DNA of 64,000 bases from assembly GCA_964229255.1 (NCBI GenBank), contig CAXRCX010000011.1:141546-205545 (forward strand), written 5' to 3'. Below the pieces are notes generated by a model. The model was not told the origin of the DNA. It made no database searches and saw only the letters and a program-made list of their open reading frames with translations. Below are positions 1 to 64,000 of this stretch, one piece after another. A program made the translations under genes and the position numbers. How positions within the stretch are numbered: position 1 is the stretch's first letter; each line of letters begins with the position of its first letter. This DNA is from Porticoccaceae bacterium. GTDB lineage: Bacteria > Pseudomonadota > Gammaproteobacteria > Pseudomonadales > Porticoccaceae.

Positions 1-2139
1 ACCGGGAACAACCACACCGGATGACGCAGCTTCGTCGGTTATTTCAGAGAGATAATTAGGTTCGCCGCGTCGCTTCCAATCAGCAACTACTTTGTGGACT
101 TCGTGATCATCGACAAACGCGCCGTGAATTCTCTCTGGAACACTTGAACCCGGTGGTAGATACAACATATCACCGTGGCCTAAAAGCTGTTCTGCGCCCC
201 CCTGATCTAAAATTGTTCTAGAATCAATTTTAGAGGACACCTGAAAGCCTATTCGCGAGGGAACATTGGCTTTGATTAAGCCAGTGATAACATCGACTGA
301 GGGTCGCTGGGTTGCAAGGATCAAATGAATGCCAGCCGCCCTAGCCTTCTGGGCAATTCGCGCAATCAATTGCTCTACCTTTTTGCCGACAATCATCATC
401 ATATCGGCAAATTCATCAACTACCACAACAATATAAGGCAGATTTTCAAGAATTGGAGCCTCAGGTGGTTCCTGTGTTTCATCCCAACCCATCTCATCGG
501 GGTTAAATACCCACAGCGGATCGGTAATTGGATTACCTGATTTATTAGCATCTTCAATTTTACGGTTATAACCGGCGATATTTCGCACACCTAGGGCAGC
601 CATTAGCTTATAGCGGCGCTCCATTTCGCCAACACACCAGCGAAGACCGCTAGACGCGTCTTTCATATCGGTAATCACTGGCGTTAAAAGATGGGGAATA
701 TCGTCATACACCGATAATTCCAGCATCTTTGGATCAATCAGTATTAATTTTACCTCTTCTGGAGAGGCTTTAAACAACAGACTTAATAGCATGGCGTTAA
801 TGCCGACTGACTTACCCGATCCTGTGGTACCTGCAACCAGTAAGTGTGGCATTTTAGCCAGATCTGCAACTACAGGAACGCCGGCGATATCATTGCCGAG
901 GGCGAGTGTTAATGGCGAGTTTGAACTATCATAGGCATCAGAGGTAAGTACCTCGCTGAGCCGCACCATTTCTCTGGTCTCATTGGGTATTTCAATACCA
1001 ACCACAGATTTTCCTTGAATAACTTCAACCACGCGTACACTAATCACGGCCATGGAGCGCGCTAAATCCTTGGCTAATCCAGTGATTCGACTCACTTTGA
1101 TGCCTGCCGCCGGTTGGATTTCAAATCGAGTAACCACTGGCCCTGGAAGAACTTCAACCACCGTAGCGCTAATACCAAAATCCTGTAGTTTTACCTCTAA
1201 AAGGCGTGATAAATGCTCGAGAGATTCATCTGAAAAGCCGGTATTAGAGGATTTGTCATGGACATCTAGAAGGTTTAGCGGCGGCAGCACACCAACCAGT
1301 TTTTCATCGACAAATAGGGGCTGCTGCTTTTCCCGTTCGACCCGCTTACTGTTTTTAGCTTTAACTTCTGGTGCACTAATAGTTACCGGTTTGCGCTGTT
1401 TCTTCATTTTAGTGGCAGCTTCAACTTTACTTGAGCGCACTTCTTTAGCCTCTTTGGCAATAGTCTTTTCTATATGGCGGCGTCGAATTTCACTAAAAGT
1501 AGTGGCCATCCAGCCACCAAAGGCCATGCTGTAAACCCCTAGGCTATCAATAAGGGCAATCCATGAAATCTCTGCGAAAACCGTCAATCCAAAAAAGAAC
1601 AGCGAAAGTAATATAACTGTCGCACCAGTGAAGCTAAATACTTCCAGAACAGATTCACTGATGGTCTTTCCTAACACCCCACCAAAACCTGAGGGGTATA
1701 TAGTTAGGGAGTCATCAAACTGTATATTGGCCAAGGAGGTAGCACTTACCATCACTAGAACAAAACCAATAAGCCGCAAGCTAAAGGTTACTAGATCAAA
1801 TGGCATTGCTTCTTTCAGTAGACAGGTGCGTAAAATTTGTAGCGCTCGAGCGGCAAGTAAAAGTGGAAACAAAAATGCCATTGCGCCAAACAGATTAAAA
1901 AATATATCAGCAAACATGGCACCAGCAGGACCAATTGCATTTTCCACCTGATGACTGGTTGCAGTTTTAGACCATCCTGTGTCCTCAGGCGAGTAGCTTA
2001 ATAATGCGACCATCATAATTAGGCACAGTGCAATGCACCCTATCAGAGCACCCTCGGTTAAAAGCTGCTTTGATCTAGTTTCTGGCTCGCTGTGCTTGGT
2101 GGATGTCGAGTTATTTTGTTTTGTTTTTTTATTACTCAA
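1..2139 (-). CDS. ftsK: DNA translocase FtsK (3' end outside window)
   Basis: Not in the ORF track because it has no stop in the window. Manual minus-strand translation from TTG at 2139 gives N-terminal TM segments ([10 protein letters not shown]), Walker A ([10 protein letters not shown], ~815-845), DEFAD and [21 protein letters not shown] near the left edge. Start codon uncertain. Confidence 0.95.
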
Positions 2140-2329
2140 TGTTAAAGCCCTATTAGCCCTGTAAAGCACTAATTGTAGCTTAATTTTGATGAAACACCAC
2201 GCTAAACGCGTATATTGATTAACTCTGTAAACAATTTAAAAAATTAATTGGTGACTTGATCAGGAATCATTATCATAATCACCCTAATATACGGTTTTTA
2301 GAAACCAAAAATTAACCTAGATATTTTGA

Positions 2330-3280
<951 letters not shown>

Positions 3281-3967
3281 ATGCAATTAGCAGTATTAGA
3301 TCCAATCAATCCAGTCTTTCCGGACCCTAATACTGCATTAGATGATCCAGATGGGCTACTGGCTGTAGGTGGCAATTTACAGCCAGATACCCTCCTCTCT
3401 GCATACTATAATGGGATTTTCCCTTGGTATAATAAAGACGATCCTATCCTTTGGTGGTCCCCCAGTACACGCTGTGTGATTAACCCGCTCGACCTTCATA
3501 TTTCTAAAAGCTTACAAAAATTATTGCGCCAACAAAGATTCACTATTTCTTTTGATCAAGCATTTGAGCAAGTAATAAACGCCTGTGCTCAACGAGACTC
3601 CAAGACTGATACTTGGATAAATAGCGATATGATTTCAGCTTACATCGCTTTAAAAAAATTGGGTGTAGCACACTCAGTTGAAGTTTGGCAGGGCTCTAGG
3701 CTGGTTGGTGGCGCCTACGGTGTGGCGATTGGTGCGGTATTTTGTGGCGAATCTATGTTTAGCAAAGAATCCAACGCCTCAAAAGTTGCACTTGTGCACC
3801 TATCGCAATATTTATCAGGCTTAGGGTTCCAGTTAATTGATTGTCAGCTTGCTTCTAGTCATCTTTTAACTATGGGCGCGAAATCATTGAAAAGACCTAA
3901 ATTTTTGCAGATTTTGCAAAAATTACGAAACATTAATACTGATTTTTCTCCAAGTAAATCACCTTAA
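3281..3967 (+). CDS. aat: Leucyl/phenylalanyl-tRNA-protein transferase
   Basis: DGLLAVGG, GIFPW, LWWSP, AHSVEVW, FCGESMFS, ASKVAL motifs. Confidence 0.97.
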   Translation: MQLAVLDPINPVFPDPNTALDDPDGLLAVGGNLQPDTLLSAYYNGIFPWYNKDDPILWWSPSTRCVINPLDLHISKSLQKLLRQQRFTISFDQAFEQVINACAQRDSKTDTWINSDMISAYIALKKLGVAHSVEVWQGSRLVGGAYGVAIGAVFCGESMFSKESNASKVALVHLSQYLSGLGFQLIDCQLASSHLLTMGAKSLKRPKFLQILQKLRNINTDFSPSKSP

Positions 3968-4226
3968 TAAAAAGAATAAATCTCTAACGTTTTCAGAAAA
4001 ACAACCTACCAACCATAGTTTTAATAATCTATAAATATAAGCATAGATAAGTTTACTATTTTTAATGAAGTAGATCAGATGATATCAAATAGTTGAAAAG
4101 GATTTCATTATGTATCGATTCATAGAGCAATTCACAGCCTCAAACCATTATTTTTTCAATTGACTTTGCTATGTTGCTCAATTTAAGGCAAACTGCGCGC
4201 TTTTTACAGAGTACTAGAATTTACTT

Positions 4227-4445
4227 ATGGCAAAAGAAGATCACATAGAATTTGACGGCGAGGTTATTGATACCCTGCCAAACACCATGTTCAAGGTAAA
4301 ACTTGAAAATGACCATGTTATTACTGCGCATATCTCGGGAAAGATGCGAAAACATTACATCCGTATTTTGACGGGTGATAAGGTTAAGGTAGAAATGACA
4401 CCCTACGACCTGACCAAAGGCCGTATCACTTTCCGCGAAAGATAG
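4227..4445 (+). CDS. infA: Translation initiation factor IF-1
   Basis: MAKEDHIE...[12 protein letters not shown]...[19 protein letters not shown]; 72 aa. Confidence 0.99.
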
Positions 4446-4460
4446 AAATCACAATGGCGC

Positions 4461-6755
4461 TTATGCTTCAGTAAGTTCCACGGCTGCAATTTCAATATCT
4501 AATTCTCCATCTTTGACCGATACAAAGACGGTTCCCCCACGTTGGCTGAGGGAGCCAAATAGTACTTCTTCGGCCAGAGGCTTCTTGATTTTATCCTGAA
4601 TAAGCCGATCCATTGGTCTAGCCCCCATTTTGTCATCATAGCCATTAACCGCAAGCCAGTTTCTGGCTTCGCTGTCGACACTGAGGAAAACTTTCTTTTC
4701 ATCCAACTGGTTTTGTAATTTAACTAAAAATTTATCAACAACAGTGGCTATAACATTTAGGGGTAAGCTGGCAAATTGAACAATGGTGTCGAGTCTATTT
4801 CTAAATTCAGGCGTAAAGGTTTTCTTAATATCAGTTAGCGCATCACTGCTATGATCCTGTCTGGCAAAGCCAATAGAGCTGCGATCTAAGCTTTCGGCGC
4901 CCGCATTAGTAGTCATAATTAAAATAATGTTGCGAAAATCTGTTTTGCGCCCATTGTTATCGGTCAATGTGCCGTGATCCATTACCTGAAGTAGTAGATT
5001 AAAGATATCTGGATGTGCTTTCTCAACCTCGTCCAGTAAAACCACTGCATGAGGTTGCTTAGCCACTGCTTCGGTTAACAGGCCTCCCTGATCAAAGCCA
5101 ACATAACCTGGAGGCGCCCCAATTAGGCGAGATACCGCATGTCGCTCCATATACTCAGACATATCAAAGCGCACTAAAGGTATTCCCAATAATTTTGCCA
5201 GCTGTCTACTCATTTCTGTTTTACCGACACCAGTGGGGCCGGCAAAAAGGAAACTACCAATAGGACGCTCACCTTCTCTTAAGCCCGCACGAGCGAGTTT
5301 AATTGCACTGGTCAATGCATCGATAGCCGGATCTTGACCAAATACAACTAGACGCAGTTGATCATTAAGAGCTTTGAGCTTGGATCGATCTGAAGTGGAA
5401 ACGGTTTTAGCAGGTATCTGTGCGATTTTTGACACCATTAACTCAATGTCTGTAACACCAATGGTTTTTTTCTGACGACTTTTTGGTTGTAGTCGCTGAA
5501 AAGCACCGGCCTCGTCGATAACATCAATTGCCTTATCGGGTAAAAAGCGATCAGAAATATGCTTGGCAGAAAGATCGGCCGCTGCTTTTAGCGCAGTATT
5601 GGTAAATTTTAGATTGTGATGGGATTCAAATTTTTCTCTCAACCCTTTGAGGATAAGATAGGTATCCGCTGGCGAGGGTTCAATAACATCAACTTTTTGG
5701 AAGCGTCGTGATAGCGCTCGATCCTTGTCAAAAATCTCTCGATATTCTTGAAAAGTTGTGGAGCCAAAGCAGCGCAATTGCCCCGAGGATAATAATGGCT
5801 TGAGTAAGTTAGAGGCATCCATTACCCCGCCTGAGGCTGAACCTGCACCAATGATGGTATGAATTTCGTCAATAAATAAAATACTTTCTCCATGATCAAG
5901 CAATTCATTAACCAGACCTTTTAGGCGTTTTTCAAAATCTCCTCTGTATTTCGTGCCGGCCAATAAACCGCCGAGGTCGAGTGAATAAATAGTGAAATCA
6001 AGTAAGGGCTCTGGCGCATCTCCCTTAACAATCATTTGAGCGAGACCCTCAGCTATAGCAGTTTTACCAACACCAGATTCACCCACCAGTAATGGGTTGT
6101 TTTTACGTCTGCGAATAAGTGTTTGGCACACTCGATCAAGTTCCGTAGACCGGCCAACGAGTGGATCTAGGGATCCCTGCTCTGCCGCTAGATTGAGATT
6201 GACGGTAAATTGAGAGAGTAACTGCCCGTCTGCAGCTTGATTGTCCTCAGAGCCTTTATTGGATTGGTGATATTCAGTCTCAATGCCTTCTGCAGAACTA
6301 TTTTCGTTGGATATTTTAGAAATGCCATGAGCTATGTAATTGACCACGTCGATACGAGCGATATTTTGTAAGCGTAAAAAATACACGGCCTGACTTTCTT
6401 GTTCACTAAAAATTGCAACAATAACATTGGCGCCGACAACCTCTTCGTTGCTGCTAGAACTAACTTGAAACACTGCTCGTTGCAGAACTCTTTGAAACCC
6501 ATGGGTGGGCTGAACATCAATATCATGATGGTGGCAATGGGTTTTGGGTATTTTTGAAATGGTTGCGTCTATAAATTCAATCAGATCCTGTCGCAATATA
6601 TTTAGATCAACGGCGCAGGCACTCAATACTTGTATCGCAGATTTATTATCGAGTAGAGCTAGCAAAAGGTGCTCAACAGTCATAAATTCGTGCCGTTTCT
6701 CTTGTGCGTTTTTGTAGGCGCGATTGAGTGTTAATTCTAAATCTTTGCTGAGCAT
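4461..6755 (-). CDS. clpA: ATP-dependent Clp protease ATP-binding subunit ClpA
   Basis: Likely start MLSKDLE at 6755 rather than the track start 6833; RHEFMTVEHLL N-domain, two AAA+ modules (GESGVGKT, GPTGVGKT); downstream of clpS. Confidence 0.97.
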   Translation of the reverse strand: MLSKDLELTLNRAYKNAQEKRHEFMTVEHLLLALLDNKSAIQVLSACAVDLNILRQDLIEFIDATISKIPKTHCHHHDIDVQPTHGFQRVLQRAVFQVSSSSNEEVVGANVIVAIFSEQESQAVYFLRLQNIARIDVVNYIAHGISKISNENSSAEGIETEYHQSNKGSEDNQAADGQLLSQFTVNLNLAAEQGSLDPLVGRSTELDRVCQTLIRRRKNNPLLVGESGVGKTAIAEGLAQMIVKGDAPEPLLDFTIYSLDLGGLLAGTKYRGDFEKRLKGLVNELLDHGESILFIDEIHTIIGAGSASGGVMDASNLLKPLLSSGQLRCFGSTTFQEYREIFDKDRALSRRFQKVDVIEPSPADTYLILKGLREKFESHHNLKFTNTALKAAADLSAKHISDRFLPDKAIDVIDEAGAFQRLQPKSRQKKTIGVTDIELMVSKIAQIPAKTVSTSDRSKLKALNDQLRLVVFGQDPAIDALTSAIKLARAGLREGERPIGSFLFAGPTGVGKTEMSRQLAKLLGIPLVRFDMSEYMERHAVSRLIGAPPGYVGFDQGGLLTEAVAKQPHAVVLLDEVEKAHPDIFNLLLQVMDHGTLTDNNGRKTDFRNIILIMTTNAGAESLDRSSIGFARQDHSSDALTDIKKTFTPEFRNRLDTIVQFASLPLNVIATVVDKFLVKLQNQLDEKKVFLSVDSEARNWLAVNGYDDKMGARPMDRLIQDKIKKPLAEEVLFGSLSQRGGTVFVSVKDGELDIEIAAVELTEA

Positions 6756-6768
6756 ATTAAGGCTCTTT

Positions 6769-7098
6769 CTAGTTGCAGGGTTCAAATTCACAGCGTAATG
6801 GGTGTTGATTCGACTGTGAGTATTCATTGACAAGTGTAGCCTTAGTTGCGGCTACATCTTCAGTATATATGCCACATACGCCTCTTCCAGCATGGTGTAT
6901 TTCGTACATTATCTTTGTGGCCTTTTCATGTGAGTGATAGAAAAACAGCTGCAAAAGTTCAACGACAAAATCCATAGGAGTATAGTCATCATTCAAGAGA
7001 ACCACCTGATACATCGAAGGTTCTTTGAGCTGTGGCTTGGCTTCCTGAAACGCGGTATCACCATGGTCAAAAATCGACGTCTGATTTTGATCGCTCAT
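6769..7098 (-). CDS. clpS: Clp protease adaptor ClpS
   Basis: [20 protein letters not shown] and [10 protein letters not shown] motifs; likely start MSDQN at 7098. Confidence 0.97.
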
Positions 7099-7293
7099 AT
7101 TTGATAACCTATATATATTTTTACGCAACATAGTTAATTTTATACCACAAGTTTAAAGCAGGATGTAAATTTACCTAAAAAAATAAAAAGCCGAGACTCA
7201 TACCTAAAAGTATTCAAATACTTACTATACTTAGGTTGAGTGAATATTAATCACTTTTTTAACTGCTAAATACAAGGATTAAGGCGATACATT

Positions 7294-7530
7294 ATGGCAG
7301 ATTCAGGGATGATTAAATGGTTCAGTAATGCCAAAGGATTTGGATTTATTGTGAACGAAAATGGCACTCAGGATATATTTGTTCACTACAGTTCAATTTT
7401 GAGCGATGGCTGCAGAACACTTAAATCAGGTCAAATAGTTAATTTTGATATCAAGGATGGCGAAAAAGGCTTACATGCTAAAAATGTTATTACAATTGGC
7501 CGTAACATTAAACGCAGAAAGAACCATTAG
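7294..7530 (+). CDS. cspD: Cold-shock domain protein CspD
   Basis: KWFSNAKGFGFI (RNP1), DIFVHYS (RNP2); canonical position between clpS and icd. Confidence 0.93.
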   Translation: MADSGMIKWFSNAKGFGFIVNENGTQDIFVHYSSILSDGCRTLKSGQIVNFDIKDGEKGLHAKNVITIGRNIKRRKNH

Positions 7531-7570
7531 CTTTTGGCAGTTAAATTATAGTGTATGAAATAAACTAATA

Positions 7571-7607
7571 AGCTGCCCTAACCGATCAGTGACCAATTAG
7601 AGCAGCT
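7571..7607. terminator. Hairpin between convergent cspD and icd, probable terminator
   Basis: AGCTGCCCTAA-15 nt-TTAGAGCAGCT inverted repeat (1 mismatch), followed by GATTTTTT. Confidence 0.5.
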
Positions 7608-7620
7608 GATTTTTTAGGTG

Positions 7621-8874
7621 TTACATGTTGGCAATAATAGCATCGCCAAATTCAGAGCATGATTTTAATTCAGCATCATCCATAAGACGCTCGAAATCAT
7701 AGGTTACAGTCTTGTTTGAAATAGCCCCCTCAATACCAGAGACAACAAGATCTGCGGCATCGAACCAGCCTAGATGACGCAGCATCATTTCTGCTGACAG
7801 AATCAATGACCCCGGGTTTACCTTATCCTGACCAGCGTATTTTGGTGCGGTACCATGTGTTGCTTCAAAGATAGCCACATCGTCTGAAAGGTTAGCGCCG
7901 GGAGCGATACCTATACCGCCAACCTGTGCAGCTAGCGCATCGGAGATATAGTCACCATTCAGGTTAAGTGTCGCTAAGACGCTGTACTCATCGGGTCTTA
8001 GAATAATTTGCTGAAGCATAGCGTCGGCAATTACATCTTTAATAATGATTTGCTCACCTGTGTTTGGGTTTTTAATCACATGCCAAGGCCCACCATCGAG
8101 AGGTTCTGCACCAAACTGCTCGCGAGCTACCTCATAACCCCATTCACAGAATGCACCCTCGGTAAATTTCATGATATTGCCCTTGTGTACAAGAGTAACC
8201 GATGGTTTGTTCTGATCGATTGCATATTGGATGGCCTTTGAAACAAGACGCTTGGTGCCCTGCTCCGATACCGGCTTTACACCGATACCACAGTTTTGAT
8301 CAAATCGAATTTTCTTAACACCCATCTGATTCTGTAAGAAGTCAATAACTTGGCCTGCTTCTTCAGTGCCAGCACGCCATTCAATACCCGCATAAATATC
8401 TTCTGAATTTTCACGGAAGATGCACATATCGACTTTATTAGGCTCTTTAACTGGTGAGGGAACCCCAGCAAACCATCGCACTGGACGCTGACACACAAAG
8501 AGGTCTAATTCTTGACGAAGAGCAACATTAAGTGATCTAAAGCCACCGCCAACTGGCGTAGTCAGTGGTCCTTTGATGGATACAGCATATTCTTTAATGG
8601 CTTCCAGTGTTTCTGCAGGGAACCAATCGCCATCGTATTTATCAGCAGCTTTTTCACCACAGAATACTTCCATCCATGAAATCTGCTTTTCACCGCCATA
8701 GGCTTTGTCTACGGCCGCATCGATGACTTTAATCATCACAGGGGTAATATCAAAACCAATACCATCGCCTTCGATATAAGGAATAATTGGGTTGTTTGGT
8801 ACATTGAGGCTTAAGTCGCCATTAACTGTAATCTTTTCGCCAGATTGCGGAATCTGGATATGCTGATATCCCAT
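7621..8874 (-). CDS. icd: NADP-dependent isocitrate dehydrogenase (E. coli-type dimeric)
   Basis: [60 protein letters not shown]. Confidence 0.98.
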
Positions 8875-9004
8875 TAAGATTCTCCATGGAGTGCTGTAAA
8901 AGTGTGTGAAATGGTTCTGTAAAAATAAACGCGCGCATTTTACACGTTTTTACGCGATTTTTTAACCCTGTTTCCTATAGAATATCGCTTTTCGAGGAAA
9001 ATCA

Positions 9005-9583
9005 GTGCCAAAATTGGTTTTATTTAACAAGCCCTACCATGTGTTGAGTCAATTTACTGATGAGGCAGGGCGAAACACACTGGCAGATTTTATAAATCTT
9101 AAGGGTGTCTACCCCGCTGGTCGCCTAGATTACGACTCCGAGGGCTTGATGCTTCTCACTGATAGCGGCCAGTTGCAATCTTTGATTAGTCATCCAAAGC
9201 ACAAATTAGTAAAAACTTATTGGGCACAGGTGGAGGGAACCGTCGAGCCCCATCATTGTAAGTACCTGAAGATGGGTGTTGATTTGAAAGATGGACCTGC
9301 AAAAGCAATAAGTTGTCGACCAATGCAACCGCCGCAATTATGGGATAGAGTGCCCCCGATTAGGCAGAGAAAAACAGTTCCCGATAGTTGGATTGAACTC
9401 AGTATTGCTGAAGGACGTAACCGTCAGGTACGCAGAATGACTGCTGCCGTTGACTTGCCCACCCTGAGACTAGTTCGAGCTGAAATTGGCCAATTAAGTG
9501 TTGAAAGTATAGCTTTGGGACAGACACGGGTTTTGGAAGGAAAAAGTGCCACTGACATTTACACTCGATATTTAAAAGGTTGA
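9005..9583 (+). CDS. rluE: 23S rRNA pseudouridine synthase RluE-like
   Basis: LFNKPY, GRLDYDSEGL catalytic Asp motif, EGRNRQVRRMTAAV; GTG start; canonical position divergent from icd. Confidence 0.9.
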   Translation: MPKLVLFNKPYHVLSQFTDEAGRNTLADFINLKGVYPAGRLDYDSEGLMLLTDSGQLQSLISHPKHKLVKTYWAQVEGTVEPHHCKYLKMGVDLKDGPAKAISCRPMQPPQLWDRVPPIRQRKTVPDSWIELSIAEGRNRQVRRMTAAVDLPTLRLVRAEIGQLSVESIALGQTRVLEGKSATDIYTRYLKG

Positions 9584-9591
9584 TCATAATT

Positions 9592-10038
9592 ATGCCTGAT
9601 AAAATACACTTAACTGTAGCAACGGTTGTGGTTCGACAGAATCAGTACCTGATGGTGAAAGAATTCAATAGTGGTAAATTGGTGATTAATCAGCCGGCCG
9701 GACACGTGGAACCAGGTGAAGATATAATTGATGCCGCCATTAGAGAAACATACGAGGAAACTGGCTGGCATGTTGATATCAATGGCTTTATTGGCGTGTA
9801 CAGCTCTAAATCCCCTACCACTGGTGTTACCTATTATCGACTCGCTTTTTCTGCGGCGGTAGTGTCTGAGGATAAACACGCGACAATCGATACAGATATA
9901 CAGCAGGTTCTGTGGTTAAGTGCGGAGCAGATACGCCAAAATAGCAAGCAGTTGCGCAGTGATTTGGTTATTGAATGTCTAAATGATTTTGAGTATGGCG
10001 AAATATACCCTTTGGAAATATTTCGCACGCGTCTGTAA
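9592..10038 (+). CDS. nudJ: NUDIX hydrolase NudJ-like
   Basis: Nudix box GHVEPGEDIIDAAIRETYEETG, NQPAGH; between rluE and mnmA. ATG at 9592 preferred over the track TTG at 9580. Confidence 0.88.
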   Translation: MPDKIHLTVATVVVRQNQYLMVKEFNSGKLVINQPAGHVEPGEDIIDAAIRETYEETGWHVDINGFIGVYSSKSPTTGVTYYRLAFSAAVVSEDKHATIDTDIQQVLWLSAEQIRQNSKQLRSDLVIECLNDFEYGEIYPLEIFRTRL

Positions 10039-10072
10039 AATTAAGTACCACTAGTATTGAGAAGCATATTCT

Positions 10073-11164
10073 ATGAGCAACGCAGATAAAGTGATTGTCG
10101 GTATGTCCGGCGGGGTCGATAGTTCAGTAGCCGCCCTTCTCCTCAAACAGCAGGGTTATGTGGTTGAGGGTCTGTTTATGAAAAATTGGGATGAGGATGA
10201 TGGCTCTGAATATTGCACTGCTATTCAAGATCTTGAAGATGCACAACAGGTATGCGATAAGATCGGTATCCCCCTGCATACAGCCAATTTTGCTGCTGAT
10301 TATTGGGATAATGTATTCGAGCACTTTTTGGCGGAATATAAAGCGGGCCGTACGCCAAACCCAGATATTCTCTGCAATCGCGAAATCAAATTTAAAGTTT
10401 TCTTGCAATACGCTGAAATGTTAGGTGCGGCCCATATTGCTACTGGACATTATGTAAGGCGAGGAAATTTCGATGGTCAGGCAACGCTACTAAAGGGTCT
10501 CGATAACAATAAAGATCAGAGTTATTTCTTACATGCTGTCGAGGAGTCTGCCCTTAGTCGCTCTCTGTTTCCCGTGGGTGAATTGGATAAGTCGAAAGTA
10601 AGGAAGATAGCGGAAAAAAATGGTTTCGTTACATCCAAGAAAAAAGACAGTACGGGAATATGCTTTATTGGTGAGCGTCGATTTAGCGATTTTTTAAAGC
10701 AATATCTGCCTGCCAAACCCGGCAGAATGCTTACACCAGATGGTGTTGATATGGGTGAGCATCAGGGTCTTATGTTTTATACCCTTGGTCAACGCCAAGG
10801 TCTCGGTATTGGCGGCGTAAAAGATGCGGGTGATGAGCCCTGGTTTAGCCTGCAAAAAGATCTAGAAAATAATATTCTTATTGTTGGTCAAGGCACATCA
10901 CACCCGCTGTTGTTCAATAACAACTTATCGGCATCCTCTGTTCATTGGATTAACCCAATGCCAGATACAACTTTAGAATGTGTTGCAAAAACTCGCTATC
11001 GACAGCCGGATCAACAGTGTAAAATCAGTGTAGACGAAACTGGTGGTTACAAGGTTGTTTTTGATCAGCCGCAACGCGCGATTACGCCCGGTCAATCGGT
11101 AGTTTTTTACCATGGTGATCACTGCCTTGGCGGCGGCGTCATAGATAAGGCCTGGCAGTCATAA
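10073..11164 (+). CDS. mnmA: tRNA 2-thiouridine(34) synthase MnmA
   Basis: SGGVDS PP-loop, [35 protein letters not shown]. Confidence 0.98.
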
Positions 11165-11191
11165 GCTTTTATAACTACAGAGATATATATT

Positions 11192-11815
11192 TTGTTTTCA
11201 AAGCCAACAGAACCGCAGGCTCTTGCCTTAGCTGCTATTTTTCAGGCCTCAAATCAGGTCTATAAGCTTGCATATACAGGTGATTCCGAAAGGGAAAAAA
11301 TGTACTTTTCTATGTCCACACTGCTCAACCAAAATCCCGATTCTCTAGAGCAACTCTATGGCCCTGTGGAAAACTTACAAGATGGCATCAACACCATGCA
11401 GGGCTTTATGGCAAATGCCAACAAAATTTCTGACCCAAAGCACAAAGAAGTGATTAGCTATGTTATGTCATCTATTCACTTGGCTACTAAGCTGACATCT
11501 GATAAGCAGTTGCTGAGCCAAATTGAAAATGGTATCAACAATGCTCGGCTGCAGGCTGAGCATTTTTCTATTACTCATGACAATGTTTATACCAATATTG
11601 CCTCACTGTATCAGGATACCGTCAGTACCATGCGTTTAAGAATTCAGGTAATGGGCTCGGCAGTTTACCTTCAGCAAACTGGTGTGGCAGCACGAATTCG
11701 CTGTATGTTATTTTGCGCGATTAGGAGTGCCTTCTTATGGCGACAATTGGGCGGTAAAAGACGCCATCTTTTAATTCAGCGCAAAGCCTTTCTCAAAGTT
11801 ATCGATCAGCTTTAA
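11192..11815 (+). CDS. hflD: High frequency lysogenization protein HflD
   Basis: ALAAIFQA, LASLYQDTVS-like, RIQVMG, AIRSAFLWRQLGG; conserved mnmA-hflD-purB order. Confidence 0.9.
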   Translation: MFSKPTEPQALALAAIFQASNQVYKLAYTGDSEREKMYFSMSTLLNQNPDSLEQLYGPVENLQDGINTMQGFMANANKISDPKHKEVISYVMSSIHLATKLTSDKQLLSQIENGINNARLQAEHFSITHDNVYTNIASLYQDTVSTMRLRIQVMGSAVYLQQTGVAARIRCMLFCAIRSAFLWRQLGGKRRHLLIQRKAFLKVIDQL

Positions 11816-11860
11816 ATTTGCCTGTTACTGCCTCGAAGCAACTCTGAAATCTATTTGTAA

Positions 11861-13288
<1,428 letters not shown>

Positions 13289-13295
13289 TACAGCC

Positions 13296-14234
13296 ATGAC
13301 GAGCTTCCCAGTACTGGGCGATATTTCAGCTGAGCGGTTTCTTGCGGAGTACTGGCAAAAAAAACCGCTTCTGATTCGCAATGCTATTCCACAATTTAAG
13401 CCGCCAATTAATGGAAATGATATAGCAGGTTTAGCATTAGAACCTGAAGTAGAATCGAGGTTAGTGGTTGGTACTGATTGGAACATTGAACATGGCCCGT
13501 TTGAAGAACAGCGATTTCAAACATTACCTGAACGCAATTGGACTTTATTATTACAGGCTGTAGATCTTTGGATACCTGAAGTAGCGGATATTTTAGACCA
13601 TTTTGGCTTTTTACCGCGCTGGCGTATAGACGATATTATGGTGAGCTTTGCCGCTGATGGCGGCAATGTAGGCCCGCACTTTGATAACTATGATGTGTTT
13701 TTGTTGCAGGGCGACGGTCAACGCCAATGGTCTGTTGGCGGTCTCTGCGATGAAAATAGCGCCCTGTTGCCCCACCCTAATCTGCGTATTCTTGCCGATG
13801 AGCAGTTTACCGAAAAATGGATACTTAACTGTGGTGACATGCTGTATTTGCCACCGAAATATAGCCACCATGGTGTTGCCATAGGTGAATGCACTACCTA
13901 CTCTATTGGTTTTCGTGCACCTACTGTTACTGAAATGCTCGATGACCTTACCACCGAGTTAATCAGTAAGGGCGATAATAATGATGTGCTTACAGACCCC
14001 CTACTAACCCCAGAAATGGCTAATCAGCCCATTTCATCTGCCTATTTGCAACAAATTAGGTCATTGCTAAATCAAACACTTAATAATGATGAATTATTGC
14101 TAAATTGGTTTGCGCAGTTTATGACACAACCCAAATACTCTGAGTTAGTTGATGAGACGGGTGAACAGCGCACAGCCTCTATTCAAATCAATAAAAACAA
14201 GTCGGTTAGGTACCACAATGGGGAGCCAGTTTAA
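13296..14234 (+). CDS. roxA: JmjC/cupin oxygenase, RoxA (YcfD, uL16 hydroxylase) family
   Basis: YWQKKPLLIR, WRIDDIMVS, GPHFDNYDVFLLQ (HxD), HHGVA; downstream of purB. Shorter than E. coli YcfD. Confidence 0.85.
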   Translation: MTSFPVLGDISAERFLAEYWQKKPLLIRNAIPQFKPPINGNDIAGLALEPEVESRLVVGTDWNIEHGPFEEQRFQTLPERNWTLLLQAVDLWIPEVADILDHFGFLPRWRIDDIMVSFAADGGNVGPHFDNYDVFLLQGDGQRQWSVGGLCDENSALLPHPNLRILADEQFTEKWILNCGDMLYLPPKYSHHGVAIGECTTYSIGFRAPTVTEMLDDLTTELISKGDNNDVLTDPLLTPEMANQPISSAYLQQIRSLLNQTLNNDELLLNWFAQFMTQPKYSELVDETGEQRTASIQINKNKSVRYHNGEPV

Positions 14235-14266
14235 ACAGTAAATTCTTGTACTGTATTATTTATGGA

Positions 14267-14434
14267 TTAGCATTTTTTTCTAATATTGGTCGTGGTGCCG
14301 TAGACTTTTAGTGCCCAAGAATATGGGGTGGTTTTCCTGCTTGAATTGTCGATCAATGTTAAAGTCCACTCGCCTTTACTTACTTCACCATAACTGATTC
14401 CATTAGTATGAAGTGCGAAAGAATAGATACCGAT
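14267..14434 (-). pseudogene. Relic resembling the C-terminus of a proprotein-convertase P-domain (subtilisin-like protease)
   Basis: Manual translation: IGIYSFALHTNGISYGEVSKGEWTLTLIDNSSRKTTPYSWALKVYGTTTNIRKKC*; no start codon, in-frame stops immediately upstream. Confidence 0.5.
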
Positions 14435-14575
14435 CTAGAATTGCTACAACCGAATTGACATGACAAGACTAACTGCGAAAGGCTATCAATAAAAAGGATA
14501 AAAACCCTATACATAATATAATAAGAGCAGATTAATATGCATTGATAGAAAACAAATTGGCTCTTGCTGTAAAGT

Positions 14576-16342
14576 TTACGGGCGATTTTGAGAGACTGCC
14601 GCAGCACCCTGTCGCCTTGGGTCTGCACTGCCCTCAAGGTTTATGCCTTTTACGGCAATACTTTGAGAGGAGCCAAGAACACGGGATTTAGGTGCAATTT
14701 GATGACCCATTGATTGCAATAAAAACAGGCTGTCTTGGGAAACCCCCTGCTCATAAAAAACCTTATCTGGCAACCACTGGTGATGTATTCGAGGAGCGGC
14801 AGTTGCCTCAGCTATACTCATACCAAACTCCGCGCAATTTAAAATTATCTGCAACACAATGGTAATAATTGTACTGCCACCAGGGGTGCCGGTTGCCAGT
14901 ATTGGTTTATTATTGTTATCAAACACAATGGTCGGTGTCATGGATGAAAGTGGGCGCTTTTTTGGCTGTATGGCGTTTGCAGTGCCACCGACTAGACCAT
15001 AGCCATTGGCTGAGCCTGGTTTTGCAGAAAAGTCATCCATTTCGTTATTGAGCAAAAAGCCAGCGCCCTCAACAGCGATGCCATTGCCGTAGGCAAAATT
15101 TAAAGTGTAGGTATTACTGACCACATTGCCCTGCTTGTCCCATGTTGAAAAATGAGTCGTCTCTTCACTTTCCTTGGCTTGGGATGCAACCCAACGATCT
15201 AGGCCTGGATGAACATCCTCTGATCGGCGAGCTTTGTTGGGGCTTATCTGTTCGCTTATAGATTTGGCATAGGCCTTATCAATAAGCTTATTTGTCGGCA
15301 CCTGTTCAAAGTCTGGATCACCTAGATATAGGCTGCGATCGGAATAGGCAGAGCGCATAGCTTCAATTAGTAGATGCATTGTCTTGGCTGTGTTATGGCC
15401 AGATTTTGCAAGATTATAATTCTCTAGGATATTTAACATCTGAATTAGGTGGATGCCACCAGAGGAAGGGGGAGGCATAGCGCAAAGCTCTACTGATCTA
15501 TAGCTTCCACACACAGGTTCGCGCTCAACAACCCTGTAATCGGCTAAATCGTTCATTGTGATTAAGCCGCCACTGCGCTGCATTTGTTGAACGATTAAAT
15601 CGGCCGTTTTACCTTGATAAAAACCCGCACTCCCCTGTTGAGAGATTCTTTTGAGCGTGGAGCCGAGATCTGACTGAACTAAGATATCGCCAGGAAGGTA
15701 GTAATCACCCGCATCTTTGTAAAAATAGGCTTTTGATGCCCTGTGTTTTTGCAGTCTATCTGCACTAAGACGAAGAGAATCGGATAGATCATGATTGATA
15801 CTAAAGCCCTGAGTAGCGAGCTGTATTGCGGGCTGTAATACATCTGAAACAGACATGGTGCCATATTTATCCAACGCATATAACAAACCGGCAACGGTTC
15901 CGGGTACACCCGATGACTGAGCACTAAACCTAGCTATCTCATTGTCTACTTCACCCTCAGGATCGAGAAACATATCCCTATGAGCAGCGCTTGGTGCCAT
16001 TTCGCGATAATCTATAGCAATTGTTTTATTTTCTTCAGCAAGATAGAGCATCATAAAACCACCGCCGCCCAAATTACCCGCTCTGGGCAAAGTAACTGCC
16101 AGAGCAAAACCTGTAGCCACGGCGGCATCTATTGCATTGCCACCCGCTTCGAGAATATCGGCGCCAACTCGACTTGCAAGAGCCTCCTGTGAAACCACCA
16201 TACCAAGGGAACCCACTTCGGGGTGAAAACGTGAATCTTTGTCGAGAAAAGTCTGAGTTGAATTGGCCGCTGACACGAGGCTGACAAATGAAAACAAAAA
16301 CGCAACTATGGAAGATGCAAAAAGCGATAATATAGCTTTCAT
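14576..16342 (-). CDS. ggt: Gamma-glutamyltransferase, secreted
   Basis: Signal peptide, GGNAIDAAVA, IDYREMAP, catalytic ETTHFS, LNNEMDDFS, RPLSSMTP, TPGGSTI, ADPRR. Confidence 0.96.
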   Translation of the reverse strand: MKAILSLFASSIVAFLFSFVSLVSAANSTQTFLDKDSRFHPEVGSLGMVVSQEALASRVGADILEAGGNAIDAAVATGFALAVTLPRAGNLGGGGFMMLYLAEENKTIAIDYREMAPSAAHRDMFLDPEGEVDNEIARFSAQSSGVPGTVAGLLYALDKYGTMSVSDVLQPAIQLATQGFSINHDLSDSLRLSADRLQKHRASKAYFYKDAGDYYLPGDILVQSDLGSTLKRISQQGSAGFYQGKTADLIVQQMQRSGGLITMNDLADYRVVEREPVCGSYRSVELCAMPPPSSGGIHLIQMLNILENYNLAKSGHNTAKTMHLLIEAMRSAYSDRSLYLGDPDFEQVPTNKLIDKAYAKSISEQISPNKARRSEDVHPGLDRWVASQAKESEETTHFSTWDKQGNVVSNTYTLNFAYGNGIAVEGAGFLLNNEMDDFSAKPGSANGYGLVGGTANAIQPKKRPLSSMTPTIVFDNNNKPILATGTPGGSTIITIVLQIILNCAEFGMSIAEATAAPRIHHQWLPDKVFYEQGVSQDSLFLLQSMGHQIAPKSRVLGSSQSIAVKGINLEGSADPRRQGAAAVSQNRP

Positions 16343-16469
16343 GCCAGTAAATCCTCTGTTAGTGATTGTGCTATTTTTTGAGACTATAGCAAATTTAAAG
16401 TGGTAAATTTATCCCTCTCAACAAAATAATAAAATTAGCCTATTTCTGGGCAGATTAATTTAATAAAGT

Positions 16470-16478
16470 TGGTATAAT
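16470..16478 (+). promoter_or_regulatory. Extended -10 promoter element upstream of pyrD-pyrK fusion
   Basis: TGG-TATAAT (TGn plus perfect -10), 45 nt upstream of the TTG start; no clear -35. Confidence 0.4.
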
Positions 16479-16523
16479 TGTCCGTACAACGATACGTTTT
16501 TAATTTTCTTTGAGCTTATCAAC

Positions 16524-18158
16524 TTGAATACAGAATTTCTCGGTAAAAACATTTCTGGCTTGTTTACAATTCCATCGGGCATTGTGACAACGGCAACTTC
16601 AATTATCCAAGCGACATTTGATGATATTCCGCAAATTGGCGTAATCACCACTAAAAGTGTCGGACTTGAATCGCGCGCGGGTAACCGTGAACCGGTTTAT
16701 AGTCAGTATGCCCCCGGCTGTTTCGTCAATGCCGTTGGCCTGACTAACCCTGGCGCTCGTGTTGCAGTAGAGTTAATGGCTGAACTAAGGGTACCTGAGG
16801 ATCGCTTTTTATTGACATCTATCTTTGGTGGCAGTGTTGAGGAATTTGTCGAAGTAGCGAAAATTATGGCTCCAGTTTCTGATGGCCTAGAGTTAAACTT
16901 ATCCTGTCCCCACGCAACAGGTTACGGTATGGCCATGGGTCAAGACCCTGCCCTAGTAAAAGAGATAACAGCGGCAGTCAAAGCGGCGGTAGATATTCCT
17001 GTGGTACCTAAGTTGACCCCAAACACGCCAAATATTGCGGAGATTGCGCTCGCGGCTGTTGAGGGCGGTGCGGATGCTATTTGCGCCATCAATACCCTTG
17101 GTCCCGGCTATACCTCTGCTTATGGTCATCCAGTTTTAAGCAATGGTGCGGGCGGTATGTCCGGTAAAGCGGTTTTGCCCATTGCCCTCAAATGTATTCG
17201 TGAAATACGCGCTGTTTGCGACTTACCAATTATTGGCTGCGGCGGTATCAGTAGCGCTGCAGATGTTCGCGAAACTATGGATGCTGGCGCTGATATTGTC
17301 GGTGTAGGTTCGGCCCTCACTGGTTTAACCACGGCTGAAATGGCGGATTATTTTAATCAGCTTGAATCTGATATCTGCTTTGCTACAAATAAAGCCGAAA
17401 ACCATATTCGCTACGATATTGATATGAACTTTGAACCGGTTGTACTGGTGAAAAATGAGCGTATTTGCGAGGATATCTGCGTACTTACCTTTGACCGTAA
17501 AATTAATATCCAAGCCGGTGAATTTGTCTTTCTCTGGGTTCCGGGTGTGGGTGAAAAACCATTTTCTGCCCTTTCCGATGACCCCTTCCAACTAGCGGTG
17601 ATTGATGTGGGTATCTTTACCCATGCGCTTATGGATCTCGAAGTGGGTACTGAAGTCTATGTCAGAGGCCCCCATGGTATTGCTGTACAACCCCATGAAG
17701 GTGCGAAAATTATGGCAGTCGCCGGTGGTACTGGTTTAGCCGCCGTCTATCAACTGGCAAGAGACTTTGGCAACGCTGAGATCTTTACAGGAGCTCGAAC
17801 TGCAGAGCGTCATTATTACCTTGATGAATGTAAAAAAATTGCTGATGTTCATATAGCCACAGACGATGGCAGCCTTGGTTTTAAAGGCTTCGTAACAGAG
17901 ATGCTTCGCGCACGATTGCAAGAAATGTCAAATTCAGAACTTGAAAATATTATGTTCTATAACTGTGGTCCCGCACCTATGGTGCATGCTGCTGCGGCCG
18001 TTCAACGTGAATTCTGTGGCGATCATCAAATTCATAGCGCCATAGATTACCTAACTAAATGTGGTGTTGGCATCTGTGGTGCCTGCGCTACCCCTGAAGG
18101 AAAACGCATCTGCGTGGATGGGCCCTTTATACAGGGTGATCCTGCAGCTAAAAGCTAG
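16524..18158 (+). CDS. Fused class-1B dihydroorotate dehydrogenase (PyrD) and electron-transfer subunit (PyrK)
   Basis: N-terminal ~290 aa: ITTKS, NAVGLTNPG, ELNLSCPH (catalytic Cys), KLTPN, INT, GGMSG, GCGGI. C-terminal ~240 aa: RGPHG, VAGGTG, YNCGPAPM, KCGVGICGAC...RICVDGP (2Fe-2S). One uninterrupted frame. Confidence 0.88.
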   Translation: MNTEFLGKNISGLFTIPSGIVTTATSIIQATFDDIPQIGVITTKSVGLESRAGNREPVYSQYAPGCFVNAVGLTNPGARVAVELMAELRVPEDRFLLTSIFGGSVEEFVEVAKIMAPVSDGLELNLSCPHATGYGMAMGQDPALVKEITAAVKAAVDIPVVPKLTPNTPNIAEIALAAVEGGADAICAINTLGPGYTSAYGHPVLSNGAGGMSGKAVLPIALKCIREIRAVCDLPIIGCGGISSAADVRETMDAGADIVGVGSALTGLTTAEMADYFNQLESDICFATNKAENHIRYDIDMNFEPVVLVKNERICEDICVLTFDRKINIQAGEFVFLWVPGVGEKPFSALSDDPFQLAVIDVGIFTHALMDLEVGTEVYVRGPHGIAVQPHEGAKIMAVAGGTGLAAVYQLARDFGNAEIFTGARTAERHYYLDECKKIADVHIATDDGSLGFKGFVTEMLRARLQEMSNSELENIMFYNCGPAPMVHAAAAVQREFCGDHQIHSAIDYLTKCGVGICGACATPEGKRICVDGPFIQGDPAAKS

Positions 18159-20311
18159 GAATAGAATTTTTTGCCACTACTAGCCATTGTGCGCATTGAT
18201 TTGGTGGGTGTATACAGCCCACCCATGCCTTTGTAGCTGTCGGCTTTTTCGCAGATAACATCAAGACCACTCTCATCCATCCAGCGACATATGCCACCTC
18301 TAAACGGTGGAAAACCAACGCCCCATATCAGCGCCATATCTGCTTCAATCGCTGAACCTACTATCCCCTCATCGAGGCAGTGGTTCATTTCAATTGCTAA
18401 GGGTAACAACAGCCGGTCAATAATAGTCTGCGGCTCTATTTCTTTACTGGGACCGGCGCTTGCTTCAAGTATATTGATACTTTCGGGGTCGACGGCTTTT
18501 TCAGGGCGACCCCCTTTGCCTGGGCTGTAGCGATAATAACCACTAGCGTTTTTTTGCCCCTGACGACCAGCGTTTAGAAGTATTTCTGTCGCAGTAATAT
18601 CATCGTTAACAAAGCGCTCAGGAATACCCTCAGACATAACACAATAGCAGTGAACAATGGTATCAAGACCGACCACATCCATTAAATATGCTGGCCCCAT
18701 TGGCATGCCCCACTGTTCCATTACCTGGTCGATCTGCTGAAAACTCACGCCATCGCGTAGTAGCAGTTCCATGGCAAAGCACTGTGCAAAGAGCACTCTA
18801 TTAACTAAAAAGCCTGGACAATCATTGACCACAATGGGTTTTTTACCCAGCCTCAATGCATGGTTACAGACTGCCGCAATGGTTTTCTCAGATGTGTGCT
18901 CTCCGCGTATTACCTCTACCAACGGCATTACATGAACTGGATTAAAAAAGTGCATGCCGCAAAATCTTGCGGGGTTTGCAAGGGATTGAGCTAACTGATT
19001 AATTGAAATACTCGAGGTATTGGAAACAATAATCTCATTATTGGGTAACTGCTTATCGAGGGCTGACAAAACTGACTGTTTTACGGGCAAGTGCTCTACA
19101 ACTGCCTCTACTATAAAATCTGTATTATCTAGGTCTTTATCCTCGAGGGTTGGATTGACCATAGACAGTACTCTAGTGGCACTGTCCTGATCTAATTTAC
19201 CTTTGGATACAGCTTTATTAAGTAACTTTTGCGCTTCGCTAATACCCAGATCAAGCGCTGATTGAGCGATATCCTTCATGACAACTGGGCAACCTCGGGT
19301 TACCGATTGATAGGCTATGCCACCTCCCATAATTCCTGCACCTACAACGCCGGCAACAGCCACCTCTGGTAGCTGTTGGGAAAGATTTTTTGCATAACCC
19401 CGAGCCTTTCTAGAGACATATTGATCACCGACAAATAGACCGATTAGGGCACGCGCCTCTGGGCTTTGGGATAATTCATAAAACACCCCAGCCTCTTTTT
19501 CTATGGCCTGATCCCGCGTCAAGGTTGCGGACTGGGTAATTAACTCGATAGCTCTTATTGGTGCCGGGTAGTGACCGGCAGTTTTTTGCTTGACTACAGC
19601 CTTTGCCATATTGGCAATAGCTTCTATCTCAGCTCTAGGTTGGTCAATGGGAGACAATTTGCGTTTACGCACCAGGCAATAATCAATATTTCCCGCAGCC
19701 ATATCACGAAGATATTGCAGTGCTTCAGCGCGCAATTGACCAGGCTCAACCACCTTATCGATAATACCCGAGGCAATCGCTTTGTCGGGGTTGTATTGAC
19801 GGGCTGAGGTGATCCACTCGACGGCAGTTGCGAAATCACACAAACGGGGAAGTCTAACCGTTCCACCCCAGCCGGGAAGAATGCCAAGACCGGTTTCTGG
19901 TAAACCTATTTTTGCAGTTGAGGCGGCAATTCTGGCGTCGCAAGAAAGGCATACCTCGAAGCCTCCGCCTAGGGCGTAGCCATTGATAGCAACCACCGTA
20001 GGGAAAGGTAAATCCTCGATTGCTGACATCATGCCGTTTATATGGCTAGCAGATTTGAGAAACTGCTGTTCAGAGGCTTCAAACATCTGTTTAAACTGAG
20101 TGATATCAGCACCCACTATAAATGCATCTTTGCTACTAGTGATCAATAGGCCGTTTATATTCTTTGCCTGCTTTATAGATGCTAGCGCCTGATAGAGCTC
20201 ATCGAGGGTTTGCTTATCAAGTTTGTTAACCGAACCTACACTATTATTAAAATTAAGCTCTATAAAATCATTTTCAATTTTTGTCAGACTTACATTTTCA
20301 CCAGAATACAT
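18155..20311 (-). CDS. fadB: Fatty acid oxidation complex alpha subunit (enoyl-CoA hydratase/3-hydroxyacyl-CoA dehydrogenase)
   Basis: FIVGADI, GGGFE and GLPE hydratase glutamates, GAGIMGGGIA, EAVVE, GMHFFNPV, PGFLVNR. ATG at 20311 with GGAGG RBS. No fadA adjacent. Confidence 0.93.
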   Translation of the reverse strand: MYSGENVSLTKIENDFIELNFNNSVGSVNKLDKQTLDELYQALASIKQAKNINGLLITSSKDAFIVGADITQFKQMFEASEQQFLKSASHINGMMSAIEDLPFPTVVAINGYALGGGFEVCLSCDARIAASTAKIGLPETGLGILPGWGGTVRLPRLCDFATAVEWITSARQYNPDKAIASGIIDKVVEPGQLRAEALQYLRDMAAGNIDYCLVRKRKLSPIDQPRAEIEAIANMAKAVVKQKTAGHYPAPIRAIELITQSATLTRDQAIEKEAGVFYELSQSPEARALIGLFVGDQYVSRKARGYAKNLSQQLPEVAVAGVVGAGIMGGGIAYQSVTRGCPVVMKDIAQSALDLGISEAQKLLNKAVSKGKLDQDSATRVLSMVNPTLEDKDLDNTDFIVEAVVEHLPVKQSVLSALDKQLPNNEIIVSNTSSISINQLAQSLANPARFCGMHFFNPVHVMPLVEVIRGEHTSEKTIAAVCNHALRLGKKPIVVNDCPGFLVNRVLFAQCFAMELLLRDGVSFQQIDQVMEQWGMPMGPAYLMDVVGLDTIVHCYCVMSEGIPERFVNDDITATEILLNAGRQGQKNASGYYRYSPGKGGRPEKAVDPESINILEASAGPSKEIEPQTIIDRLLLPLAIEMNHCLDEGIVGSAIEADMALIWGVGFPPFRGGICRWMDESGLDVICEKADSYKGMGGLYTPTKSMRTMASSGKKFYS

Positions 20312-20485
20312 AATAAATCCCTCCATTATTAAACCAGTTTAACCTTTCATATCAATCAGTCTATAACAAACTTTGACTCCTTGGTTTTATAAAATTTTTA
20401 ACACAATAACTGGTTAAATCTATTGCTGTAATAAAAATATTCATCGAATAAATAAAATAATTTGCTATTTGCCCCCTATTTCAGA

Positions 20486-20514
20486 TTGACGAGATGGTGG
20501 TTGGTCAGTATTAT
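20486..20514 (+). promoter_or_regulatory. Sigma70 promoter of the tRNA operon
   Basis: TTGACG-17 bp-TATTAT followed by GC-rich discriminator GCGGCC, typical of stable-RNA promoters. Confidence 0.8.
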
Positions 20515-20549
20515 GCGGCCTCTCATTAGAGACCGCTTGGTGAGACATT

Positions 20550-20626
20550 CGGGGATTAGCGCAGTCTGGTAGCGCGCCTGCTTTGGGAGCAGGATGTCGG
20601 GGGTTCAAATCCCTCATCCCCGACCA
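20550..20626 (+). tRNA. tRNA-Pro(TGG)
   Basis: CGGGGAT acceptor stem pairing with ATCCCCG, anticodon arm CCTGC-TTTGGGA-GCAGG, GGTTCAAATCC T-arm, encoded CCA. Confidence 0.97.
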
Positions 20627-20672
20627 CTTTCCGGCTTTGGAGTAAAGCTGAATTAGTTGGTTTGCTCTGTTT

Positions 20673-20749
<77 letters not shown>

Positions 20750-20803
20750 CTTACCTAGAGTCTAGGCAAACTTGGCGCAAAAACGGTCTCAAACTCTTTT
20801 GAT

Positions 20804-20880
20804 GGTGGACGTAGCTCAGTTGGTAGAGCCCCGGATTGTGATTCCGGTGGTCGCGGGTTCAATCCCCGTCGTCCACCCCA
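20804..20880 (+). tRNA. tRNA-His(GTG), with encoded G-1
   Basis: G-1 plus GTGGACG/CGTCCAC acceptor stem, CCGGA-TTGTGAT-TCCGG anticodon arm, C73 discriminator, CCA. Confidence 0.97.
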
Positions 20881-21001
20881 TTTCCCCTTCTATTTTTTAA
20901 TAATTCTTTAATCATTGTTTTTATCTGAATTAATTTTTCGGGTAAAATGTGCTTGAATTATTGAAGCTGATCCACACCCACAATAAATAGGTTAATTATT
21001 C

Positions 21002-21847
21002 ATGTCTGCTCTTATACTTGATGGCAAATCTTTAGCGAAAAAGACCGAAGCTGAACTCAGTCAGCGCGTCGCTGCTCTAAAGCGGGCAAACAATGGACAG
21101 GCACCGATTCTCGCCACAATTTTGGTGGGCTCTGATCCCGCTTCTGGCACCTATGTCAAAATGAAGCAAAATGCCTGTAAGCGCATAGGCATGGAAAGTA
21201 TTGCGGTTGAGCTCGGCGAGGACACCACTACCCAACAGCTATTAGCTAAGATCAATGAGCTTAATGCCAACCCTGATTGCCACGGTATTCTTTTGCAGCA
21301 CCCAGTGCCGTCGCAAATTGATGAGCGCGCTTGCTTTGATGCTATAGCCGCTGAAAAGGATGTGGATGGTGTTACCTGCCTGGGTTTTGGCCGTATGGCA
21401 ATGAATGAGCCCGCCTATGGCTCTGCTACACCACAGGGTATTATGCGTATCTTAGAAGCCTATGAAATCGAGCTTGCGGGTAAACATGCGGTGGTGGTTG
21501 GAAGAAGCCCTATTCTGGGTAAACCTATGGCATTAATGTTGTTAAATGCCAATGCCACAGTAACCATTTGCCATTCAAAGACACAGGATCTTACAAGCCT
21601 GATTAAACAGGCCGATATCCTTGTTGGCGCTGTGGGTAGGCCAGAGTTTATCAAGGCCGATTGGATCAAGGATGGCGCTGTGGTTGTGGATGCCGGCTAT
21701 CATCCAGGTGGCTTGGGCGATATTGAGCTAGCGCCTATCACCAATACTGCATCAGCCTATACGCCGGTTCCGGGTGGCGTAGGCCCTATGACCATTAATA
21801 CGCTAATTCTGCAATGCGTTATGGCTGCGGAGAAAAAATTAGGCTAG
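21002..21847 (+). CDS. folD: Methylenetetrahydrofolate dehydrogenase/cyclohydrolase
   Basis: [42 protein letters not shown]. Confidence 0.97.
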
Positions 21848-21890
21848 TTTTTAATCTTTAATTACCAATCTTCTTAGTTAGGGGTTTTTA

Positions 21891-22667
21891 ATGACAGATT
21901 GCAAGATTAATATCGACAGTCTTGTCGCCCACAGGGGGTTGCAACACAGTTTCCCTGAAAATACTATTTTGTCGCTCAAAAAAGCCGTTGAATTTGGCGC
22001 TAGATATATTGAGTTAGACGTTCAATTTAGCAGTGATTGCCAACCAGTTATCTACCATGATTCTTATCTTCAGCGTGTAAGTGCTCAGCCAGGCAATATC
22101 TGGCAATATTCCCGCCAAAAATTGTTGCAACTACCCGCCTATGAGCCGGAAAGATTGGGCGATCGCTTTAAAGCGGAAACAATTGCCCCTCTAGAGGCAC
22201 TTGTAACACTTTTACAGGAAAACCCACAGGTAAATGCCTTTGTCGAGCTTAAACAGGAATCTATAGACCACTGCGGTAGAGAGGTAATGCTCAATTCGGT
22301 GAGTCAAATCCTCGAGCCGGTTAAATCCCAAGCGGTGATAATCAGTTATGACTATCGCTTGGTACAAATCGCTAGGGAGCAACAGTCTTTCAGTGTCGGT
22401 GTTGTTCTAGAGTATTGGCAAGATCTATACAGTGAACCGGTTCAGAGTTGTAGGCCGGATTATATATTCGTTGACCGTGAAATTATGCCCGATGAAATTG
22501 ACTCAAAGGTATTAGAGATGGCGACACTGGTGGCCTATGAAGTTGGCGATGTTGCACTGGCAAAAGAGTTGATTGCCAAAGGGTTTACAATGCTTGAAAC
22601 CTTTGAAATGGAAAACTTAGCTACAGGACAACAGGACATGGCGCAGGTTAAGACCTACGCCACTTAG
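21891..22667 (+). CDS. Glycerophosphodiester phosphodiesterase family protein
   Basis: AHRGL, PENT, IELDVQ, IYHD, FVELK, VIISYD motifs; 3' end overlaps cysS by 20 bp. Confidence 0.85.
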
Positions 22668-24039
22668 TTCCTTCTCGACTATCCTCAAGAATAACCCCGC
22701 CGTCGAGTAACTGCTGTCTAATTTCATCAGCTTTAGCAAAGTCTCTATCCTGTTTAGCTTGCTGTCTCGCTGCGATTAGTTGCTCAATCTGTTCGGCAGA
22801 TAGTTGGTCATCGGCTCTGGCTTGGGTAAACCACTGCTCTGGGTCCTGCTGTAGCAATCCAAGTATATCTGCTAAGCCTTTAAGTTCACTCATCAGAGCG
22901 GCTTGGTTATCACCTGAAGCCTGATTGACCGCCTTGGCTAGGCGGTACAGCTCGCTGATAGCCACTGGTGTATTAATATCATCCAACAGCGCCTTGTAGC
23001 CATCGCCCGATGGGTTTAAAACACTTTTTTGAGGCTCTACGCCGCGAATAAATCCATACAGACTGTCAAGGGTGCGCCAGGCACTATCGAGCAATTCCTT
23101 GCTAAAATTTTGCTCTGAGCGGTAATGAGAGGACAAAATTACATAGCGCAGTACTTCTCCCGGGTATTGCTTGAGAAGATCATTAACTAAGCGGAAATTA
23201 CCCAGTGACTTAGACATTTTCTCGCCATCTATGTTAATAAAGCCATTGTGCATCCAGAAATTTGCCAAAGCCTTGCCATCATTGGCACAGCAACTCTGGG
23301 CAATTTCATTTTCATGGTGCGGGAAAATAAGATCATGGCCGCCAGCATGAATATCAATGGTATCGCCCAAGTGCTTTTTGATCATAGCTGAGCACTCGAG
23401 ATGCCAGCCAGGTCGACCGCGACCCCAGGGGCTGTCCCAGCCGGGTTCACTGTCAGCTGAGGGCTTCCAAAGTACAAAATCCCCTGCATATTTTTTGTAA
23501 CCGGCTACTTCAACGCGTGCACCAGCTTCTTGCTCATCGATATTGCGGTTTGATAGCTGGCCATAGGTGGGCATTGATGTCACAGAAAAAAGCACATGAC
23601 CCTTGTCTGCTTTAATTTGACTATCCGCCGCATAGGCATGGCCCTTGTCTATTAGCGTCTGAACCATTTCGATCATCTCTGGGATATGATCAGTGGCATA
23701 GGGAATCTGGTCTGGTGCCAGCGTATTGAGCGCCAACATATCATCAAAATAAGCCTCTGAATATTTCTTAGTTATTACATTAATATCCTGAGATAACTCA
23801 TTAGCTTTATTGATAATTTTGTCATCTATATCGGTTATATTTCGAGCGTATATTACCCTTGGGTAGAGGCTGCGAAGCACGCGATAAACCGTATCAAACA
23901 CCACTGCAGGACGGGCATTTCCAATATGGACAAAGTTATACACCGTAGGACCACAGGCATACATGGTGATACGTTCGGGGTCAATTGGCTCAAATACTTG
24001 CTTGTCACGGGTTAAACTATTGTAGAGTTTAAGTTCCAT
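22648..24039 (-). CDS. cysS: Cysteine-tRNA ligase
   Basis: [34 protein letters not shown]; TAATG overlap with glnS. Confidence 0.98.
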
Positions 24040-25694
24040 TAAGCTTTCCAGTTATCTCGTAATCCAATAGTACAGTTAAACACAAGGTTCTCTGACTTGT
24101 TGTCGCGGCAAAAATACCCTTCTCGTTCGAACTGATAGCGATCTGAAGGCTGAGCATTGGCAAGACTGGCTTCAGCCTTACAGCCTTCAACAACCACCAG
24201 TGATTCGGGATTAATATGGTCGGTAAAACTCCCCTCTCCGCCATCAGGTAATGCTTGATTAAACAGTCGGTCGTATAGATTAACCGTACAGTCTACCGAA
24301 TTAATCGCTGAAACCCAGTGTATAACACCTCTTGGCCTTATACCCTCAGGTGCATCGGCACCAACGGTATTTTCGACTACAGATGCTTTAATTTCCTGTA
24401 TCTCGCCATTGTTGTCGCGAATCACTTCATTAGCACGAATAATGTAGGCACCGCGCAACCGGACATATTCGCCCAACACCAAGCGCTTAAATTTCTTGCG
24501 CGATAAGCTAGTATCTTCAGAAAAGTCGGATTGATCAATATAGATTTGACCATCAAAAGGCAGCTCTCTTGTGCCCAAATCATCCCTTTGCGGATGAGAT
24601 GATGCCACGAACAATTCAGACTGGTCATAATTGGTGAAGGTTACCAATAGCGGCTTTAGCACACACATTGCGCGAGGAGCATTATTGTTTAAGTCATCGC
24701 GAATAAAATGATCAAACTGTGCCATATCAACCACACCGTCAGTTTTGGCAACAGCCAAACTATCGCAAAAATTACGAATAGCTTGGGGGCTTACGCCTCT
24801 CCGACGCAAGCCAGATATAGTAGGCATTCTAGGATCATCCCACGCATCTACATGCCCTTCATCCACCAACTGTTTTAGTTTGCGCTTACTGGTAATGCTG
24901 TAATTCAAGTTAAGCCGGCCAAACTCATACTGACGCGGCATGGATGGCACATCTAAATTTTCAATAAACCAGTTATACAGTGGTCTATTGGCCGCAAACT
25001 CCAAGGTGCATATTGAGTGAGTAACGCCCTCTATTGCGTCCTCTTGACCATGGGCAAAATCATAGGCGGGGTAGATATTCCATTTATCGCCTGTTCTGTG
25101 ATGGGCAGTATGCTTAATTCTGTAGAGCACAGGATCACGCATATTGATATTGGGGGATGCCATATCAATTTTAGCGCGCAGGGTCATTGCCCCTTCAGCA
25201 ATATCACCCGCTTTCATCTGTTCAAGCAGTGCCCTGCTCTCAGCGGCGGCTCGGGTGCGATAGGGGCTGTCTTTACCCGGCTCAGTCAATGTGCCACGGT
25301 ACTGGCGCATTTGCTCGGCATTCAGCTCGCAGACATAGGCCTTACCCTGATCAATTAGATCACAGGCCCACTGATAAAACTGGTCAAAATAATCTGAGGC
25401 ATAGCGAATATCGCCACTCCAGTTAAACCCGAGCCACTGAACATCATCGATAATCGACTGAACAAACTCATCGCTTTCTTTTTCTGGGTTAGTATCATCG
25501 AAACGCAGATTGCATTCACCAGAAAACATTTCAGCTAAGCCAAAGTTAACGCAAATAGACTTGGCATGGCCTATATGTAGATAACCATTGGGTTCAGGAG
25601 GGAATCTAGTAATCACTTTTGCGGTTTTACCCGACGCTAAATCATCGCTGATGATTTGCTGTATAAAATTGATTGGTTTGTCACTATCTGTCAT
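24039..25694 (-). CDS. glnS: Glutamine-tRNA ligase
   Basis: [42 protein letters not shown]; likely start MTDSDKP at 25694. Confidence 0.98.
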
Positions 25695-25899
25695 GTTCGA
25701 TCGCTTAAAGACGAATAAGGTGCGCAGTATAGCTTCCAGTGGCCTTTCGATAAACCTTATCACTAGCAATAAGGGAAGAAATTTGAAAATTGACCAAACA
25801 GTTGCAACTTATTTTCACTAATCGTAAAGATCTCTTTGATTTACTATGATTACAAATTAAACTTATAGGTAGCTTCCTAATAATTTTTTGGACTTTACT

Positions 25900-26409
25900 A
25901 TGATTACACTACGCACCACCATGGGCGATATTTCAATTGAGTTAGACTTTGATAATGCACCAATTACTTCAGCCAACTTTTTAAGCTATGCAAAAGAAGA
26001 TTTTTATAATGACACGGTCTTTCACCGTGTGATTAATGGTTTTATGGTTCAAGGCGGCGGCATGACTGCAGATATGCAGCAAAAGCAAACCAAAGCACCC
26101 ATTGAAAATGAAGCCGACAATGGCCTTAAAAACGATGTAGGCACCTTGGCGATGGCGCGAACTGCAGATCCACACTCAGCCTCTTCGCAGTTCTTTATCA
26201 ATGTATCCAATAACGATTTCCTAAACTTTAGCGGCAAGAACATGCAGGGCTGGGGCTATGCGGTCTTTGGCAAAGTGGTTGGCGGTATGGATATCATCGA
26301 CAAAATTAAAGCGGTGCCGACTGGGAGTGCCTTTGGCCATCAGGATGTCCCATTAGATCCCATTGAGATCACTGAAACTATTATTAGTGAAGAATACGCC
26401 GCCAAATAA
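25900..26409 (+). CDS. ppiB: Cyclophilin-type peptidyl-prolyl isomerase
   Basis: [34 protein letters not shown]; ATG at 25900; followed by lpxH. Confidence 0.95.
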
Positions 26410-26420
26410 TATTTATTTTT

Positions 26421-27137
26421 ATGGCTATCCTGTTCGTTTCAGACATGCATTTGTCACCAGAGCGCCCGGAGGTAACTCGGGCGTTTCTGCATTTTCTTGA
26501 GCAGCAAGCTAGCTCCGCAAAAGCACTGTTTGTTCTTGGCGACCTATTTGAGGCATGGATAGGCGATGATGACGACTGTCCAACAGGGGCGCAAATTCAG
26601 CAAGCGTTTAAGCATCTCACCGATAAAGGCGTAGCCCTATTTATTCAGCATGGCAATCGTGATTTTTTTATCGGCAAGCGCTTTATTCAAGCCACAGGCG
26701 CCACATTGCTGGCCGACGAGCACCTGATCGAGCACAACGATCAAACTGTTTTAGTAATGCATGGCGACACCCTTTGCACCGATGATGTGGACTACATTCG
26801 TTTTCGAAAGAAAATACGCCACCCAATCAGTAAGTTTATACTGTTGGCACTACCCCTGAGATTTCGTCAGAAACTGGCCAATGGCATGCGGGCTAAAAGC
26901 AAGGCCGCCAATGCCAATAAGCCCAGCGCTATTATGGATGTTAATACCGACGCTGTAGACGCAGTTTTGTCTAAACATCAGGTTAAAACCTTAATTCATG
27001 GTCATACCCATAGGCCTGATCGCCATCGTCATATTAACGGCGAGAGAATTGTGCTTGGGGATTGGCATGATAAGGCTTGGTATGTGCTATGGGAGGGCAA
27101 TTCTCTCGAACTAAAAAATTTTTCCATCAAAACTTAA
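26421..27137 (+). CDS. lpxH: UDP-2,3-diacylglucosamine diphosphatase
   Basis: SDMHL, LGDLFEAWIGDD, HGNRDF, HGDTLCTDD, HGHTHRP, VLGDW. Confidence 0.96.
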   Translation: MAILFVSDMHLSPERPEVTRAFLHFLEQQASSAKALFVLGDLFEAWIGDDDDCPTGAQIQQAFKHLTDKGVALFIQHGNRDFFIGKRFIQATGATLLADEHLIEHNDQTVLVMHGDTLCTDDVDYIRFRKKIRHPISKFILLALPLRFRQKLANGMRAKSKAANANKPSAIMDVNTDAVDAVLSKHQVKTLIHGHTHRPDRHRHINGERIVLGDWHDKAWYVLWEGNSLELKNFSIKT

Positions 27138-27243
27138 TTTATATTGCCCCACAAACGTATATAAACAGGTTCACCTACTGGAAAACTCTATGGTTTGGAG
27201 TATCATTAACTTATATTTTACTTAATTAATCAGGATATCAACT

Positions 27244-27927
27244 ATGAATACAAATCCAGATAAATATAGTTCAGCCGCTGCCAATGCAGGTATATCTACC
27301 ACTGGTCTAGACCCTGCAGTAGCCAAAGTACTGAGAAACACCTATACCCTTTTGGGTGCAACCCTTGCCTTTAGTGCGGCAATGGCGGGTATTTCTATGG
27401 CAATGAATGCACCCTATTTTGGATTATGGACATTGCTTCCTTATTTTATTTGCCTGTGGATGGTAGAGAAAAACAAGAACAACGCATCAGGTCTGGCGTG
27501 GGTTTTTGCGCTTACCGGCTGGATGGGCTTTACTCTGGGGCCAATTATTAGCATGTATCTCGCGGCTGTGGGTTCGGGTCCAATTATGATGGCATTGGGC
27601 TCTACAGCGCTGGTGTTTTTTGCTGCTTCGGCCTATGTTTTAACCACCCGAAAAAATCTTAACTTTATGACCGGCTTTTTGATGACGGGCATCTTGGTGG
27701 CGTTTGTAGCGGGTATTGCCAATTATTTCTTGCAAATTCCGGCTCTGGCAATCACCGTTAGCGCAGTTTTTGCTTTCCTCTCAGCAGCTATCATTATGTG
27801 GCAAACTAGCGCCATTATTCATAGCGGAGAGAGAAACTATATTTCTGCAACCGTGACGCTTTTTGTAATGATTTACAACTTATTTGTAAGTCTTCTACAA
27901 ATCTTTGGCGTGATGAGTGACGATTAA
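27244..27927 (+). CDS. yccA: Bax inhibitor-1/YccA family membrane protein
   Basis: VLRNTYTLL, seven hydrophobic segments, GERNYISATVTLFVMIYNLFVSLL. Confidence 0.92.
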   Translation: MNTNPDKYSSAAANAGISTTGLDPAVAKVLRNTYTLLGATLAFSAAMAGISMAMNAPYFGLWTLLPYFICLWMVEKNKNNASGLAWVFALTGWMGFTLGPIISMYLAAVGSGPIMMALGSTALVFFAASAYVLTTRKNLNFMTGFLMTGILVAFVAGIANYFLQIPALAITVSAVFAFLSAAIIMWQTSAIIHSGERNYISATVTLFVMIYNLFVSLLQIFGVMSDD

Positions 27928-27952
27928 TTATAAATTGCTAAATGTTCAGCAC

Positions 27953-27979
27953 AAAGCCCTGCTTAATGTGGGGCTTTTT
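27953..27979 (+). terminator. Rho-independent terminator after yccA
   Basis: AAAGCCCTGC-TTAAT-GTGGGGCTTT stem (2 G-U pairs) ending in a T run. Confidence 0.75.
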
Positions 27980-28007
27980 ACTGTTCAAGCAATGGCTGGA
28001 ATAGCTG

Positions 28008-28310
28008 ATGACAGAAAGTAGCAACTACCTGAAACAACTTCCACAATGGTCTGAGGATCTAGCTCATAAGCTAGGCCAAGGTGAAGGCTTGTCGCTTTCC
28101 AATGAGCATATGCAAGTGTTAATTATTGCCCGTAACTTTTATGCCAATTATGGCTTTTCGCCCTCTATGAGGCCCCTTTGTAAGCTGGTAACCGCCGAGT
28201 TGGGCGTGGGTAAAGGTAGAAGCCTGTATTTAAACAAACTGTTCCCTGGAAGCCCCGCTAAGATTGCCGCAAAATTAGCCGGCCTACCAAAACCAAAGAA
28301 CTGTATTTAA
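28008..28310 (+). CDS. tusE: TusE/DsrC-family sulfur relay protein (single C-terminal Cys, TusE type)
   Basis: WSE, SPSMRPL, YLNKLFPGSPAK, AGLPKPKNCI; lacks the second Cys of DsrC. Confidence 0.88.
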   Translation: MTESSNYLKQLPQWSEDLAHKLGQGEGLSLSNEHMQVLIIARNFYANYGFSPSMRPLCKLVTAELGVGKGRSLYLNKLFPGSPAKIAAKLAGLPKPKNCI

Positions 28311-28652
28311 ATGAAATTACTCGATTTCGATCTCAACAACCTGCCCGAAGATCAATGCTTAATAGCAGCAGATCAGCATGCAGAATTATTGACTCAACTC
28401 GATCACTGGGAAGTGATTGAAATAGATTCAGAAGATCGTTTGTTCTGTGTCTTTAAATGCGATGATTTTGTCGCCGCCATGAATTTTGCTCAAGAAATTA
28501 CAGCAATTGCCGAACAGGTAGATCATCACCCTGCTCTGCTGATTGAATGGGGCAAGCTATCGGTGAGCTGGTGGACTCATAGCCTGGGCGGCCTGCATAT
28601 CAATGACTTTATTATGGCGGCATACACACAACTACTCTACAGCAGACAATGA
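28311..28652 (+). CDS. phhB: Pterin-4a-carbinolamine dehydratase
   Basis: DHHP motif and WWTHS..GLHINDFIMAA. Confidence 0.88.
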   Translation: MKLLDFDLNNLPEDQCLIAADQHAELLTQLDHWEVIEIDSEDRLFCVFKCDDFVAAMNFAQEITAIAEQVDHHPALLIEWGKLSVSWWTHSLGGLHINDFIMAAYTQLLYSRQ

Positions 28653-29743
28653 TTGAAATTAATCAGCGAGATCAAAGCAGTTATCAGCAACAGCTCGACA
28701 GCAAGGTAGATCATTACAGATCCCTGATGGCCGATGCTGGTGTTGAGTTGCCGCAATTAGATATCTATAACTCAGCCCCCTCTGGTTTTCGTATGCGCGC
28801 TGAGTTTCGAATATGGCATGAAAATGGGCAAGCCCATTATGCGATGAATAAACCCGGTGAAAAGCGCCCATATATTATCCACGACTTCCCTATTGGTTCA
28901 GCATTGATTAATCAGTTGATGCCAAGAATTTTGGCGGCAGTTAATGCTAGCGACACTCTAAGTTTTAAATTATTTAGCATGGAGTATTTAACCACCACCA
29001 CTGACCAAGCACTGATTACACTTATCTATCACCGCCAACTCGATGAAGAATGGCAACGGGTTGCTACAGAGCTGCAATCGGCCCTCAATATCAAAATTAT
29101 TGGCAGAAGCCGCAAACAAAAGGTGGTTTTAAGCGATGACTTTGTAACAGAAAAGCTGTGGGTAAATAACAGGGAATACAGCTATCAGCAAGTAGAGGCG
29201 AGTTTTACTCAGCCCAATGCTGAGGTCAATCAGAAAATGCTGACATGGGCGAGTGATTGCTTGGCAGAGAGCCGTGGTGATCTAGTTGAACTCTATTGTG
29301 GCAATGGTAATTTTACTGCTGTATTAGCACAATATTTTAACCAGGTCTTAACCACTGAAATATCCAAAGTTTCGGTAACTTCAGCGACGACAAATTTTGT
29401 CGCTAACAATATTGATAATGTCACCATTGCCCGCCTTTCAAGTGAAGAATTTACTCAAGCATTGAATAGAGAGAGAGTTTTTAGGCGATTGGCAGATGTG
29501 GACTTAGACAGCTTTGATTTTTCTACAATCTTTGTAGATCCTCCGCGGGCCGGACTTGATGCAGGTACTGAAAAGCTAGTAACAAAAATGGACAATATTC
29601 TTTATATTTCCTGTAACCCAAACACCTTGGCTGAAAATTTGAAGCAAATCACTAAAACCCACAGGGTCGTAAAAGCAGCATTATTTGATCAGTTTCCCTG
29701 GACCCACCATATAGAATCTGGGGTTTACTTAGAGAGGCGCTAG
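28649..29743 (+). CDS. trmA: tRNA (uracil-54-C5) methyltransferase
   Basis: FRMRAEFRIWH, SFTQPN, ELYCGNGNF, DPPRAG, YISCNP, DQFPWTHHIESG. Confidence 0.96.
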   Translation: MIEINQRDQSSYQQQLDSKVDHYRSLMADAGVELPQLDIYNSAPSGFRMRAEFRIWHENGQAHYAMNKPGEKRPYIIHDFPIGSALINQLMPRILAAVNASDTLSFKLFSMEYLTTTTDQALITLIYHRQLDEEWQRVATELQSALNIKIIGRSRKQKVVLSDDFVTEKLWVNNREYSYQQVEASFTQPNAEVNQKMLTWASDCLAESRGDLVELYCGNGNFTAVLAQYFNQVLTTEISKVSVTSATTNFVANNIDNVTIARLSSEEFTQALNRERVFRRLADVDLDSFDFSTIFVDPPRAGLDAGTEKLVTKMDNILYISCNPNTLAENLKQITKTHRVVKAALFDQFPWTHHIESGVYLERR

Positions 29744-30192
29744 GAGCCCTTTGCCAGCACCTCGGCGGCAGAATTAACTGCCTGCGCATGATTTTTCTCA
29801 ATGGATAGCCGCTCTTTTTCTAATCGGGTCTTTTCCGTCGGAGACAGTGCCTGCCATGCATCTAAAATCGGCAAGTGGGAAGTATCCATCGCAAGAGCTT
29901 GAAAAGCCTCTAGGGGTTTTGCCTGATGTTTTTCAGGACTAAACTGTTGAGCCAAAAACCCAATGCGCATGGCCGCTTCGGTGGAACTGAGGTCGTTTTG
30001 CAACAGTGCCTGAGCTATCACTCTGATGGACTGCTGTGCGTCCATTTGGGACTGCGACTTTGGTTCAAACACTTGTGGTTGAGAGCGTCGTTTTTGCCTC
30101 TGTTTAAGCTTAAATGCCAGAACACAGGCATATAAAAACAAAACAGCGGTAAGTATAGCGCCGGCAATCACTAAAATTTCGAAAATAGACAC
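29740..30192 (-). CDS. DUF2489-like small membrane-anchored protein
   Basis: N-terminal TM helix, basic patch, SIRVIAQALLQNDLSSTEAAMRI pattern; GTG start. Confidence 0.65.
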   Translation of the reverse strand: MSIFEILVIAGAILTAVLFLYACVLAFKLKQRQKRRSQPQVFEPKSQSQMDAQQSIRVIAQALLQNDLSSTEAAMRIGFLAQQFSPEKHQAKPLEAFQALAMDTSHLPILDAWQALSPTEKTRLEKERLSIEKNHAQAVNSAAEVLAKGS

Positions 30193-30220
30193 AAATAAAT
30201 CCTAGAAATGAATTGCCTTG

Positions 30221-31450
30221 TTACGCGTCACCCGAGGGTAATAGTTTATCGGCAATAGCTTTTTTGGTTTTAGCACCCAATGTCTTTAACTCTTCGCTGC
30301 GTTTAACTAGATTGCCCCTTCCAGTTGAAAGGCGCTTAAGAGCCGTATCATAGGCATCTTTGCCTCTATCGAGATGTTTGCCAATATCTTCCAGAGCCTC
30401 GACATGCAGCACAAAATGATCATATAAGGCACCGGCTTTTTCAGCTATTTGTTGAGCATTAATATTTTGATCGGCATAGCGCCACAGATTTTTAATGGTT
30501 CTCAGTGTAACCATCAAGGTGCTGGGACTAACAAGAATAATCCCTCTATCATAGGCTTCACGCATAATATCTGGATCGTTATCAAGGGCAAGCATAAAAG
30601 CAGATTCCACAGGGATAAAAATAAGCACAAAATCGAGGCTGTTGACGGTTTCTAATTTTTCGTAGTTTTTGATATCCAATCCCTTGATATGAGCGCGCAG
30701 GGAATTGAGATGATTTTTTAGAAACTCTTGCCTTTCCTGTTCATCTTGCGCATGGAAATAGCGCTCATAATTAAGCAGACTGGTTTTGGCATCGATGATT
30801 ATATCTTTGCCCTCGGGTAGGCGAATTATTACATCGGGGTTGCGACGCTTGCCCTCCTCGTCTTTAAGCGCGACTTGGGTTTCATATTCACGCCCTTTCG
30901 ATAAGCCGGAATCTTCTAGTAGTTTTTCTAGAACAAATTCACCCCAATTCCCCTGCTGTTTATTATCACCCTTAAGCGCGCTAGCTAGGCTTGCTGCTTC
31001 CGATGATATTTTCATAGTTTGTTTTTGCAGCTCACTGATCTGGCCAGCAAGGCGATTGCGGTCGGCATTTTCTTTCTCATAGGCAGAGGATACCTGTTTG
31101 CGAAAGTCTCCTAAATCTCGTCGCAGAGGGCTAAGAGATGTTTCCAGAGCTTGCTTACTCTGCTCAGAGAATTTATTCTGCTTGTCTTCAAAAATGCGGT
31201 TGGCAAGGTTTTCAAACTCCTGACTCAGATTCGCTTTTGCATCCTGAACTAGCTTTAACTGAGTTTCAAAATGCGCTTGCTGTCCAGAGAGCTTTTCTTC
31301 AAGCACCAGCTTTTCACCCTTGAGCTCGGCAATATCTGCCGACAACTGACTACGACCTATGGAGCGGCCAAAAAAGACACCGACAACCAGTGCGATTAGG
31401 CTAAAGGTTGCGATCAAAAAAGCTGTACTCGAAAAAATATTAAATTCCAT
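30221..31450 (-). CDS. rmuC: DNA recombination protein RmuC
   Basis: N-terminal TM, coiled coil, QGNWGE, PDVII.LP, IDAK, DFVLIFIP, IILVSPSTL, RGNLV. Confidence 0.95.
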   Translation of the reverse strand: MEFNIFSSTAFLIATFSLIALVVGVFFGRSIGRSQLSADIAELKGEKLVLEEKLSGQQAHFETQLKLVQDAKANLSQEFENLANRIFEDKQNKFSEQSKQALETSLSPLRRDLGDFRKQVSSAYEKENADRNRLAGQISELQKQTMKISSEAASLASALKGDNKQQGNWGEFVLEKLLEDSGLSKGREYETQVALKDEEGKRRNPDVIIRLPEGKDIIIDAKTSLLNYERYFHAQDEQERQEFLKNHLNSLRAHIKGLDIKNYEKLETVNSLDFVLIFIPVESAFMLALDNDPDIMREAYDRGIILVSPSTLMVTLRTIKNLWRYADQNINAQQIAEKAGALYDHFVLHVEALEDIGKHLDRGKDAYDTALKRLSTGRGNLVKRSEELKTLGAKTKKAIADKLLPSGDA

Positions 31451-31541
31451 TGGCTAATTGTTCCAGTTAGCTGTAATTTACTTTATGGTTTTGAGATTAT
31501 AGCGTTTTAATCAAAAATTAAATAAGTCTAATATTAACTAG

Positions 31542-34196
31542 ATGTTACCACCATTAATTAATATCGCCCCATTTCGCGATGCAATCGAAAACAACCGGTT
31601 GATCTTAACGGCTAACCAGCGTCTTGCCGCCCAGATTCAGCAGGCTTGGGGTAAGTCTATCTATGATAAAGCACAGGTGTGGAAAGCACCGCGGGTGATG
31701 TCACTGGAACACTGGCTAAGTTTTTGCTGGAATGAGCTTATCGATCAAAATCACAGCTTGGTAAAAGGCTGTGCCCAGGTTGGTCGACTACAAAATCTTT
31801 TTTACTGGGAAAAGGCTATTGCTCAACATCAAAATGATGCCGATCAAAGTTTTGCATCTATGGCCAATGACTGTTTTGATCTTCTGCAGCGATGGAAAAT
31901 TGAGATTGATCATGTTGATGAGCAGAGCTCAGCAATATATAAATTCAAGCAATGGGCAAAAACATATCAATCGCTATTAGACAAAAATAAACTGATAACC
32001 ACTGCATCTACATGGCGTTTGGTCGGTGAAGCCTTTAAGCAAGAGGCGTTTGCAGCAGAGCAAAAAATATACCTCTACGGTTTTCAATCAATTTCTCCAT
32101 TGCAACAATGGGTTATAGAACAAGCCGCCTCAAACAGTGAAGCCATAGAACTGAAGTCTGAATCTGGCGCAGTGTCTAAACTTGAATGCACAGATCCATC
32201 CGCCGAACTACAGACGGCTGCGCAATGGGCTGCGCGGGAACTTCTAAAAAATGCTGACCAGCGCATTGGTCTCGTGGTGCCCGATCTAAATAATCGCGTT
32301 CCTCAGGTTGCTCGAGTTATAAATGAAGCACTAGGTGCTGACAACTGTTCAACAGCGGTCAATATATCAGCGGGAGTTAAGTTAGCTGAAACCCCCATAC
32401 TCAATTCAACTCTGGCTCTGTTAGATATGTCAAAATACAAGCTACCTGTGGCGCACTGGCTTGCTATTCTCTACTCACCCTACTGTTGTTTTACCGACCT
32501 GCCAATTCAATTTAAGGTAGATTGTGAACTTGAAATACGCGATACCAAGCAACACGAATTTGGATTGGAAAAATTTATTCAAATAATCAGGGGCCGACAG
32601 GCATCGTCTGATAATCCTGACAGTCTGCAGCCCCAGCTGCAACCGCTCTATGATATTCAGCAATATATACGAAAAACCCATTCAACAGAAAAATCCTTTG
32701 TACAGTGGGCAGAGTTCTTTAATCAATACATCACAGAGCTTGGCTGGCCGGCTATCAAAAAACCCAGTAGCTTGCAGTACCAACAAATTCAGCATTGGGA
32801 AAAACTATTGGCCTCATTGGTTGAGCTGGATAATTTATCAATCACAATCAATCGCACTCGAGCACTGAGCTATCTGCATAAGTTGGCAAATGAGCAGCTA
32901 TTTCATCCCCAGACTGGTGACGCACCACTTCAGGTTCTCGGATTGCTTGAAGCTGTTGGTCTGCAATTTGACCAACTGTGGATTACTGGCATGGATAATT
33001 CTAACTTTCCCGCATCGGGTGCTATGAATCCTGTCCTACCCGCTAGTTTTCAGCGCCGATATAAAATGCCGTTTAGCGTACCTGAAAACGAGCTGTGTAT
33101 CGCCAAAAATCTACTACAGGGGTTTGCCTCTAGCAGCGCCAATCTTATTCTCAGCTTTTCTGCAACTGATGGAAACACCCCTTTAGAACAGAGTCCGCTT
33201 ATCAAACGCTTTAGTGAAAAAAATGCAAATACAACGGATGAAATCAGCCTACCAAAATGGCTAAACCAGCCCTATTCGTGTGATCTTATTACAGATGCCG
33301 GCTACCCATTTAGTGCAGATCAAGAACCTGTTCGCGGCGGTAGCTCTATCCTTAAAAATCAATCAACCTGTCCTTTTAATGCCTTTGCAATTCACAGACT
33401 ATGGGCTAAGGCACTCGAGCAACCCACATTGGGCCTCGAGGCTATGGATCGCGGTAGTATTACCCATGAAATCCTCTATCGGCTGTGGAGCCGGTGGAAA
33501 ACTTCCAAGGTTTTTTGCGGCCTGAGCGAGGAACAGCTCGATAGCCAGCTCTCGACAACTATTGATGAAGTTCTATCTGAGCAGGCTACCCTGTCCCCTA
33601 TTCTTCTTGGTGATAATTTTAGACAACTGGAAAAACAGCGCCTTACTAAAATACTTTATCAATGGCTAGATATTGAAAGAAATCGAGTGCCCTTCGAGGT
33701 CGTTCAAACTGAGCAAAAAAAGCAGATATCCTTTGGCGAATTGCATATTTCGTTAATTATGGATCGCCTGGATACTGTGGATGGTGAACAGCTCGTCATC
33801 GACTATAAAACAGGTTCAATTAAAGCTGATGTCTGGCTTGGTGATCGCCCCAAGGATCCACAACTGCCACTGTATATATTAGCGGCAGATTCGCAACCAT
33901 CTGGCTGTGCTTTTGCAATATTAAAAGGCGATGAACAGAAATTTATCGGTATCTCCAAGGAAAAGATAATAGACGGAGTAAAGCCATCGGACAGTTGGCA
34001 GTTTCAAATTGAGAAGTGGCAACAATCCATTGAAAAACTAGCTTTGGAATTTGTAGATGGCAAGGCACTACTACATAACTTCAATAAGGATCAATTTAAT
34101 TATCAAAGTGATTTGATTCCACTTAATCGTTGGCATGAACAGCAGGATATAGCAAGACTCAGAGAGGCAAAAGGGGTTGATAATGCAACAGACTAA
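31542..34196 (+). CDS. addB: AddB-like subunit: inactive helicase scaffold plus PD-(D/E)xK nuclease
   Basis: ILTANQRLA, QVLGLLEA.G..FD.LW, TCPF, RGS.THE, RLD...VIDYKTG, PQLPLY; overlaps the downstream AddA-like gene. Symbol by similarity of architecture. Confidence 0.75.
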   Translation: MLPPLINIAPFRDAIENNRLILTANQRLAAQIQQAWGKSIYDKAQVWKAPRVMSLEHWLSFCWNELIDQNHSLVKGCAQVGRLQNLFYWEKAIAQHQNDADQSFASMANDCFDLLQRWKIEIDHVDEQSSAIYKFKQWAKTYQSLLDKNKLITTASTWRLVGEAFKQEAFAAEQKIYLYGFQSISPLQQWVIEQAASNSEAIELKSESGAVSKLECTDPSAELQTAAQWAARELLKNADQRIGLVVPDLNNRVPQVARVINEALGADNCSTAVNISAGVKLAETPILNSTLALLDMSKYKLPVAHWLAILYSPYCCFTDLPIQFKVDCELEIRDTKQHEFGLEKFIQIIRGRQASSDNPDSLQPQLQPLYDIQQYIRKTHSTEKSFVQWAEFFNQYITELGWPAIKKPSSLQYQQIQHWEKLLASLVELDNLSITINRTRALSYLHKLANEQLFHPQTGDAPLQVLGLLEAVGLQFDQLWITGMDNSNFPASGAMNPVLPASFQRRYKMPFSVPENELCIAKNLLQGFASSSANLILSFSATDGNTPLEQSPLIKRFSEKNANTTDEISLPKWLNQPYSCDLITDAGYPFSADQEPVRGGSSILKNQSTCPFNAFAIHRLWAKALEQPTLGLEAMDRGSITHEILYRLWSRWKTSKVFCGLSEEQLDSQLSTTIDEVLSEQATLSPILLGDNFRQLEKQRLTKILYQWLDIERNRVPFEVVQTEQKKQISFGELHISLIMDRLDTVDGEQLVIDYKTGSIKADVWLGDRPKDPQLPLYILAADSQPSGCAFAILKGDEQKFIGISKEKIIDGVKPSDSWQFQIEKWQQSIEKLALEFVDGKALLHNFNKDQFNYQSDLIPLNRWHEQQDIARLREAKGVDNATD

Positions 34197-37100
34197 AGCC
34201 CCGAATATTGGACTGAGTGATGATCATGCTCGACAGCAAGCAATAGACCCTAATAATAGCTTTATTGTCTCTGCACCGGCGGGCTCCGGGAAAACTGGTT
34301 TAATAACCAAGCGTCTACTGAGGCTTTTGACTACCGTCGAAAACCCCGAGGAAATACTCTGTATCACCTTTACCCGAAAAGCGGCGTCAGAAATGCGTCA
34401 ACGAGTCCACAGCGCATTACTCTTTGCCAGTGAAAACCCAAGACCAAGCGATGATTTTGAAGCGGGAATTTGGGATCTTGCCACTGCAGCGCTTGCGAGG
34501 AATGAACAGTGCCAATGGAATCTTTTAGAGTTACCCTATCGCCTGCGGATAAAAACTATCGATAGTTTTTGTCACTACATTGCCAAGCAGTTTATGTTTG
34601 AAAATGGCTCTGGTGGCCTGCCAGACCAATCAGAACATCCCCAGACACTCTACCATTTAGCAGCACGTGAGCTATTGGGACACATCGAGAGTAACAATGC
34701 TACAGGTGAGGCTCTATCGACTGTTGTCAGACATATGGGCAATAATCTAAGTCGCTGTGAAAATCTGTTCGCCAACATGTTAAATAAGCGCGAACAATGG
34801 TTGCCACATATTTATACTGCGGCAAATAATAGCGACTATTTTCAGGTTGTTATAGAGCAGTTAATTATTGATGTCCTCGAACGTATAGAGCAGCAAATCT
34901 TTCCTATTGCTGCTGAGCTGATTGAACTGGCAGACTATGCCGGTAACAATGCACCAACTGAAAATTCTGAGCTGCAAAGTTTAAAAGGTATTGTCGATTT
35001 TCCACAAACCAATCAAATAGGTCTAAGGCAGTGGAAAACCATTCTGCGTATGTTGGTGAAAAAAGATAAGGATTTTTCGCCGCGAAAATCCATTACTATC
35101 CGCGAGGGTTTCCCGAAAGAAGATAAAAAAACCAAAGATCGAATGCTGAGGTTGCTTGCAGAATATAGCGACAACACCACACTGCAATCTCTGGTAGTTG
35201 ATGTTATGCATCTTCCAGACTCTGAGTTAAGTCAGGATCAGCATCAGATGTTAATGGCACTGGGAACATTATTACCGCAGTTAGCGGCAGTTTTAAAAAC
35301 TGTATTTCAGCAACAGGGACAGTCAGATTACTCTGAAATAACCATGGCCGCTCTCGATGCATTAGCGCCGGATACCAACACCGACGTTATTTCTGATATA
35401 ACCCTTAAACTGGATTATCAGTTAAAGCATATTCTAGTGGATGAATTCCAAGACACCTCAGGCTCTCAAATGCGCCTATTAGAGGCCCTAGTTGCAGGCT
35501 GGGAGCCCAACGACGGTCGCACCCTTTTTCTGGTAGGGGATGCTATGCAATCACTGTACAGCTTTAGGGACGCTCGAGTTGGCTTATTTATCAATGCCCA
35601 GCGTTATCCAATTGGGCCTGTGCAATGCATTGCACTGACTTTATGTAGCAATTTTCGCTCAAAACAAGGCATTGTGGATTGGGTTAATCATCATTTTGTC
35701 GAGGCATTTCCCGCTGAAGCTAATATTAATCGGGGTGCAGTACCCTATATTAAATCCACCGCAGTCAAATCTGCTGAACCATCCCAAGCCGTTTTTTTTC
35801 ATGGTTATAAAAGCGAAGAGACTAGTGATTACAGCAAGACTGAAGCACAGCATATCGCTCAGTTATGCCAGAAAATAAACCAAGAAAATCCCACTGACTC
35901 CACAGCCATTTTGGTGCGTAATCGCGGCCATTTAAAAGATATTGTGCCCGCACTAATAGAGGCAGAAATAAGCTGGGAGGCTGTGGATATAGATCCCCTT
36001 GGCAACAGGATGCCAGTGATTGATTTGATGTCGATTACCCGAGTACTATTGTCCCCAGCCGATAGAATTGCATGGCTTGCTGTTTTGCGCGCGCCTTTTT
36101 GTGGCCTCTCACTCAAAGACCTCGTGGTATTAACACAGGCTAAAGAATCCAGTGGCAAACAACCCAAATGTATTTTAGAGAAACTCTATCAGTGGCAACA
36201 GAGCCCGGCTATATTTAGCCAATTAAGTGCAGACGGCAGGGACATTTTGCATCGTATATCACCATTGATCTGCAATGCTTGGAGCAACCGTGATACAGAT
36301 AATTTACGCAATCTAGTTGAGCAACTATGGATTGCTCTGGGCGGCCCAGCAACGTTATTAAATCAACGGGATATCTATGATGCACGCCGCTATCTAGATC
36401 TATTAGAAAGCTGGGAGATAGCAGGAACTATTCAGGATTGGAACGAATTTAGCAACGCTGTCGACTATTTGTATGCCCAGCCAATTGCGGTAGCAAATCC
36501 ACAACAGTCTAAACCTATCCAAATAATGACGATCCACAAAGCTAAGGGTCTGGAGTTTGACCATGTGATTTTACCCGCATTACACAAAACTCCTAGATCC
36601 AATGAAAATCAATTATTGCGTTGGCAAGAGCAAGTGGATGATCAAAACCAATCCTCGCTGTTATTAGCAGCATTGGGGCCCTACGATGAGGATAATGACC
36701 CCATATACGCCTACCTCAAGCATGAACAATCGGCGCGAATCATTTTAGAAAACACAAGGGTGCTCTATGTAGCGGCAACCAGAGCTGTCCGTCAGTTACA
36801 CCTTTTTGCTAAAGTAAAAGAAACTAAAACTGGCTGGCAAACACCCGCAAAAACAAGCCTTCTAATCAGTATTTGGCCCTCGTTAAAAAACCGCATCGAC
36901 CAACCGGGCTATCAAGTAACCTCTACTGATAATAACCACAAACCAAACCCCAGTGATCAGCAGGCACCACCAACAGAAAATTTCTATCGAAGGTTATCAC
37001 CGCAACATAAATCTATATGCATGCCAACTGGTTTGATGACACTGGGGGTCAGTAATCACTATGCAGAAGCTAAAACAACTGATCCACTTGACTACAGAGC

Positions 37101-37617
37101 TCGACATCTGGGTACTGCTCTGCATAGAACGCTTAAACAAATAGCGTCTGACGGCATTGAAAAATGGCCGCTTGATAGAAGAAATACCCTAGGTGAAAGC
37201 TGGAAATCCACGCTTAAACAACTGGGAATCATCGCATCAGCTGAGGAACTCTCAGGATTGAAACAATCAATAGAAACCATGCTTGATGATAGTCGCGGTC
37301 GCTGGATACTGGATCAACATGAGGACCAACACTGCGAGCAAGAGCTATGTTACTTTGATAGTCTCAGTCAATCCTATAAAAAATCAGTCATTGATAGAAC
37401 TTTTGTTCACAGTGGTGAGCGCTGGGTTATAGACTATAAGTACGCTGTACCAATGAATAATGAATCTGAACAGAGTTTTTGTGAGCGTCAAATTGAATCC
37501 TACAAGCCGCAGTTAGATCATTATGCGCAACTCTACCAAAAACTCGATACAAAAAAAGTCCGATGTGCGCTCTATTTTCCTCAAACAGCCGTATTCATTG
37601 AAGTTACAGCCAATTAA
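34183..37617 (+). CDS. addA: AddA-like UvrD-family helicase with C-terminal RecB-type nuclease
   Basis: APAGSGKT, ITFTRKAA, LVDEFQDTS, VGDAMQSLYSFR, NFRS, MTIHKAKGLEFD, LYVAATRA, IDR...VIDYK; ATG at 34183. Confidence 0.82.
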   Translation: MQQTKAPNIGLSDDHARQQAIDPNNSFIVSAPAGSGKTGLITKRLLRLLTTVENPEEILCITFTRKAASEMRQRVHSALLFASENPRPSDDFEAGIWDLATAALARNEQCQWNLLELPYRLRIKTIDSFCHYIAKQFMFENGSGGLPDQSEHPQTLYHLAARELLGHIESNNATGEALSTVVRHMGNNLSRCENLFANMLNKREQWLPHIYTAANNSDYFQVVIEQLIIDVLERIEQQIFPIAAELIELADYAGNNAPTENSELQSLKGIVDFPQTNQIGLRQWKTILRMLVKKDKDFSPRKSITIREGFPKEDKKTKDRMLRLLAEYSDNTTLQSLVVDVMHLPDSELSQDQHQMLMALGTLLPQLAAVLKTVFQQQGQSDYSEITMAALDALAPDTNTDVISDITLKLDYQLKHILVDEFQDTSGSQMRLLEALVAGWEPNDGRTLFLVGDAMQSLYSFRDARVGLFINAQRYPIGPVQCIALTLCSNFRSKQGIVDWVNHHFVEAFPAEANINRGAVPYIKSTAVKSAEPSQAVFFHGYKSEETSDYSKTEAQHIAQLCQKINQENPTDSTAILVRNRGHLKDIVPALIEAEISWEAVDIDPLGNRMPVIDLMSITRVLLSPADRIAWLAVLRAPFCGLSLKDLVVLTQAKESSGKQPKCILEKLYQWQQSPAIFSQLSADGRDILHRISPLICNAWSNRDTDNLRNLVEQLWIALGGPATLLNQRDIYDARRYLDLLESWEIAGTIQDWNEFSNAVDYLYAQPIAVANPQQSKPIQIMTIHKAKGLEFDHVILPALHKTPRSNENQLLRWQEQVDDQNQSSLLLAALGPYDEDNDPIYAYLKHEQSARIILENTRVLYVAATRAVRQLHLFAKVKETKTGWQTPAKTSLLISIWPSLKNRIDQPGYQVTSTDNNHKPNPSDQQAPPTENFYRRLSPQHKSICMPTGLMTLGVSNHYAEAKTTDPLDYRARHLGTALHRTLKQIASDGIEKWPLDRRNTLGESWKSTLKQLGIIASAEELSGLKQSIETMLDDSRGRWILDQHEDQHCEQELCYFDSLSQSYKKSVIDRTFVHSGERWVIDYKYAVPMNNESEQSFCERQIESYKPQLDHYAQLYQKLDTKKVRCALYFPQTAVFIEVTAN

Positions 37618-37688
37618 TCTTTCCCTGCGGTGATTTTCAAGTACAATATAAATATTGGGGAACTTGTTAACAATTAGGAATTAAAATA

Positions 37689-38756
37689 ATGGATACTCAA
37701 GCAGTTGAGAATATTAATATCGAAGCGCCGGAAATTCTGATCACACCCAAAGAACTAAAGCGCGAGATACCACTCACCGATAAAGCACGCAAAACTGTTG
37801 CTGAGGGCCGTCAGGTTATTGAAAATATTCTTGCAGGAAAAGATCACCGCGTACTTGTTGTGGTTGGCCCCTGCTCTATTCATGATCTAGAAGCCGCCAA
37901 TGACTACGCTCTTCGACTAAAAAAACTAGCGGAAAAAGTCAGCGACACCCTGTTTATTGTGATGCGCGTTTATTTTGAAAAGCCACGCACAACGGTGGGT
38001 TGGAAAGGCTTGATTAATGACCCCTATATGAATGACTCATTTAAAATAACCGATGGTCTGCATATTGGACGCAAGCTATTGCGAGATATCCTCGAAATCG
38101 GCCTGCCCACTGCTACAGAGGCGCTAGATCCAATTTCTCCTCAGTATCTACAAGATCTGATTTCCTGGTCAGCCATTGGCGCGCGCACCACAGAATCACA
38201 AACACACCGTGAAATGGCATCTGGCCTGTCATCTTCCATCGGATTTAAAAATGGCACCGATGGTGGCCTAACGGTAGCTATTAACGCACTCCAGTCGGTT
38301 GCCAATCCCCATAGATTTTTGGGCATCAACTCCGACGGCAAGGTCTCTATAGTAACCACGCGGGGCAACCCCAATGCCCATGTTGTTCTGCGCGGTGGCA
38401 ATGGCAAACCCAACTACGACTCCGTCAGTGTATCAATATGCGAACAGGAGCTAGAAGCAGCCAATATCAAGCCAAATATTATGGTTGACTGCAGTCACGC
38501 AAACTCCAATAAAGATCACAACCTTCAGCCATTGGTTCTAGACAATGTAAGCAACCAAATTTTAGAGGGTAATAAGTCAATTATTGGTGTGATGATCGAG
38601 AGTAATATCAACGCCGGCAATCAAAAACTTTCATCAAACCCAGATGAGATGGAGTATGGTGTATCTGTAACTGATGCCTGTATTGACTGGGAAACAACCG
38701 AAAAATCACTCACTGAAATGGCAGATAAACTCCGTGAGGTTTTAAAGAGTCGATAA
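37689..38756 (+). CDS. 3-deoxy-7-phosphoheptulonate (DAHP) synthase, class I-alpha (AroF/G/H family)
   Basis: VGPCSIHD, MRVYFEKPRTTVGWKGLINDP, IGARTTESQTHRE, FKNGTDG, LRGG, DCSHANS, SVTDAC. Confidence 0.95.
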   Translation: MDTQAVENINIEAPEILITPKELKREIPLTDKARKTVAEGRQVIENILAGKDHRVLVVVGPCSIHDLEAANDYALRLKKLAEKVSDTLFIVMRVYFEKPRTTVGWKGLINDPYMNDSFKITDGLHIGRKLLRDILEIGLPTATEALDPISPQYLQDLISWSAIGARTTESQTHREMASGLSSSIGFKNGTDGGLTVAINALQSVANPHRFLGINSDGKVSIVTTRGNPNAHVVLRGGNGKPNYDSVSVSICEQELEAANIKPNIMVDCSHANSNKDHNLQPLVLDNVSNQILEGNKSIIGVMIESNINAGNQKLSSNPDEMEYGVSVTDACIDWETTEKSLTEMADKLREVLKSR

Positions 38757-38773
38757 CAGGAACAGATTAGCTT

Positions 38774-39469
38774 ATGCCCAAGCTTTTAGTTTTAATCGCA
38801 GCTATCGTCGCCCTCTGGTACTGGTGGACTTACCAGAAAAATTTAGCCAGTGATAAGCGCAGACCATTTCTGTGGAAAAGTGGCTTCTGGTTAATCCTGA
38901 GTATTGCTATTTACCTTGTTGTCACTGGGCGCATGCATTGGCTTGGGGCGGGCATTGCAGCGCTGGTGCCAATACTGCGTACCATACTGATCTGGGGTGG
39001 TAGAGCTGGACCCCTACTGCGATTATTTGGCCGCTTTAAAACCACACCCTCTCAATTTAGAAGCCAGTTTTTAGTTGTAACTATTAATTTTTCCAGCGGC
39101 AGTATTGACGGCGAAATTATATCGGGTGATTTTAGCGGAAAAAAACTAGCTGAACTTTCTGAGGCTGAATTAAAACAACTTTTAGAGCAATACAAAGCCT
39201 CAGATAAAGAGTCCTATATATTGTTGCAGGCTTATTTAATTCGCAGTGGCTCGTCGAGTGGTCAGAGCTATCAGCAATACAACCCCAGCAATATCAGTGA
39301 ACTATCCACCAATGAGGCCTATGAAATACTGGGGTTGCCTAATACGGCTACCAAAGACGAAATTGTTAAAGCGCATAAACGACTAATGCAAAGAATGCAT
39401 CCAGATCGAGGCGGCAGTGACTACCTAGCCGCCAAAATTAATGCCGCAAAAGATCTACTTATTAAATAA
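38774..39469 (+). CDS. Membrane-anchored protein with C-terminal DnaJ (J) domain
   Basis: N-terminal hydrophobic segments; EAYEILGL...[28 protein letters not shown] with HPD motif. Confidence 0.85.
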
Positions 39470-39546
39470 TTATTAATCCAACATACACTCTAGCCTGTAA
39501 GGTAAATCAACCCTACAATAGGGTTTTAGTGTAAAAGGTTCATACT

Positions 39547-40683
39547 ATGTCAAATCACAGCCCAACCATTGCGTTAAGCCAAGAGCTTATTTCACGCGCC
39601 TCTGTAACGCCAGAGGATGCTGGCTGTCAGCAACTTATGGCCGACAGACTATTCGCTATTGGTTTTGAAATTGAACATCTACGCTTTGATAATGTTGATA
39701 ATTTCTGGGCTATTCGCGGTGATTCAGGGCCAATTCTATGCTTTGCTGGACATACTGACGTGGTAGCTTCGGGTCCAGAAAGCAAATGGCAAACGCCGCC
39801 GTTCGAGCCAACCATCAAAGATGGCATGCTCTATGGTAGAGGCGCCGCCGATATGAAAGGCTCTCTAGCAGCAATGGTAGTAGCAGTTGAACAATTTATT
39901 GCTGAAAACCCCAATCACAGTGGGCGCATTGCTTTTCTTATTACTAGTGATGAGGAAGGATTAGCTGCAAATGGCACAGTCAAAGTTGTTGAATGGCTCA
40001 CTCAACAACAAATTATTCCCGATTACTGTTTGGTTGGTGAGCCTTCGAGCAGTACTCAGTGTGGTGATACCATTAAAAATGGACGCCGCGGTTCGCTGGG
40101 TTGTGAGATGCGAATTCTTGGGCAACAGGGTCATGTGGCCTATCCACACCTTGCCAGCAATCCAATTCATACAGCGGCCCCTGCCCTTGCAGAATTATCA
40201 AGCCATGAATGGGATCGCGGCAATGATTTCTTTCCAGCCACCAGTTTTCAGATATCCAATATCAATGCCGGCACTGGAGCGACCAATGTAATCCCCGGAG
40301 AGCTTAGCGTTATATTTAACTTTCGATTCTCAACGGAGGTAACAGACCAACAACTTCGTCAAAGAACCGAGCAGATACTGGATAAATATCAACTCGACTA
40401 CGAGCTAAATTGGCATTTAAGTGGTCAACCATTTTTAACCGCAGAGGGTGAGCTCGTAGATGCAGCAGTCAAAGCTGTCAAAGAAGTGACTGGCTTGGAC
40501 ACTAAACTTTCAACCGCAGGCGGCACCTCTGATGGCAGATTTATTGCGCCGATGGGCACTCAGGTTGTTGAACTCGGACCTGTTAATGCAACCATTCATC
40601 AAATTGATGAGTGCGCCTCTGTGGATGATTTAAATAAGCTCTGTGACATATACCAATCACTGCTAAAGCATCTATTTACATAG
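39547..40683 (+). CDS. dapE: Succinyl-diaminopimelate desuccinylase
   Basis: [52 protein letters not shown]. Confidence 0.97.
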
Positions 40684-40688
40684 GCCTA

Positions 40689-41492
40689 CTACCTGGGCAA
40701 CTTTTGCTTAGCAAAGATATCGTAACGGGTGGATTTGCCCTGCAGGGAATAACTGGGCTCAATCATCCCCAAATAGTCTGAATTGGCTGGCCTTTTCACC
40801 ACCAAGCGATAAACTGCTTTATCTAAGGCTTTTTGCAGTGTAATTGCAGCATCTTCATCTTCACCAACAATTCTGTGCAGTGCCTGCATTTCTTTTTTCA
40901 CCTGCGCGGATTTTTTCCGCGGTGGAAACATTGGATCTAAATAAATAACATCGGGAAAACTGGATGTACCCAAGGAATCCAAGTAATTACAGCTGTTTAT
41001 ATGAGTCAATTCCATGCGATCAATTATCGCGGCTAAACTATCATCATCCTCGCCCGCTAAATGGGCTCGCTCTAAGCCATCCTTCAACAGGAGGTAAACA
41101 ATAGGATTGCGCTCTAGGAGCTTAACCCTACAGCCTAAACTGGCCAAGACAAAAGCATCTGAGCCCAATCCAGCAGTTAGATCGAGTACATTTGGCAAAA
41201 ACTTACCTGAAACGCCAACTGCCTTAGCAATCATCTGCCCATTTCCACCACCATAATTCCTGCGATGGCGATGGCTACCAGAGACAAAATCACAGCGAAT
41301 AGCACCATGGTTTTGGGTATTAGAAAGAAAACTTAGACCATCTTTAGATAGATTGATTGAAAAATCAGCCATCTCAGACAATTCTCGTCTATTGCTCTCT
41401 ATTTCTACAAGTGGAAGATCTAATAGCGAACAAATATGCTGGGCTGATTGCCTATAGCTGTTATCAGAAATAGTAACAATAATTTTAGTCAT
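40689..41492 (-). CDS. rsmJ: 16S rRNA G1516 methyltransferase RsmJ (YhiQ) family
   Basis: VLDLTAGLGSDAFVLASLG, LERNP, VIYLDPMFP, VKKEMQ, VVKRP, GKSTRYD. Confidence 0.92.
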   Translation of the reverse strand: MTKIIVTISDNSYRQSAQHICSLLDLPLVEIESNRRELSEMADFSINLSKDGLSFLSNTQNHGAIRCDFVSGSHRHRRNYGGGNGQMIAKAVGVSGKFLPNVLDLTAGLGSDAFVLASLGCRVKLLERNPIVYLLLKDGLERAHLAGEDDDSLAAIIDRMELTHINSCNYLDSLGTSSFPDVIYLDPMFPPRKKSAQVKKEMQALHRIVGEDEDAAITLQKALDKAVYRLVVKRPANSDYLGMIEPSYSLQGKSTRYDIFAKQKLPR

Positions 41493-41665
41493 AGGCGTAT
41501 TTAAACACAGTTTTTCTCAAGCAGTTATGCAATAGGAATACTTAATAATTAGTCCGTAATAATAACAGGATAGATATGATTAAAATTAAAACATGTACCT
41601 ACTTTGGTGCATTTGCTTAAAAACTTGTAGTCATATTGATAACTATCACCAGATAGGTGCATTTT

Positions 41666-41700
41666 TTGTCCACAGATCCTGTGGATAACTTTGTGGAATA
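41666..41700. promoter_or_regulatory. DnaA-box triad (DARS-core-like)
   Basis: TTGTCCACA (41666-74, 1 mismatch to TTWTNCACA), GATCC, TGTGGATAA (41680-88, perfect, reverse), CTT, TGTGGAATA (41692-700, reverse, 1 mismatch). Confidence 0.75.
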
Positions 41701-41786
41701 CTACTTTAGCAACTGCAATTAACCTAGAAAAACCAAAGGATTTATACAGATTGATTATTTTTTGTACAGTAAAAAAATACTTGCAA

Positions 41787-41829
41787 AAACAATGACTTAA
41801 AATTATTGAGAGAAATAATCAATAACTTA
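41787..41829 (+). promoter_or_regulatory. Tandem IHF-consensus sites
   Basis: AATCAATAACTTA at 41817-29 matches WATCAANNNNTTR perfectly; AAACAATGACTTA at 41787-99 has 1 mismatch; 30-bp spacing. Confidence 0.6.
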
Positions 41830-41870
41830 GCGAGGTTTATTAAAGTAATATTTTAGAAAAAAGGTGTATC

Positions 41871-41879
41871 TGTGGAAAA
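41871..41879 (-). promoter_or_regulatory. Distal DnaA box
   Basis: TGTGGAAAA, reverse complement TTTTCCACA, matches TTWTNCACA perfectly. Confidence 0.6.
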
Positions 41880-41947
41880 AGATCAATAGAATTAGAAAAT
41901 AAGTAGTAATACCTATGCCGAGCTAGAGTCAAAATTTAGCTAAAGAA

Positions 41948-42718
41948 CTATAACTTAGTCAAATATAACCAGTCAAATCCTTCTTCTTGATCGGCGTAAA
42001 TAATTTGCGCTGAACCCCGATAAACGTATTCTATGGCTTTTTTTACCATGCTTTTATTATTGTTACTCTGGCTGATATGCCCTATTACTAATTGTTTAAT
42101 ACATGCTTGATCAATAACACTGATTAAAGCAGCAGTTTGACTATTGTTTAGATGACCCCATTGACTAGCGACACGATCTTTCAAAAATTTAGGGTATGTT
42201 CCAGCGTTTAGCAACTCTTGATCGTGGTTAGCTTCCACTAATAGACCGTCACATCCGCTGTATTGTTTTTCAATATGGGGGGTAATACAGCCTACATCGG
42301 TTAGTATACCCAAGCGGCAATGATCGTCGACAAAAATATATTGAACGGGCTCTAGGGCATCGTGAGGCACTGGAATGGGTGTAACCTCAATATCACCGAC
42401 TGTAAAGTTTTTATGGCTATCAATTAGCTTTAAACCTGAATAGTCGTTAAAACACAATCCTGTAGCCCTAAGACAACCTGCGGTAATGTATATGTCGATG
42501 CTGTAGCGAGAGGCAAAGGGTAGCACGCCCTTCCAGTGATCACTGTGTTCGTGAGTGACTAATACACCATCTATTGTCTCTGGCGCTATATCTAAACGCT
42601 GTAGACGTCGTACACAGTCTTTAACTGAAAAACCACAGTCGACCATTAGACAGGTATTATTTGAATGAACAATAGTGGCATTTCCCTTGCTGCCACTACC
42701 CAAAGAGGCAAAACGCAC
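41948..42718 (-). CDS. MBL-fold metallo-hydrolase (YycJ/WalJ-like)
   Basis: LGSGSKGNAT, THEHSDH, VPHDA, TDVG, EANHD, GHLNN, GHISQSNN; follows bamC as usual. Confidence 0.9.
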   Translation of the reverse strand: MRFASLGSGSKGNATIVHSNNTCLMVDCGFSVKDCVRRLQRLDIAPETIDGVLVTHEHSDHWKGVLPFASRYSIDIYITAGCLRATGLCFNDYSGLKLIDSHKNFTVGDIEVTPIPVPHDALEPVQYIFVDDHCRLGILTDVGCITPHIEKQYSGCDGLLVEANHDQELLNAGTYPKFLKDRVASQWGHLNNSQTAALISVIDQACIKQLVIGHISQSNNNKSMVKKAIEYVYRGSAQIIYADQEEGFDWLYLTKL

Positions 42719-42732
42719 CTAGATTAACTCAC

Positions 42733-43761
42733 TTATGACATATTGCTTCTAAAGATATTCAATAACTTTAAAGCCTGTTCTTTGTCGATACTATTTCCAT
42801 CGAGACTAACAACTCTGATCTCGACGGTTGCCTCGACCTTCTGAACTAAAATTTGATAGTTGGCCGACAATACTTCATCGTTAATTTTTCTGTTAAACCA
42901 GCTAGAAATTCCTCTGGGGGTTTCTTCTAGTAACTCGTCTGAATAGTTAACCAAAAGCAGACCTTGATCAGAGTCCTGATCAATTAAACTAAAACCGCCG
43001 CGTGACGCCGAGTAATTTACTGCTGCCCAAGTTCTGTCATAGGGTAATTTTACGGAAATATAAGGATCTGCCACCTCAGGATTGATCACCTTAACCTTAG
43101 ACTCTCCACCAATATCTTGTGCAAGCAATGAAACGGATGCGGAGTTGGGCTGCGCCGCTAGCTGATTGGCTAGAAATAGAACCATGTCCTTTTCTTTTTC
43201 ATCGAGATTAGAGATTTCAGGCCATAAAATATTGGATACTTCACTGGCTGGCTTTATATGGTGCAAGACAGAAATTTCAGTACTATTTAACTGGACACCC
43301 GGAGCAATAGTAAACCTAAAGCGATGCTGGTTTTCTTGATCAGAATTATAGGTCAACCAAGCTGTTTCAATAATCCCCTTAGAGCCGTCGGCTGATTGCG
43401 AGGCAATACCGTTACTATTTAGTATATTGCGTACTCGAGGCCATAACTCACTGGGCGAACTATTCACAAGAATCCATCGCTTTTCATCAATTCGTTGGAT
43501 TTTCACTAACTGTTCAAAGGTATTGGCAGATATAGGTTGCGGCCTCGGAACCTCTGCAGAGCTAGAGGACGAGATATCCCCGGCAACCTCAGGTATTGGA
43601 TAGAGCTGTCCAAGTCTGGATGTACTCAACTTTTCAGGAACTACAATTACCTGGGTTTCTTTTGCCTGTAGATACTCACTGCGATGATCATCCAGCCCCA
43701 ACCAACTGCATCCACCCAAGGGCAAACAGAGGATTACAATTAGTCGAAAAATAGTACTCAT
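42733..43761 (-). CDS. bamC: Outer-membrane assembly lipoprotein BamC (NlpB/DapX)
   Basis: Lipobox LGGC, LYPIP, WPRV, DQDSDQG.L; directly downstream of dapA. Confidence 0.82.
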   Translation of the reverse strand: MSTIFRLIVILCLPLGGCSWLGLDDHRSEYLQAKETQVIVVPEKLSTSRLGQLYPIPEVAGDISSSSSAEVPRPQPISANTFEQLVKIQRIDEKRWILVNSSPSELWPRVRNILNSNGIASQSADGSKGIIETAWLTYNSDQENQHRFRFTIAPGVQLNSTEISVLHHIKPASEVSNILWPEISNLDEKEKDMVLFLANQLAAQPNSASVSLLAQDIGGESKVKVINPEVADPYISVKLPYDRTWAAVNYSASRGGFSLIDQDSDQGLLLVNYSDELLEETPRGISSWFNRKINDEVLSANYQILVQKVEATVEIRVVSLDGNSIDKEQALKLLNIFRSNMS

Positions 43762-43789
43762 ACCAAACCCTAATATTATTTTAGTTTTT

Positions 43790-44668
43790 TTACAGTAAAT
43801 CAGCTGCTTTTAAAGCCTGCAATACTTTGACCTGATTTGATGCGGAAAGTTGCGTTAATGGCAGCCTAATTGCATCGCTAATCATCCCCTGCTGACTGAC
43901 TGCCCATTTAACCGGAATCGGGTTTGACTCAACAAACATTGCATCGTGCACTGGTAGCAGCTGCCTATCTATAACAAGGGCCTTTTCGGCATCACCACTG
44001 AGCGCAGCTTCGCACATCTGAGACATTTTTCTAGGCGCGACATTGGCGGTTACAGATATATCTCCATGCCCACCCAATAAAATTAATTCGCGGGCGCTGT
44101 GGTCATCCCCAGAATAGATAGCGAAATTATCTGGAGCCTGATCTATCAGCTCGGCTGCGCGAGCCAAATCACCAGTGGCTTCTTTGATACCCACTATATT
44201 TTCTATAGCACTCAGACGGATAACTGTTTCCGGCAACATATCACAGGCTGTACGACCGGGAACATTGTATAGAATTTGCGCAATATCTACTGCCTCGGCA
44301 ATCGATTTAAAATGCTGATAGAGGCCTTCTTGAGTTGGCTTGTTATAGTATGGAGTAACTAGCAAACAGGCATCAGCACCAGCTGTTTTCGCGGCTTCCG
44401 TCAGCTCTATAGCCTCTCTTGTACAGTTTGCACCTGTACCCGCTATAACCGCTATACGACCACTGGAAATTTCCACCACCGCCTTGATAACCTGACTGTG
44501 CTCCTCAACACTCAGTGTCGCTGACTCACCCGTAGTGCCGACGGCAACTATGGCATGGGTACCCTGCTCTATATGCCATTCTATCAGGCGCTCTAGGGCA
44601 TCCCAGTCGACATCTAAACTGTCTGGAATCATGGGCGTCACCAGTGCGACAATACTTCCAGTTATCAT
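43790..44668 (-). CDS. dapA: 4-hydroxy-tetrahydrodipicolinate synthase
   Basis: GSIVALVTPM, GTTGESATL, PYYNKP, LYNVPGRT, GIKEATG, SGDD, ESNPIPVK. Confidence 0.98.
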   Translation of the reverse strand: MITGSIVALVTPMIPDSLDVDWDALERLIEWHIEQGTHAIVAVGTTGESATLSVEEHSQVIKAVVEISSGRIAVIAGTGANCTREAIELTEAAKTAGADACLLVTPYYNKPTQEGLYQHFKSIAEAVDIAQILYNVPGRTACDMLPETVIRLSAIENIVGIKEATGDLARAAELIDQAPDNFAIYSGDDHSARELILLGGHGDISVTANVAPRKMSQMCEAALSGDAEKALVIDRQLLPVHDAMFVESNPIPVKWAVSQQGMISDAIRLPLTQLSASNQVKVLQALKAADLL

Positions 44669-44762
44669 TTTTGCTCCTTAAGGTAGCTACATATACTTAT
44701 TTGTAAATCACTGCTAGAAGTCTATGCCTCAGCAATTTAATAATAGCATTTAATGGAATTTA

Positions 44763-45707
44763 CTACGCCTTCCCAGCGGGGATATTATAGTAATCTTTTT
44801 CACCCTGTGGGCGATTTTTAAATCTGCGATGCACCCAAAGATACTGATCGGGTTGCGCCCTAACATATTGCTCAACCAGTTGATTAATTCTGCAGGTATC
44901 ACTGAAAATATCATCGGAAGGAAAATTATCCAATGCTGCTTCTATAGTTACCTTGTAGCCCCCTGCATTAGGTAGCCTAGTAAATGTTACCGGGATCACC
45001 GAGGCATTAGTTTTCATAGCCATGCGGGAGGTGGCGTGAACCGTTGCCGCAGATATGCCAAAAAATGGCGCAAACAAACTTTGGTTGAGACCATAATCTT
45101 GATCTGGCAAATACCAGAGTACGCGACCGTTGCGCAAACATTTTAGGGTGCCTCGCATATCCTTGCGGTCGAACAAATTACAACCACTGACATTGTGGCT
45201 AACCCTACCTTTAAGCTGAATATAATCATAGACCGGATTAGAGTGGGCCTTATACATGCCATCAATCTCAATAGCACTGGTCAATGCTGCACCACCGATC
45301 TCAAGGGTAGTGAAGTGCATACCCACAAGAATAACGCCTCTGTCAGTGGCGCGCTGTAAGTGCTCTAATCCCTCTAGGGTTACCCACTTTTGCAGGCGTT
45401 GTTTGGGCCACCACCAGGCCATACCCACTTCCATCAGGGCAATACCCATACTGCGAAAGTTATCTCTCAGCAATGACTTTCTTTCGGACGCATCCAACTC
45501 TGGGAAACACAGTGCAATATTAGTGCGAGCAATATGTTTGCGTCTGGTTGGCAGTAAATACAGCAATAACCCTATGCCCTGACCTAAAACATACAAGACT
45601 CTATAGGGCAGTATGGTAACTAGACGCCAAACACCGAGCCAGAACCAAGTTATCCAATAGCGCGGGTGTAAAAAAACCGCTTTAAACTTGGTGTTTTTGG
45701 AGGCCAT
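44763..45707 (-). CDS. lpxL: Lipid A late acyltransferase (LpxL/LpxP family)
   Basis: HFTTLE (Hx4E), YLPDQDYG, PFFG, PDQYLWVHRRFKNRP. Confidence 0.88.
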   Translation of the reverse strand: MASKNTKFKAVFLHPRYWITWFWLGVWRLVTILPYRVLYVLGQGIGLLLYLLPTRRKHIARTNIALCFPELDASERKSLLRDNFRSMGIALMEVGMAWWWPKQRLQKWVTLEGLEHLQRATDRGVILVGMHFTTLEIGGAALTSAIEIDGMYKAHSNPVYDYIQLKGRVSHNVSGCNLFDRKDMRGTLKCLRNGRVLWYLPDQDYGLNQSLFAPFFGISAATVHATSRMAMKTNASVIPVTFTRLPNAGGYKVTIEAALDNFPSDDIFSDTCRINQLVEQYVRAQPDQYLWVHRRFKNRPQGEKDYYNIPAGKA

Positions 45708-45730
45708 AACAGGTGCTCTAGGCTAACTCA

Positions 45731-46918
45731 TCAAACCATCTGTGAGATTGGAACATCGGGGTTAACATCAGCATCGTAGTCAACACCATCAATTTCAAAG
45801 CCAAATAGATTTAAAAACTCTTGCTTGTAGCCCTCTAAATCGGTCAACTCATCCAGTGTCTCGTCGCTAATAGCCGCCCAGCTTTGCGTCACTGCATCTT
45901 GAATTTCCGGAGTGAGTTCTAGCTCATCAACACGCAGACGGCCCTCTTCATCCAAACGCGGCGAATCAGTATATAAGCACTCCGTAAACAGACGATAGAG
46001 CTGCTCTATACAGCCCTCATGGGTGCCATTTTTCTTCATCTCTTTAAATAGCATTGCAAGGTATAGCGGCATAATGGGTATGGCTGAGCTAGCTTGAGTA
46101 ACCACGGCTTTAAGCACTGAAACACGAGCGTCGCCACCCGATGCCTGTAATTGATCGCGAATAGACAGTACTTTTTTATCCAGATCTTTTTTAGCCTGAC
46201 CAATTGTGCCATCCCAGTAGAGATCCCAAGTAATTTTTTCGCCAATATAGGTAAAGGCGGTTGTCTTAGCGCCATCTGCCAAGACCCCTGCTTGTTGTAG
46301 CGCATCGGTCCACATCTGCCAGTCTTCACCACCCATCACGGCGACTGTATCGTCGATCTCCTGCTGACTGGCAGCTTCAAGACTAAACTCCTGAACCTCT
46401 TCTTTATCGGTGTTAACCCCCAGCATGGTGACATCTTTGCCAACGGGCTTAAGGGTAGAATTATAGACCTCACCCGTATCTGGGTGCTGACGACGTGGCG
46501 CTGCAAGACTGTAAATTACTAGATCGACTTGACCCAAGTCTTGCTTAATAGTGTCGATGGTTTTTTGCTTGATTTGATTGGAAAACGCATCGCCATTGAT
46601 ACTCTTAGCATAGAGACCCTGCTCTTCAGCCTTTTTATGAAATGCCGCACTGTTATACCAACCGGCAGTACCTGGCTTTTTTTCCGTACCGGGCTTTTCA
46701 AAGAAAATACCCAGTGTAGATGCGCCACCGCCAAAAGCAGCTGAAATTCGCGCTGCAAGACCATATCCAGTTGATGAACCTATCACTAGCACTCGCTTGG
46801 GCATGTCAATTGCAGGTTGAGATTTCACATAATTGATTTGATTAACTACATTAGCCTCACAGCCAGTTGGGTGAGTTGTAATACACATAAAGCCGCGTAC
46901 GCGAGGTTTAATAATCAT
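45731..46918 (-). CDS. fabV: Enoyl-ACP/CoA reductase FabV
   Basis: [34 protein letters not shown], Yx8K catalytic motif ([10 protein letters not shown]), FLNLFGF. Confidence 0.96.
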
Positions 46919-47081
46919 CAATTGCTCTCCAAATAAAATTTTTATATGACTTAAGCATAAAGTCTACTTCCAAGCCGCCTATCATACCTTAAATCTTGAT
47001 AAAACTCTTAACTAAGACCAATAAATTTTCCATGTCTACAGTCAATTAGATAATCCTTTATATATGGCATCAGTAATCTTA

Positions 47082-48082
47082 TTAAACCTGTTTACAATTG
47101 AGCTTAGCGATTTCTAATTCTAGATGTTTTATGCGCTTTGCCATTTGCTCGAGTTGCTTAAATCGAGTGGCGTTGCGCGACCATTTATGATTTTAATCCA
47201 TCGCTGTACCCGATGAATATACCCACGGTTTAGGAATAGAGTGAGTGACTAGAGACATCGTCGTAATATGGACGTTATCGGCTAGGGTCAAATGACCAGC
47301 AACGCCACAGGCACGAGCAGTGGTGCAATACTTGCCCAACGTTGTACTACCTGCGATACCGGTACAGGCCGCGATAGCAGTACAGTCCCCAAGCTGAACA
47401 TTGTGACCAATTTGTATTTGATTATCCAATTTAACACCATTACCTATTATGGTGTCAGTTAGTGTCCCCCGATCTATTGTTGTGCCAGCTCCTATATCGA
47501 CATTATCACCAATGCTAACACTGGCTAGCTGAGCTACTTTAATCCAGTTAGAGCCATCTTTTGCAAAACCAAAGCCATCTGTACCTATTACAGCACCGCT
47601 GTGAATAATACACTGCGCACCTATTTTAACTCGGTGGTATAAGGTTACATTAGCCGCAATCTTGGTATAGTCGCCGACCTTTGCATGCGCTTCTACAACT
47701 GTATTTGCACCAACAGAAACACAATTACCCAAGGTTACATTAGGTCCTATAAACACACCCGGAGCTAAATTAACACCACTGCCCAACACTGCAGTAGGGT
47801 CAATTCGAGCAGTTTTGCAAAGCCGACGTAGGGATTATCCAACAACAGGCAATTACCCGTATAAAATTTGGCATGTTCAGGCTGCAAAATAACCGCACCC
47901 GCGTGATAATTGCCGAGCTGTTGCCTATATTTCATATTAGCTAAAAAGCTGACCTGATTGGGCATAGCGCTGACGAGTGTGGCCAAACCTGTAACCACAT
48001 AGTCTGGATCACCCTTTAATGTGGCACCTATTTGTTTGGCTATGGCACCCAAGGTTAACCGACTCAATGATATGAACCCCAA
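47082..48082 (-). pseudogene. lpxD: Disrupted LpxD (UDP-3-O-acylglucosamine N-acyltransferase) copy
   Basis: N-terminal domain (SFLANMKY, DNPYVGFAK) in one frame; shift near 47812-47820 into hexapeptide repeats (TARIDPTAVLG, IGTDGFGF, TIDRGT, KLDNQIQIGHN); in-frame TAA at 47193-95; C-terminal helix NHKWSRNATRFKQLEQMAKRIKHLE continues in frame to TAA at 47082. Confidence 0.88.
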
Positions 48083-48298
48083 ATATCAATCCGAAAAAGT
48101 ATTGAGGCTCTAGTAGAATTTTGGCTACTGATAACTGAGGACAAGCGTTTAAATTGAGTAGCTAATTGTGAGCGCTGCGGGAGCGAGAGTGGCAAAAAAC
48201 CGTTTGTCATAACTGCTTCTACACCTAGAAACTTTTATACCTACAGCCAATATAGTTTAAAAGTCTCTCGGTGTTTACAATCAATTTACTATTAAATT

Positions 48299-49936
48299 TT
48301 ATAGGGTCATATGGCGGATATCGCTGAGGATTTTGACCAGATAGGTCATAAATCGGCCGGCATCGCCACCATTGATTACACGGTGATCGTACGATAGTGC
48401 CAGAGGTAACATCAATCTTGGCTGGAATTCAGAGCCATCCCAAATAGGTTTCATCTGAGATTTTGAAACGCCAAGAATGCCAACCTCAGGGCTATTTACG
48501 ATTGGGGTAAAGCCATTACCGCCAATTGCCCCTAAGCTGGAGATTGTAAAACAGCCCCCTTGCATGTCACTAGGCTTGAGTTTTCCTTCACGAGCAAGTG
48601 TTGCCATATTGATGACATCCGACGATATCTTCCAGATACCTTTCTTATCGGCATCTTTGATAACTGGAACAACAAGGCCGCGAGGTGTATCTACCGCCAT
48701 TCCAATATTGATGTAATGCTTTTGGATATAATTTTCACCGTCACCAGCAAGTGAACGATTAAACTCTGGATTAGCTGCCAATGCTGCGGCAGCAGCTTTG
48801 ATTAGGAAAGAAACTGGCGTAACTTTGATCCCGCGCTTTTCACCCTCAATTTTGAGTGATTTGCGGAAGGTTTCAAGATCAGTAATATCGGCGTCATCAA
48901 ACTGGGTAACATGAGGCACATTCAGCCAGTTGCGCTGCATATTATCCGCTGTAACTTTCTGAATTTTGCTTAATTTAACTGTTTCAATTTCGCCGAATTG
49001 ACTGAAATCGATTGCAGGAACATCAGGAATACCGGCGCCGCCAGAAGACTTTGAGCCTGACTGCAGGGCAGATTTAACAAAGTTATTGACGTCGTCTTTC
49101 TGGATTCGACCCCTTGGACCAGTTCCGGCTAACTGAGATAGATCAACACCAAGCTCTCTCGCTAGCAAACGAACCGCTGGACCGGCATAGATTTCTGCTG
49201 AATCATTAGCTACTGGAGCTGGGACTGCAGCAGGTTTAGTGGCAGGTGTTGCCACAGGTGCAGGTGCAACTGGAGCTGGATCAGCTTTTGGCTGAGGTTC
49301 AGCCTGAACCTCAGGTTCAACTTCTGTGGCACCGCCACTAGCTACCTCAATAACTGCAACTTGATCGCCAGTACCGAGCTTGTCGCCCTCTTTGGCAATC
49401 ATTGATACAACTGTCCCGGTCAGCGTTGAGGGTACGTCCATTGTGGCCTTATCTGACTCGAGTACTACAAGAGTATCGCCCTCTTCTACCTGATCGCCTA
49501 CGGCAACAGACACTTCAATTAATTCAACTTTGTCATCACTACCGATATCTGGAACCAGGGCAATCAGTTCTGAGGTAGTTGCTTCGCTACTGGCTACAGC
49601 TTCAACAGCGGGTTCTGCGGTAGTTTCTTCAACAGCAGGCTCAGGCTCTGCTGCAGCGGGCTCTGACGACGCAGCGGGTTCTGCAGCCACACCGGCACTA
49701 GCAGTTTCGACTTCAGCGATTGGATCACCAACCTTGACTGTATCGCCCTCTGCTACCAAATATTTAACCACTGAGCCATCCACTGGACTAGGCACATCCA
49801 TCGAAGCCTTGTCAGATTCAAGAACTACCAGAGAGTCTTCTTGCTCAACGGTATCGCCTGCAGAAACACAAAGCTCGATAACTTCAACCGACTCTGCACC
49901 GCCCAAATCTGGAATTGTTACAATTTCTATTGCCAC
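48299..49936 (-). CDS. aceF: Pyruvate dehydrogenase E2, two lipoyl domains
   Basis: LESDKASMDVP and LESDKATMDVP lipoyl motifs, YAGPAVR E3-binding domain, catalytic YDHRVING; GTG start. Confidence 0.97.
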   Translation of the reverse strand: MAIEIVTIPDLGGAESVEVIELCVSAGDTVEQEDSLVVLESDKASMDVPSPVDGSVVKYLVAEGDTVKVGDPIAEVETASAGVAAEPAASSEPAAAEPEPAVEETTAEPAVEAVASSEATTSELIALVPDIGSDDKVELIEVSVAVGDQVEEGDTLVVLESDKATMDVPSTLTGTVVSMIAKEGDKLGTGDQVAVIEVASGGATEVEPEVQAEPQPKADPAPVAPAPVATPATKPAAVPAPVANDSAEIYAGPAVRLLARELGVDLSQLAGTGPRGRIQKDDVNNFVKSALQSGSKSSGGAGIPDVPAIDFSQFGEIETVKLSKIQKVTADNMQRNWLNVPHVTQFDDADITDLETFRKSLKIEGEKRGIKVTPVSFLIKAAAAALAANPEFNRSLAGDGENYIQKHYINIGMAVDTPRGLVVPVIKDADKKGIWKISSDVINMATLAREGKLKPSDMQGGCFTISSLGAIGGNGFTPIVNSPEVGILGVSKSQMKPIWDGSEFQPRLMLPLALSYDHRVINGGDAGRFMTYLVKILSDIRHMTL

Positions 49937-49991
49937 TTAATATGCCCTTTATAAATAGAATTTCTGTTAGTGTTAGTTACAGTTTCAACTA

Positions 49992-52640
49992 TTACAAAAA
50001 CAATGGATTGGGTTTTTCTGGATCTATGCCCAATGTTTTAATCGCTTTTTCTACAACCGTTGCTTTAATTGTACCCTGATCTGACAGTGCTTTTAGCGCT
50101 GAAATCACAACAAAATTACGATCAACTTCAAAGAAATGACGAAGTGCAGCACGGCTGTCACTGCGACCAAAACCATCCGTACCTAGAACATAAAACGGCT
50201 GCTCAATGTAAGCGCGCATTTGTTCAGAGTAGGCTTTCATATAGTCAGTCGAGGCAATTACCGGCGCTTTACAGTCACCTAATTGCTCGGTGATATAAGC
50301 CTTTTTGGCCTTTTTAGTTGGGTGGAGTAGATTCCAGCGATCAACCGCCTGACCCTCGCGCACCAACTCGTTGACACTAGTAAGGCTCCAAATATCAGAC
50401 TCAACATCAAACTGATCTTTAAGAATTTCTGCAGCCGCAATAACTTCATTCAGGATTGTACCCGCACCCATAAGAGTAACTTTCTTGTCGCCTTTGCCGG
50501 CTTCTGCAAACTTATACATACCCTTGACTATCCCCTCTTCTGCACCCTCTGGCATTGCAGGTTGGGTATAGTTTTCATTCATAGTTGTCAGATAGTAGAA
50601 ACAATTTTCTTGGTCCTCAAACATGCGTTTGACGCCATCTTGAACAATCACTGCTAACTCATAGCTAAATGTTGCATCGTAACTCTTACAGTTTGGAATT
50701 GTATTCGCCAAAATAAGACTGTGACCATCCTGATGCTGAAGACCCTCACCGTTTAGAGTAGTCCGTCCAGCAGTGGCTCCGATTAGGAAGCCTCTAGCCT
50801 GACTGTCACCAGAAGCCCATGCAAGGTCACCAATACGCTGAAAGCCGAACATTGAGTAGAAGATATAAAACGGAATCATTGGACATGAATTAGTGCTGTA
50901 AGAAGTAGCAAGCGCCAACCAAGCTGACATAGCACCAGCTTCGTTAATGCCCTCTTCGAGAATCACACCTTTTTTATCTTCTTTGTAATACATGATTTGC
51001 TGATGGTCATGGGGAACATATTTCTGACCAGCAGAGGTGTAAATACCCAACTGACGGAACATTCCTTCCATACCAAAGGTTCGCGCCTCATCGGGTACAA
51101 TAGGTACCACGCGACTGCCGATATTCTTGTCTTTAACCAGTGATGACAAAACGCGGACAAATGCCATAGTGGTCGATATTTCACGCTCACCAGAACTCTC
51201 TAACTGCTTCTTAAAGGCACTTAGAGGCGGCGCTGTCATTGGCTCAAAGTCAGCTTTACGCGCTGGAAGCGGGCCGCCAAGCTCTTGGCGTCGGCTCTGC
51301 ATGTAGACCAATTCTGGACTATCTTTCGCCGGCTTGTAGTAAGGGACAGTTTCAAGCTGATCATCGGGAATTGGAATGCCAAAACGATCGCGGAATTTGC
51401 GCAAGCTGTCCATATCCAGTTTTTTCACTGAGTGGGTATCGTTGGCCGCTTCTCCGGCATCACCGAGACCATAACCCTTAACGGTCTGGGCAAGAATAAC
51501 TGTTGGCTTGCCCTTGCTAGCAGAAGCCTCGGCATAGGCAGCGTAAACTTTATACGGGTCGTGACCACCGCGATTAAGGGCCATAATCTGGTCGTCGGTC
51601 ATATCTTTGACCAACTCTAGTAACTCTGGATATTTACCAAAGAAATGCTCGCGAGTGTAAGCACCACCGTTATACTTGTAGTTTTGTAGCTCACCATCAC
51701 ATACTTCATTCATACGCTTGAGAAGCAGACCAGACTTATCCTTTTCAAGAAGCTGATCCCAGTGACGTCCCCAGACAACTTTAATAACATTCCAACCAGC
51801 ACCACGGAAAACACCTTCGAGCTCTTGCATTATCTTGCCATTGCCGCGTACAGGGCCATCGAGACGCTGTAGGTTACAGTTAATAACAAAAACAAGATTT
51901 TCAAGTTCCTCGCGCCCAGCTAGAGAGATAGCGCCTAAACTTTCTGGCTCATCACATTCACCATCACCGAGGAAGGCCCATACCTTGCGATCACCACGAG
52001 CGACAAGGCCCCTAGCAGATAGGTAACGCATAACGTGCGCTTGATAAATGGCCTGAATAGGACCAAGCCCCATAGATACAGTAGGGAATTGCCAGTAGTC
52101 AGGCATCAACCATGGATGGGGATAGGAAGATAGGCCATTGCCGTCAACTTCGCGACGGAAGCTGTCTAGCTGATCCTCTGAAAGCCGGCCCTCTAGGAAG
52201 GATCTAGCATACATACCAGGAGCGCTGTGCCCTTGGAAGAATACCAAATCACCTAGGTTTTCACCTTCGGAACCCCTAAAGAAGTAGTTAAAACCAATAT
52301 CGTACAGTGTGGCAGCTGAGGAGAAGCTGGCAATGTGACCACCTATACCCTCACTTTGCTTATTGGCACGCATAACCATTGCAAGCGCATTCCAGCGGAT
52401 CAGAGACCTAATGCGACGCTCCATAAACAGATCACCCGGCATAACTTTTTCTTTATTAGCAGGGATTGTGTTGCAATAGGGCGTTGTAATCGATTGCGGC
52501 AAACCAACACCCGTGTTAGTGGCACGGGCTTGCAATTGACTGAGTATATAAGAAGCTCTTTCACTTCCCTGAGCGCGACAAATTGAATCAAACGCTTCTA
52601 ACCATTCTTGGGTTTCTGTTGGATCTAAATCCTGAGACAT
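49992..52640 (-). CDS. aceE: Pyruvate dehydrogenase E1 (homodimeric)
   Basis: DPTETQEW, GGHIAS, FQGH, PTVSMGLG, GDGE...NCNLQRLDG, GEGLQHQDG, GTDGFGRSD. Confidence 0.98.
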   Translation of the reverse strand: MSQDLDPTETQEWLEAFDSICRAQGSERASYILSQLQARATNTGVGLPQSITTPYCNTIPANKEKVMPGDLFMERRIRSLIRWNALAMVMRANKQSEGIGGHIASFSSAATLYDIGFNYFFRGSEGENLGDLVFFQGHSAPGMYARSFLEGRLSEDQLDSFRREVDGNGLSSYPHPWLMPDYWQFPTVSMGLGPIQAIYQAHVMRYLSARGLVARGDRKVWAFLGDGECDEPESLGAISLAGREELENLVFVINCNLQRLDGPVRGNGKIMQELEGVFRGAGWNVIKVVWGRHWDQLLEKDKSGLLLKRMNEVCDGELQNYKYNGGAYTREHFFGKYPELLELVKDMTDDQIMALNRGGHDPYKVYAAYAEASASKGKPTVILAQTVKGYGLGDAGEAANDTHSVKKLDMDSLRKFRDRFGIPIPDDQLETVPYYKPAKDSPELVYMQSRRQELGGPLPARKADFEPMTAPPLSAFKKQLESSGEREISTTMAFVRVLSSLVKDKNIGSRVVPIVPDEARTFGMEGMFRQLGIYTSAGQKYVPHDHQQIMYYKEDKKGVILEEGINEAGAMSAWLALATSYSTNSCPMIPFYIFYSMFGFQRIGDLAWASGDSQARGFLIGATAGRTTLNGEGLQHQDGHSLILANTIPNCKSYDATFSYELAVIVQDGVKRMFEDQENCFYYLTTMNENYTQPAMPEGAEEGIVKGMYKFAEAGKGDKKVTLMGAGTILNEVIAAAEILKDQFDVESDIWSLTSVNELVREGQAVDRWNLLHPTKKAKKAYITEQLGDCKAPVIASTDYMKAYSEQMRAYIEQPFYVLGTDGFGRSDSRAALRHFFEVDRNFVVISALKALSDQGTIKATVVEKAIKTLGIDPEKPNPLFL

Positions 52641-52740
52641 GCGGCACCAATCATTGTAATTAATTCAGTTTAAAGAGGTCTTACAAAACTGTCTTGTGTC
52701 CTTTAAATACGGACAGTCTGACCCTCTAATGAAGGCGCAT

Positions 52741-52769
52741 ATAATAATGTAGTGAGGCTACAAAATCAA
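52741..52769 (-). promoter_or_regulatory. aceE sigma70 promoter with palindromic operator (52748-52762) in the spacer
   Basis: Minus strand TTGATT-17 bp-TATTAT, then GC-rich ATGCGCC; the spacer contains TGTAG-N5-CTACA. Confidence 0.65.
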
Positions 52770-52903
52770 TGAAATTGAATAGATTCAGCAGGTAAATATA
52801 TATTATAAATTACGTTATATATTTTTTATATCTTACTGATTTTATTGATTATATAAATTTTTATTTTTAAGTTAGTTTAACTACATAAATGCTTTTTAAA
52901 TAG

Positions 52904-55780
52904 TTAATATGGAAACATATAGTGCTGATCAATCGATAAACGGCTATCAGCTGTTGAGTTTAAAGCGACATTGTCATTGGCATAGACCCACAATCTTCGC
53001 GGCTTAATCATCACTAATCGCTGATATGCAGCTTTAATTTCATCAACCGTGGCGACACTAATCGCCTGCCCTAGCTGCTGATGAAAATCAAAACTATGAT
53101 AGCCGAGGCTTATTGACTGAAGATGTCTTGCTTTGAGCTCTGACAGATTATCAGGAGACTTTTCAAGGTTAACTAAAAGCGCCCTTTTGTGCTTTTCGAG
53201 CTCCTCAGGGGTTAAATTTTCGACTTGCTGACTAAATGCACGATTAAACTGGTTAAACTCAGCCTTTAAACTCTTTACCGTTGCAACAGGTGATTGCACA
53301 AGCATACCAATACCAGCCACTCTATTTATCGGCATTGCAAAAGCTGAAACAACGTATCCAAGCTGCTTCTCAGTGCGTAATAAATTGTAGAACGGGGCTG
53401 ACATCATCTGTGACAACAGTCCCACCACAGCCCTTTCTTTGATACTCTCATTATCGGCCTGGATATATTGAATTAACACGCTGTCGCTGTGTTCAACAGC
53501 GATTGCATGGCTAATATCAGTTTGCTGTAACTTGGCCACTTTGGTTGTTAGAGACATATCGGCAAAATGCATACTATCAAGCTGCCTAATAACTCCATCA
53601 ACAGATTCAGAGCTGTGATTTCCTGTTATCAATAGCTTGGCATCGAACGAAGAAGTCAGCTGTGATGAGAACTTCTGTATCTGAGCAAAGCTTATCGCCT
53701 GCATCGCCTCAGCCTGATCAACAGGGGTCCACCTGCCCTGAACAATGGCGTAGAAAGAGGAAATGGCCTGCCTAAACGGATAATCGCGCTTGGTATTATT
53801 TTTTTCTCTTATTAATTGCTGCTTAATGAGTTCAAAACGCTGCCTGTCCCATTGCGGCTTAACCATTGCAGATACGATGCTATGCAACAATACTTGCTGC
53901 TTATCGGAATAGCCACTAATAACAATGGAGATCCCTTTTTCTGTGGCTGAAATGGAGTAGCTAAGACCAGCCATAATTGCTGGATATAGTTGCTCAATGA
54001 GCTGATCAGATATATAAGCAGAGTATAGCTTTGCCGATGACAAGCCGGCCAAACTCTGGCTCAACTCGGTGTTTAACAAAATAACAATTTTCGCCTTGGG
54101 AGAACCAAATTCACTGGTTTGATGATGCCACACTTTTAGGCCCGGCTGATTATGATACAGCGATGGTTTTGCGTAGTTCGAACCGTCGATCACCGCTAAA
54201 TCATCAGGTATAAACGGATTCGCCTGGGCCAGACTTAGCTCGAAAATAGAGGCGCCATCTTCAATTCGCTCAACAGTCTTATTATCTAGAGACTTGGATA
54301 AATATGGCGTTTGGTAATACTGAGAATTAGCTGTTACCTCAGCATCGGGAGATGTCACAAACATCAGCATATTATCTGGCGTCAACTGAGATATTATGGT
54401 TTTGATAATAGTGCCATCAAACTGTTCTGCAACATAGGGGGCACGCAATATCTCAGCATTTTTATACTGATGCATATTTCTCGCAACAGTTGTGACATAG
54501 GACGCTGGATCTTGTTTTTCGGCAAACCTAAAGGCTATTTCCCCCATAGCGGCATACTCACTGTGCCGCCATTCCTCAATACCCTCACGCGCAATCAAAT
54601 CTATCCAAGCAAAGAGCTCAATCAACACCTGCTCACGAGCCTTTAAGCCCGCGGGAGTAAGTCCAATATCAATGGCGAAAAGACCTGCACTGCGATCTTC
54701 GAGCACTGCCCCCGCAGAAAGGCTATCAGCCCAACCCTTTGCCTTTAATGCCTGGAGAAGGCTACCCTGCCCTTCATATCCAATCATAGCAGCCAAGTAA
54801 TCAGCGGGTTTTGACTGCCAATGGGAATTCAGCTTTGGCAGCTCAAACAGCAATCCGAGCTCTCTTGTGTCTTTTAAGGGCTTAATATTAACCTGCATTG
54901 GCAACTGTGATGGCTCGACATATCTTGCTTGATAGCCGTCAATAACTACCCGCTTATCTTTGATTGTAGAAAATCGCTCACGCACGATTTTTTCTAATTG
55001 GTGTAGCGGCTGTTTACCTAAAACCACTAATGTCATCAAATTTGCCGAGTAATATTTGTTGTAAAAGTCGATCAATTCATCGCGTACACTGGATTGCTTG
55101 TTATCACTGAGTGTTCCAAGGTTGCCAACGTTGAACTTCGAAATGGGATGCTTGGAATTAGCTATTTCCCTGAAGACATCCCACTGTCTCCTACCATCAT
55201 TTTTGTACTTTAACTGATACTCCGACTCCACTGCATTGCGCTCCCTGTCAACGAAACTAGCATCAAAAAGAGGATTGGTGAAAAATGGAGCGAACCTGTC
55301 GAGCGCCTCAGCTAGGTGCTCAGCATTGATATCGAAGAAGTAATTGGTATGCTCTAGGCCTGTGCTAGCGTTGTGACTGCCACCGTGCTCGCTAATAAAA
55401 GTTTGATAGAAATCTGGCTGAGGAAATTGCTCGGTGCCAAGAAATAACATATGCTCCAAAAAATGAGCCAAACCCTGCCGCTTCTCTGGATTTTGATAGC
55501 TTCCAATGTATAAGTCTAAGGCAGCTGCGGCCTTATCCGTAGCGGGATCAGATATAAGCAATACATCAAGATTATTGTCTAGGCGAAGTCGCTGGTATTG
55601 GCGCTCATCATTAGGGCTTTTTACCACCTGCATTGATTCTGTTTTAACTAACAATGAGCCACAGGACGCTGCAATCAGCATACAAAGGATCAAAGGCAAC
55701 CTGCCAGCTAATTTAGTTCGATTAAACCAAAGCGATATCCAGTTTTTTATAGGCATTGCAGTGGGGTATTTCCTTATCAA
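52904..55780 (-). CDS. ptrA: Insulinase/pitrilysin family (M16A) zinc peptidase
   Basis: VVKSPNDERQY, GLAHFLEHMLFLGT (HxxEH), NASTG, RERNAVESE, LRTEKQLGY; N-terminal signal. Start may be ATG at 55756. Confidence 0.88.
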   Translation of the reverse strand: MIRKYPTAMPIKNWISLWFNRTKLAGRLPLILCMLIAASCGSLLVKTESMQVVKSPNDERQYQRLRLDNNLDVLLISDPATDKAAAALDLYIGSYQNPEKRQGLAHFLEHMLFLGTEQFPQPDFYQTFISEHGGSHNASTGLEHTNYFFDINAEHLAEALDRFAPFFTNPLFDASFVDRERNAVESEYQLKYKNDGRRQWDVFREIANSKHPISKFNVGNLGTLSDNKQSSVRDELIDFYNKYYSANLMTLVVLGKQPLHQLEKIVRERFSTIKDKRVVIDGYQARYVEPSQLPMQVNIKPLKDTRELGLLFELPKLNSHWQSKPADYLAAMIGYEGQGSLLQALKAKGWADSLSAGAVLEDRSAGLFAIDIGLTPAGLKAREQVLIELFAWIDLIAREGIEEWRHSEYAAMGEIAFRFAEKQDPASYVTTVARNMHQYKNAEILRAPYVAEQFDGTIIKTIISQLTPDNMLMFVTSPDAEVTANSQYYQTPYLSKSLDNKTVERIEDGASIFELSLAQANPFIPDDLAVIDGSNYAKPSLYHNQPGLKVWHHQTSEFGSPKAKIVILLNTELSQSLAGLSSAKLYSAYISDQLIEQLYPAIMAGLSYSISATEKGISIVISGYSDKQQVLLHSIVSAMVKPQWDRQRFELIKQQLIREKNNTKRDYPFRQAISSFYAIVQGRWTPVDQAEAMQAISFAQIQKFSSQLTSSFDAKLLITGNHSSESVDGVIRQLDSMHFADMSLTTKVAKLQQTDISHAIAVEHSDSVLIQYIQADNESIKERAVVGLLSQMMSAPFYNLLRTEKQLGYVVSAFAMPINRVAGIGMLVQSPVATVKSLKAEFNQFNRAFSQQVENLTPEELEKHKRALLVNLEKSPDNLSELKARHLQSISLGYHSFDFHQQLGQAISVATVDEIKAAYQRLVMIKPRRLWVYANDNVALNSTADSRLSIDQHYMFPY

Positions 55781-55786
55781 GACCAG

Positions 55787-56848
55787 TTACTCTGACTGCA
55801 CAACTGTTCTCGGCCAAGCGTTGTAAATGGCTTTCACCAATGTAGCCAGAGGAATGGCAAAAAACAGCCCCCAAAAGCCCCATATACCACCAAAAATAAG
55901 CACTGCGATAACAATGGCTACAGGATGCAAATTTACTACCTCTGAAAAAAGTAGCGGCACCAGAACATTACCATCGATAATCTGAATGATTGCGTAAAGC
56001 CCTAGCAACCAGAAAAAATCATTGGTAAATCCCCACTGTAGGTAACCAACTAAAAGTACGGGGATAGTAACCAGTGTAGCTCCAATATATGGAATTAATA
56101 CCGAGAGTCCAACCAGAGAGGCCAAGAGTGCGGCGTATTTGAGATCGAGGAATAAAAATGTAATAAATGACACTGCGCCAACAATCAGAATTTCAATGGC
56201 CTTACCGCGAACATAATTGGCAAACTGCATATCCATTTCATCCCAGATAACCGTCATAACACGGCGTTCTTTTGGCAGCATATTGGAAATAAAACCCAAT
56301 AAAACATCCTTATCTTTCAGCATAAAGAATACCAGTAACGGCACTAAAAATAGATAAATCAAAATAGCCAAAAGGCTTGGGAAGCTGCTTATTGAAAGGC
56401 TTAGAAGCTGTTCAGCAAGATTTGCTACCTCTTCTGAAATCCTCGCAACAACAACCTGAATCTGTTCCGGACCTATATACTCTGAGGCTTTTTCTGGCAA
56501 TGAGCTCAATAGCTCTTTCAACTGCCCGACCATATTGGGCAATTCCTTTAACAACAGCGACGTCTGACGACCGACAATTGGCACTAAAACTACCAATACT
56601 GTAATAAATGACACCAAAAATAAAATATAGGCTGAAAGCACGGCAGCAATTTTTGATACACCATAGCGCCTGAGACTATTGACTACGCCCTGCAATAAAA
56701 ATGCAAAAATAAGCGCGGCAATTACAGGGCCTAAAACATCACCTAAGGTAGCGACTACAATAATTGAAGCAACAAGAAAAACACTTAATAGAACCGCCTC
56801 TTCAGTGCCGAAATACTGTGCCATCCACCTCTGCAAAACCTTCTTCAT
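55787..56848 (-). CDS. perM: AI-2E family transporter (PerM-like)
   Basis: Multi-TM, NYVRGK..E, LIPYIG, QIIDGNVLVPLLF, NLHP; divergent from bepA as in E. coli; likely start MKKVLQRW at 56848. Confidence 0.85.
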   Translation of the reverse strand: MKKVLQRWMAQYFGTEEAVLLSVFLVASIIVVATLGDVLGPVIAALIFAFLLQGVVNSLRRYGVSKIAAVLSAYILFLVSFITVLVVLVPIVGRQTSLLLKELPNMVGQLKELLSSLPEKASEYIGPEQIQVVVARISEEVANLAEQLLSLSISSFPSLLAILIYLFLVPLLVFFMLKDKDVLLGFISNMLPKERRVMTVIWDEMDMQFANYVRGKAIEILIVGAVSFITFLFLDLKYAALLASLVGLSVLIPYIGATLVTIPVLLVGYLQWGFTNDFFWLLGLYAIIQIIDGNVLVPLLFSEVVNLHPVAIVIAVLIFGGIWGFWGLFFAIPLATLVKAIYNAWPRTVVQSE

Positions 56849-57006
56849 GCTATCCCCATATTTAAAATAGAAATTTAGACTGCCAATATGGCATATTATC
56901 ACTCGATGATACAGTTATCATAAATGAAACCAATGGTTTTTTTTACTGTCAAAACCTATAAGTTGGGAGTTTCAGCTGAAAATGACACTTTACAATAAGA
57001 TAATTC

Positions 57007-58479
57007 ATGCCAAATCAACATTCTAAATATTTTGTTTTGATTAGATTGGCTGTGCTGTATTCTGCATTCTCGCTTTTAATCTTCTCTCTTAATAGCACTG
57101 CAGCAGATATAAAGCTGCCAATTCTTGGCGATAGCAGCTCTGGCATAGTGTCAAAGAGTCAAGAGTACAAACTCGGTAAAGCCTGGCTACAAGCATTTAG
57201 ACGCTATGTAGCACAGCATGACGACCCCCTTATTCAGTCTTATTTGGAGAAATTAACCTTTGATTTGGTAACCCAGAGTGAACTCGAGGATACTCGGCTG
57301 ACGCTAGTATTAGTCAACAACCCCAATATCAATGCTTTTGCTGTTCCCGGAGGTATTATTGGTGTGCACACTGGTATTTTTACCCATGCGGATAATGAAG
57401 ACCAATTAGCTTCAATTATTAGCCATGAAATTGCTCACCTTAGCCAGAGACACTTTGCTAGAGGTTTGGAAGCCAAGCGTAGCTCTGCTCATATCAATTT
57501 AGCCGGACTGTTGGCCACCATAGTTGTCAGCTCTAAAGCCGGAGCCGATGCAGGTATGGCCGCCCTATCAGCCACTCAAGCCCTTGCCGCCGACCAGCAG
57601 TTGCGCTATAGCAGAAATAACGAAAAAGAAGCTGATCGACTGGGCTTTAAAATAATGCAAAAAGCTGGTCGAAACCCTGCAGCATCTGCCGATATGCTGG
57701 AAAAAATGTTGGCCCTTACAAGGTACAAAGGGAGTCGATTACCCGAGTTTTTGTTGACCCATCCACTGACAGAAAAGCGTGTAACAGATACCCGCTCCAG
57801 AGCATTAAAATATCTCAATCGCCATTATCCCGATAACTTTGATTTTTATATTATGCAAGCGCGAGCAAAAGTCTTACATCAGGATAATCCCAATTACTCC
57901 ATAAAGTATTTCGGGCAGAAAATAGCATCGAATAGCTTGATAGCCGATGCCTATCACTACGCCCTTGCAATCGCACATTCACAAGCTGGCAACCACACGA
58001 AAGCCTCACAGCAAATAGCTAAATTGATACAAAATAAACCGAACTATTGGCCCTATATTTACACAGATATAGAAATTGATATCGCCGCTGGAAATTACAA
58101 ACAAGCAGCTGATAAATTAAACACTGAGCTAGCTCTTAATAGAGACAACTATCCACTGCTTAGACTGAAGGCAGATGCCCTGTGGAAATCCCATCAATAT
58201 CAGACATCGGCCAAGGTACTACATAAATTGACTGAGAAGCGACCAGAAGACCCAGTTCTCTGGTATCAGCTTGCCGAGATCAGTGGTCTTGCTGGGAATA
58301 TATCTGGGGTACATTTGGCAAGAGCGGAGTACTTTATTTTGATAGGCGCTCTTGATAATGCTGTACGACAGTTGAATTTTGCCAAGAAACTTCTAACAAA
58401 TGATGTAAAAAGACTGGCTATTTTGGAACAGCGCTTAATTGAAATTGCAGAAATGGAAAAGAATCTCAATAAGCTTTAA
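57007..58479 (+). CDS. bepA: Periplasmic M48 metalloprotease/chaperone BepA (YfgC)
   Basis: Signal peptide, [35 protein letters not shown]-like C-terminus. Confidence 0.9.
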
Positions 58480-59534
58480 CTGGCGCGCTTGAAGTTCATC
58501 ATTCGATCGAGGGCTGTAGTGGCAAGTTCAGCCACTTTATTGTCAACGTTTATTTCACCACTACCCTGTTGAAGACACTGCAACAAATTTTGCAGGCTAT
58601 TCATTCCCATCCATGGACAATTAGCACAGCTCCTGCAAGTAGCGCCACTACCCGCTGTGGGAGCGATAATCAGCTGCTTATGGGGAACCGCTTGTTGCAT
58701 TTTGTAAAAAATACCTTGATCAGTGGCAACAATTAACTTTTCTTGTGGCAAACTTTTTGCCGCGGCAATTAGTTGGGATGTAGAGCCAACCACATCGGCA
58801 ATTTCAACCACAGACTGCGGGGATTCAGGATGAACTAAAACGGCGCTGTCTGGATGAACTTGCACAAGATCAGAAATACCTTTTGCTTTAAACTCTTCAT
58901 GCACAATACAGCTGCCATTCCACATCAGCATATCAGCACCAGTTTGCTGCTCTACATATGCTCCAAGGTATTTATCGGGCGCCCAAATAATTTTTTCCCC
59001 GAGGGAATCGAGGTGCTCAACAACATCAACTGCAATGCTCGAGGTTACTACCCAATCTGCCCGCGCTTTGACCTTAGCCGAGGTATTGGCATAGACCACA
59101 ACCGTTCGATCGGGATGCTGATCACAAAACTCCGTGAATTCGTCCGCCGGACAACCCACATCTAGTGAACAGGTTGCCTCGAGCGTGGGCATCAATACTG
59201 TTTTGTTAGGGGTGAGGATTTTCGCCGTCTCACCCATAAACTTAACACCCGCAACAATTAGTTTTTCGGCGCTGTGTTTACTGCCAAAACGGGCCATTTC
59301 AAGGGAGTCTGCAACCACACCACCAGTCTCTTCTGCCAGAGCCTGTATAAGTGGGTCTGTGTAATAGTGAGCGACAATGACGGCATTTTTCTCTCTCAAT
59401 AGCTGCTTTACTTGGTGGCTAATAGCATCAAGCTGATCTGCAGGCAACGGCTCTTCAACTGTGACCTTACTGAGAAACTCCTGAACTAGGGCGCTCGAAT
59501 TTTGTCTAGACATAGAATTTTGGTCTTGGCGCAT
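58476..59534 (-). CDS. nadA: Quinolinate synthase
   Basis: [48 protein letters not shown]. Start 59534 or 59513 uncertain. Confidence 0.96.
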
Positions 59535-59543
59535 AAACAAGAT

Positions 59544-59657
59544 TTATAGAGTGGACAACCAGTAAACCACACCAGTTATTAAAATTAATACAACAGCAAT
59601 GGAAGCAACAGCATCAGCTGACGCATCGCCATCATTTTGATTATTTAAATCTGACAT
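59544..59657 (-). CDS. Uncalled 37-aa single-pass membrane peptide
   Basis: Manual translation MSDLNNQNDGDASADAVASIAVVLILITGVVYWLSTL*; AGGAAAG Shine-Dalgarno 5 nt before ATG; stop lies 9 nt before the nadA ATG at 59534. Confidence 0.72.
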   Translation of the reverse strand: MSDLNNQNDGDASADAVASIAVVLILITGVVYWLSTL

Positions 59658-59867
59658 TAAAACTTTCCTACAAGATTATCTAATGGATTGAGACTGTGTT
59701 GATATTAGCATTATTTTAACAAGCATTTATCAAGCTGTCTCGCCAAAATGCTAAATAGACTTTTTATTACTTTTAATTTGCAACTTATAGGGAAATATTA
59801 ATTTAAAAGCGCTGTGTCAATCTGTATCATTGCGGTCTTTCAACAATAATGTTGCAGAAACTAATAG

Positions 59868-61532
59868 ATGTACAAATACGATAATTACGACCATAAAATT
59901 GTAAATGAGCGCGTAGAGCAATTTAGAGATCAAACTCAACGCTATCTTGCAGGAGAAATTGCCGATGAAGAATTTCTGCCTCTGCGCCTCCAGAATGGGC
60001 TCTATGTTCAACGGTTAGCCCCAATGCTGAGAATTGCCGTTCCCTACGGCATGCTCTCCAGTCGCCAAGTTAGAAAGTTAGCCCATATTTCTCGCGTTTA
60101 TGACAAAGGTTATGTGCATTTCACTACACGACAAAATATCCAGTTAAACTGGCCGGCCCTTGAGGAAGTACCCGATATTCTTGCCGAGCTTGCCGAAGTA
60201 GAGATGCACGCCATTCAAACCAGCGGCAACTGCATTCGCAATACAACCACCGATCAATTTGCCGGCGTTGCTAAAGATGAGATCGAAGATCCTCGCCCTT
60301 GGTGTGAACTGATTCGTCAGTGGTCGACAATACACCCTGAATTCGCTTTTTTACCGCGCAAATTTAAAATTGCTGTCTGTGGTTCAGAAGAAGATCGTGC
60401 CGCATTTTTGTTGCATGATATTGGCCTACAGCTAGTTAAGGGTGATAATGGAGAAGTAGGTTTTGAGGTTTTTGTTGGTGGCGGTCTCGGTCGAACGCCA
60501 ATTATTGGGTCGTCTATTAGAAAGTTCTTGCCCGGGAAACACCTTTTATCCTATTTGGATGCAATTGTTCGGGTATATAACCGCTATGGCAACCGCGATA
60601 ACAAATACAAGGCACGAATCAAAATACTGGTGAAAGCTTGGACACCTGAAGTTTTTGCTCAGCGCGTCGAGGAAGAATGGCAACACTTGAAAGACGGCCC
60701 CTCAACATTGACTGATGCTGAGTTTTCCAGGGTTAAAGGCTTCTTTACCCTGCCCGATTATCAGATAGTCGATGGGGCTGAGTCCACAGCTAAACTCTCC
60801 GCGATTGCATCAGAGAATACCGCTTTCAGTCGTTGGCTAGATCGCAATACTCAGCCTCAAAAGCAAGTGGGTTACAGATCGGTAACACTCTCTCTTAAAC
60901 CAGCGGGAGTTGCCCCAGGCGACGTGACAGACAAACAGCTCGAGACCATAGCCGAGCTTGCAGACCGCTATTCCTTCGGTGAAATGCGAGCGACGCACAA
61001 TCAAAATGTGGTTCTTACAGATGTAATTGAATCTGATCTGTTCTCTCTGTGGCAACAGGCTAAGGAGTCAGGTTTAGCAACACCAAATATAGGAACTATC
61101 AACGATATGATTTGCTGCCCGGGGGGCGACTACTGCTCGCTAGCAAATGCTAAGTCGATTCCCGTGGCAGAAGCCATTCAGCGCAAGTTCTCCGATCTTG
61201 ATTATGTCTATGATCTGGGTGACTTGGAACTCAATATATCTGGCTGTATGAATGCCTGTGGCCACCATCATATTGGCCATATAGGCATTCTAGGTGTCGA
61301 TAAAAAGGGTAAGGAGTGGTACCAGATCCAATTAGGTGGAAGTGCCAACAAAAATGCCTCTCTAGGCAAGGTTCTCGGCCCATCCCTATCGCGCGATCAA
61401 ATAACCGACGGCATTGAGAAGTTACTGGACGTCTATGTTGAAAATCGCATTGCCGATGAAAGCTTTCTAAGCACCTACCAACGCATTGGCATTGAGAAAT
61501 TTAAGGAAAGAGTTTATGCCCCAAGTACTTAA
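59868..61532 (+). CDS. cysI: Sulfite reductase hemoprotein (Pseudomonas-type CysI; nitrite/sulfite reductase family)
   Basis: LRLQNGLY, HFTTRQN.Q, SGNCIRN, LPRKFK, siroheme/4Fe-4S ligands CPGGDYCSLA and SGCMNACG. Confidence 0.92.
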   Translation: MYKYDNYDHKIVNERVEQFRDQTQRYLAGEIADEEFLPLRLQNGLYVQRLAPMLRIAVPYGMLSSRQVRKLAHISRVYDKGYVHFTTRQNIQLNWPALEEVPDILAELAEVEMHAIQTSGNCIRNTTTDQFAGVAKDEIEDPRPWCELIRQWSTIHPEFAFLPRKFKIAVCGSEEDRAAFLLHDIGLQLVKGDNGEVGFEVFVGGGLGRTPIIGSSIRKFLPGKHLLSYLDAIVRVYNRYGNRDNKYKARIKILVKAWTPEVFAQRVEEEWQHLKDGPSTLTDAEFSRVKGFFTLPDYQIVDGAESTAKLSAIASENTAFSRWLDRNTQPQKQVGYRSVTLSLKPAGVAPGDVTDKQLETIAELADRYSFGEMRATHNQNVVLTDVIESDLFSLWQQAKESGLATPNIGTINDMICCPGGDYCSLANAKSIPVAEAIQRKFSDLDYVYDLGDLELNISGCMNACGHHHIGHIGILGVDKKGKEWYQIQLGGSANKNASLGKVLGPSLSRDQITDGIEKLLDVYVENRIADESFLSTYQRIGIEKFKERVYAPST

Positions 61533-62010
61533 GGATAACGCGGTTGTAGAGGACATTTGGATTACTCTAGAGGACACAACAACAGCTGCAGAGTCGCTGC
61601 CCGAGGGCAACTTGCTGCTTACCTACAATCAGTGGCTGGAGTTTTCTGCTCAATTAAATAACCGCGATGGACACATCGGGGTTATTATTGATGGCAATGC
61701 CGAGATTGAGGAAATAATTCAGCCTCTGCTAGACCTGCCCCTCATAGCTATCAATTTCCCCAAATTTGTCGATGGTCGCGCCTTTTCGACTGCAAGATTA
61801 TTGCGGGAACGCTATAACTACAGCGGTGAAATTCGAGCTGTTGGCGGTTTTATTCGCGATCAGTTATATTTGCTCAGTCGTTGCGGATTTAATGCATTTA
61901 AATTTGATGATACAACTGATTTAACTGCCTGTGCTGCGTCACTTCAGGACTTTTCTGAATCTTATCAAGTTAGTGCTGACCAAGAAAATCCGCTTTTTAG
62001 AAGGCGATAA
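61516..62010 (+). CDS. DUF934 family protein (CysI partner)
   Basis: IAINFPKFVDGRAFSTARLLRERY, GEIRAVG, DQLYLLSRCGF, YQ; overlaps the cysI stop; ATG at 61516. Confidence 0.9.
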   Translation: MPQVLKDNAVVEDIWITLEDTTTAAESLPEGNLLLTYNQWLEFSAQLNNRDGHIGVIIDGNAEIEEIIQPLLDLPLIAINFPKFVDGRAFSTARLLRERYNYSGEIRAVGGFIRDQLYLLSRCGFNAFKFDDTTDLTACAASLQDFSESYQVSADQENPLFRRR

Positions 62011-62046
62011 ATAAGTTTTAGTCTAATCAACAAGCAGGTTTAACCT

Positions 62047-63213
62047 ATGGATCAGCACGTTGTTTTTATCTTTTTCCTTATTTTTACTGGCGGAGCTCTT
62101 TTAGCTTCACTGGCGCTGTTTGGTCGACAGCCACTTCTTGTTGCTTATATCGCTTTGGGTGCCCTCCTCGGCCCCTACGGACTCAGTTGGGTATCTGATG
62201 TTGAGCTTATCGCGCAAATATCATCGATTGGGATTGTTTTTTTGCTATTTTTACTCGGCTTAGATATGCAACCGCAATCTCTGCTGAAGGTTTTAAAACA
62301 AGTTGCCCCCATCACTCTATTTAGCTCGCTTTTATTTGCTATTATCGGTTTTGCCTTAGCCTATATATTCGGTTTTAGCCTAATAGAGTGCGCCATTATC
62401 GGTTCAGCCATGATGTTCTCAAGTACCATTATTGGCATTAAACTTTTGCCTACTACTGCATTGCATCACCGCCATTCGGGTGAATTGATGGTGGGCATGT
62501 TGCTTATGCAGGATTTTTTGGCCATCGCGGTGCTTTTGGTATTACTGTCTGCCAGCTCGAGTGAAAATGGTATATCGAGTTTGGCGATCAGTATTATTGC
62601 CCTTCCCGCACTTGTGGCCTGCGCGATGTTTCTGGTTCGCTATTTATTACAACCTTTATTTAGTCGCTTTGATCGTATAGGCGAATATATATTCCTGTTA
62701 ACTATTGGCTGGTGCCTGGGAATTGCTGAGCTGGCCGAGGTGATAGGCCTATCAAAAGAAATCGGCGCCTTTATTGCGGGCATCTCCCTAGCTACCAGCC
62801 CTATAGCTCAGTATATCGCGCTTAATCTAAAGCCCCTGAGAGACTTCTTTTTAATACTTTTCTTCTTTTCATTGGGTGGGGGTTTTGATCTATCTCTACT
62901 TCCATCTATCGCGCTTCCGGCTATTATTTTGGCAATAATTATGCTGACTTTAAAACCTGTGGTTTATCGCTATTTGTTGCGCTCACAAAGCGAGAGCAAT
63001 AGTCTCTCATGGGATATTGGATTTAGACTTGGGCAAAACAGTGAGTTTTCTCTTCTTATTGCCTATATGGCCTTTGGCACTCAGTTGATTGGCAGCGATG
63101 CCTCGCATTTAATTCAGGCGACAGCCATTATTACCTTTTTGATATCTAGCTATATTGTTGTATTTAATTTCCCCAACCCAATCGCCGTCAGCGAACGATT
63201 GAGAAGAGATTAG
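62047..63213 (+). CDS. Cation:proton antiporter, CPA2 family, without KTN domain
   Basis: GIVFLLFLLGL, FSSTIIGIKLL, LLMQD, GAFIAG, LRDFF, LGQNSEFSL; ~12 TM segments. Confidence 0.85.
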   Translation: MDQHVVFIFFLIFTGGALLASLALFGRQPLLVAYIALGALLGPYGLSWVSDVELIAQISSIGIVFLLFLLGLDMQPQSLLKVLKQVAPITLFSSLLFAIIGFALAYIFGFSLIECAIIGSAMMFSSTIIGIKLLPTTALHHRHSGELMVGMLLMQDFLAIAVLLVLLSASSSENGISSLAISIIALPALVACAMFLVRYLLQPLFSRFDRIGEYIFLLTIGWCLGIAELAEVIGLSKEIGAFIAGISLATSPIAQYIALNLKPLRDFFLILFFFSLGGGFDLSLLPSIALPAIILAIIMLTLKPVVYRYLLRSQSESNSLSWDIGFRLGQNSEFSLLIAYMAFGTQLIGSDASHLIQATAIITFLISSYIVVFNFPNPIAVSERLRRD

Positions 63214-63214
63214 A

Positions 63215-64000
63215 TTACTTATAAATATTGGCGCTATCGGTCAGGCGATTCCACCATTTGGTAATCAGTCTATCAGCACTTTGCTCGGCAGCTAGTCCAA
63301 GACGCTGTGGCAACTTCTTTTTCTGCAGGTAATTAATTTCATAGACCTTCGATTCTTTTGCCTGTTGGGTTAGGTATTCATCACTGGTCATCAGCTCATC
63401 GACCAATGAGAGCTCAAGTGCGCGGGTACCAAACCACACATCACCTGTGGCAACTTTATCTATATCAATATTGGGACGGCGCTCTGCCACATAGGATTTA
63501 AACAGAGAGTGGGTGTCCTGAAGATCCTCGAGAAACTTTTCTCGACCCTGCTCGGTATTTTCACCAAATACTGTCAAGGTTCTCTTGTGCTCACCGGCAG
63601 TTAATAACTCAAAGTCTATATCATGTTTTTTTAGCAGTCGATGAAAGTTCGGCAGTTGAGCTACAACACCTATGGAGCCGATAATAGCGAATGGTGCAGC
63701 GAGGATTTTATCACCAACACAGGCCATCATATAGCCACCACTTGCAGCTACCTTGTCTACACAAATGGTAATAGGAATACTTTGTTTGCGCAGTCTATCT
63801 AGCTGACTGCTGGCAAGGCCATAGCTGTGAACCATGCCACCCGAGCTCTCTAGCTTAACCACAACCTCATCTTGAGGCTTGGCTTGGGTCAGAATAGCGG
63901 TAACCTCTTCGCGCAAATTGGCAACCGCTGAGGCGCTGACATTGCCATTAAATTTAACCACGAAAACGCGCTTTTTCTCCTCGGCTTCAGTCTTTGATTT
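63215..64000 (-). CDS. sohB: S49 peptidase SohB (5' end outside window)
   Basis: LESSGG.VHSYGLASSQL, VAASGGYMMAC, IGSIGV, AGEHKRTL, VATGD; the frame stays open to the right edge. Confidence 0.93.
   Translation of the reverse strand, partial: KSKTEAEEKKRVFVVKFNGNVSASAVANLREEVTAILTQAKPQDEVVVKLESSGGMVHSYGLASSQLDRLRKQSIPITICVDKVAASGGYMMACVGDKILAAPFAIIGSIGVVAQLPNFHRLLKKHDIDFELLTAGEHKRTLTVFGENTEQGREKFLEDLQDTHSLFKSYVAERRPNIDIDKVATGDVWFGTRALELSLVDELMTSDEYLTQQAKESKVYEINYLQKKKLPQRLGLAAEQSADRLITKWWNRLTDSANIYK

What the first reader, a model, noticed from the sequence alone, without database searches (positions are those of the whole stretch)
16524..18158. Single-chain class-1B PyrD-PyrK dihydroorotate dehydrogenase in a Gammaproteobacterium
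Seen: one 544-aa ORF joining a class-1 DHODH barrel (catalytic Cys in ELNLSCPH) to a PyrK-like FAD/NAD module with CGVGICGAC...C 2Fe-2S ligands. Known: Gammaproteobacteria typically use membrane-bound, quinone-linked class-2 PyrD, and class 1B is usually a two-gene NAD+-dependent system in Firmicutes and archaea. Inference: a horizontally acquired, soluble NAD+-linked enzyme that uncouples pyrimidine synthesis from respiration, or a reverse or catabolic pyrimidine reductase. It stands alone with its own extended -10 promoter and no neighbouring pyr genes. It has His (SCPH) where class 1B usually has Asn.
Basis: partly seen in the sequence, partly recalled or inferred. Interest (0 to 1): 0.66.

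Follow-up and report, generated by a model that had tools for sequence, protein, structure and literature searches.

The report
One-piece NAD-type dihydroorotate dehydrogenase replacing pyrD
This marine SAR92 bacterium makes its only dihydroorotate dehydrogenase, an essential step in building pyrimidines, as one fused soluble iron-sulfur flavoprotein instead of the usual membrane enzyme; the type is uncharacterised but common in databases.

Summary
The 544-aa ORF at 16524-18158 (+) is real. It joins a class-1B-type PyrD barrel (catalytic Cys128 in ELNLSCPH) to a complete PyrK-type FAD/NAD/[2Fe-2S] module.

It is not an extra enzyme. It is the only DHO_dh-family gene in this 1.5-Mb SAR92 (Porticoccaceae) genome. 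pyrB, pyrC, pyrE and pyrF are present, and dihydropyrimidinase is absent.

- **One enzyme per genome.** Across 121 Porticoccaceae and 81 Halieaceae genomes, almost every genome has one DHODH: this fusion, class-2 pyrD or, in some Halieaceae, a third ~310-aa type.
- **Same slot.** One SAR92 species carries class-2 pyrD in the same purB-cupin-ggt-[X]-fadB slot and orientation.
- **Link to dihydroorotase.** Distant relatives are fused to PyrC.
- **Distribution.** None of the 399 other Gammaproteobacteria sampled has the fusion. The marine gammaproteobacterial copies form one clade nested among DPANN archaea and candidate phyla, which points to an old horizontal acquisition.
- **The His.** SCPH is a family-wide signature (85 of 89 sequences). 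It matches dihydropyrimidine dehydrogenase, but it switches with Asn inside the family.

Most likely mechanism: DHO -> FMN -> 2Fe-2S -> FAD -> NAD(P)+. This is a new variant of a known kind, untested biochemically and often misnamed tRNA-dihydrouridine synthase. Interest is moderate.

The parts
16470..16478 (+). -10 promoter box TGGTATAAT, 45 nt upstream of the start codon
   Evidence: Read directly from the sequence. GGTATAAT or AGTATAAT is conserved at the same distance in most SAR92 relatives and in two Halieaceae. The TG extension is seen in this genome and one relative. The consensus scan did not pair it with a -35 box.
16524..18158 (+). Complete gene for the single-chain PyrD-PyrK dihydroorotate dehydrogenase (544 aa, TTG start, TAG stop)
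   Evidence: It is the only PF01180 gene in the genome. The AlphaFold2 model has pLDDT 90.4 and pTM 0.89.
16524..17327 (+). PyrD-type FMN TIM-barrel domain (about residues 1-268). Holds Lys44, the Asn69 loop NAVGLTNPG, Lys163, Asn190, GGMSG and IGCGGI.
   Evidence: PF01180 at residues 2-266, 185 bits. Alignment to L. lactis DHODB (5ue9/1ep1). Invariant columns in the family alignments. Foldseek top hits are 5ksw and 5ue9.
16890..16913 (+). Active-site loop ELNLSCPH (residues 123-130), with catalytic base Cys128 and His130 in place of the usual Asn
   Evidence: C128 is invariant and H130 is at least 90% conserved in the family. His is present in 85 of 89 sequences.
17328..17423 (+). Helical linker between the two halves (about residues 269-300)
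   Evidence: The AlphaFold2 model has helices at 270-286 and 290-294 with pLDDT about 90-97. No Pfam domain covers this stretch.
17424..18035 (+). PyrK-type FAD-binding beta-barrel (GEKPFS, residues 343-348) and NAD(P)-binding domain (AGGTGLA 400-406, NCGPAPM 480-486)
   Evidence: NF000796 (PyrK) at residues 313-539, 174 bits. PF00175 at 399-490. Alignments to T. maritima NfnA (4ylf) and L. lactis PyrK (1ep1_B).
18036..18143 (+). C-terminal [2Fe-2S] domain with ligands Cys513, Cys518, Cys521 and Cys530 (nt 18060-18113)
   Evidence: PF10418 at residues 512-539. All four Cys are invariant. They align with the four cluster Cys of L. lactis PyrK.

Best explanation
The gene encodes the cell's sole, housekeeping dihydroorotate dehydrogenase, the fourth step of de novo UMP synthesis. 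It is a soluble single-chain version of the class-1B enzyme.

Proposed mechanism:
1. Dihydroorotate binds over FMN in the N-terminal TIM barrel. Cys128 abstracts the C5 proton and a hydride passes to FMN.
2. Electrons then pass one at a time through the C-terminal [2Fe-2S] cluster (Cys513/518/521/530) to FAD in the PyrK-type module.
3. FAD passes them on to NAD+ (NADP+ is not excluded).

The covalent link replaces the PyrD-PyrK subunit interface, so the active form is probably a homodimer equivalent to the PyrD2PyrK2 tetramer.

An ancestor of marine Porticoccaceae and Halieaceae acquired the gene horizontally from a pool now seen mainly in DPANN archaea and candidate phyla. It displaced the membrane-bound, quinone-linked class-2 PyrD. 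Pyrimidine synthesis in these bacteria therefore no longer depends on the quinone pool.

Shown here: the domain content, the conserved residues, the gene's uniqueness in the genome, the complementary distribution, the same-slot swap, the PyrC fusions and the phylogeny. Inferred: the catalytic activity, the electron path, the acceptor and the oligomeric state.
For: 1. **Anatomy.**
 - DHO_dh plus PyrK-type domains are present.
 - Lys44, Asn69, Asn125, Cys128, Lys163, Asn190 and the four cluster Cys are invariant or at least 90% conserved across 54 and 64 diverse homologues.
 - The carboxylate-binding loop is the DHOD type, NAVGLTNPG.
 - The model is confident (pLDDT 90.4, pTM 0.89), and its best structural match is L. 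lactis DHODB.
2. **Pathway gap.** The genome has pyrB (310 bits), pyrC (467), pyrE (189) and pyrF (199), all above their curated cut-offs. It has only one PF01180 gene, which is this one.
3. **Complementary distribution.**
 - Among 24 same-genus genomes, 22 have the fusion and no class-2 pyrD. Two have class-2 pyrD and no fusion.
 - Of 121 Porticoccaceae genomes, 110 have a match and 109 of those have exactly one type.
 - 15 fusion carriers, including five cultured Halieaceae and SAR92 H231, lack class-2 pyrD.
 - In 81 Halieaceae genomes, about 57 have the fusion only, 17 have another single DHODH, and one has both types.
4. **Same-slot swap.** In SAR92 genome G018 the order is purB-cupin-ggt-[class-2 pyrD, NISSPN]-fadB. 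The flanks are 76-92% identical to the window's, and the gene has the same orientation as the fusion.
5. **Rosetta stones.** P0123 (968 aa) is PyrC (TIGR00857, 366 bits against a cut-off of 279) plus PyrD plus PyrK, 54% identical to the query. P0125 (881 aa) is a PyrC-like domain plus PyrD (SCPH) plus PyrK. They sit in separate clades.
6. **Selection.** The gene is more conserved (81-97%) than its neighbours ggt and fadB (54-84%) across the genus.
Against: - No biochemical data exist for any member of this fused family. None was found in the paper library.
- One of the four orotate-contacting Asn residues is His130, as in dihydropyrimidine dehydrogenase.
- All NCBIfam PyrD and PyrK equivalog scores fall below their curated cut-offs: 232 against 269, and 174 against 224.
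- The PyrK half scores higher against NfnA (74 bits) than against L. lactis PyrK (47 bits) in the PDB search, so the acceptor is uncertain.
- No pyr gene is adjacent in SAR92 or Halieaceae.
- The genome is 94.65% complete, although closed relatives show the same pattern.
Confidence: 0.85

Rival explanations
1. It is a dihydroorotate dehydrogenase, but the PyrK-type module does not deliver electrons to NAD+. The acceptor would be NADP+, a ferredoxin-type partner or O2. Alternatively the enzyme is poised to run in reverse, and the DPD-like His130 changes the kinetics relative to classical class 1B.
For: - The PyrK half is closer to NfnA (74.5 bits) than to L. lactis PyrK (46.9 bits).
- PyrK equivalog scores are below cut-off.
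- His130 is a near-universal family signature shared with DPD.
- The family is a separate clade that lacks a curated model.
Against: - The best NCBIfam match of the C-terminal half is still the PyrK equivalog NF000796 (174 bits), against 83 bits for the NfnA-like subfamily.
- The first cluster ligand is Cys as in PyrK. NfnA has no Cys at the aligned position.
- The GGTG and CGP nucleotide-binding motifs are intact.
- Sequence alone cannot decide cofactor specificity.
Confidence: 0.1
2. It is a dihydropyrimidine-dehydrogenase-like uracil/thymine reductase, or another enoate-type reductase, for catabolism. Orotate would then be made by some unrecognised route.
For: - The ELNLSCPH loop is identical to that of pig DPD.
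- DPD chains are the second-best structural matches.
- PreA gives 118 bits.
Against: - The genome has no dihydropyrimidinase (tblastn).
- The PreA score is far below its cut-off of 335, and there is no 4Fe-4S ferredoxin domain.
- The substrate loop is DHOD-type NAVGLTNPG, not the DPD-type NIELIS.
- The gene excludes class-2 pyrD genome by genome and shares its slot.
- Relatives are fused to dihydroorotase. One of these fusions has Asn, so His and Asn interchange within the family.
Confidence: 0.03
3. It is an accessory, oxygen-independent isoenzyme working beside a class-2 PyrD that is simply missing from this draft assembly.
For: The assembly is 94.65% complete and lies in 17 contigs. Some bacteria, such as Lactococcus, do carry two DHODHs (established knowledge).
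Against: - Single-contig and high-completeness SAR92 genomes (G024, G097, G125 and others) also have only the fusion.
- Only 1 of 110 Porticoccaceae genomes with a match has two DHODH genes, and both are class-2 type. Only 1 of 76 Halieaceae genomes has both types, with the second on a ~1-kb contig.
Confidence: 0.02

Closest known systems
Lactococcus lactis dihydroorotate dehydrogenase B (PyrDb + PyrK heterotetramer; PDB 1EP1/1EP2/1EP3, 5UE9, 5KSW)
   Same: - The FMN barrel has the same Cys base in an N-x-S-C-P loop and the NA[VI]GLxNPG carboxylate loop.
- Lys44, Lys163 and Asn190 have equivalents in DHODB.
- The PyrK-type FAD/NAD module is the same, with four Cys ligands for one [2Fe-2S] cluster.
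- It is the best sequence match (138 bits) and the best fold match.
   Different: - It is one polypeptide in PyrD-then-PyrK order, instead of two genes in pyrK-pyrD order.
- His130 replaces the Asn after Cys-Pro.
- Identity is only about 34% in the barrel, and the PyrK half is weakly similar (47 bits).
- Scores are below the NCBIfam equivalog cut-offs.
- It occurs in aerobic marine Gammaproteobacteria and DPANN archaea rather than Firmicutes.
Class-2 quinone-dependent PyrD (E. coli and Pseudomonas type)
   Same: Same pathway step. The two occupy the same chromosomal slot in sister SAR92 species and replace each other genome by genome.
   Different: - Class 2 has a Ser base (NISSPN) and an N-terminal quinone/membrane domain. 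It has no Fe-S or FAD module.
- The window protein scores only 52-54 bits on TIGR01036, against a cut-off of 200.
Dihydropyrimidine dehydrogenase (pig DPD 1GT8/1H7W; bacterial PreA/PreT)
   Same: The active-site loop ELNLSCPH is identical, including the His. It is the second-best fold match.
   Different: - DPD and PreA carry 4Fe-4S ferredoxin domains and a glutamate-synthase-type partner.
- The substrate loop differs (NIELIS against NAVGLTNPG).
- PreA scores 118 bits against a cut-off of 335.
- The downstream catabolic enzyme dihydropyrimidinase is absent from the genome.
Reverse-order PyrK-PyrD single-chain fusions (for example P0244, P0246, P0259 and P0263 from the representative search)
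   Same: They also contain both class-1B subunits in a single chain.
   Different: The domain order is opposite, the loop is the canonical SCPN, and PF01180 scores much higher (278 bits). They are an independent fusion of classical class 1B, not the same family.

Membership tests
Class 1B dihydroorotate dehydrogenase (PyrD/PyrK) | FMN-binding DHO_dh TIM barrel | tested here: met
   PF01180 at residues 2-266, 185 bits against a cut-off of 27. Foldseek top hits are DHODB chains.
Class 1B dihydroorotate dehydrogenase (PyrD/PyrK) | Cysteine catalytic base in the N-x-S-C-P active-site loop | tested here: met
   Cys128 aligns with the DHODB loop Cys. It is invariant in 54 and 64 homologues.
Class 1B dihydroorotate dehydrogenase (PyrD/PyrK) | All four conserved orotate-binding Asn residues (Asn67, Asn127, Asn132 and Asn193 in L. 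lactis DHODA numbering; the numbering is from memory and PMC12060061) | tested here: not met
   Asn69, Asn125 and Asn190 are present. The fourth position is His130. His occurs in 85 of 89 family members, and Asn in 3.
Class 1B dihydroorotate dehydrogenase (PyrD/PyrK) | PyrK-type electron-transfer module: FAD barrel, NAD-binding fold and a [2Fe-2S] cluster bound by four Cys | tested here: met
   PF00175, PF10418 and NF000796 match. The four Cys align with the L. lactis PyrK ligands.
Class 1B dihydroorotate dehydrogenase (PyrD/PyrK) | Two separate subunits encoded by adjacent pyrK and pyrD genes (heterotetramer) | tested here: not met
   There is one uninterrupted 544-aa ORF in PyrD-then-PyrK order.
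Class 1B dihydroorotate dehydrogenase (PyrD/PyrK) | Score above the curated NCBIfam equivalog cut-offs (PRK07259 for PyrD, PRK00054.1-1 for PyrK) | tested here: not met
   232.7 against 269, and 173.8 against 224.
Class 1B dihydroorotate dehydrogenase (PyrD/PyrK) | Dihydroorotate:NAD+ oxidoreductase activity | not testable with these tools
   Genomic inference only: it is the sole DHODH candidate beside pyrB, pyrC, pyrE and pyrF, it swaps slots with class-2 pyrD, and relatives are fused to PyrC.
Class 2 (quinone) dihydroorotate dehydrogenase | Serine base and N-terminal quinone/membrane domain; TIGR01036 above cut-off | tested here: not met
   The base is Cys, not Ser. The barrel starts at residue 2. 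TIGR01036 gives 52-54 bits against a cut-off of 200.
Dihydropyrimidine dehydrogenase / PreA | 4Fe-4S ferredoxin domain, a PreT-type partner and a DPD-type pyrimidine loop; NF006183 above cut-off | tested here: not met
   No 4Fe-4S domain is found in Pfam. NF006183 gives 118 bits against 335. The loop is NAVGLTNPG rather than NIELIS. Only the SCPH motif is shared.
tRNA-dihydrouridine synthase (the name NCBI gives many members) | Full-length match to the Dus family PF01207 | tested here: not met
   PF01207 matches only residues 98-164 (profile positions 58-129 of 311) at 37.9 bits. This is a partial TIM-barrel cross-hit lying under the much stronger DHO_dh match.

The most novel reading that the evidence does not exclude
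The PyrD-then-PyrK, SCPH-bearing single-chain enzymes would be a distinct and so far unnamed type of DHODH. On this reading the DPD-like His gives the active-site loop different chemistry or a different acceptor preference. The type has moved between DPANN archaea, candidate bacterial phyla and marine photoheterotrophic Gammaproteobacteria (SAR92, OM60/NOR5). In those bacteria it was selected because it frees pyrimidine synthesis from the redox state of the quinone pool, for example under light-driven over-reduction or low oxygen on particles. Engineers attempted the same swap in Pseudomonas putida with L. lactis pyrK-pyrDB (PMC6805499).
Probability: 0.2. Interest if true: 0.6.

Novelty: new variant of a known kind. 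Interest (0 to 1): 0.45.

Why it matters
SAR92 and the OM60/NOR5 (Halieaceae) group are abundant coastal bacterioplankton.

- **Physiology.** Their essential DHODH step would run on a soluble Fe-S flavoprotein that bypasses the quinone pool. That changes how their pyrimidine synthesis, iron demand and oxygen or redox dependence should be modelled.
- **Annotation.** The family has thousands of database members and no curated model. NCBI often names its members 'tRNA-dihydrouridine synthase' or 'DUF561 protein'. Metabolic reconstructions may therefore score these organisms, and many DPANN archaea, as lacking DHODH.
- **Enzymology.** A natural single-chain class-1B enzyme would be a convenient object for studying FMN to 2Fe-2S to FAD electron transfer. 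It would also show what the DPD-type His does.
- **Evolution.** The same-slot exchange with class-2 pyrD is a clean natural example of one enzyme type displacing another.

Tried and rejected
- **Gene neighbourhood.** No pyr genes lie next to the fusion in SAR92. In Halieaceae and Porticoccus the neighbours I judged by eye look like SelO, NhaA, an amidohydrolase and MiaE; I did not check these by a family search. Context gave no functional link, apart from the same-slot swap.
- **Promoter scan.** The consensus scan did not report the -10 box as a full promoter. I read it directly and compared it across relatives instead.
- **Search for PyrC with a type-I domain.** tblastn with the type-I PyrC domain of P0123 found nothing in the genome. 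The genome's PyrC is type II, found with TIGR00856. The empty result still argues against a hydantoinase-type amidohydrolase, and TIGR02033 confirmed this.
- **Wrong-strand error.** In one search I translated the class-2 pyrD of G018 on the wrong strand, so the 'pyrD2_G018' hits of that call are meaningless. redid this with proper ORFs.
- **Literature.** Searches for a characterised natural PyrD-PyrK fusion, for SAR92 pyrimidine metabolism and for the DPD His found nothing relevant.
- **Model geometry.** The coordinates of the structure model were not available in the Python box. I could not measure the distance between the cluster and FMN.
- **Recent transfer.** Rejected, because GC3 (0.383) is close to that of the neighbours (0.39-0.47).
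Full report
**Observation.** The window carries an uninterrupted 544-codon ORF at 16524-18158 on the + strand, with a TTG start and a TAG stop.
- Pfam places a DHO_dh barrel at residues 2-266 (2e-54), an NAD_binding_1 fold at 399-490 and the DHODB_Fe-S_bind domain at 512-539.
- NCBIfam's best matches are class-1B PyrD (PRK07259, 232.7 bits) for the first half and the PyrK equivalog NF000796 (173.8 bits) for residues 313-539. Both fall below their curated cut-offs of 269 and 224.
ELNLSCPH is residues 123-130 (nt 16890-16913). CGVGICGACATPEGKRIC holds Cys513, Cys518, Cys521 and Cys530.
- TGGTATAAT lies at 16470-16478. The TATAAT hexamer is conserved across most SAR92 relatives and two Halieaceae. 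The TG that makes it an 'extended -10' occurs here and in one other relative, and most others have CG. The TTG start codon is conserved.

**Organism.** Close homologues (79-97% identity) come from records titled Porticoccaceae, SAR92 clade or HTCC2207. The window lies in a 1.5-Mb, 17-contig genome that is 94.65% complete.

**It is the only DHODH in the genome.**
- A whole-genome search with PF01180 finds one gene, this one.
- The rest of the de novo pathway is present above curated cut-offs: pyrB at 310 bits, type-II pyrC at 467, pyrE at 189 and pyrF at 199.
- A dihydropyrimidinase model finds nothing. tblastn with a type-I cyclic amidohydrolase domain also finds nothing.
- The pathway has one gap, and this gene is the only candidate to fill it.

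**Complementary distribution.**
- Among 24 other genomes of the same genus, 22 carry the fusion and lack class-2 pyrD. Two (G007 and G018) carry class-2 pyrD at 438-444 bits on TIGR01036 and lack the fusion. All sampled genomes of other families in the order have class-2 pyrD and no fusion.
- Among 121 Porticoccaceae genomes from 20 genera, 110 have a DHO_dh match. 109 of these have exactly one gene, and the remaining genome has two class-2 copies. The gene is either the class-2 type (216-295 bits, ORF about 335-400 aa) or the fusion (177-204 bits, ORF of 550 aa or more). The fusion occupies the window's genus, most of a second genus and all of a third.
- Fifteen fusion carriers reached through named records have no class-2 pyrD. 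They include the isolates Sediminihaliea albiluteola, Pseudohalioglobus lutimaris, P. sediminis, Parahaliea aestuarii and Parahalioglobus pacificus, and SAR92 H231.
- Among 81 Halieaceae genomes, about 57 have only the fusion and 17 have another single DHODH. Only one has both types, with the second on a contig of about 1 kb.
- Among 400 Gammaproteobacteria drawn evenly from 321 genera, only the window's own genome has the fusion.

**Same-slot swap.**
- The window reads purB(+) cupin(+) ggt(-) fusion(+) fadB(-), and this order is conserved through the genus. The fusion is more conserved (81-97%) than ggt and fadB (54-84%).
- In the same-genus genome G018 the flanks are 76-92% identical in protein sequence. 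The slot between ggt and fadB holds a 339-aa class-2 pyrD with the Ser-type loop NISSPN, in the same orientation as the fusion.
- Class-2 pyrD genes of other Porticoccaceae genera lie elsewhere. The G018 and G007 proteins are 65% identical to each other but only 50-56% identical to the family's other class-2 enzymes.
- The direction of this particular exchange is not settled.
- Two enzyme types alternating in one slot between closely related species is the nearest thing to a natural complementation test.

**Links to dihydroorotase.**
- The exhaustive representative search found 455 clusters at E below 1e-30. More than 100 clusters (at 50% identity) are full-length fusions in PyrD-then-PyrK order, 525-600 aa long and 31-62% identical to the query.
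- P0123 (968 aa, 54% identical to the query) has an N-terminal dihydroorotase. TIGR00857 gives 366 bits against a cut-off of 279, and the best dihydroorotase model gives 472 bits against 231 for dihydropyrimidinase.
- P0125 (881 aa) has a dihydroorotase-like N-terminus followed by an SCPH barrel and PyrK.
- On the tree these two sit in different clades, so PyrC was fused to this enzyme at least twice.

**The His.**
- L. lactis DHODB reads ELNISCPN and pig DPD reads ELNLSCPH. The window therefore has the DPD-type residue.
- The neighbouring substrate loop is the DHOD type: NAVGLTNPG, against NAIGLQNPG in DHODB and NIELIS in DPD.
- The His is not a peculiarity of this gene. It is present in 85 of 89 family members. 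Three have Asn, including the PyrC-fused P0123 and its sister P0391, and one has Thr. This requires at least three changes on the tree.
- Reverse-order PyrK-PyrD fusions keep the canonical SCPN.
- His and Asn are therefore interchangeable within a family that is tied to dihydroorotase. The His marks the clade rather than a change of substrate.

**Structure and mechanism.**
- AlphaFold2 run on a 64-sequence alignment gives pLDDT 90.4 and pTM 0.89. The model has a barrel, a helical linker (270-294), a beta-barrel and a Rossmann-type fold.
- Foldseek ranks L. lactis DHODB chains first and pig DPD next.
- Lys44, Asn69, Asn125, Cys128, Lys163, Asn190, the GG(M/L)SG and GGI phosphate-binding motifs, GEKPFS, GGTG, CGP and the four Cys are invariant or nearly so.
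- The four Cys align with the cluster ligands of L. lactis PyrK. NfnA has no Cys at the position aligned with the first ligand.
- The inferred path is dihydroorotate to FMN (Cys128 as base), then [2Fe-2S], then FAD, then NAD+. The acceptor is the least certain step, because the C-terminal half scores higher against NfnA than against lactococcal PyrK.

**Origin.**
- A maximum-likelihood tree of 89 sequences puts all 26 gammaproteobacterial sequences in one clade (SH-aLRT 100).
- That clade is nested in a 49-sequence clade (SH-aLRT 100) with sequences from Diapherotrites, Nanoarchaeota, Woesearchaeota, Nanobdellota, candidate division WS5, 'Ca. Vecturithrix' and Desulfobacterales at 51-60% identity.
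- One more distant member sits on a contig with archaeal markers (Sec61-beta, RFC).
- The GC3 of the gene (0.383) is close to that of its neighbours (0.39-0.47).
- This fits one old horizontal acquisition in marine Porticoccaceae and Halieaceae, followed by mostly vertical descent and occasional re-replacement.

**Comparison with the known.**
- The closest characterised enzyme is L. lactis DHODB, a two-gene heterotetramer.
- The window protein works like it in every feature that can be read. It fails three membership features: separate subunits, the fourth Asn, and the curated equivalog scores.
- It is not class 2, DPD/PreA or a Dus enzyme. PF01207 matches only residues 98-164.
- I found no paper describing a natural PyrD-PyrK fusion of this type.
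- A relevant precedent is the engineering of Pseudomonas putida with L. lactis pyrK-pyrDB to free orotate synthesis from the quinone and O2 dependence of class-2 PyrD (PMC6805499). These marine bacteria appear to have made the same swap naturally.
- NCBI names many members 'tRNA-dihydrouridine synthase' or 'DUF561 domain-containing protein'. These names are misleading.

**Earlier notes of this scan.**
- After I had reached this reading, a look-up showed that the same fusion was flagged in at least 12 other windows.
- One follow-up (e1-3946874) had concluded that it replaces class-2 pyrD and overwrites its locus.
- That note prompted the same-slot test in SAR92, which came out positive.

**Verdict.**
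- The gene is most likely (about 0.85) the housekeeping, quinone-independent DHODH of SAR92.
- It belongs to a large, uncharacterised single-chain SCPH family of class-1B-like enzymes.
- It is a new variant of a known kind, and its interest is moderate (0.45).
- It matters mainly for annotation, for marine microbial physiology and as an enzymological model.

Noticed in passing
window 18155-18158: The stop codon of the fusion (+, TAG at 18156-18158) and that of the convergent fadB-like gene (-, ORF ends at 18155) overlap within the palindrome CTAG. No terminator-like hairpin was found between or after them.
   Followed up: no
window 16441-16478 and the same region in L017-L040: A motif GCAGATTAAT lies about 18 nt upstream of the conserved GGTATAAT box and is conserved across most SAR92 relatives, although it does not resemble a TTGACA -35 box. 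It may be a regulator site or an unusual -35 element. A TT(T/C)GAGC motif just before the TTG start is also conserved.
   Followed up: partly
L102 (G018:C52) 2424-3443: One SAR92 species has a class-2 pyrD (NISSPN) in the slot that holds the fusion elsewhere in the genus. Its protein and that of G007 are 65% identical to each other but only 50-56% identical to other Porticoccaceae class-2 PyrDs, which suggests they too were imported.
   Followed up: partly
Halieaceae genomes G572, G575, G583, G586, G590, G594, G600, G628, G636 and others: About 13 of 81 Halieaceae genomes have a third kind of single DHODH. Its ORF is about 307-330 aa (two open frames read longer), and it matches PF01180 almost end to end at 238-252 bits. 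It is neither the fusion nor the 338-353-aa class-2 form. It could be class 1A-like or a stand-alone class 1B.
   Followed up: no
L097 728-4357 and 6001-8907: The contig that carries the PyrC-PyrD-PyrK triple fusion also encodes a 1209-aa protein. That protein combines adenylosuccinate lyase (Lyase_1, ASL_C), adenylosuccinate synthetase and a HAD hydrolase. The organism appears to have an unusual number of biosynthetic gene fusions.
   Followed up: no
P0013, P0032, P0039, P0272, P0302, P0339, P0352, P0374, P0391: NCBI records name these fused DHODH homologues 'tRNA-dihydrouridine synthase' or 'DUF561 domain-containing protein'. This looks like a systematic misannotation caused by partial TIM-barrel cross-hits and the lack of a curated model for the family.
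   Followed up: partly
L089 (JBLGAR010000118.1, labelled Cryomorphaceae): A contig labelled Cryomorphaceae (Bacteroidota) carries a fusion 76% identical to the query, and the genome's only PF01180 gene is that fusion. The bin is probably mislabelled or contaminated with Halieaceae DNA.
   Followed up: no

What the first reader, a model, noticed from the sequence alone, without database searches (positions are those of the whole stretch)
41666..41879. DARS-like DnaA/IHF element in the 455-bp rsmJ-MBL intergenic region
Seen: three tightly packed DnaA boxes (forward, 5 bp, reverse, 3 bp, reverse: TTGTCCACA GATCC TGTGGATAA CTT TGTGGAATA). Further along are a 1-mismatch box (TTATACAGA, 41742-50), two tandem IHF-consensus sites (41787-99 and 41817-29) and a perfect distal box (41871-79). 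This is by far the densest DnaA-box cluster I saw in the window. Known: E. coli DARS1/DARS2 regenerate ATP-DnaA through a three-box core, and DARS2 also needs IHF and Fis sites. As I recall the DARS1 core, its orientation and spacing match this triad. Inference: a DARS2-like replication-control element in a marine Cellvibrionales-type bacterium, where I know of no characterised example. Alternatives are a datA-like sink or DnaA control of the rsmJ promoter.
Basis: partly seen in the sequence, partly recalled or inferred. Interest (0 to 1): 0.82.

Follow-up and report, generated by a model that had tools for sequence, protein, structure and literature searches.

The report
DARS2-like DnaA/IHF platform in SAR92
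A 217-bp non-coding stretch in this marine SAR92 bacterium holds binding sites for the replication initiator DnaA and for IHF, laid out like the E. coli DARS2 element that recharges DnaA; the layout is strictly conserved in relatives, but the recharging activity is untested.

Summary
Window 41666-41700 reads TTGTCCACA-GATCC-TGTGGATAA-CTT-TGTGGAATA. This is the 9-5-9-3-9, forward/reverse/reverse geometry of the E. coli DARS1 and DARS2 cores, which I checked against the E. coli sequences. In the 1.5-Mb genome this triad is unique: 3 mismatches in total, against 8 for the next best.

It heads a 217-bp module (41666-41882):
- the triad;
- a Fis-consensus block, 53 bp after box III;
- two IHF-consensus sites (+87, +117);
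- a distal DnaA box (+171).

All 74 SAR92/Porticoccaceae genomes examined carry the triad, and nearly all carry each downstream site. Offsets vary by only 1-2 bp, while the spacers between the sites vary freely. E. coli DARS2 has the same order: core, IHF sites, then DnaA box V at +177.

The module is not oriC, which lies in the mnmE-dnaA spacer on another contig. It lies near the terminus. It is not an rsmJ operator, not datA-like and not an RNA.

The triad occurs in 336 of 401 sampled Gammaproteobacteria. The triad plus distal box occurs in 217 of 401. Reversed-pattern controls gave 1 and 0 hits.

Main caveat: Gln208 of E. coli DnaA, needed there for DARS-dependent ADP release, is alanine here and in most of the class. 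ADP release is inferred, not shown.

The parts
41666..41674 (+). [quoted passage not shown] The CACA half is highly conserved; the first five bases vary among relatives.
41675..41679 (.). 5-bp spacer (GATCC) between boxes I and II. The length is invariant. The last base is C in nearly all relatives.
41680..41688 (-). DnaA box II, a perfect consensus (TGTGGATAA = TTATCCACA). It is identical in 73 of 74 SAR92-family loci.
41689..41700 (-). 3-bp spacer CTT followed by DnaA box III (TGTGGAATA; TGTGGATTA in most relatives), in the same orientation as box II.
41748..41769 (.). Conserved block AGATTGATYAttTTTTrnnCAG. It contains a perfect match to the Fis consensus GNNYANNNNNTRNNC at 41753-41767, which is 53 bp after box III.
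   Evidence: perfect in 66 of 74 loci at +52/53; perfect at +51 to +53 in 13 of 30 class-level modules
41787..41799 (+). IHF-consensus site 1 (AAACAATGACTTA). It has one mismatch here; the consensus in relatives is AATCAATGACTTA. It lies 87 bp after box III.
   Evidence: other families have a perfect IHF consensus at +84 to +113
41817..41829 (+). IHF-consensus site 2 (AATCAATAACTTA, perfect). It lies exactly 30 bp after site 1 and 117 bp after box III.
   Evidence: (perfect in 73 of 74 loci)
41868..41882 (-). Conserved TATCTGTGGAAAAA block holding the distal DnaA box (41871-41879, TTTTCCACA on the minus strand), 171 bp after box III. It is the positional counterpart of E. coli DARS2 DnaA box V but has the opposite orientation.
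   Evidence: (72 of 74 loci at +169 to +171)
40689..41492 (-). rsmJ-like 16S rRNA methyltransferase gene. Its start lies 174 bp from box I here and 155-750 bp away in relatives.
41948..42718 (-). MBL-fold hydrolase gene. Its stop codon lies 66 bp beyond the end of the module.

Best explanation
Window 41666-41882 is a self-contained, cis-acting DNA platform for DnaA, IHF and probably Fis, built like E. coli DARS2. It most likely helps control the nucleotide state of DnaA.

Proposed mechanism:
1. ADP-DnaA, produced after initiation by the Hda-dependent pathway (Hda is encoded), binds the perfect box II.
2. It recruits further protomers head-to-head to box I (5-bp gap) and head-to-tail to box III (3-bp gap).
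3. IHF bends the DNA at the conserved sites 87 and 117 bp away. This folds the distal DnaA box, and possibly Fis, back onto the core. A roughly 180-degree bend centred on IHF site 1 would bring the distal box within about 10-15 bp of box III.
4. The strained complex releases ADP, and free DnaA rebinds ATP.
5. The distal box may nucleate ATP-DnaA to shut the element off, as E. coli box V does.

Shown here: the sequence architecture, its uniqueness in the genome, its strict conservation, its independence from the flanking genes, its non-origin location, and the presence of the dnaA, hda, ihfA, ihfB and fis genes.

Inferred by analogy only: protein binding, DNA bending and ADP release.
For: - Geometry identical to the E. 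coli DARS1 and DARS2 cores (defined in PMC6868365 and PMC5742627).
- Unique in the genome: 3 mismatches against 8 for the next best.
- The IHF sites and distal box follow in the same order as in E. coli DARS2. In E. coli the IHF sites are at +59/+75 and box V at +177. Here they are at +87/+117 and +171 (IBS position confirmed through the PciI site, PMC11724364).
- All 74 SAR92/Porticoccaceae loci carry the triad, and at least 66 carry each downstream site, with offsets fixed to within 1-2 bp. The neighbouring MBL protein is only 45-78% identical across these loci. Information content is near 2 bits in the site blocks and low in the spacers.
- In 13 loci from other families of the order, the triad has unrelated flanking genes. 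It is still followed by a perfect IHF consensus at +84 to +113 (8 of 13) and a reverse DnaA box at +162 to +180 (11 of 13).
- Class-wide, the triad is in 336 of 401 genomes and the triad plus distal box in 217 of 401. Controls gave 1 and 0 hits.
- The genome encodes Fis (119.8 bits, cut-off 99), IhfA- and IhfB-like proteins, Hda and DnaA. DnaA domain IV is nearly identical to that of E. coli.
Against: - There is no biochemical or genetic test in this lineage.
[quoted passage not shown] It is Gln in only 1 of 28 diverse gammaproteobacterial DnaAs.
- The distal box has the opposite orientation to E. coli box V.
- The best Fis-consensus site lies between the core and the IHF sites. In E. coli the essential FBS2-3 lies next to box V.
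- The two IHF sites are 30 bp apart, not 3 bp.
- There is no synteny with uvrB or mutH.
- The module lies near the terminus in SAR92. In E. coli, DARS2 function is inhibited at a terC-proximal position (PMC5742627).
Confidence: 0.55

Rival explanations
1. The platform binds DnaA and IHF but works in the opposite direction or passively. It could be a titration sink. Or it could be a datA-like site that promotes ATP-DnaA hydrolysis, damping initiation instead of recharging DnaA.
For: - It combines a high-affinity DnaA box cluster with IHF sites, as E. coli datA does (PMC5742627).
- Gln208, needed for ADP release in E. coli, is absent.
- The terminus-proximal position keeps its copy number low for most of the replication cycle.
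Against: - E. coli datA does not have the 9-5-9-3-9 triad. Its best fit has 8 mismatches, and its opposed box pair has a 3-bp gap.
- The window element matches the DARS geometry exactly.
- A simple sink would not need spacings fixed to within 1-2 bp over 217 bp.
Confidence: 0.2
2. The platform is a DnaA/IHF site with a role other than control of the DnaA nucleotide state. An example is a terminus-region chromosome-organising or cell-cycle signalling site. On this view the E. coli DARS activity is a later specialisation that arrived with Gln208.
For: - The triad is almost class-wide, but Gln208 is rare.
- The SAR92 copies sit 43-50% of the chromosome away from dnaA.
Against: - In other families the same module sits near the origin or mid-replichore. 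In closed genomes G033, G056, G081 and G063 the copies lie 4-27% of the chromosome from dnaA. Terminus linkage is therefore not general.
- No alternative function is known for this geometry.
Confidence: 0.12
3. The triad is a DnaA operator that controls transcription of rsmJ or of another neighbouring gene.
For: The triad lies 174-208 bp upstream of the rsmJ start in this genome. DnaA is a known transcription factor.
Against: - The distance to rsmJ varies from 155 to 750 bp among relatives.
- In about half of the relatives an extra ORF ends 30-60 bp before box I. The module then lies between two gene 3' ends.
- In other families the same module has unrelated neighbours.
- There is no excess of promoter-like sites: 4 found against 3.5 expected.
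Confidence: 0.03
4. The locus is oriC or a second origin, or it encodes a structured non-coding RNA.
For: The spacer is AT-rich and holds DnaA boxes and IHF sites. A GC-skew change occurs on the same contig. The single-sequence RNA fold has z = -2.8 and -3.2 on the two strands.
Against: - The skew change is a cumulative maximum with convergent genes, which is terminus polarity.
- dnaA, three DnaA boxes and the skew minimum are on contig C9, in the mnmE-dnaA spacer.
- In closed SAR92 genomes the module is about 1.0-1.17 Mb from dnaA.
- Rfam finds nothing.
- RNAalifold on 30 sequences gives no consensus structure and zero covariation. The fold signal comes from inverted DnaA boxes and appears equally on both strands.
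Confidence: 0.02

Closest known systems
E. coli DARS2 (DnaA-reactivating sequence 2, rppH-mutH spacer; Fujimitsu 2009, Kasho 2014 PMC4245941, PMC8682772, PMC11724364)
   Same: - Core of three DnaA boxes with 5-bp and 3-bp gaps, box I inverted.
- IHF-consensus sites on the box III side, roughly midway to a further DnaA box at about +171 to +177.
- A Fis-consensus sequence within the element.
- Total size about 220-256 bp.
- Non-coding, and away from oriC.
   Different: - Two IHF sites 30 bp apart (3 bp in E. coli), at +87/+117 instead of +59/+75.
- The distal box is inverted relative to box V.
- The clearest Fis-like site lies between the core and the IHF sites, not beside the distal box.
- Box II is a perfect consensus, as in DARS1.
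- The neighbours are rsmJ and an MBL-fold gene, not mutH.
- It is terminus-proximal, not mid-replichore.
- The host DnaA has Ala at the Gln208 position.
- The host has no Dam.
E. coli DARS1 (bioD-uvrB spacer)
   Same: Identical core geometry, with a perfect box II. Total mismatch count of 3 in both.
   Different: DARS1 is about 101 bp and needs no IHF or Fis. It has no conserved IHF pair or distal box at these offsets. It is syntenic with uvrB.
DARS2 homologues reported in E. coli-proximal species (Shigella, Pectobacterium, Yersinia, Photorhabdus, Rahnella, Vibrio cholerae, Shewanella; PMC8682772, PMC6090056)
   Same: Conserved core plus regulatory DnaA box and Fis region outside E. coli.
   Different: Those copies keep the E. 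coli genomic position. I found no report for Pseudomonadales, Cellvibrionales or SAR92 in the searchable library.
E. coli datA
   Same: A non-coding DnaA box cluster with an IHF site that acts on the nucleotide state of DnaA.
   Different: The box arrangement differs: there is no 9-5-9-3-9 triad. Its activity is the opposite one, ATP hydrolysis.

Membership tests
DARS core (DARS1/DARS2) | Three DnaA boxes, with box I opposite to boxes II and III, a 5-bp gap between I and II and a 3-bp gap between II and III | tested here: met
   Window 41666-41700 against E. coli L003 1608-1642 and L004 3136-3170. Spacing rule taken from PMC6868365 and PMC5742627.
DARS core (DARS1/DARS2) | Chromosomal non-coding site distinct from oriC | tested here: met
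   oriC/dnaA is on contig C9 at the GC-skew minimum. The module is near the skew maximum of contig C11. It is about 1 Mb from dnaA in closed relatives.
DARS core (DARS1/DARS2) | Promotes ADP dissociation from ADP-DnaA and regenerates ATP-DnaA | not testable with these tools
   This needs a biochemical assay or genetics.
DARS core (DARS1/DARS2) | Head-to-head DnaA contact through Gln208 (E. coli numbering) | tested here: not met
   The host DnaA reads SERFVADMVKALQ, so the position is Ala. V211, L214, Q215, F239, K243, R285 and L290 are conserved. Only 1 of 28 class members has Gln.
DARS2 regulatory region | IHF binding site(s) between the core and a distal Fis/DnaA-box region | tested here: met
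   The test is by consensus match and conservation only. The sites are at 41787-99 and 41817-29, and site 2 is perfect in 73 of 74 loci. ihfA- and ihfB-like genes are present. Binding itself was not tested.
DARS2 regulatory region | DnaA box V about 175 bp beyond box III | tested here: met
   The distal box is at +171, against +177 in E. coli. It is conserved in 72 of 74 loci. Its orientation is reversed relative to E. coli.
DARS2 regulatory region | Essential Fis sites (FBS2-3) adjoining box V | tested here: inconclusive
   A conserved perfect Fis consensus exists, but at +53, between the core and the IHF sites. I found no clear Fis consensus next to the distal box. A fis gene is present.
DARS1/DARS2 orthologues as described in the literature | Genomic position next to uvrB (DARS1) or mutH (DARS2) | tested here: not met
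   The flanking genes are rsmJ and an MBL-fold hydrolase gene, with bamC and dapA beyond.
datA | The datA box arrangement (boxes 7, 2 and 3 with a single IHF site) | tested here: not met
   The best fit of E. coli datA to the triad geometry has 8 mismatches. Its opposed box pair has a 3-bp gap.
oriC | Located at the GC-skew minimum next to dnaA (or gidA), with divergent gene orientation | tested here: not met

The most novel reading that the evidence does not exclude
The DARS-geometry triad with its Fis-like, IHF and distal-box sites at fixed offsets is an ancient, relocatable nucleoprotein switch found in most Gammaproteobacteria. E. coli DARS2 is a derived copy of it. It works without Gln208, so DnaA is recharged (or otherwise remodelled) through a head-to-head contact different from the E. 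coli model. In SAR92 its terminus-proximal position would tie DnaA recharging to the end of a replication round.
Probability: 0.25. Interest if true: 0.75.

Novelty: new variant of a known kind. Interest (0 to 1): 0.6.

Why it matters
DnaA-reactivating sequences have been studied almost only in E. coli. The only other reports are of conserved copies in close relatives (Enterobacterales, Vibrio, Shewanella).

- This locus shows the same core, with an IHF and distal-box layout, in the abundant marine SAR92 clade. It sits in a different genomic position there.
- The survey made for this report shows the core in 84% and the core plus distal box in 54% of 401 sampled Gammaproteobacteria.
- This gives a concrete, clonable 217-bp element for asking whether DARS-type initiator recycling is a general feature of the class.
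- It also raises a direct question. The Gln208 contact that E. coli needs is replaced by Ala in most of these bacteria. Either the mechanism is more flexible than the E. coli model, or the ancestral function of the element is different.

Tried and rejected
- Simple DnaA-box density. Strict boxes in the window are at background, and pairs with at most 1 mismatch are common in the genome. I replaced this measure with a geometry-specific scan.
- oriC. Rejected on skew polarity, gene orientation, dnaA location and the position in closed genomes.
- dif site search, to pin down the terminus. No match was found.
- rsmJ operator. Rejected on the variable distance, the intervening ORF and the different neighbours in other families.
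- datA-like site. The geometry does not match.
- RNA element. Rfam finds nothing. There is no consensus structure or covariation. The favourable single-sequence fold comes from inverted DnaA boxes.
- Dam/SeqA involvement of the GATC motifs. There is no Dam homologue, and GATC occurs at the expected frequency.
- TTATACAGA as a fourth DnaA box. It is not conserved as a box.
- Fujimitsu 2009 could not be read. Its statements on conservation are cited second-hand from PMC6090056, PMC4245941 and PMC8682772.
- An initial misassignment was corrected. The E. coli DARS2 core is the triad at L004 3136-3170, not the second triad at 3452-3486. This follows from the positions of IBS1-2, the PciI site and box V.

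Full report
**Observation.** The window sequence at 41666-41700 is TTGTCCACA GATCC TGTGGATAA CTT TGTGGAATA. It lies in the 455-bp spacer between an rsmJ-like gene (40689-41492, minus strand) and an MBL-fold hydrolase gene (41948-42718, minus strand). Against TTATCCACA the three boxes carry 1, 0 and 2 mismatches. The distal box at 41871-79 (TGTGGAAAA) and the IHF consensus at 41817-29 are exact. The IHF-like site at 41787-99 has one mismatch.

Plain box density is unremarkable. The window has 6 strict boxes against 7.4 expected, and many places in the genome have two near-consensus boxes within 60 bp. The arrangement is what stands out. I scanned the whole 1.5-Mb assembly for forward box / 5 bp / reverse box / 3 bp / reverse box. 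This site scores 3 mismatches in total and the next best scores 8.

**Comparison with E. coli.** I took the E. coli K-12 sequences themselves.
- The DARS1 core in the bioD-uvrB spacer is TTATCCACT ATTCC TGTGGATAA CCA TGTGTATTA.
- The DARS2 core in the rppH-mutH spacer is TTATTCACC TTTTC TGTGGATAG AGT TGTGAAGAA.
- Both have the 9-5-9-3-9 layout with box I inverted. The literature gives this as the defining common feature (PMC6868365, PMC5742627).

In E. coli DARS2 the two IHF sites lie 59 and 75 bp beyond box III. They are 3 bp apart and overlap the PciI site, as described in PMC4245941 and PMC11724364. The perfect DnaA box V lies 177 bp beyond box III. In the window the IHF-type sites lie at +87 and +117 and the distal box at +171. 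The order is the same and the total span is nearly the same. The differences are listed below.

**Conservation.** The organism belongs to the SAR92 clade (Porticoccaceae).
- In 17 same-genus genomes the triad is always between rsmJ and the MBL gene.
- In 74 Porticoccaceae/SAR92 loci, collected through the MBL protein (45-78% identical), every locus carries the triad.
- A perfect Fis consensus (GNNYANNNNNTRNNC) lies at +52/53 in 66 of 74.
- IHF site 1 lies at +86 to +88 in 70 of 74.
- IHF site 2 lies at +116 to +118 in all 74. It is a perfect consensus in 73 and has one mismatch in L099.
- The distal box lies at +169 to +171 in 72 of 74.

An information-content profile over 73 distinct sequences shows near-invariant blocks at 41671-74, 41679-41700, 41748-69, 41789-99, 41817-29 and 41868-82. 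These blocks are separated by freely varying spacers of constant length. That pattern is what a set of protein-binding sites held in fixed register would give. MBL homologues in Rhodocyclaceae, Burkholderiales and Nitrospinae have no triad nearby.

**Independence from the neighbouring genes.**
- The distance from the triad to rsmJ ranges from 155 to 750 bp.
- In the larger SAR92 genomes an extra 150-200-aa ORF ends 30-60 bp before box I. The module then lies between two gene 3' ends.
- In 13 loci from other families of the same order the triad sits between unrelated genes, such as rdgC and a 5'-3' exonuclease gene, an EAL-domain gene and purM, putA and trmA, or next to thyA.
- These 13 triads are still followed by a perfect IHF consensus at +84 to +113 (8 of 13) and by a reverse-oriented DnaA box at +162 to +180 (11 of 13).

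This argues against a gene-specific operator and for a self-contained module.

**Breadth.**
- In 401 genomes sampled evenly across Gammaproteobacteria, 336 (259 of 309 genera) carry the triad with at most 3 mismatches. The reversed-pattern control hit once.
- The exact composite CACA-N5-TGTGGATAA-N170-195-TGTGNAWAA occurs in 217 of 401 genomes (171 genera), with zero control hits.
- Among 30 such class-level modules, 13 have a perfect Fis consensus at +51 to +53 and 8 have a perfect IHF consensus at +85 to +88.
- The published range of DARS2 homologues is E. coli-proximal species, Vibrio cholerae and Shewanella (PMC8682772, PMC6090056). I found no report for Pseudomonadales, Cellvibrionales or SAR92 in the searchable library.
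- Earlier notes of this scan describe similar triads in SAR86 and Pseudomonas. They agree with this reading but are not independent evidence.

**Not the origin.**
- dnaA lies on contig C9, downstream of mnmE. Three DnaA boxes lie in the spacer, and the cumulative GC-skew minimum falls there.
- Contig C11, which holds the window, shows positive skew for 1-135 kb, about zero for 135-185 kb and negative skew beyond. This is a cumulative maximum. Genes converge at about 40.7 kb of the window. Both signs indicate terminus polarity.
- In the complete genome CP179212.1 and the single-contig chromosome assembly OX044363.1, the module lies 43.5% and 45.4% of the chromosome from dnaA. In two large-contig assemblies the figure is about 49-50%.
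- The SAR92 module is therefore terminus-proximal. This is not general. In closed genomes of other families the modules lie 4-27% of the chromosome from dnaA.
- No dif-like site was found.

**Other rivals.**
- E. coli datA lacks the triad geometry.
- Promoter-like and terminator-like sites are at background.
- Rfam gives nothing above threshold.
- The single-sequence RNA fold is more stable than shuffles on both strands (z = -2.8 and -3.2). The reason is that box I and the distal box are inverted repeats. RNAalifold on 30 sequences finds no consensus structure and no covariation.
- There is no Dam homologue and GATC is at its expected frequency. The GATC motifs in the module are therefore not Dam/SeqA sites.

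**Host factors.** The genome encodes DnaA, Hda, Fis (above the curated cut-off), IhfA-like and IhfB-like proteins, and HU. Its DnaA is 61% identical to E. coli DnaA and has an almost identical DNA-binding domain. [quoted passage not shown] Here that position is alanine. The other modelled interface residues and Arg285 and Leu290 are conserved. Among 28 diverse gammaproteobacterial DnaAs the position is A in 20, S in 4, G in 2, V in 1 and Q in 1, although most of these genomes carry the triad.

**Interpretation.**
- I am about 90% confident that this is a conserved DnaA/IHF platform with DARS2-type architecture.
- I put about 55% on it working as a DnaA-reactivating sequence. On this reading, ADP-DnaA assembles on boxes I-III, IHF folds the distal box back onto the core, and ADP is released.
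- The Gln208 difference, the inverted distal box, the different placement of the Fis-like site and the terminus-proximal position are real departures from the E. coli model. They leave room for a sink-like or datA-like role (about 20%) or for another DnaA/IHF function (about 12%).

**Classification.** I file it as a new variant of a known kind. It is worth a bench test because a single 217-bp fragment and standard E. coli assays would settle the question.

Noticed in passing
L004 3452-3486 (E. coli K-12 rppH-mutH spacer): The E. coli DARS2 region holds a second triad with the same 9-5-9-3-9 geometry (TTATCCCAG CTTTC TGTGGATAA CAT GGTGTAAGA). It lies about 280 bp beyond the functional core at 3136-3170. 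It probably corresponds to the dispensable boxes beyond box V.
   Followed up: partly
G000 C9:156782-158266 (DnaA) and class-level loci L150-L178: The residue at the E. coli DnaA Gln208 position is Ala in this genome. Across 28 diverse Gammaproteobacteria it is A in 20, S in 4, G in 2, V in 1 and Q in 1. The residue reported as essential for DARS function in E. coli is therefore rare in the class.
   Followed up: partly
G000 C11:~130000-185000 (window ~1-43000): The cumulative GC skew peaks here and gene orientation converges at about 40.7 kb of the window, so the window spans the replication terminus region. No dif-like XerCD site was found anywhere in the assembly with up to 8 mismatches to the E. 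coli dif.
   Followed up: partly
L018, L022-L024, L026, L028, L029, L033, L034 (oriented loci, ~870-1470): The larger SAR92 genomes carry an extra 150-200-aa ORF between rsmJ and the module. In L022 it has a lipoprotein-like N-terminus and leucine-rich-repeat-like sequence. The streamlined genomes, including this one, lack it.
   Followed up: no
class-level genomes G191, G285, G118, G134, G435, G438, G325, G418: Several Gammaproteobacteria have two or three DARS-geometry triads in tandem, 300-2200 bp apart on the same strand. This could be a multi-copy DARS locus or part of an origin.
   Followed up: no
whole genome G000: tblastn with E. coli Dam finds no homologue (E <= 1e-3). GATC occurs at 1.07 times its expected frequency.
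   Followed up: yes
window 41744-41752 and class-level modules: Many modules across the class read TTGTTAAAT, TTATTAAAT or TGACAAAT about 44-50 bp after box III, just before the Fis-like site. The window reads TATACAGAT there. No known factor was assigned to this motif. It resembles the end of the XerD arm of dif, which may be coincidence.
   Followed up: no
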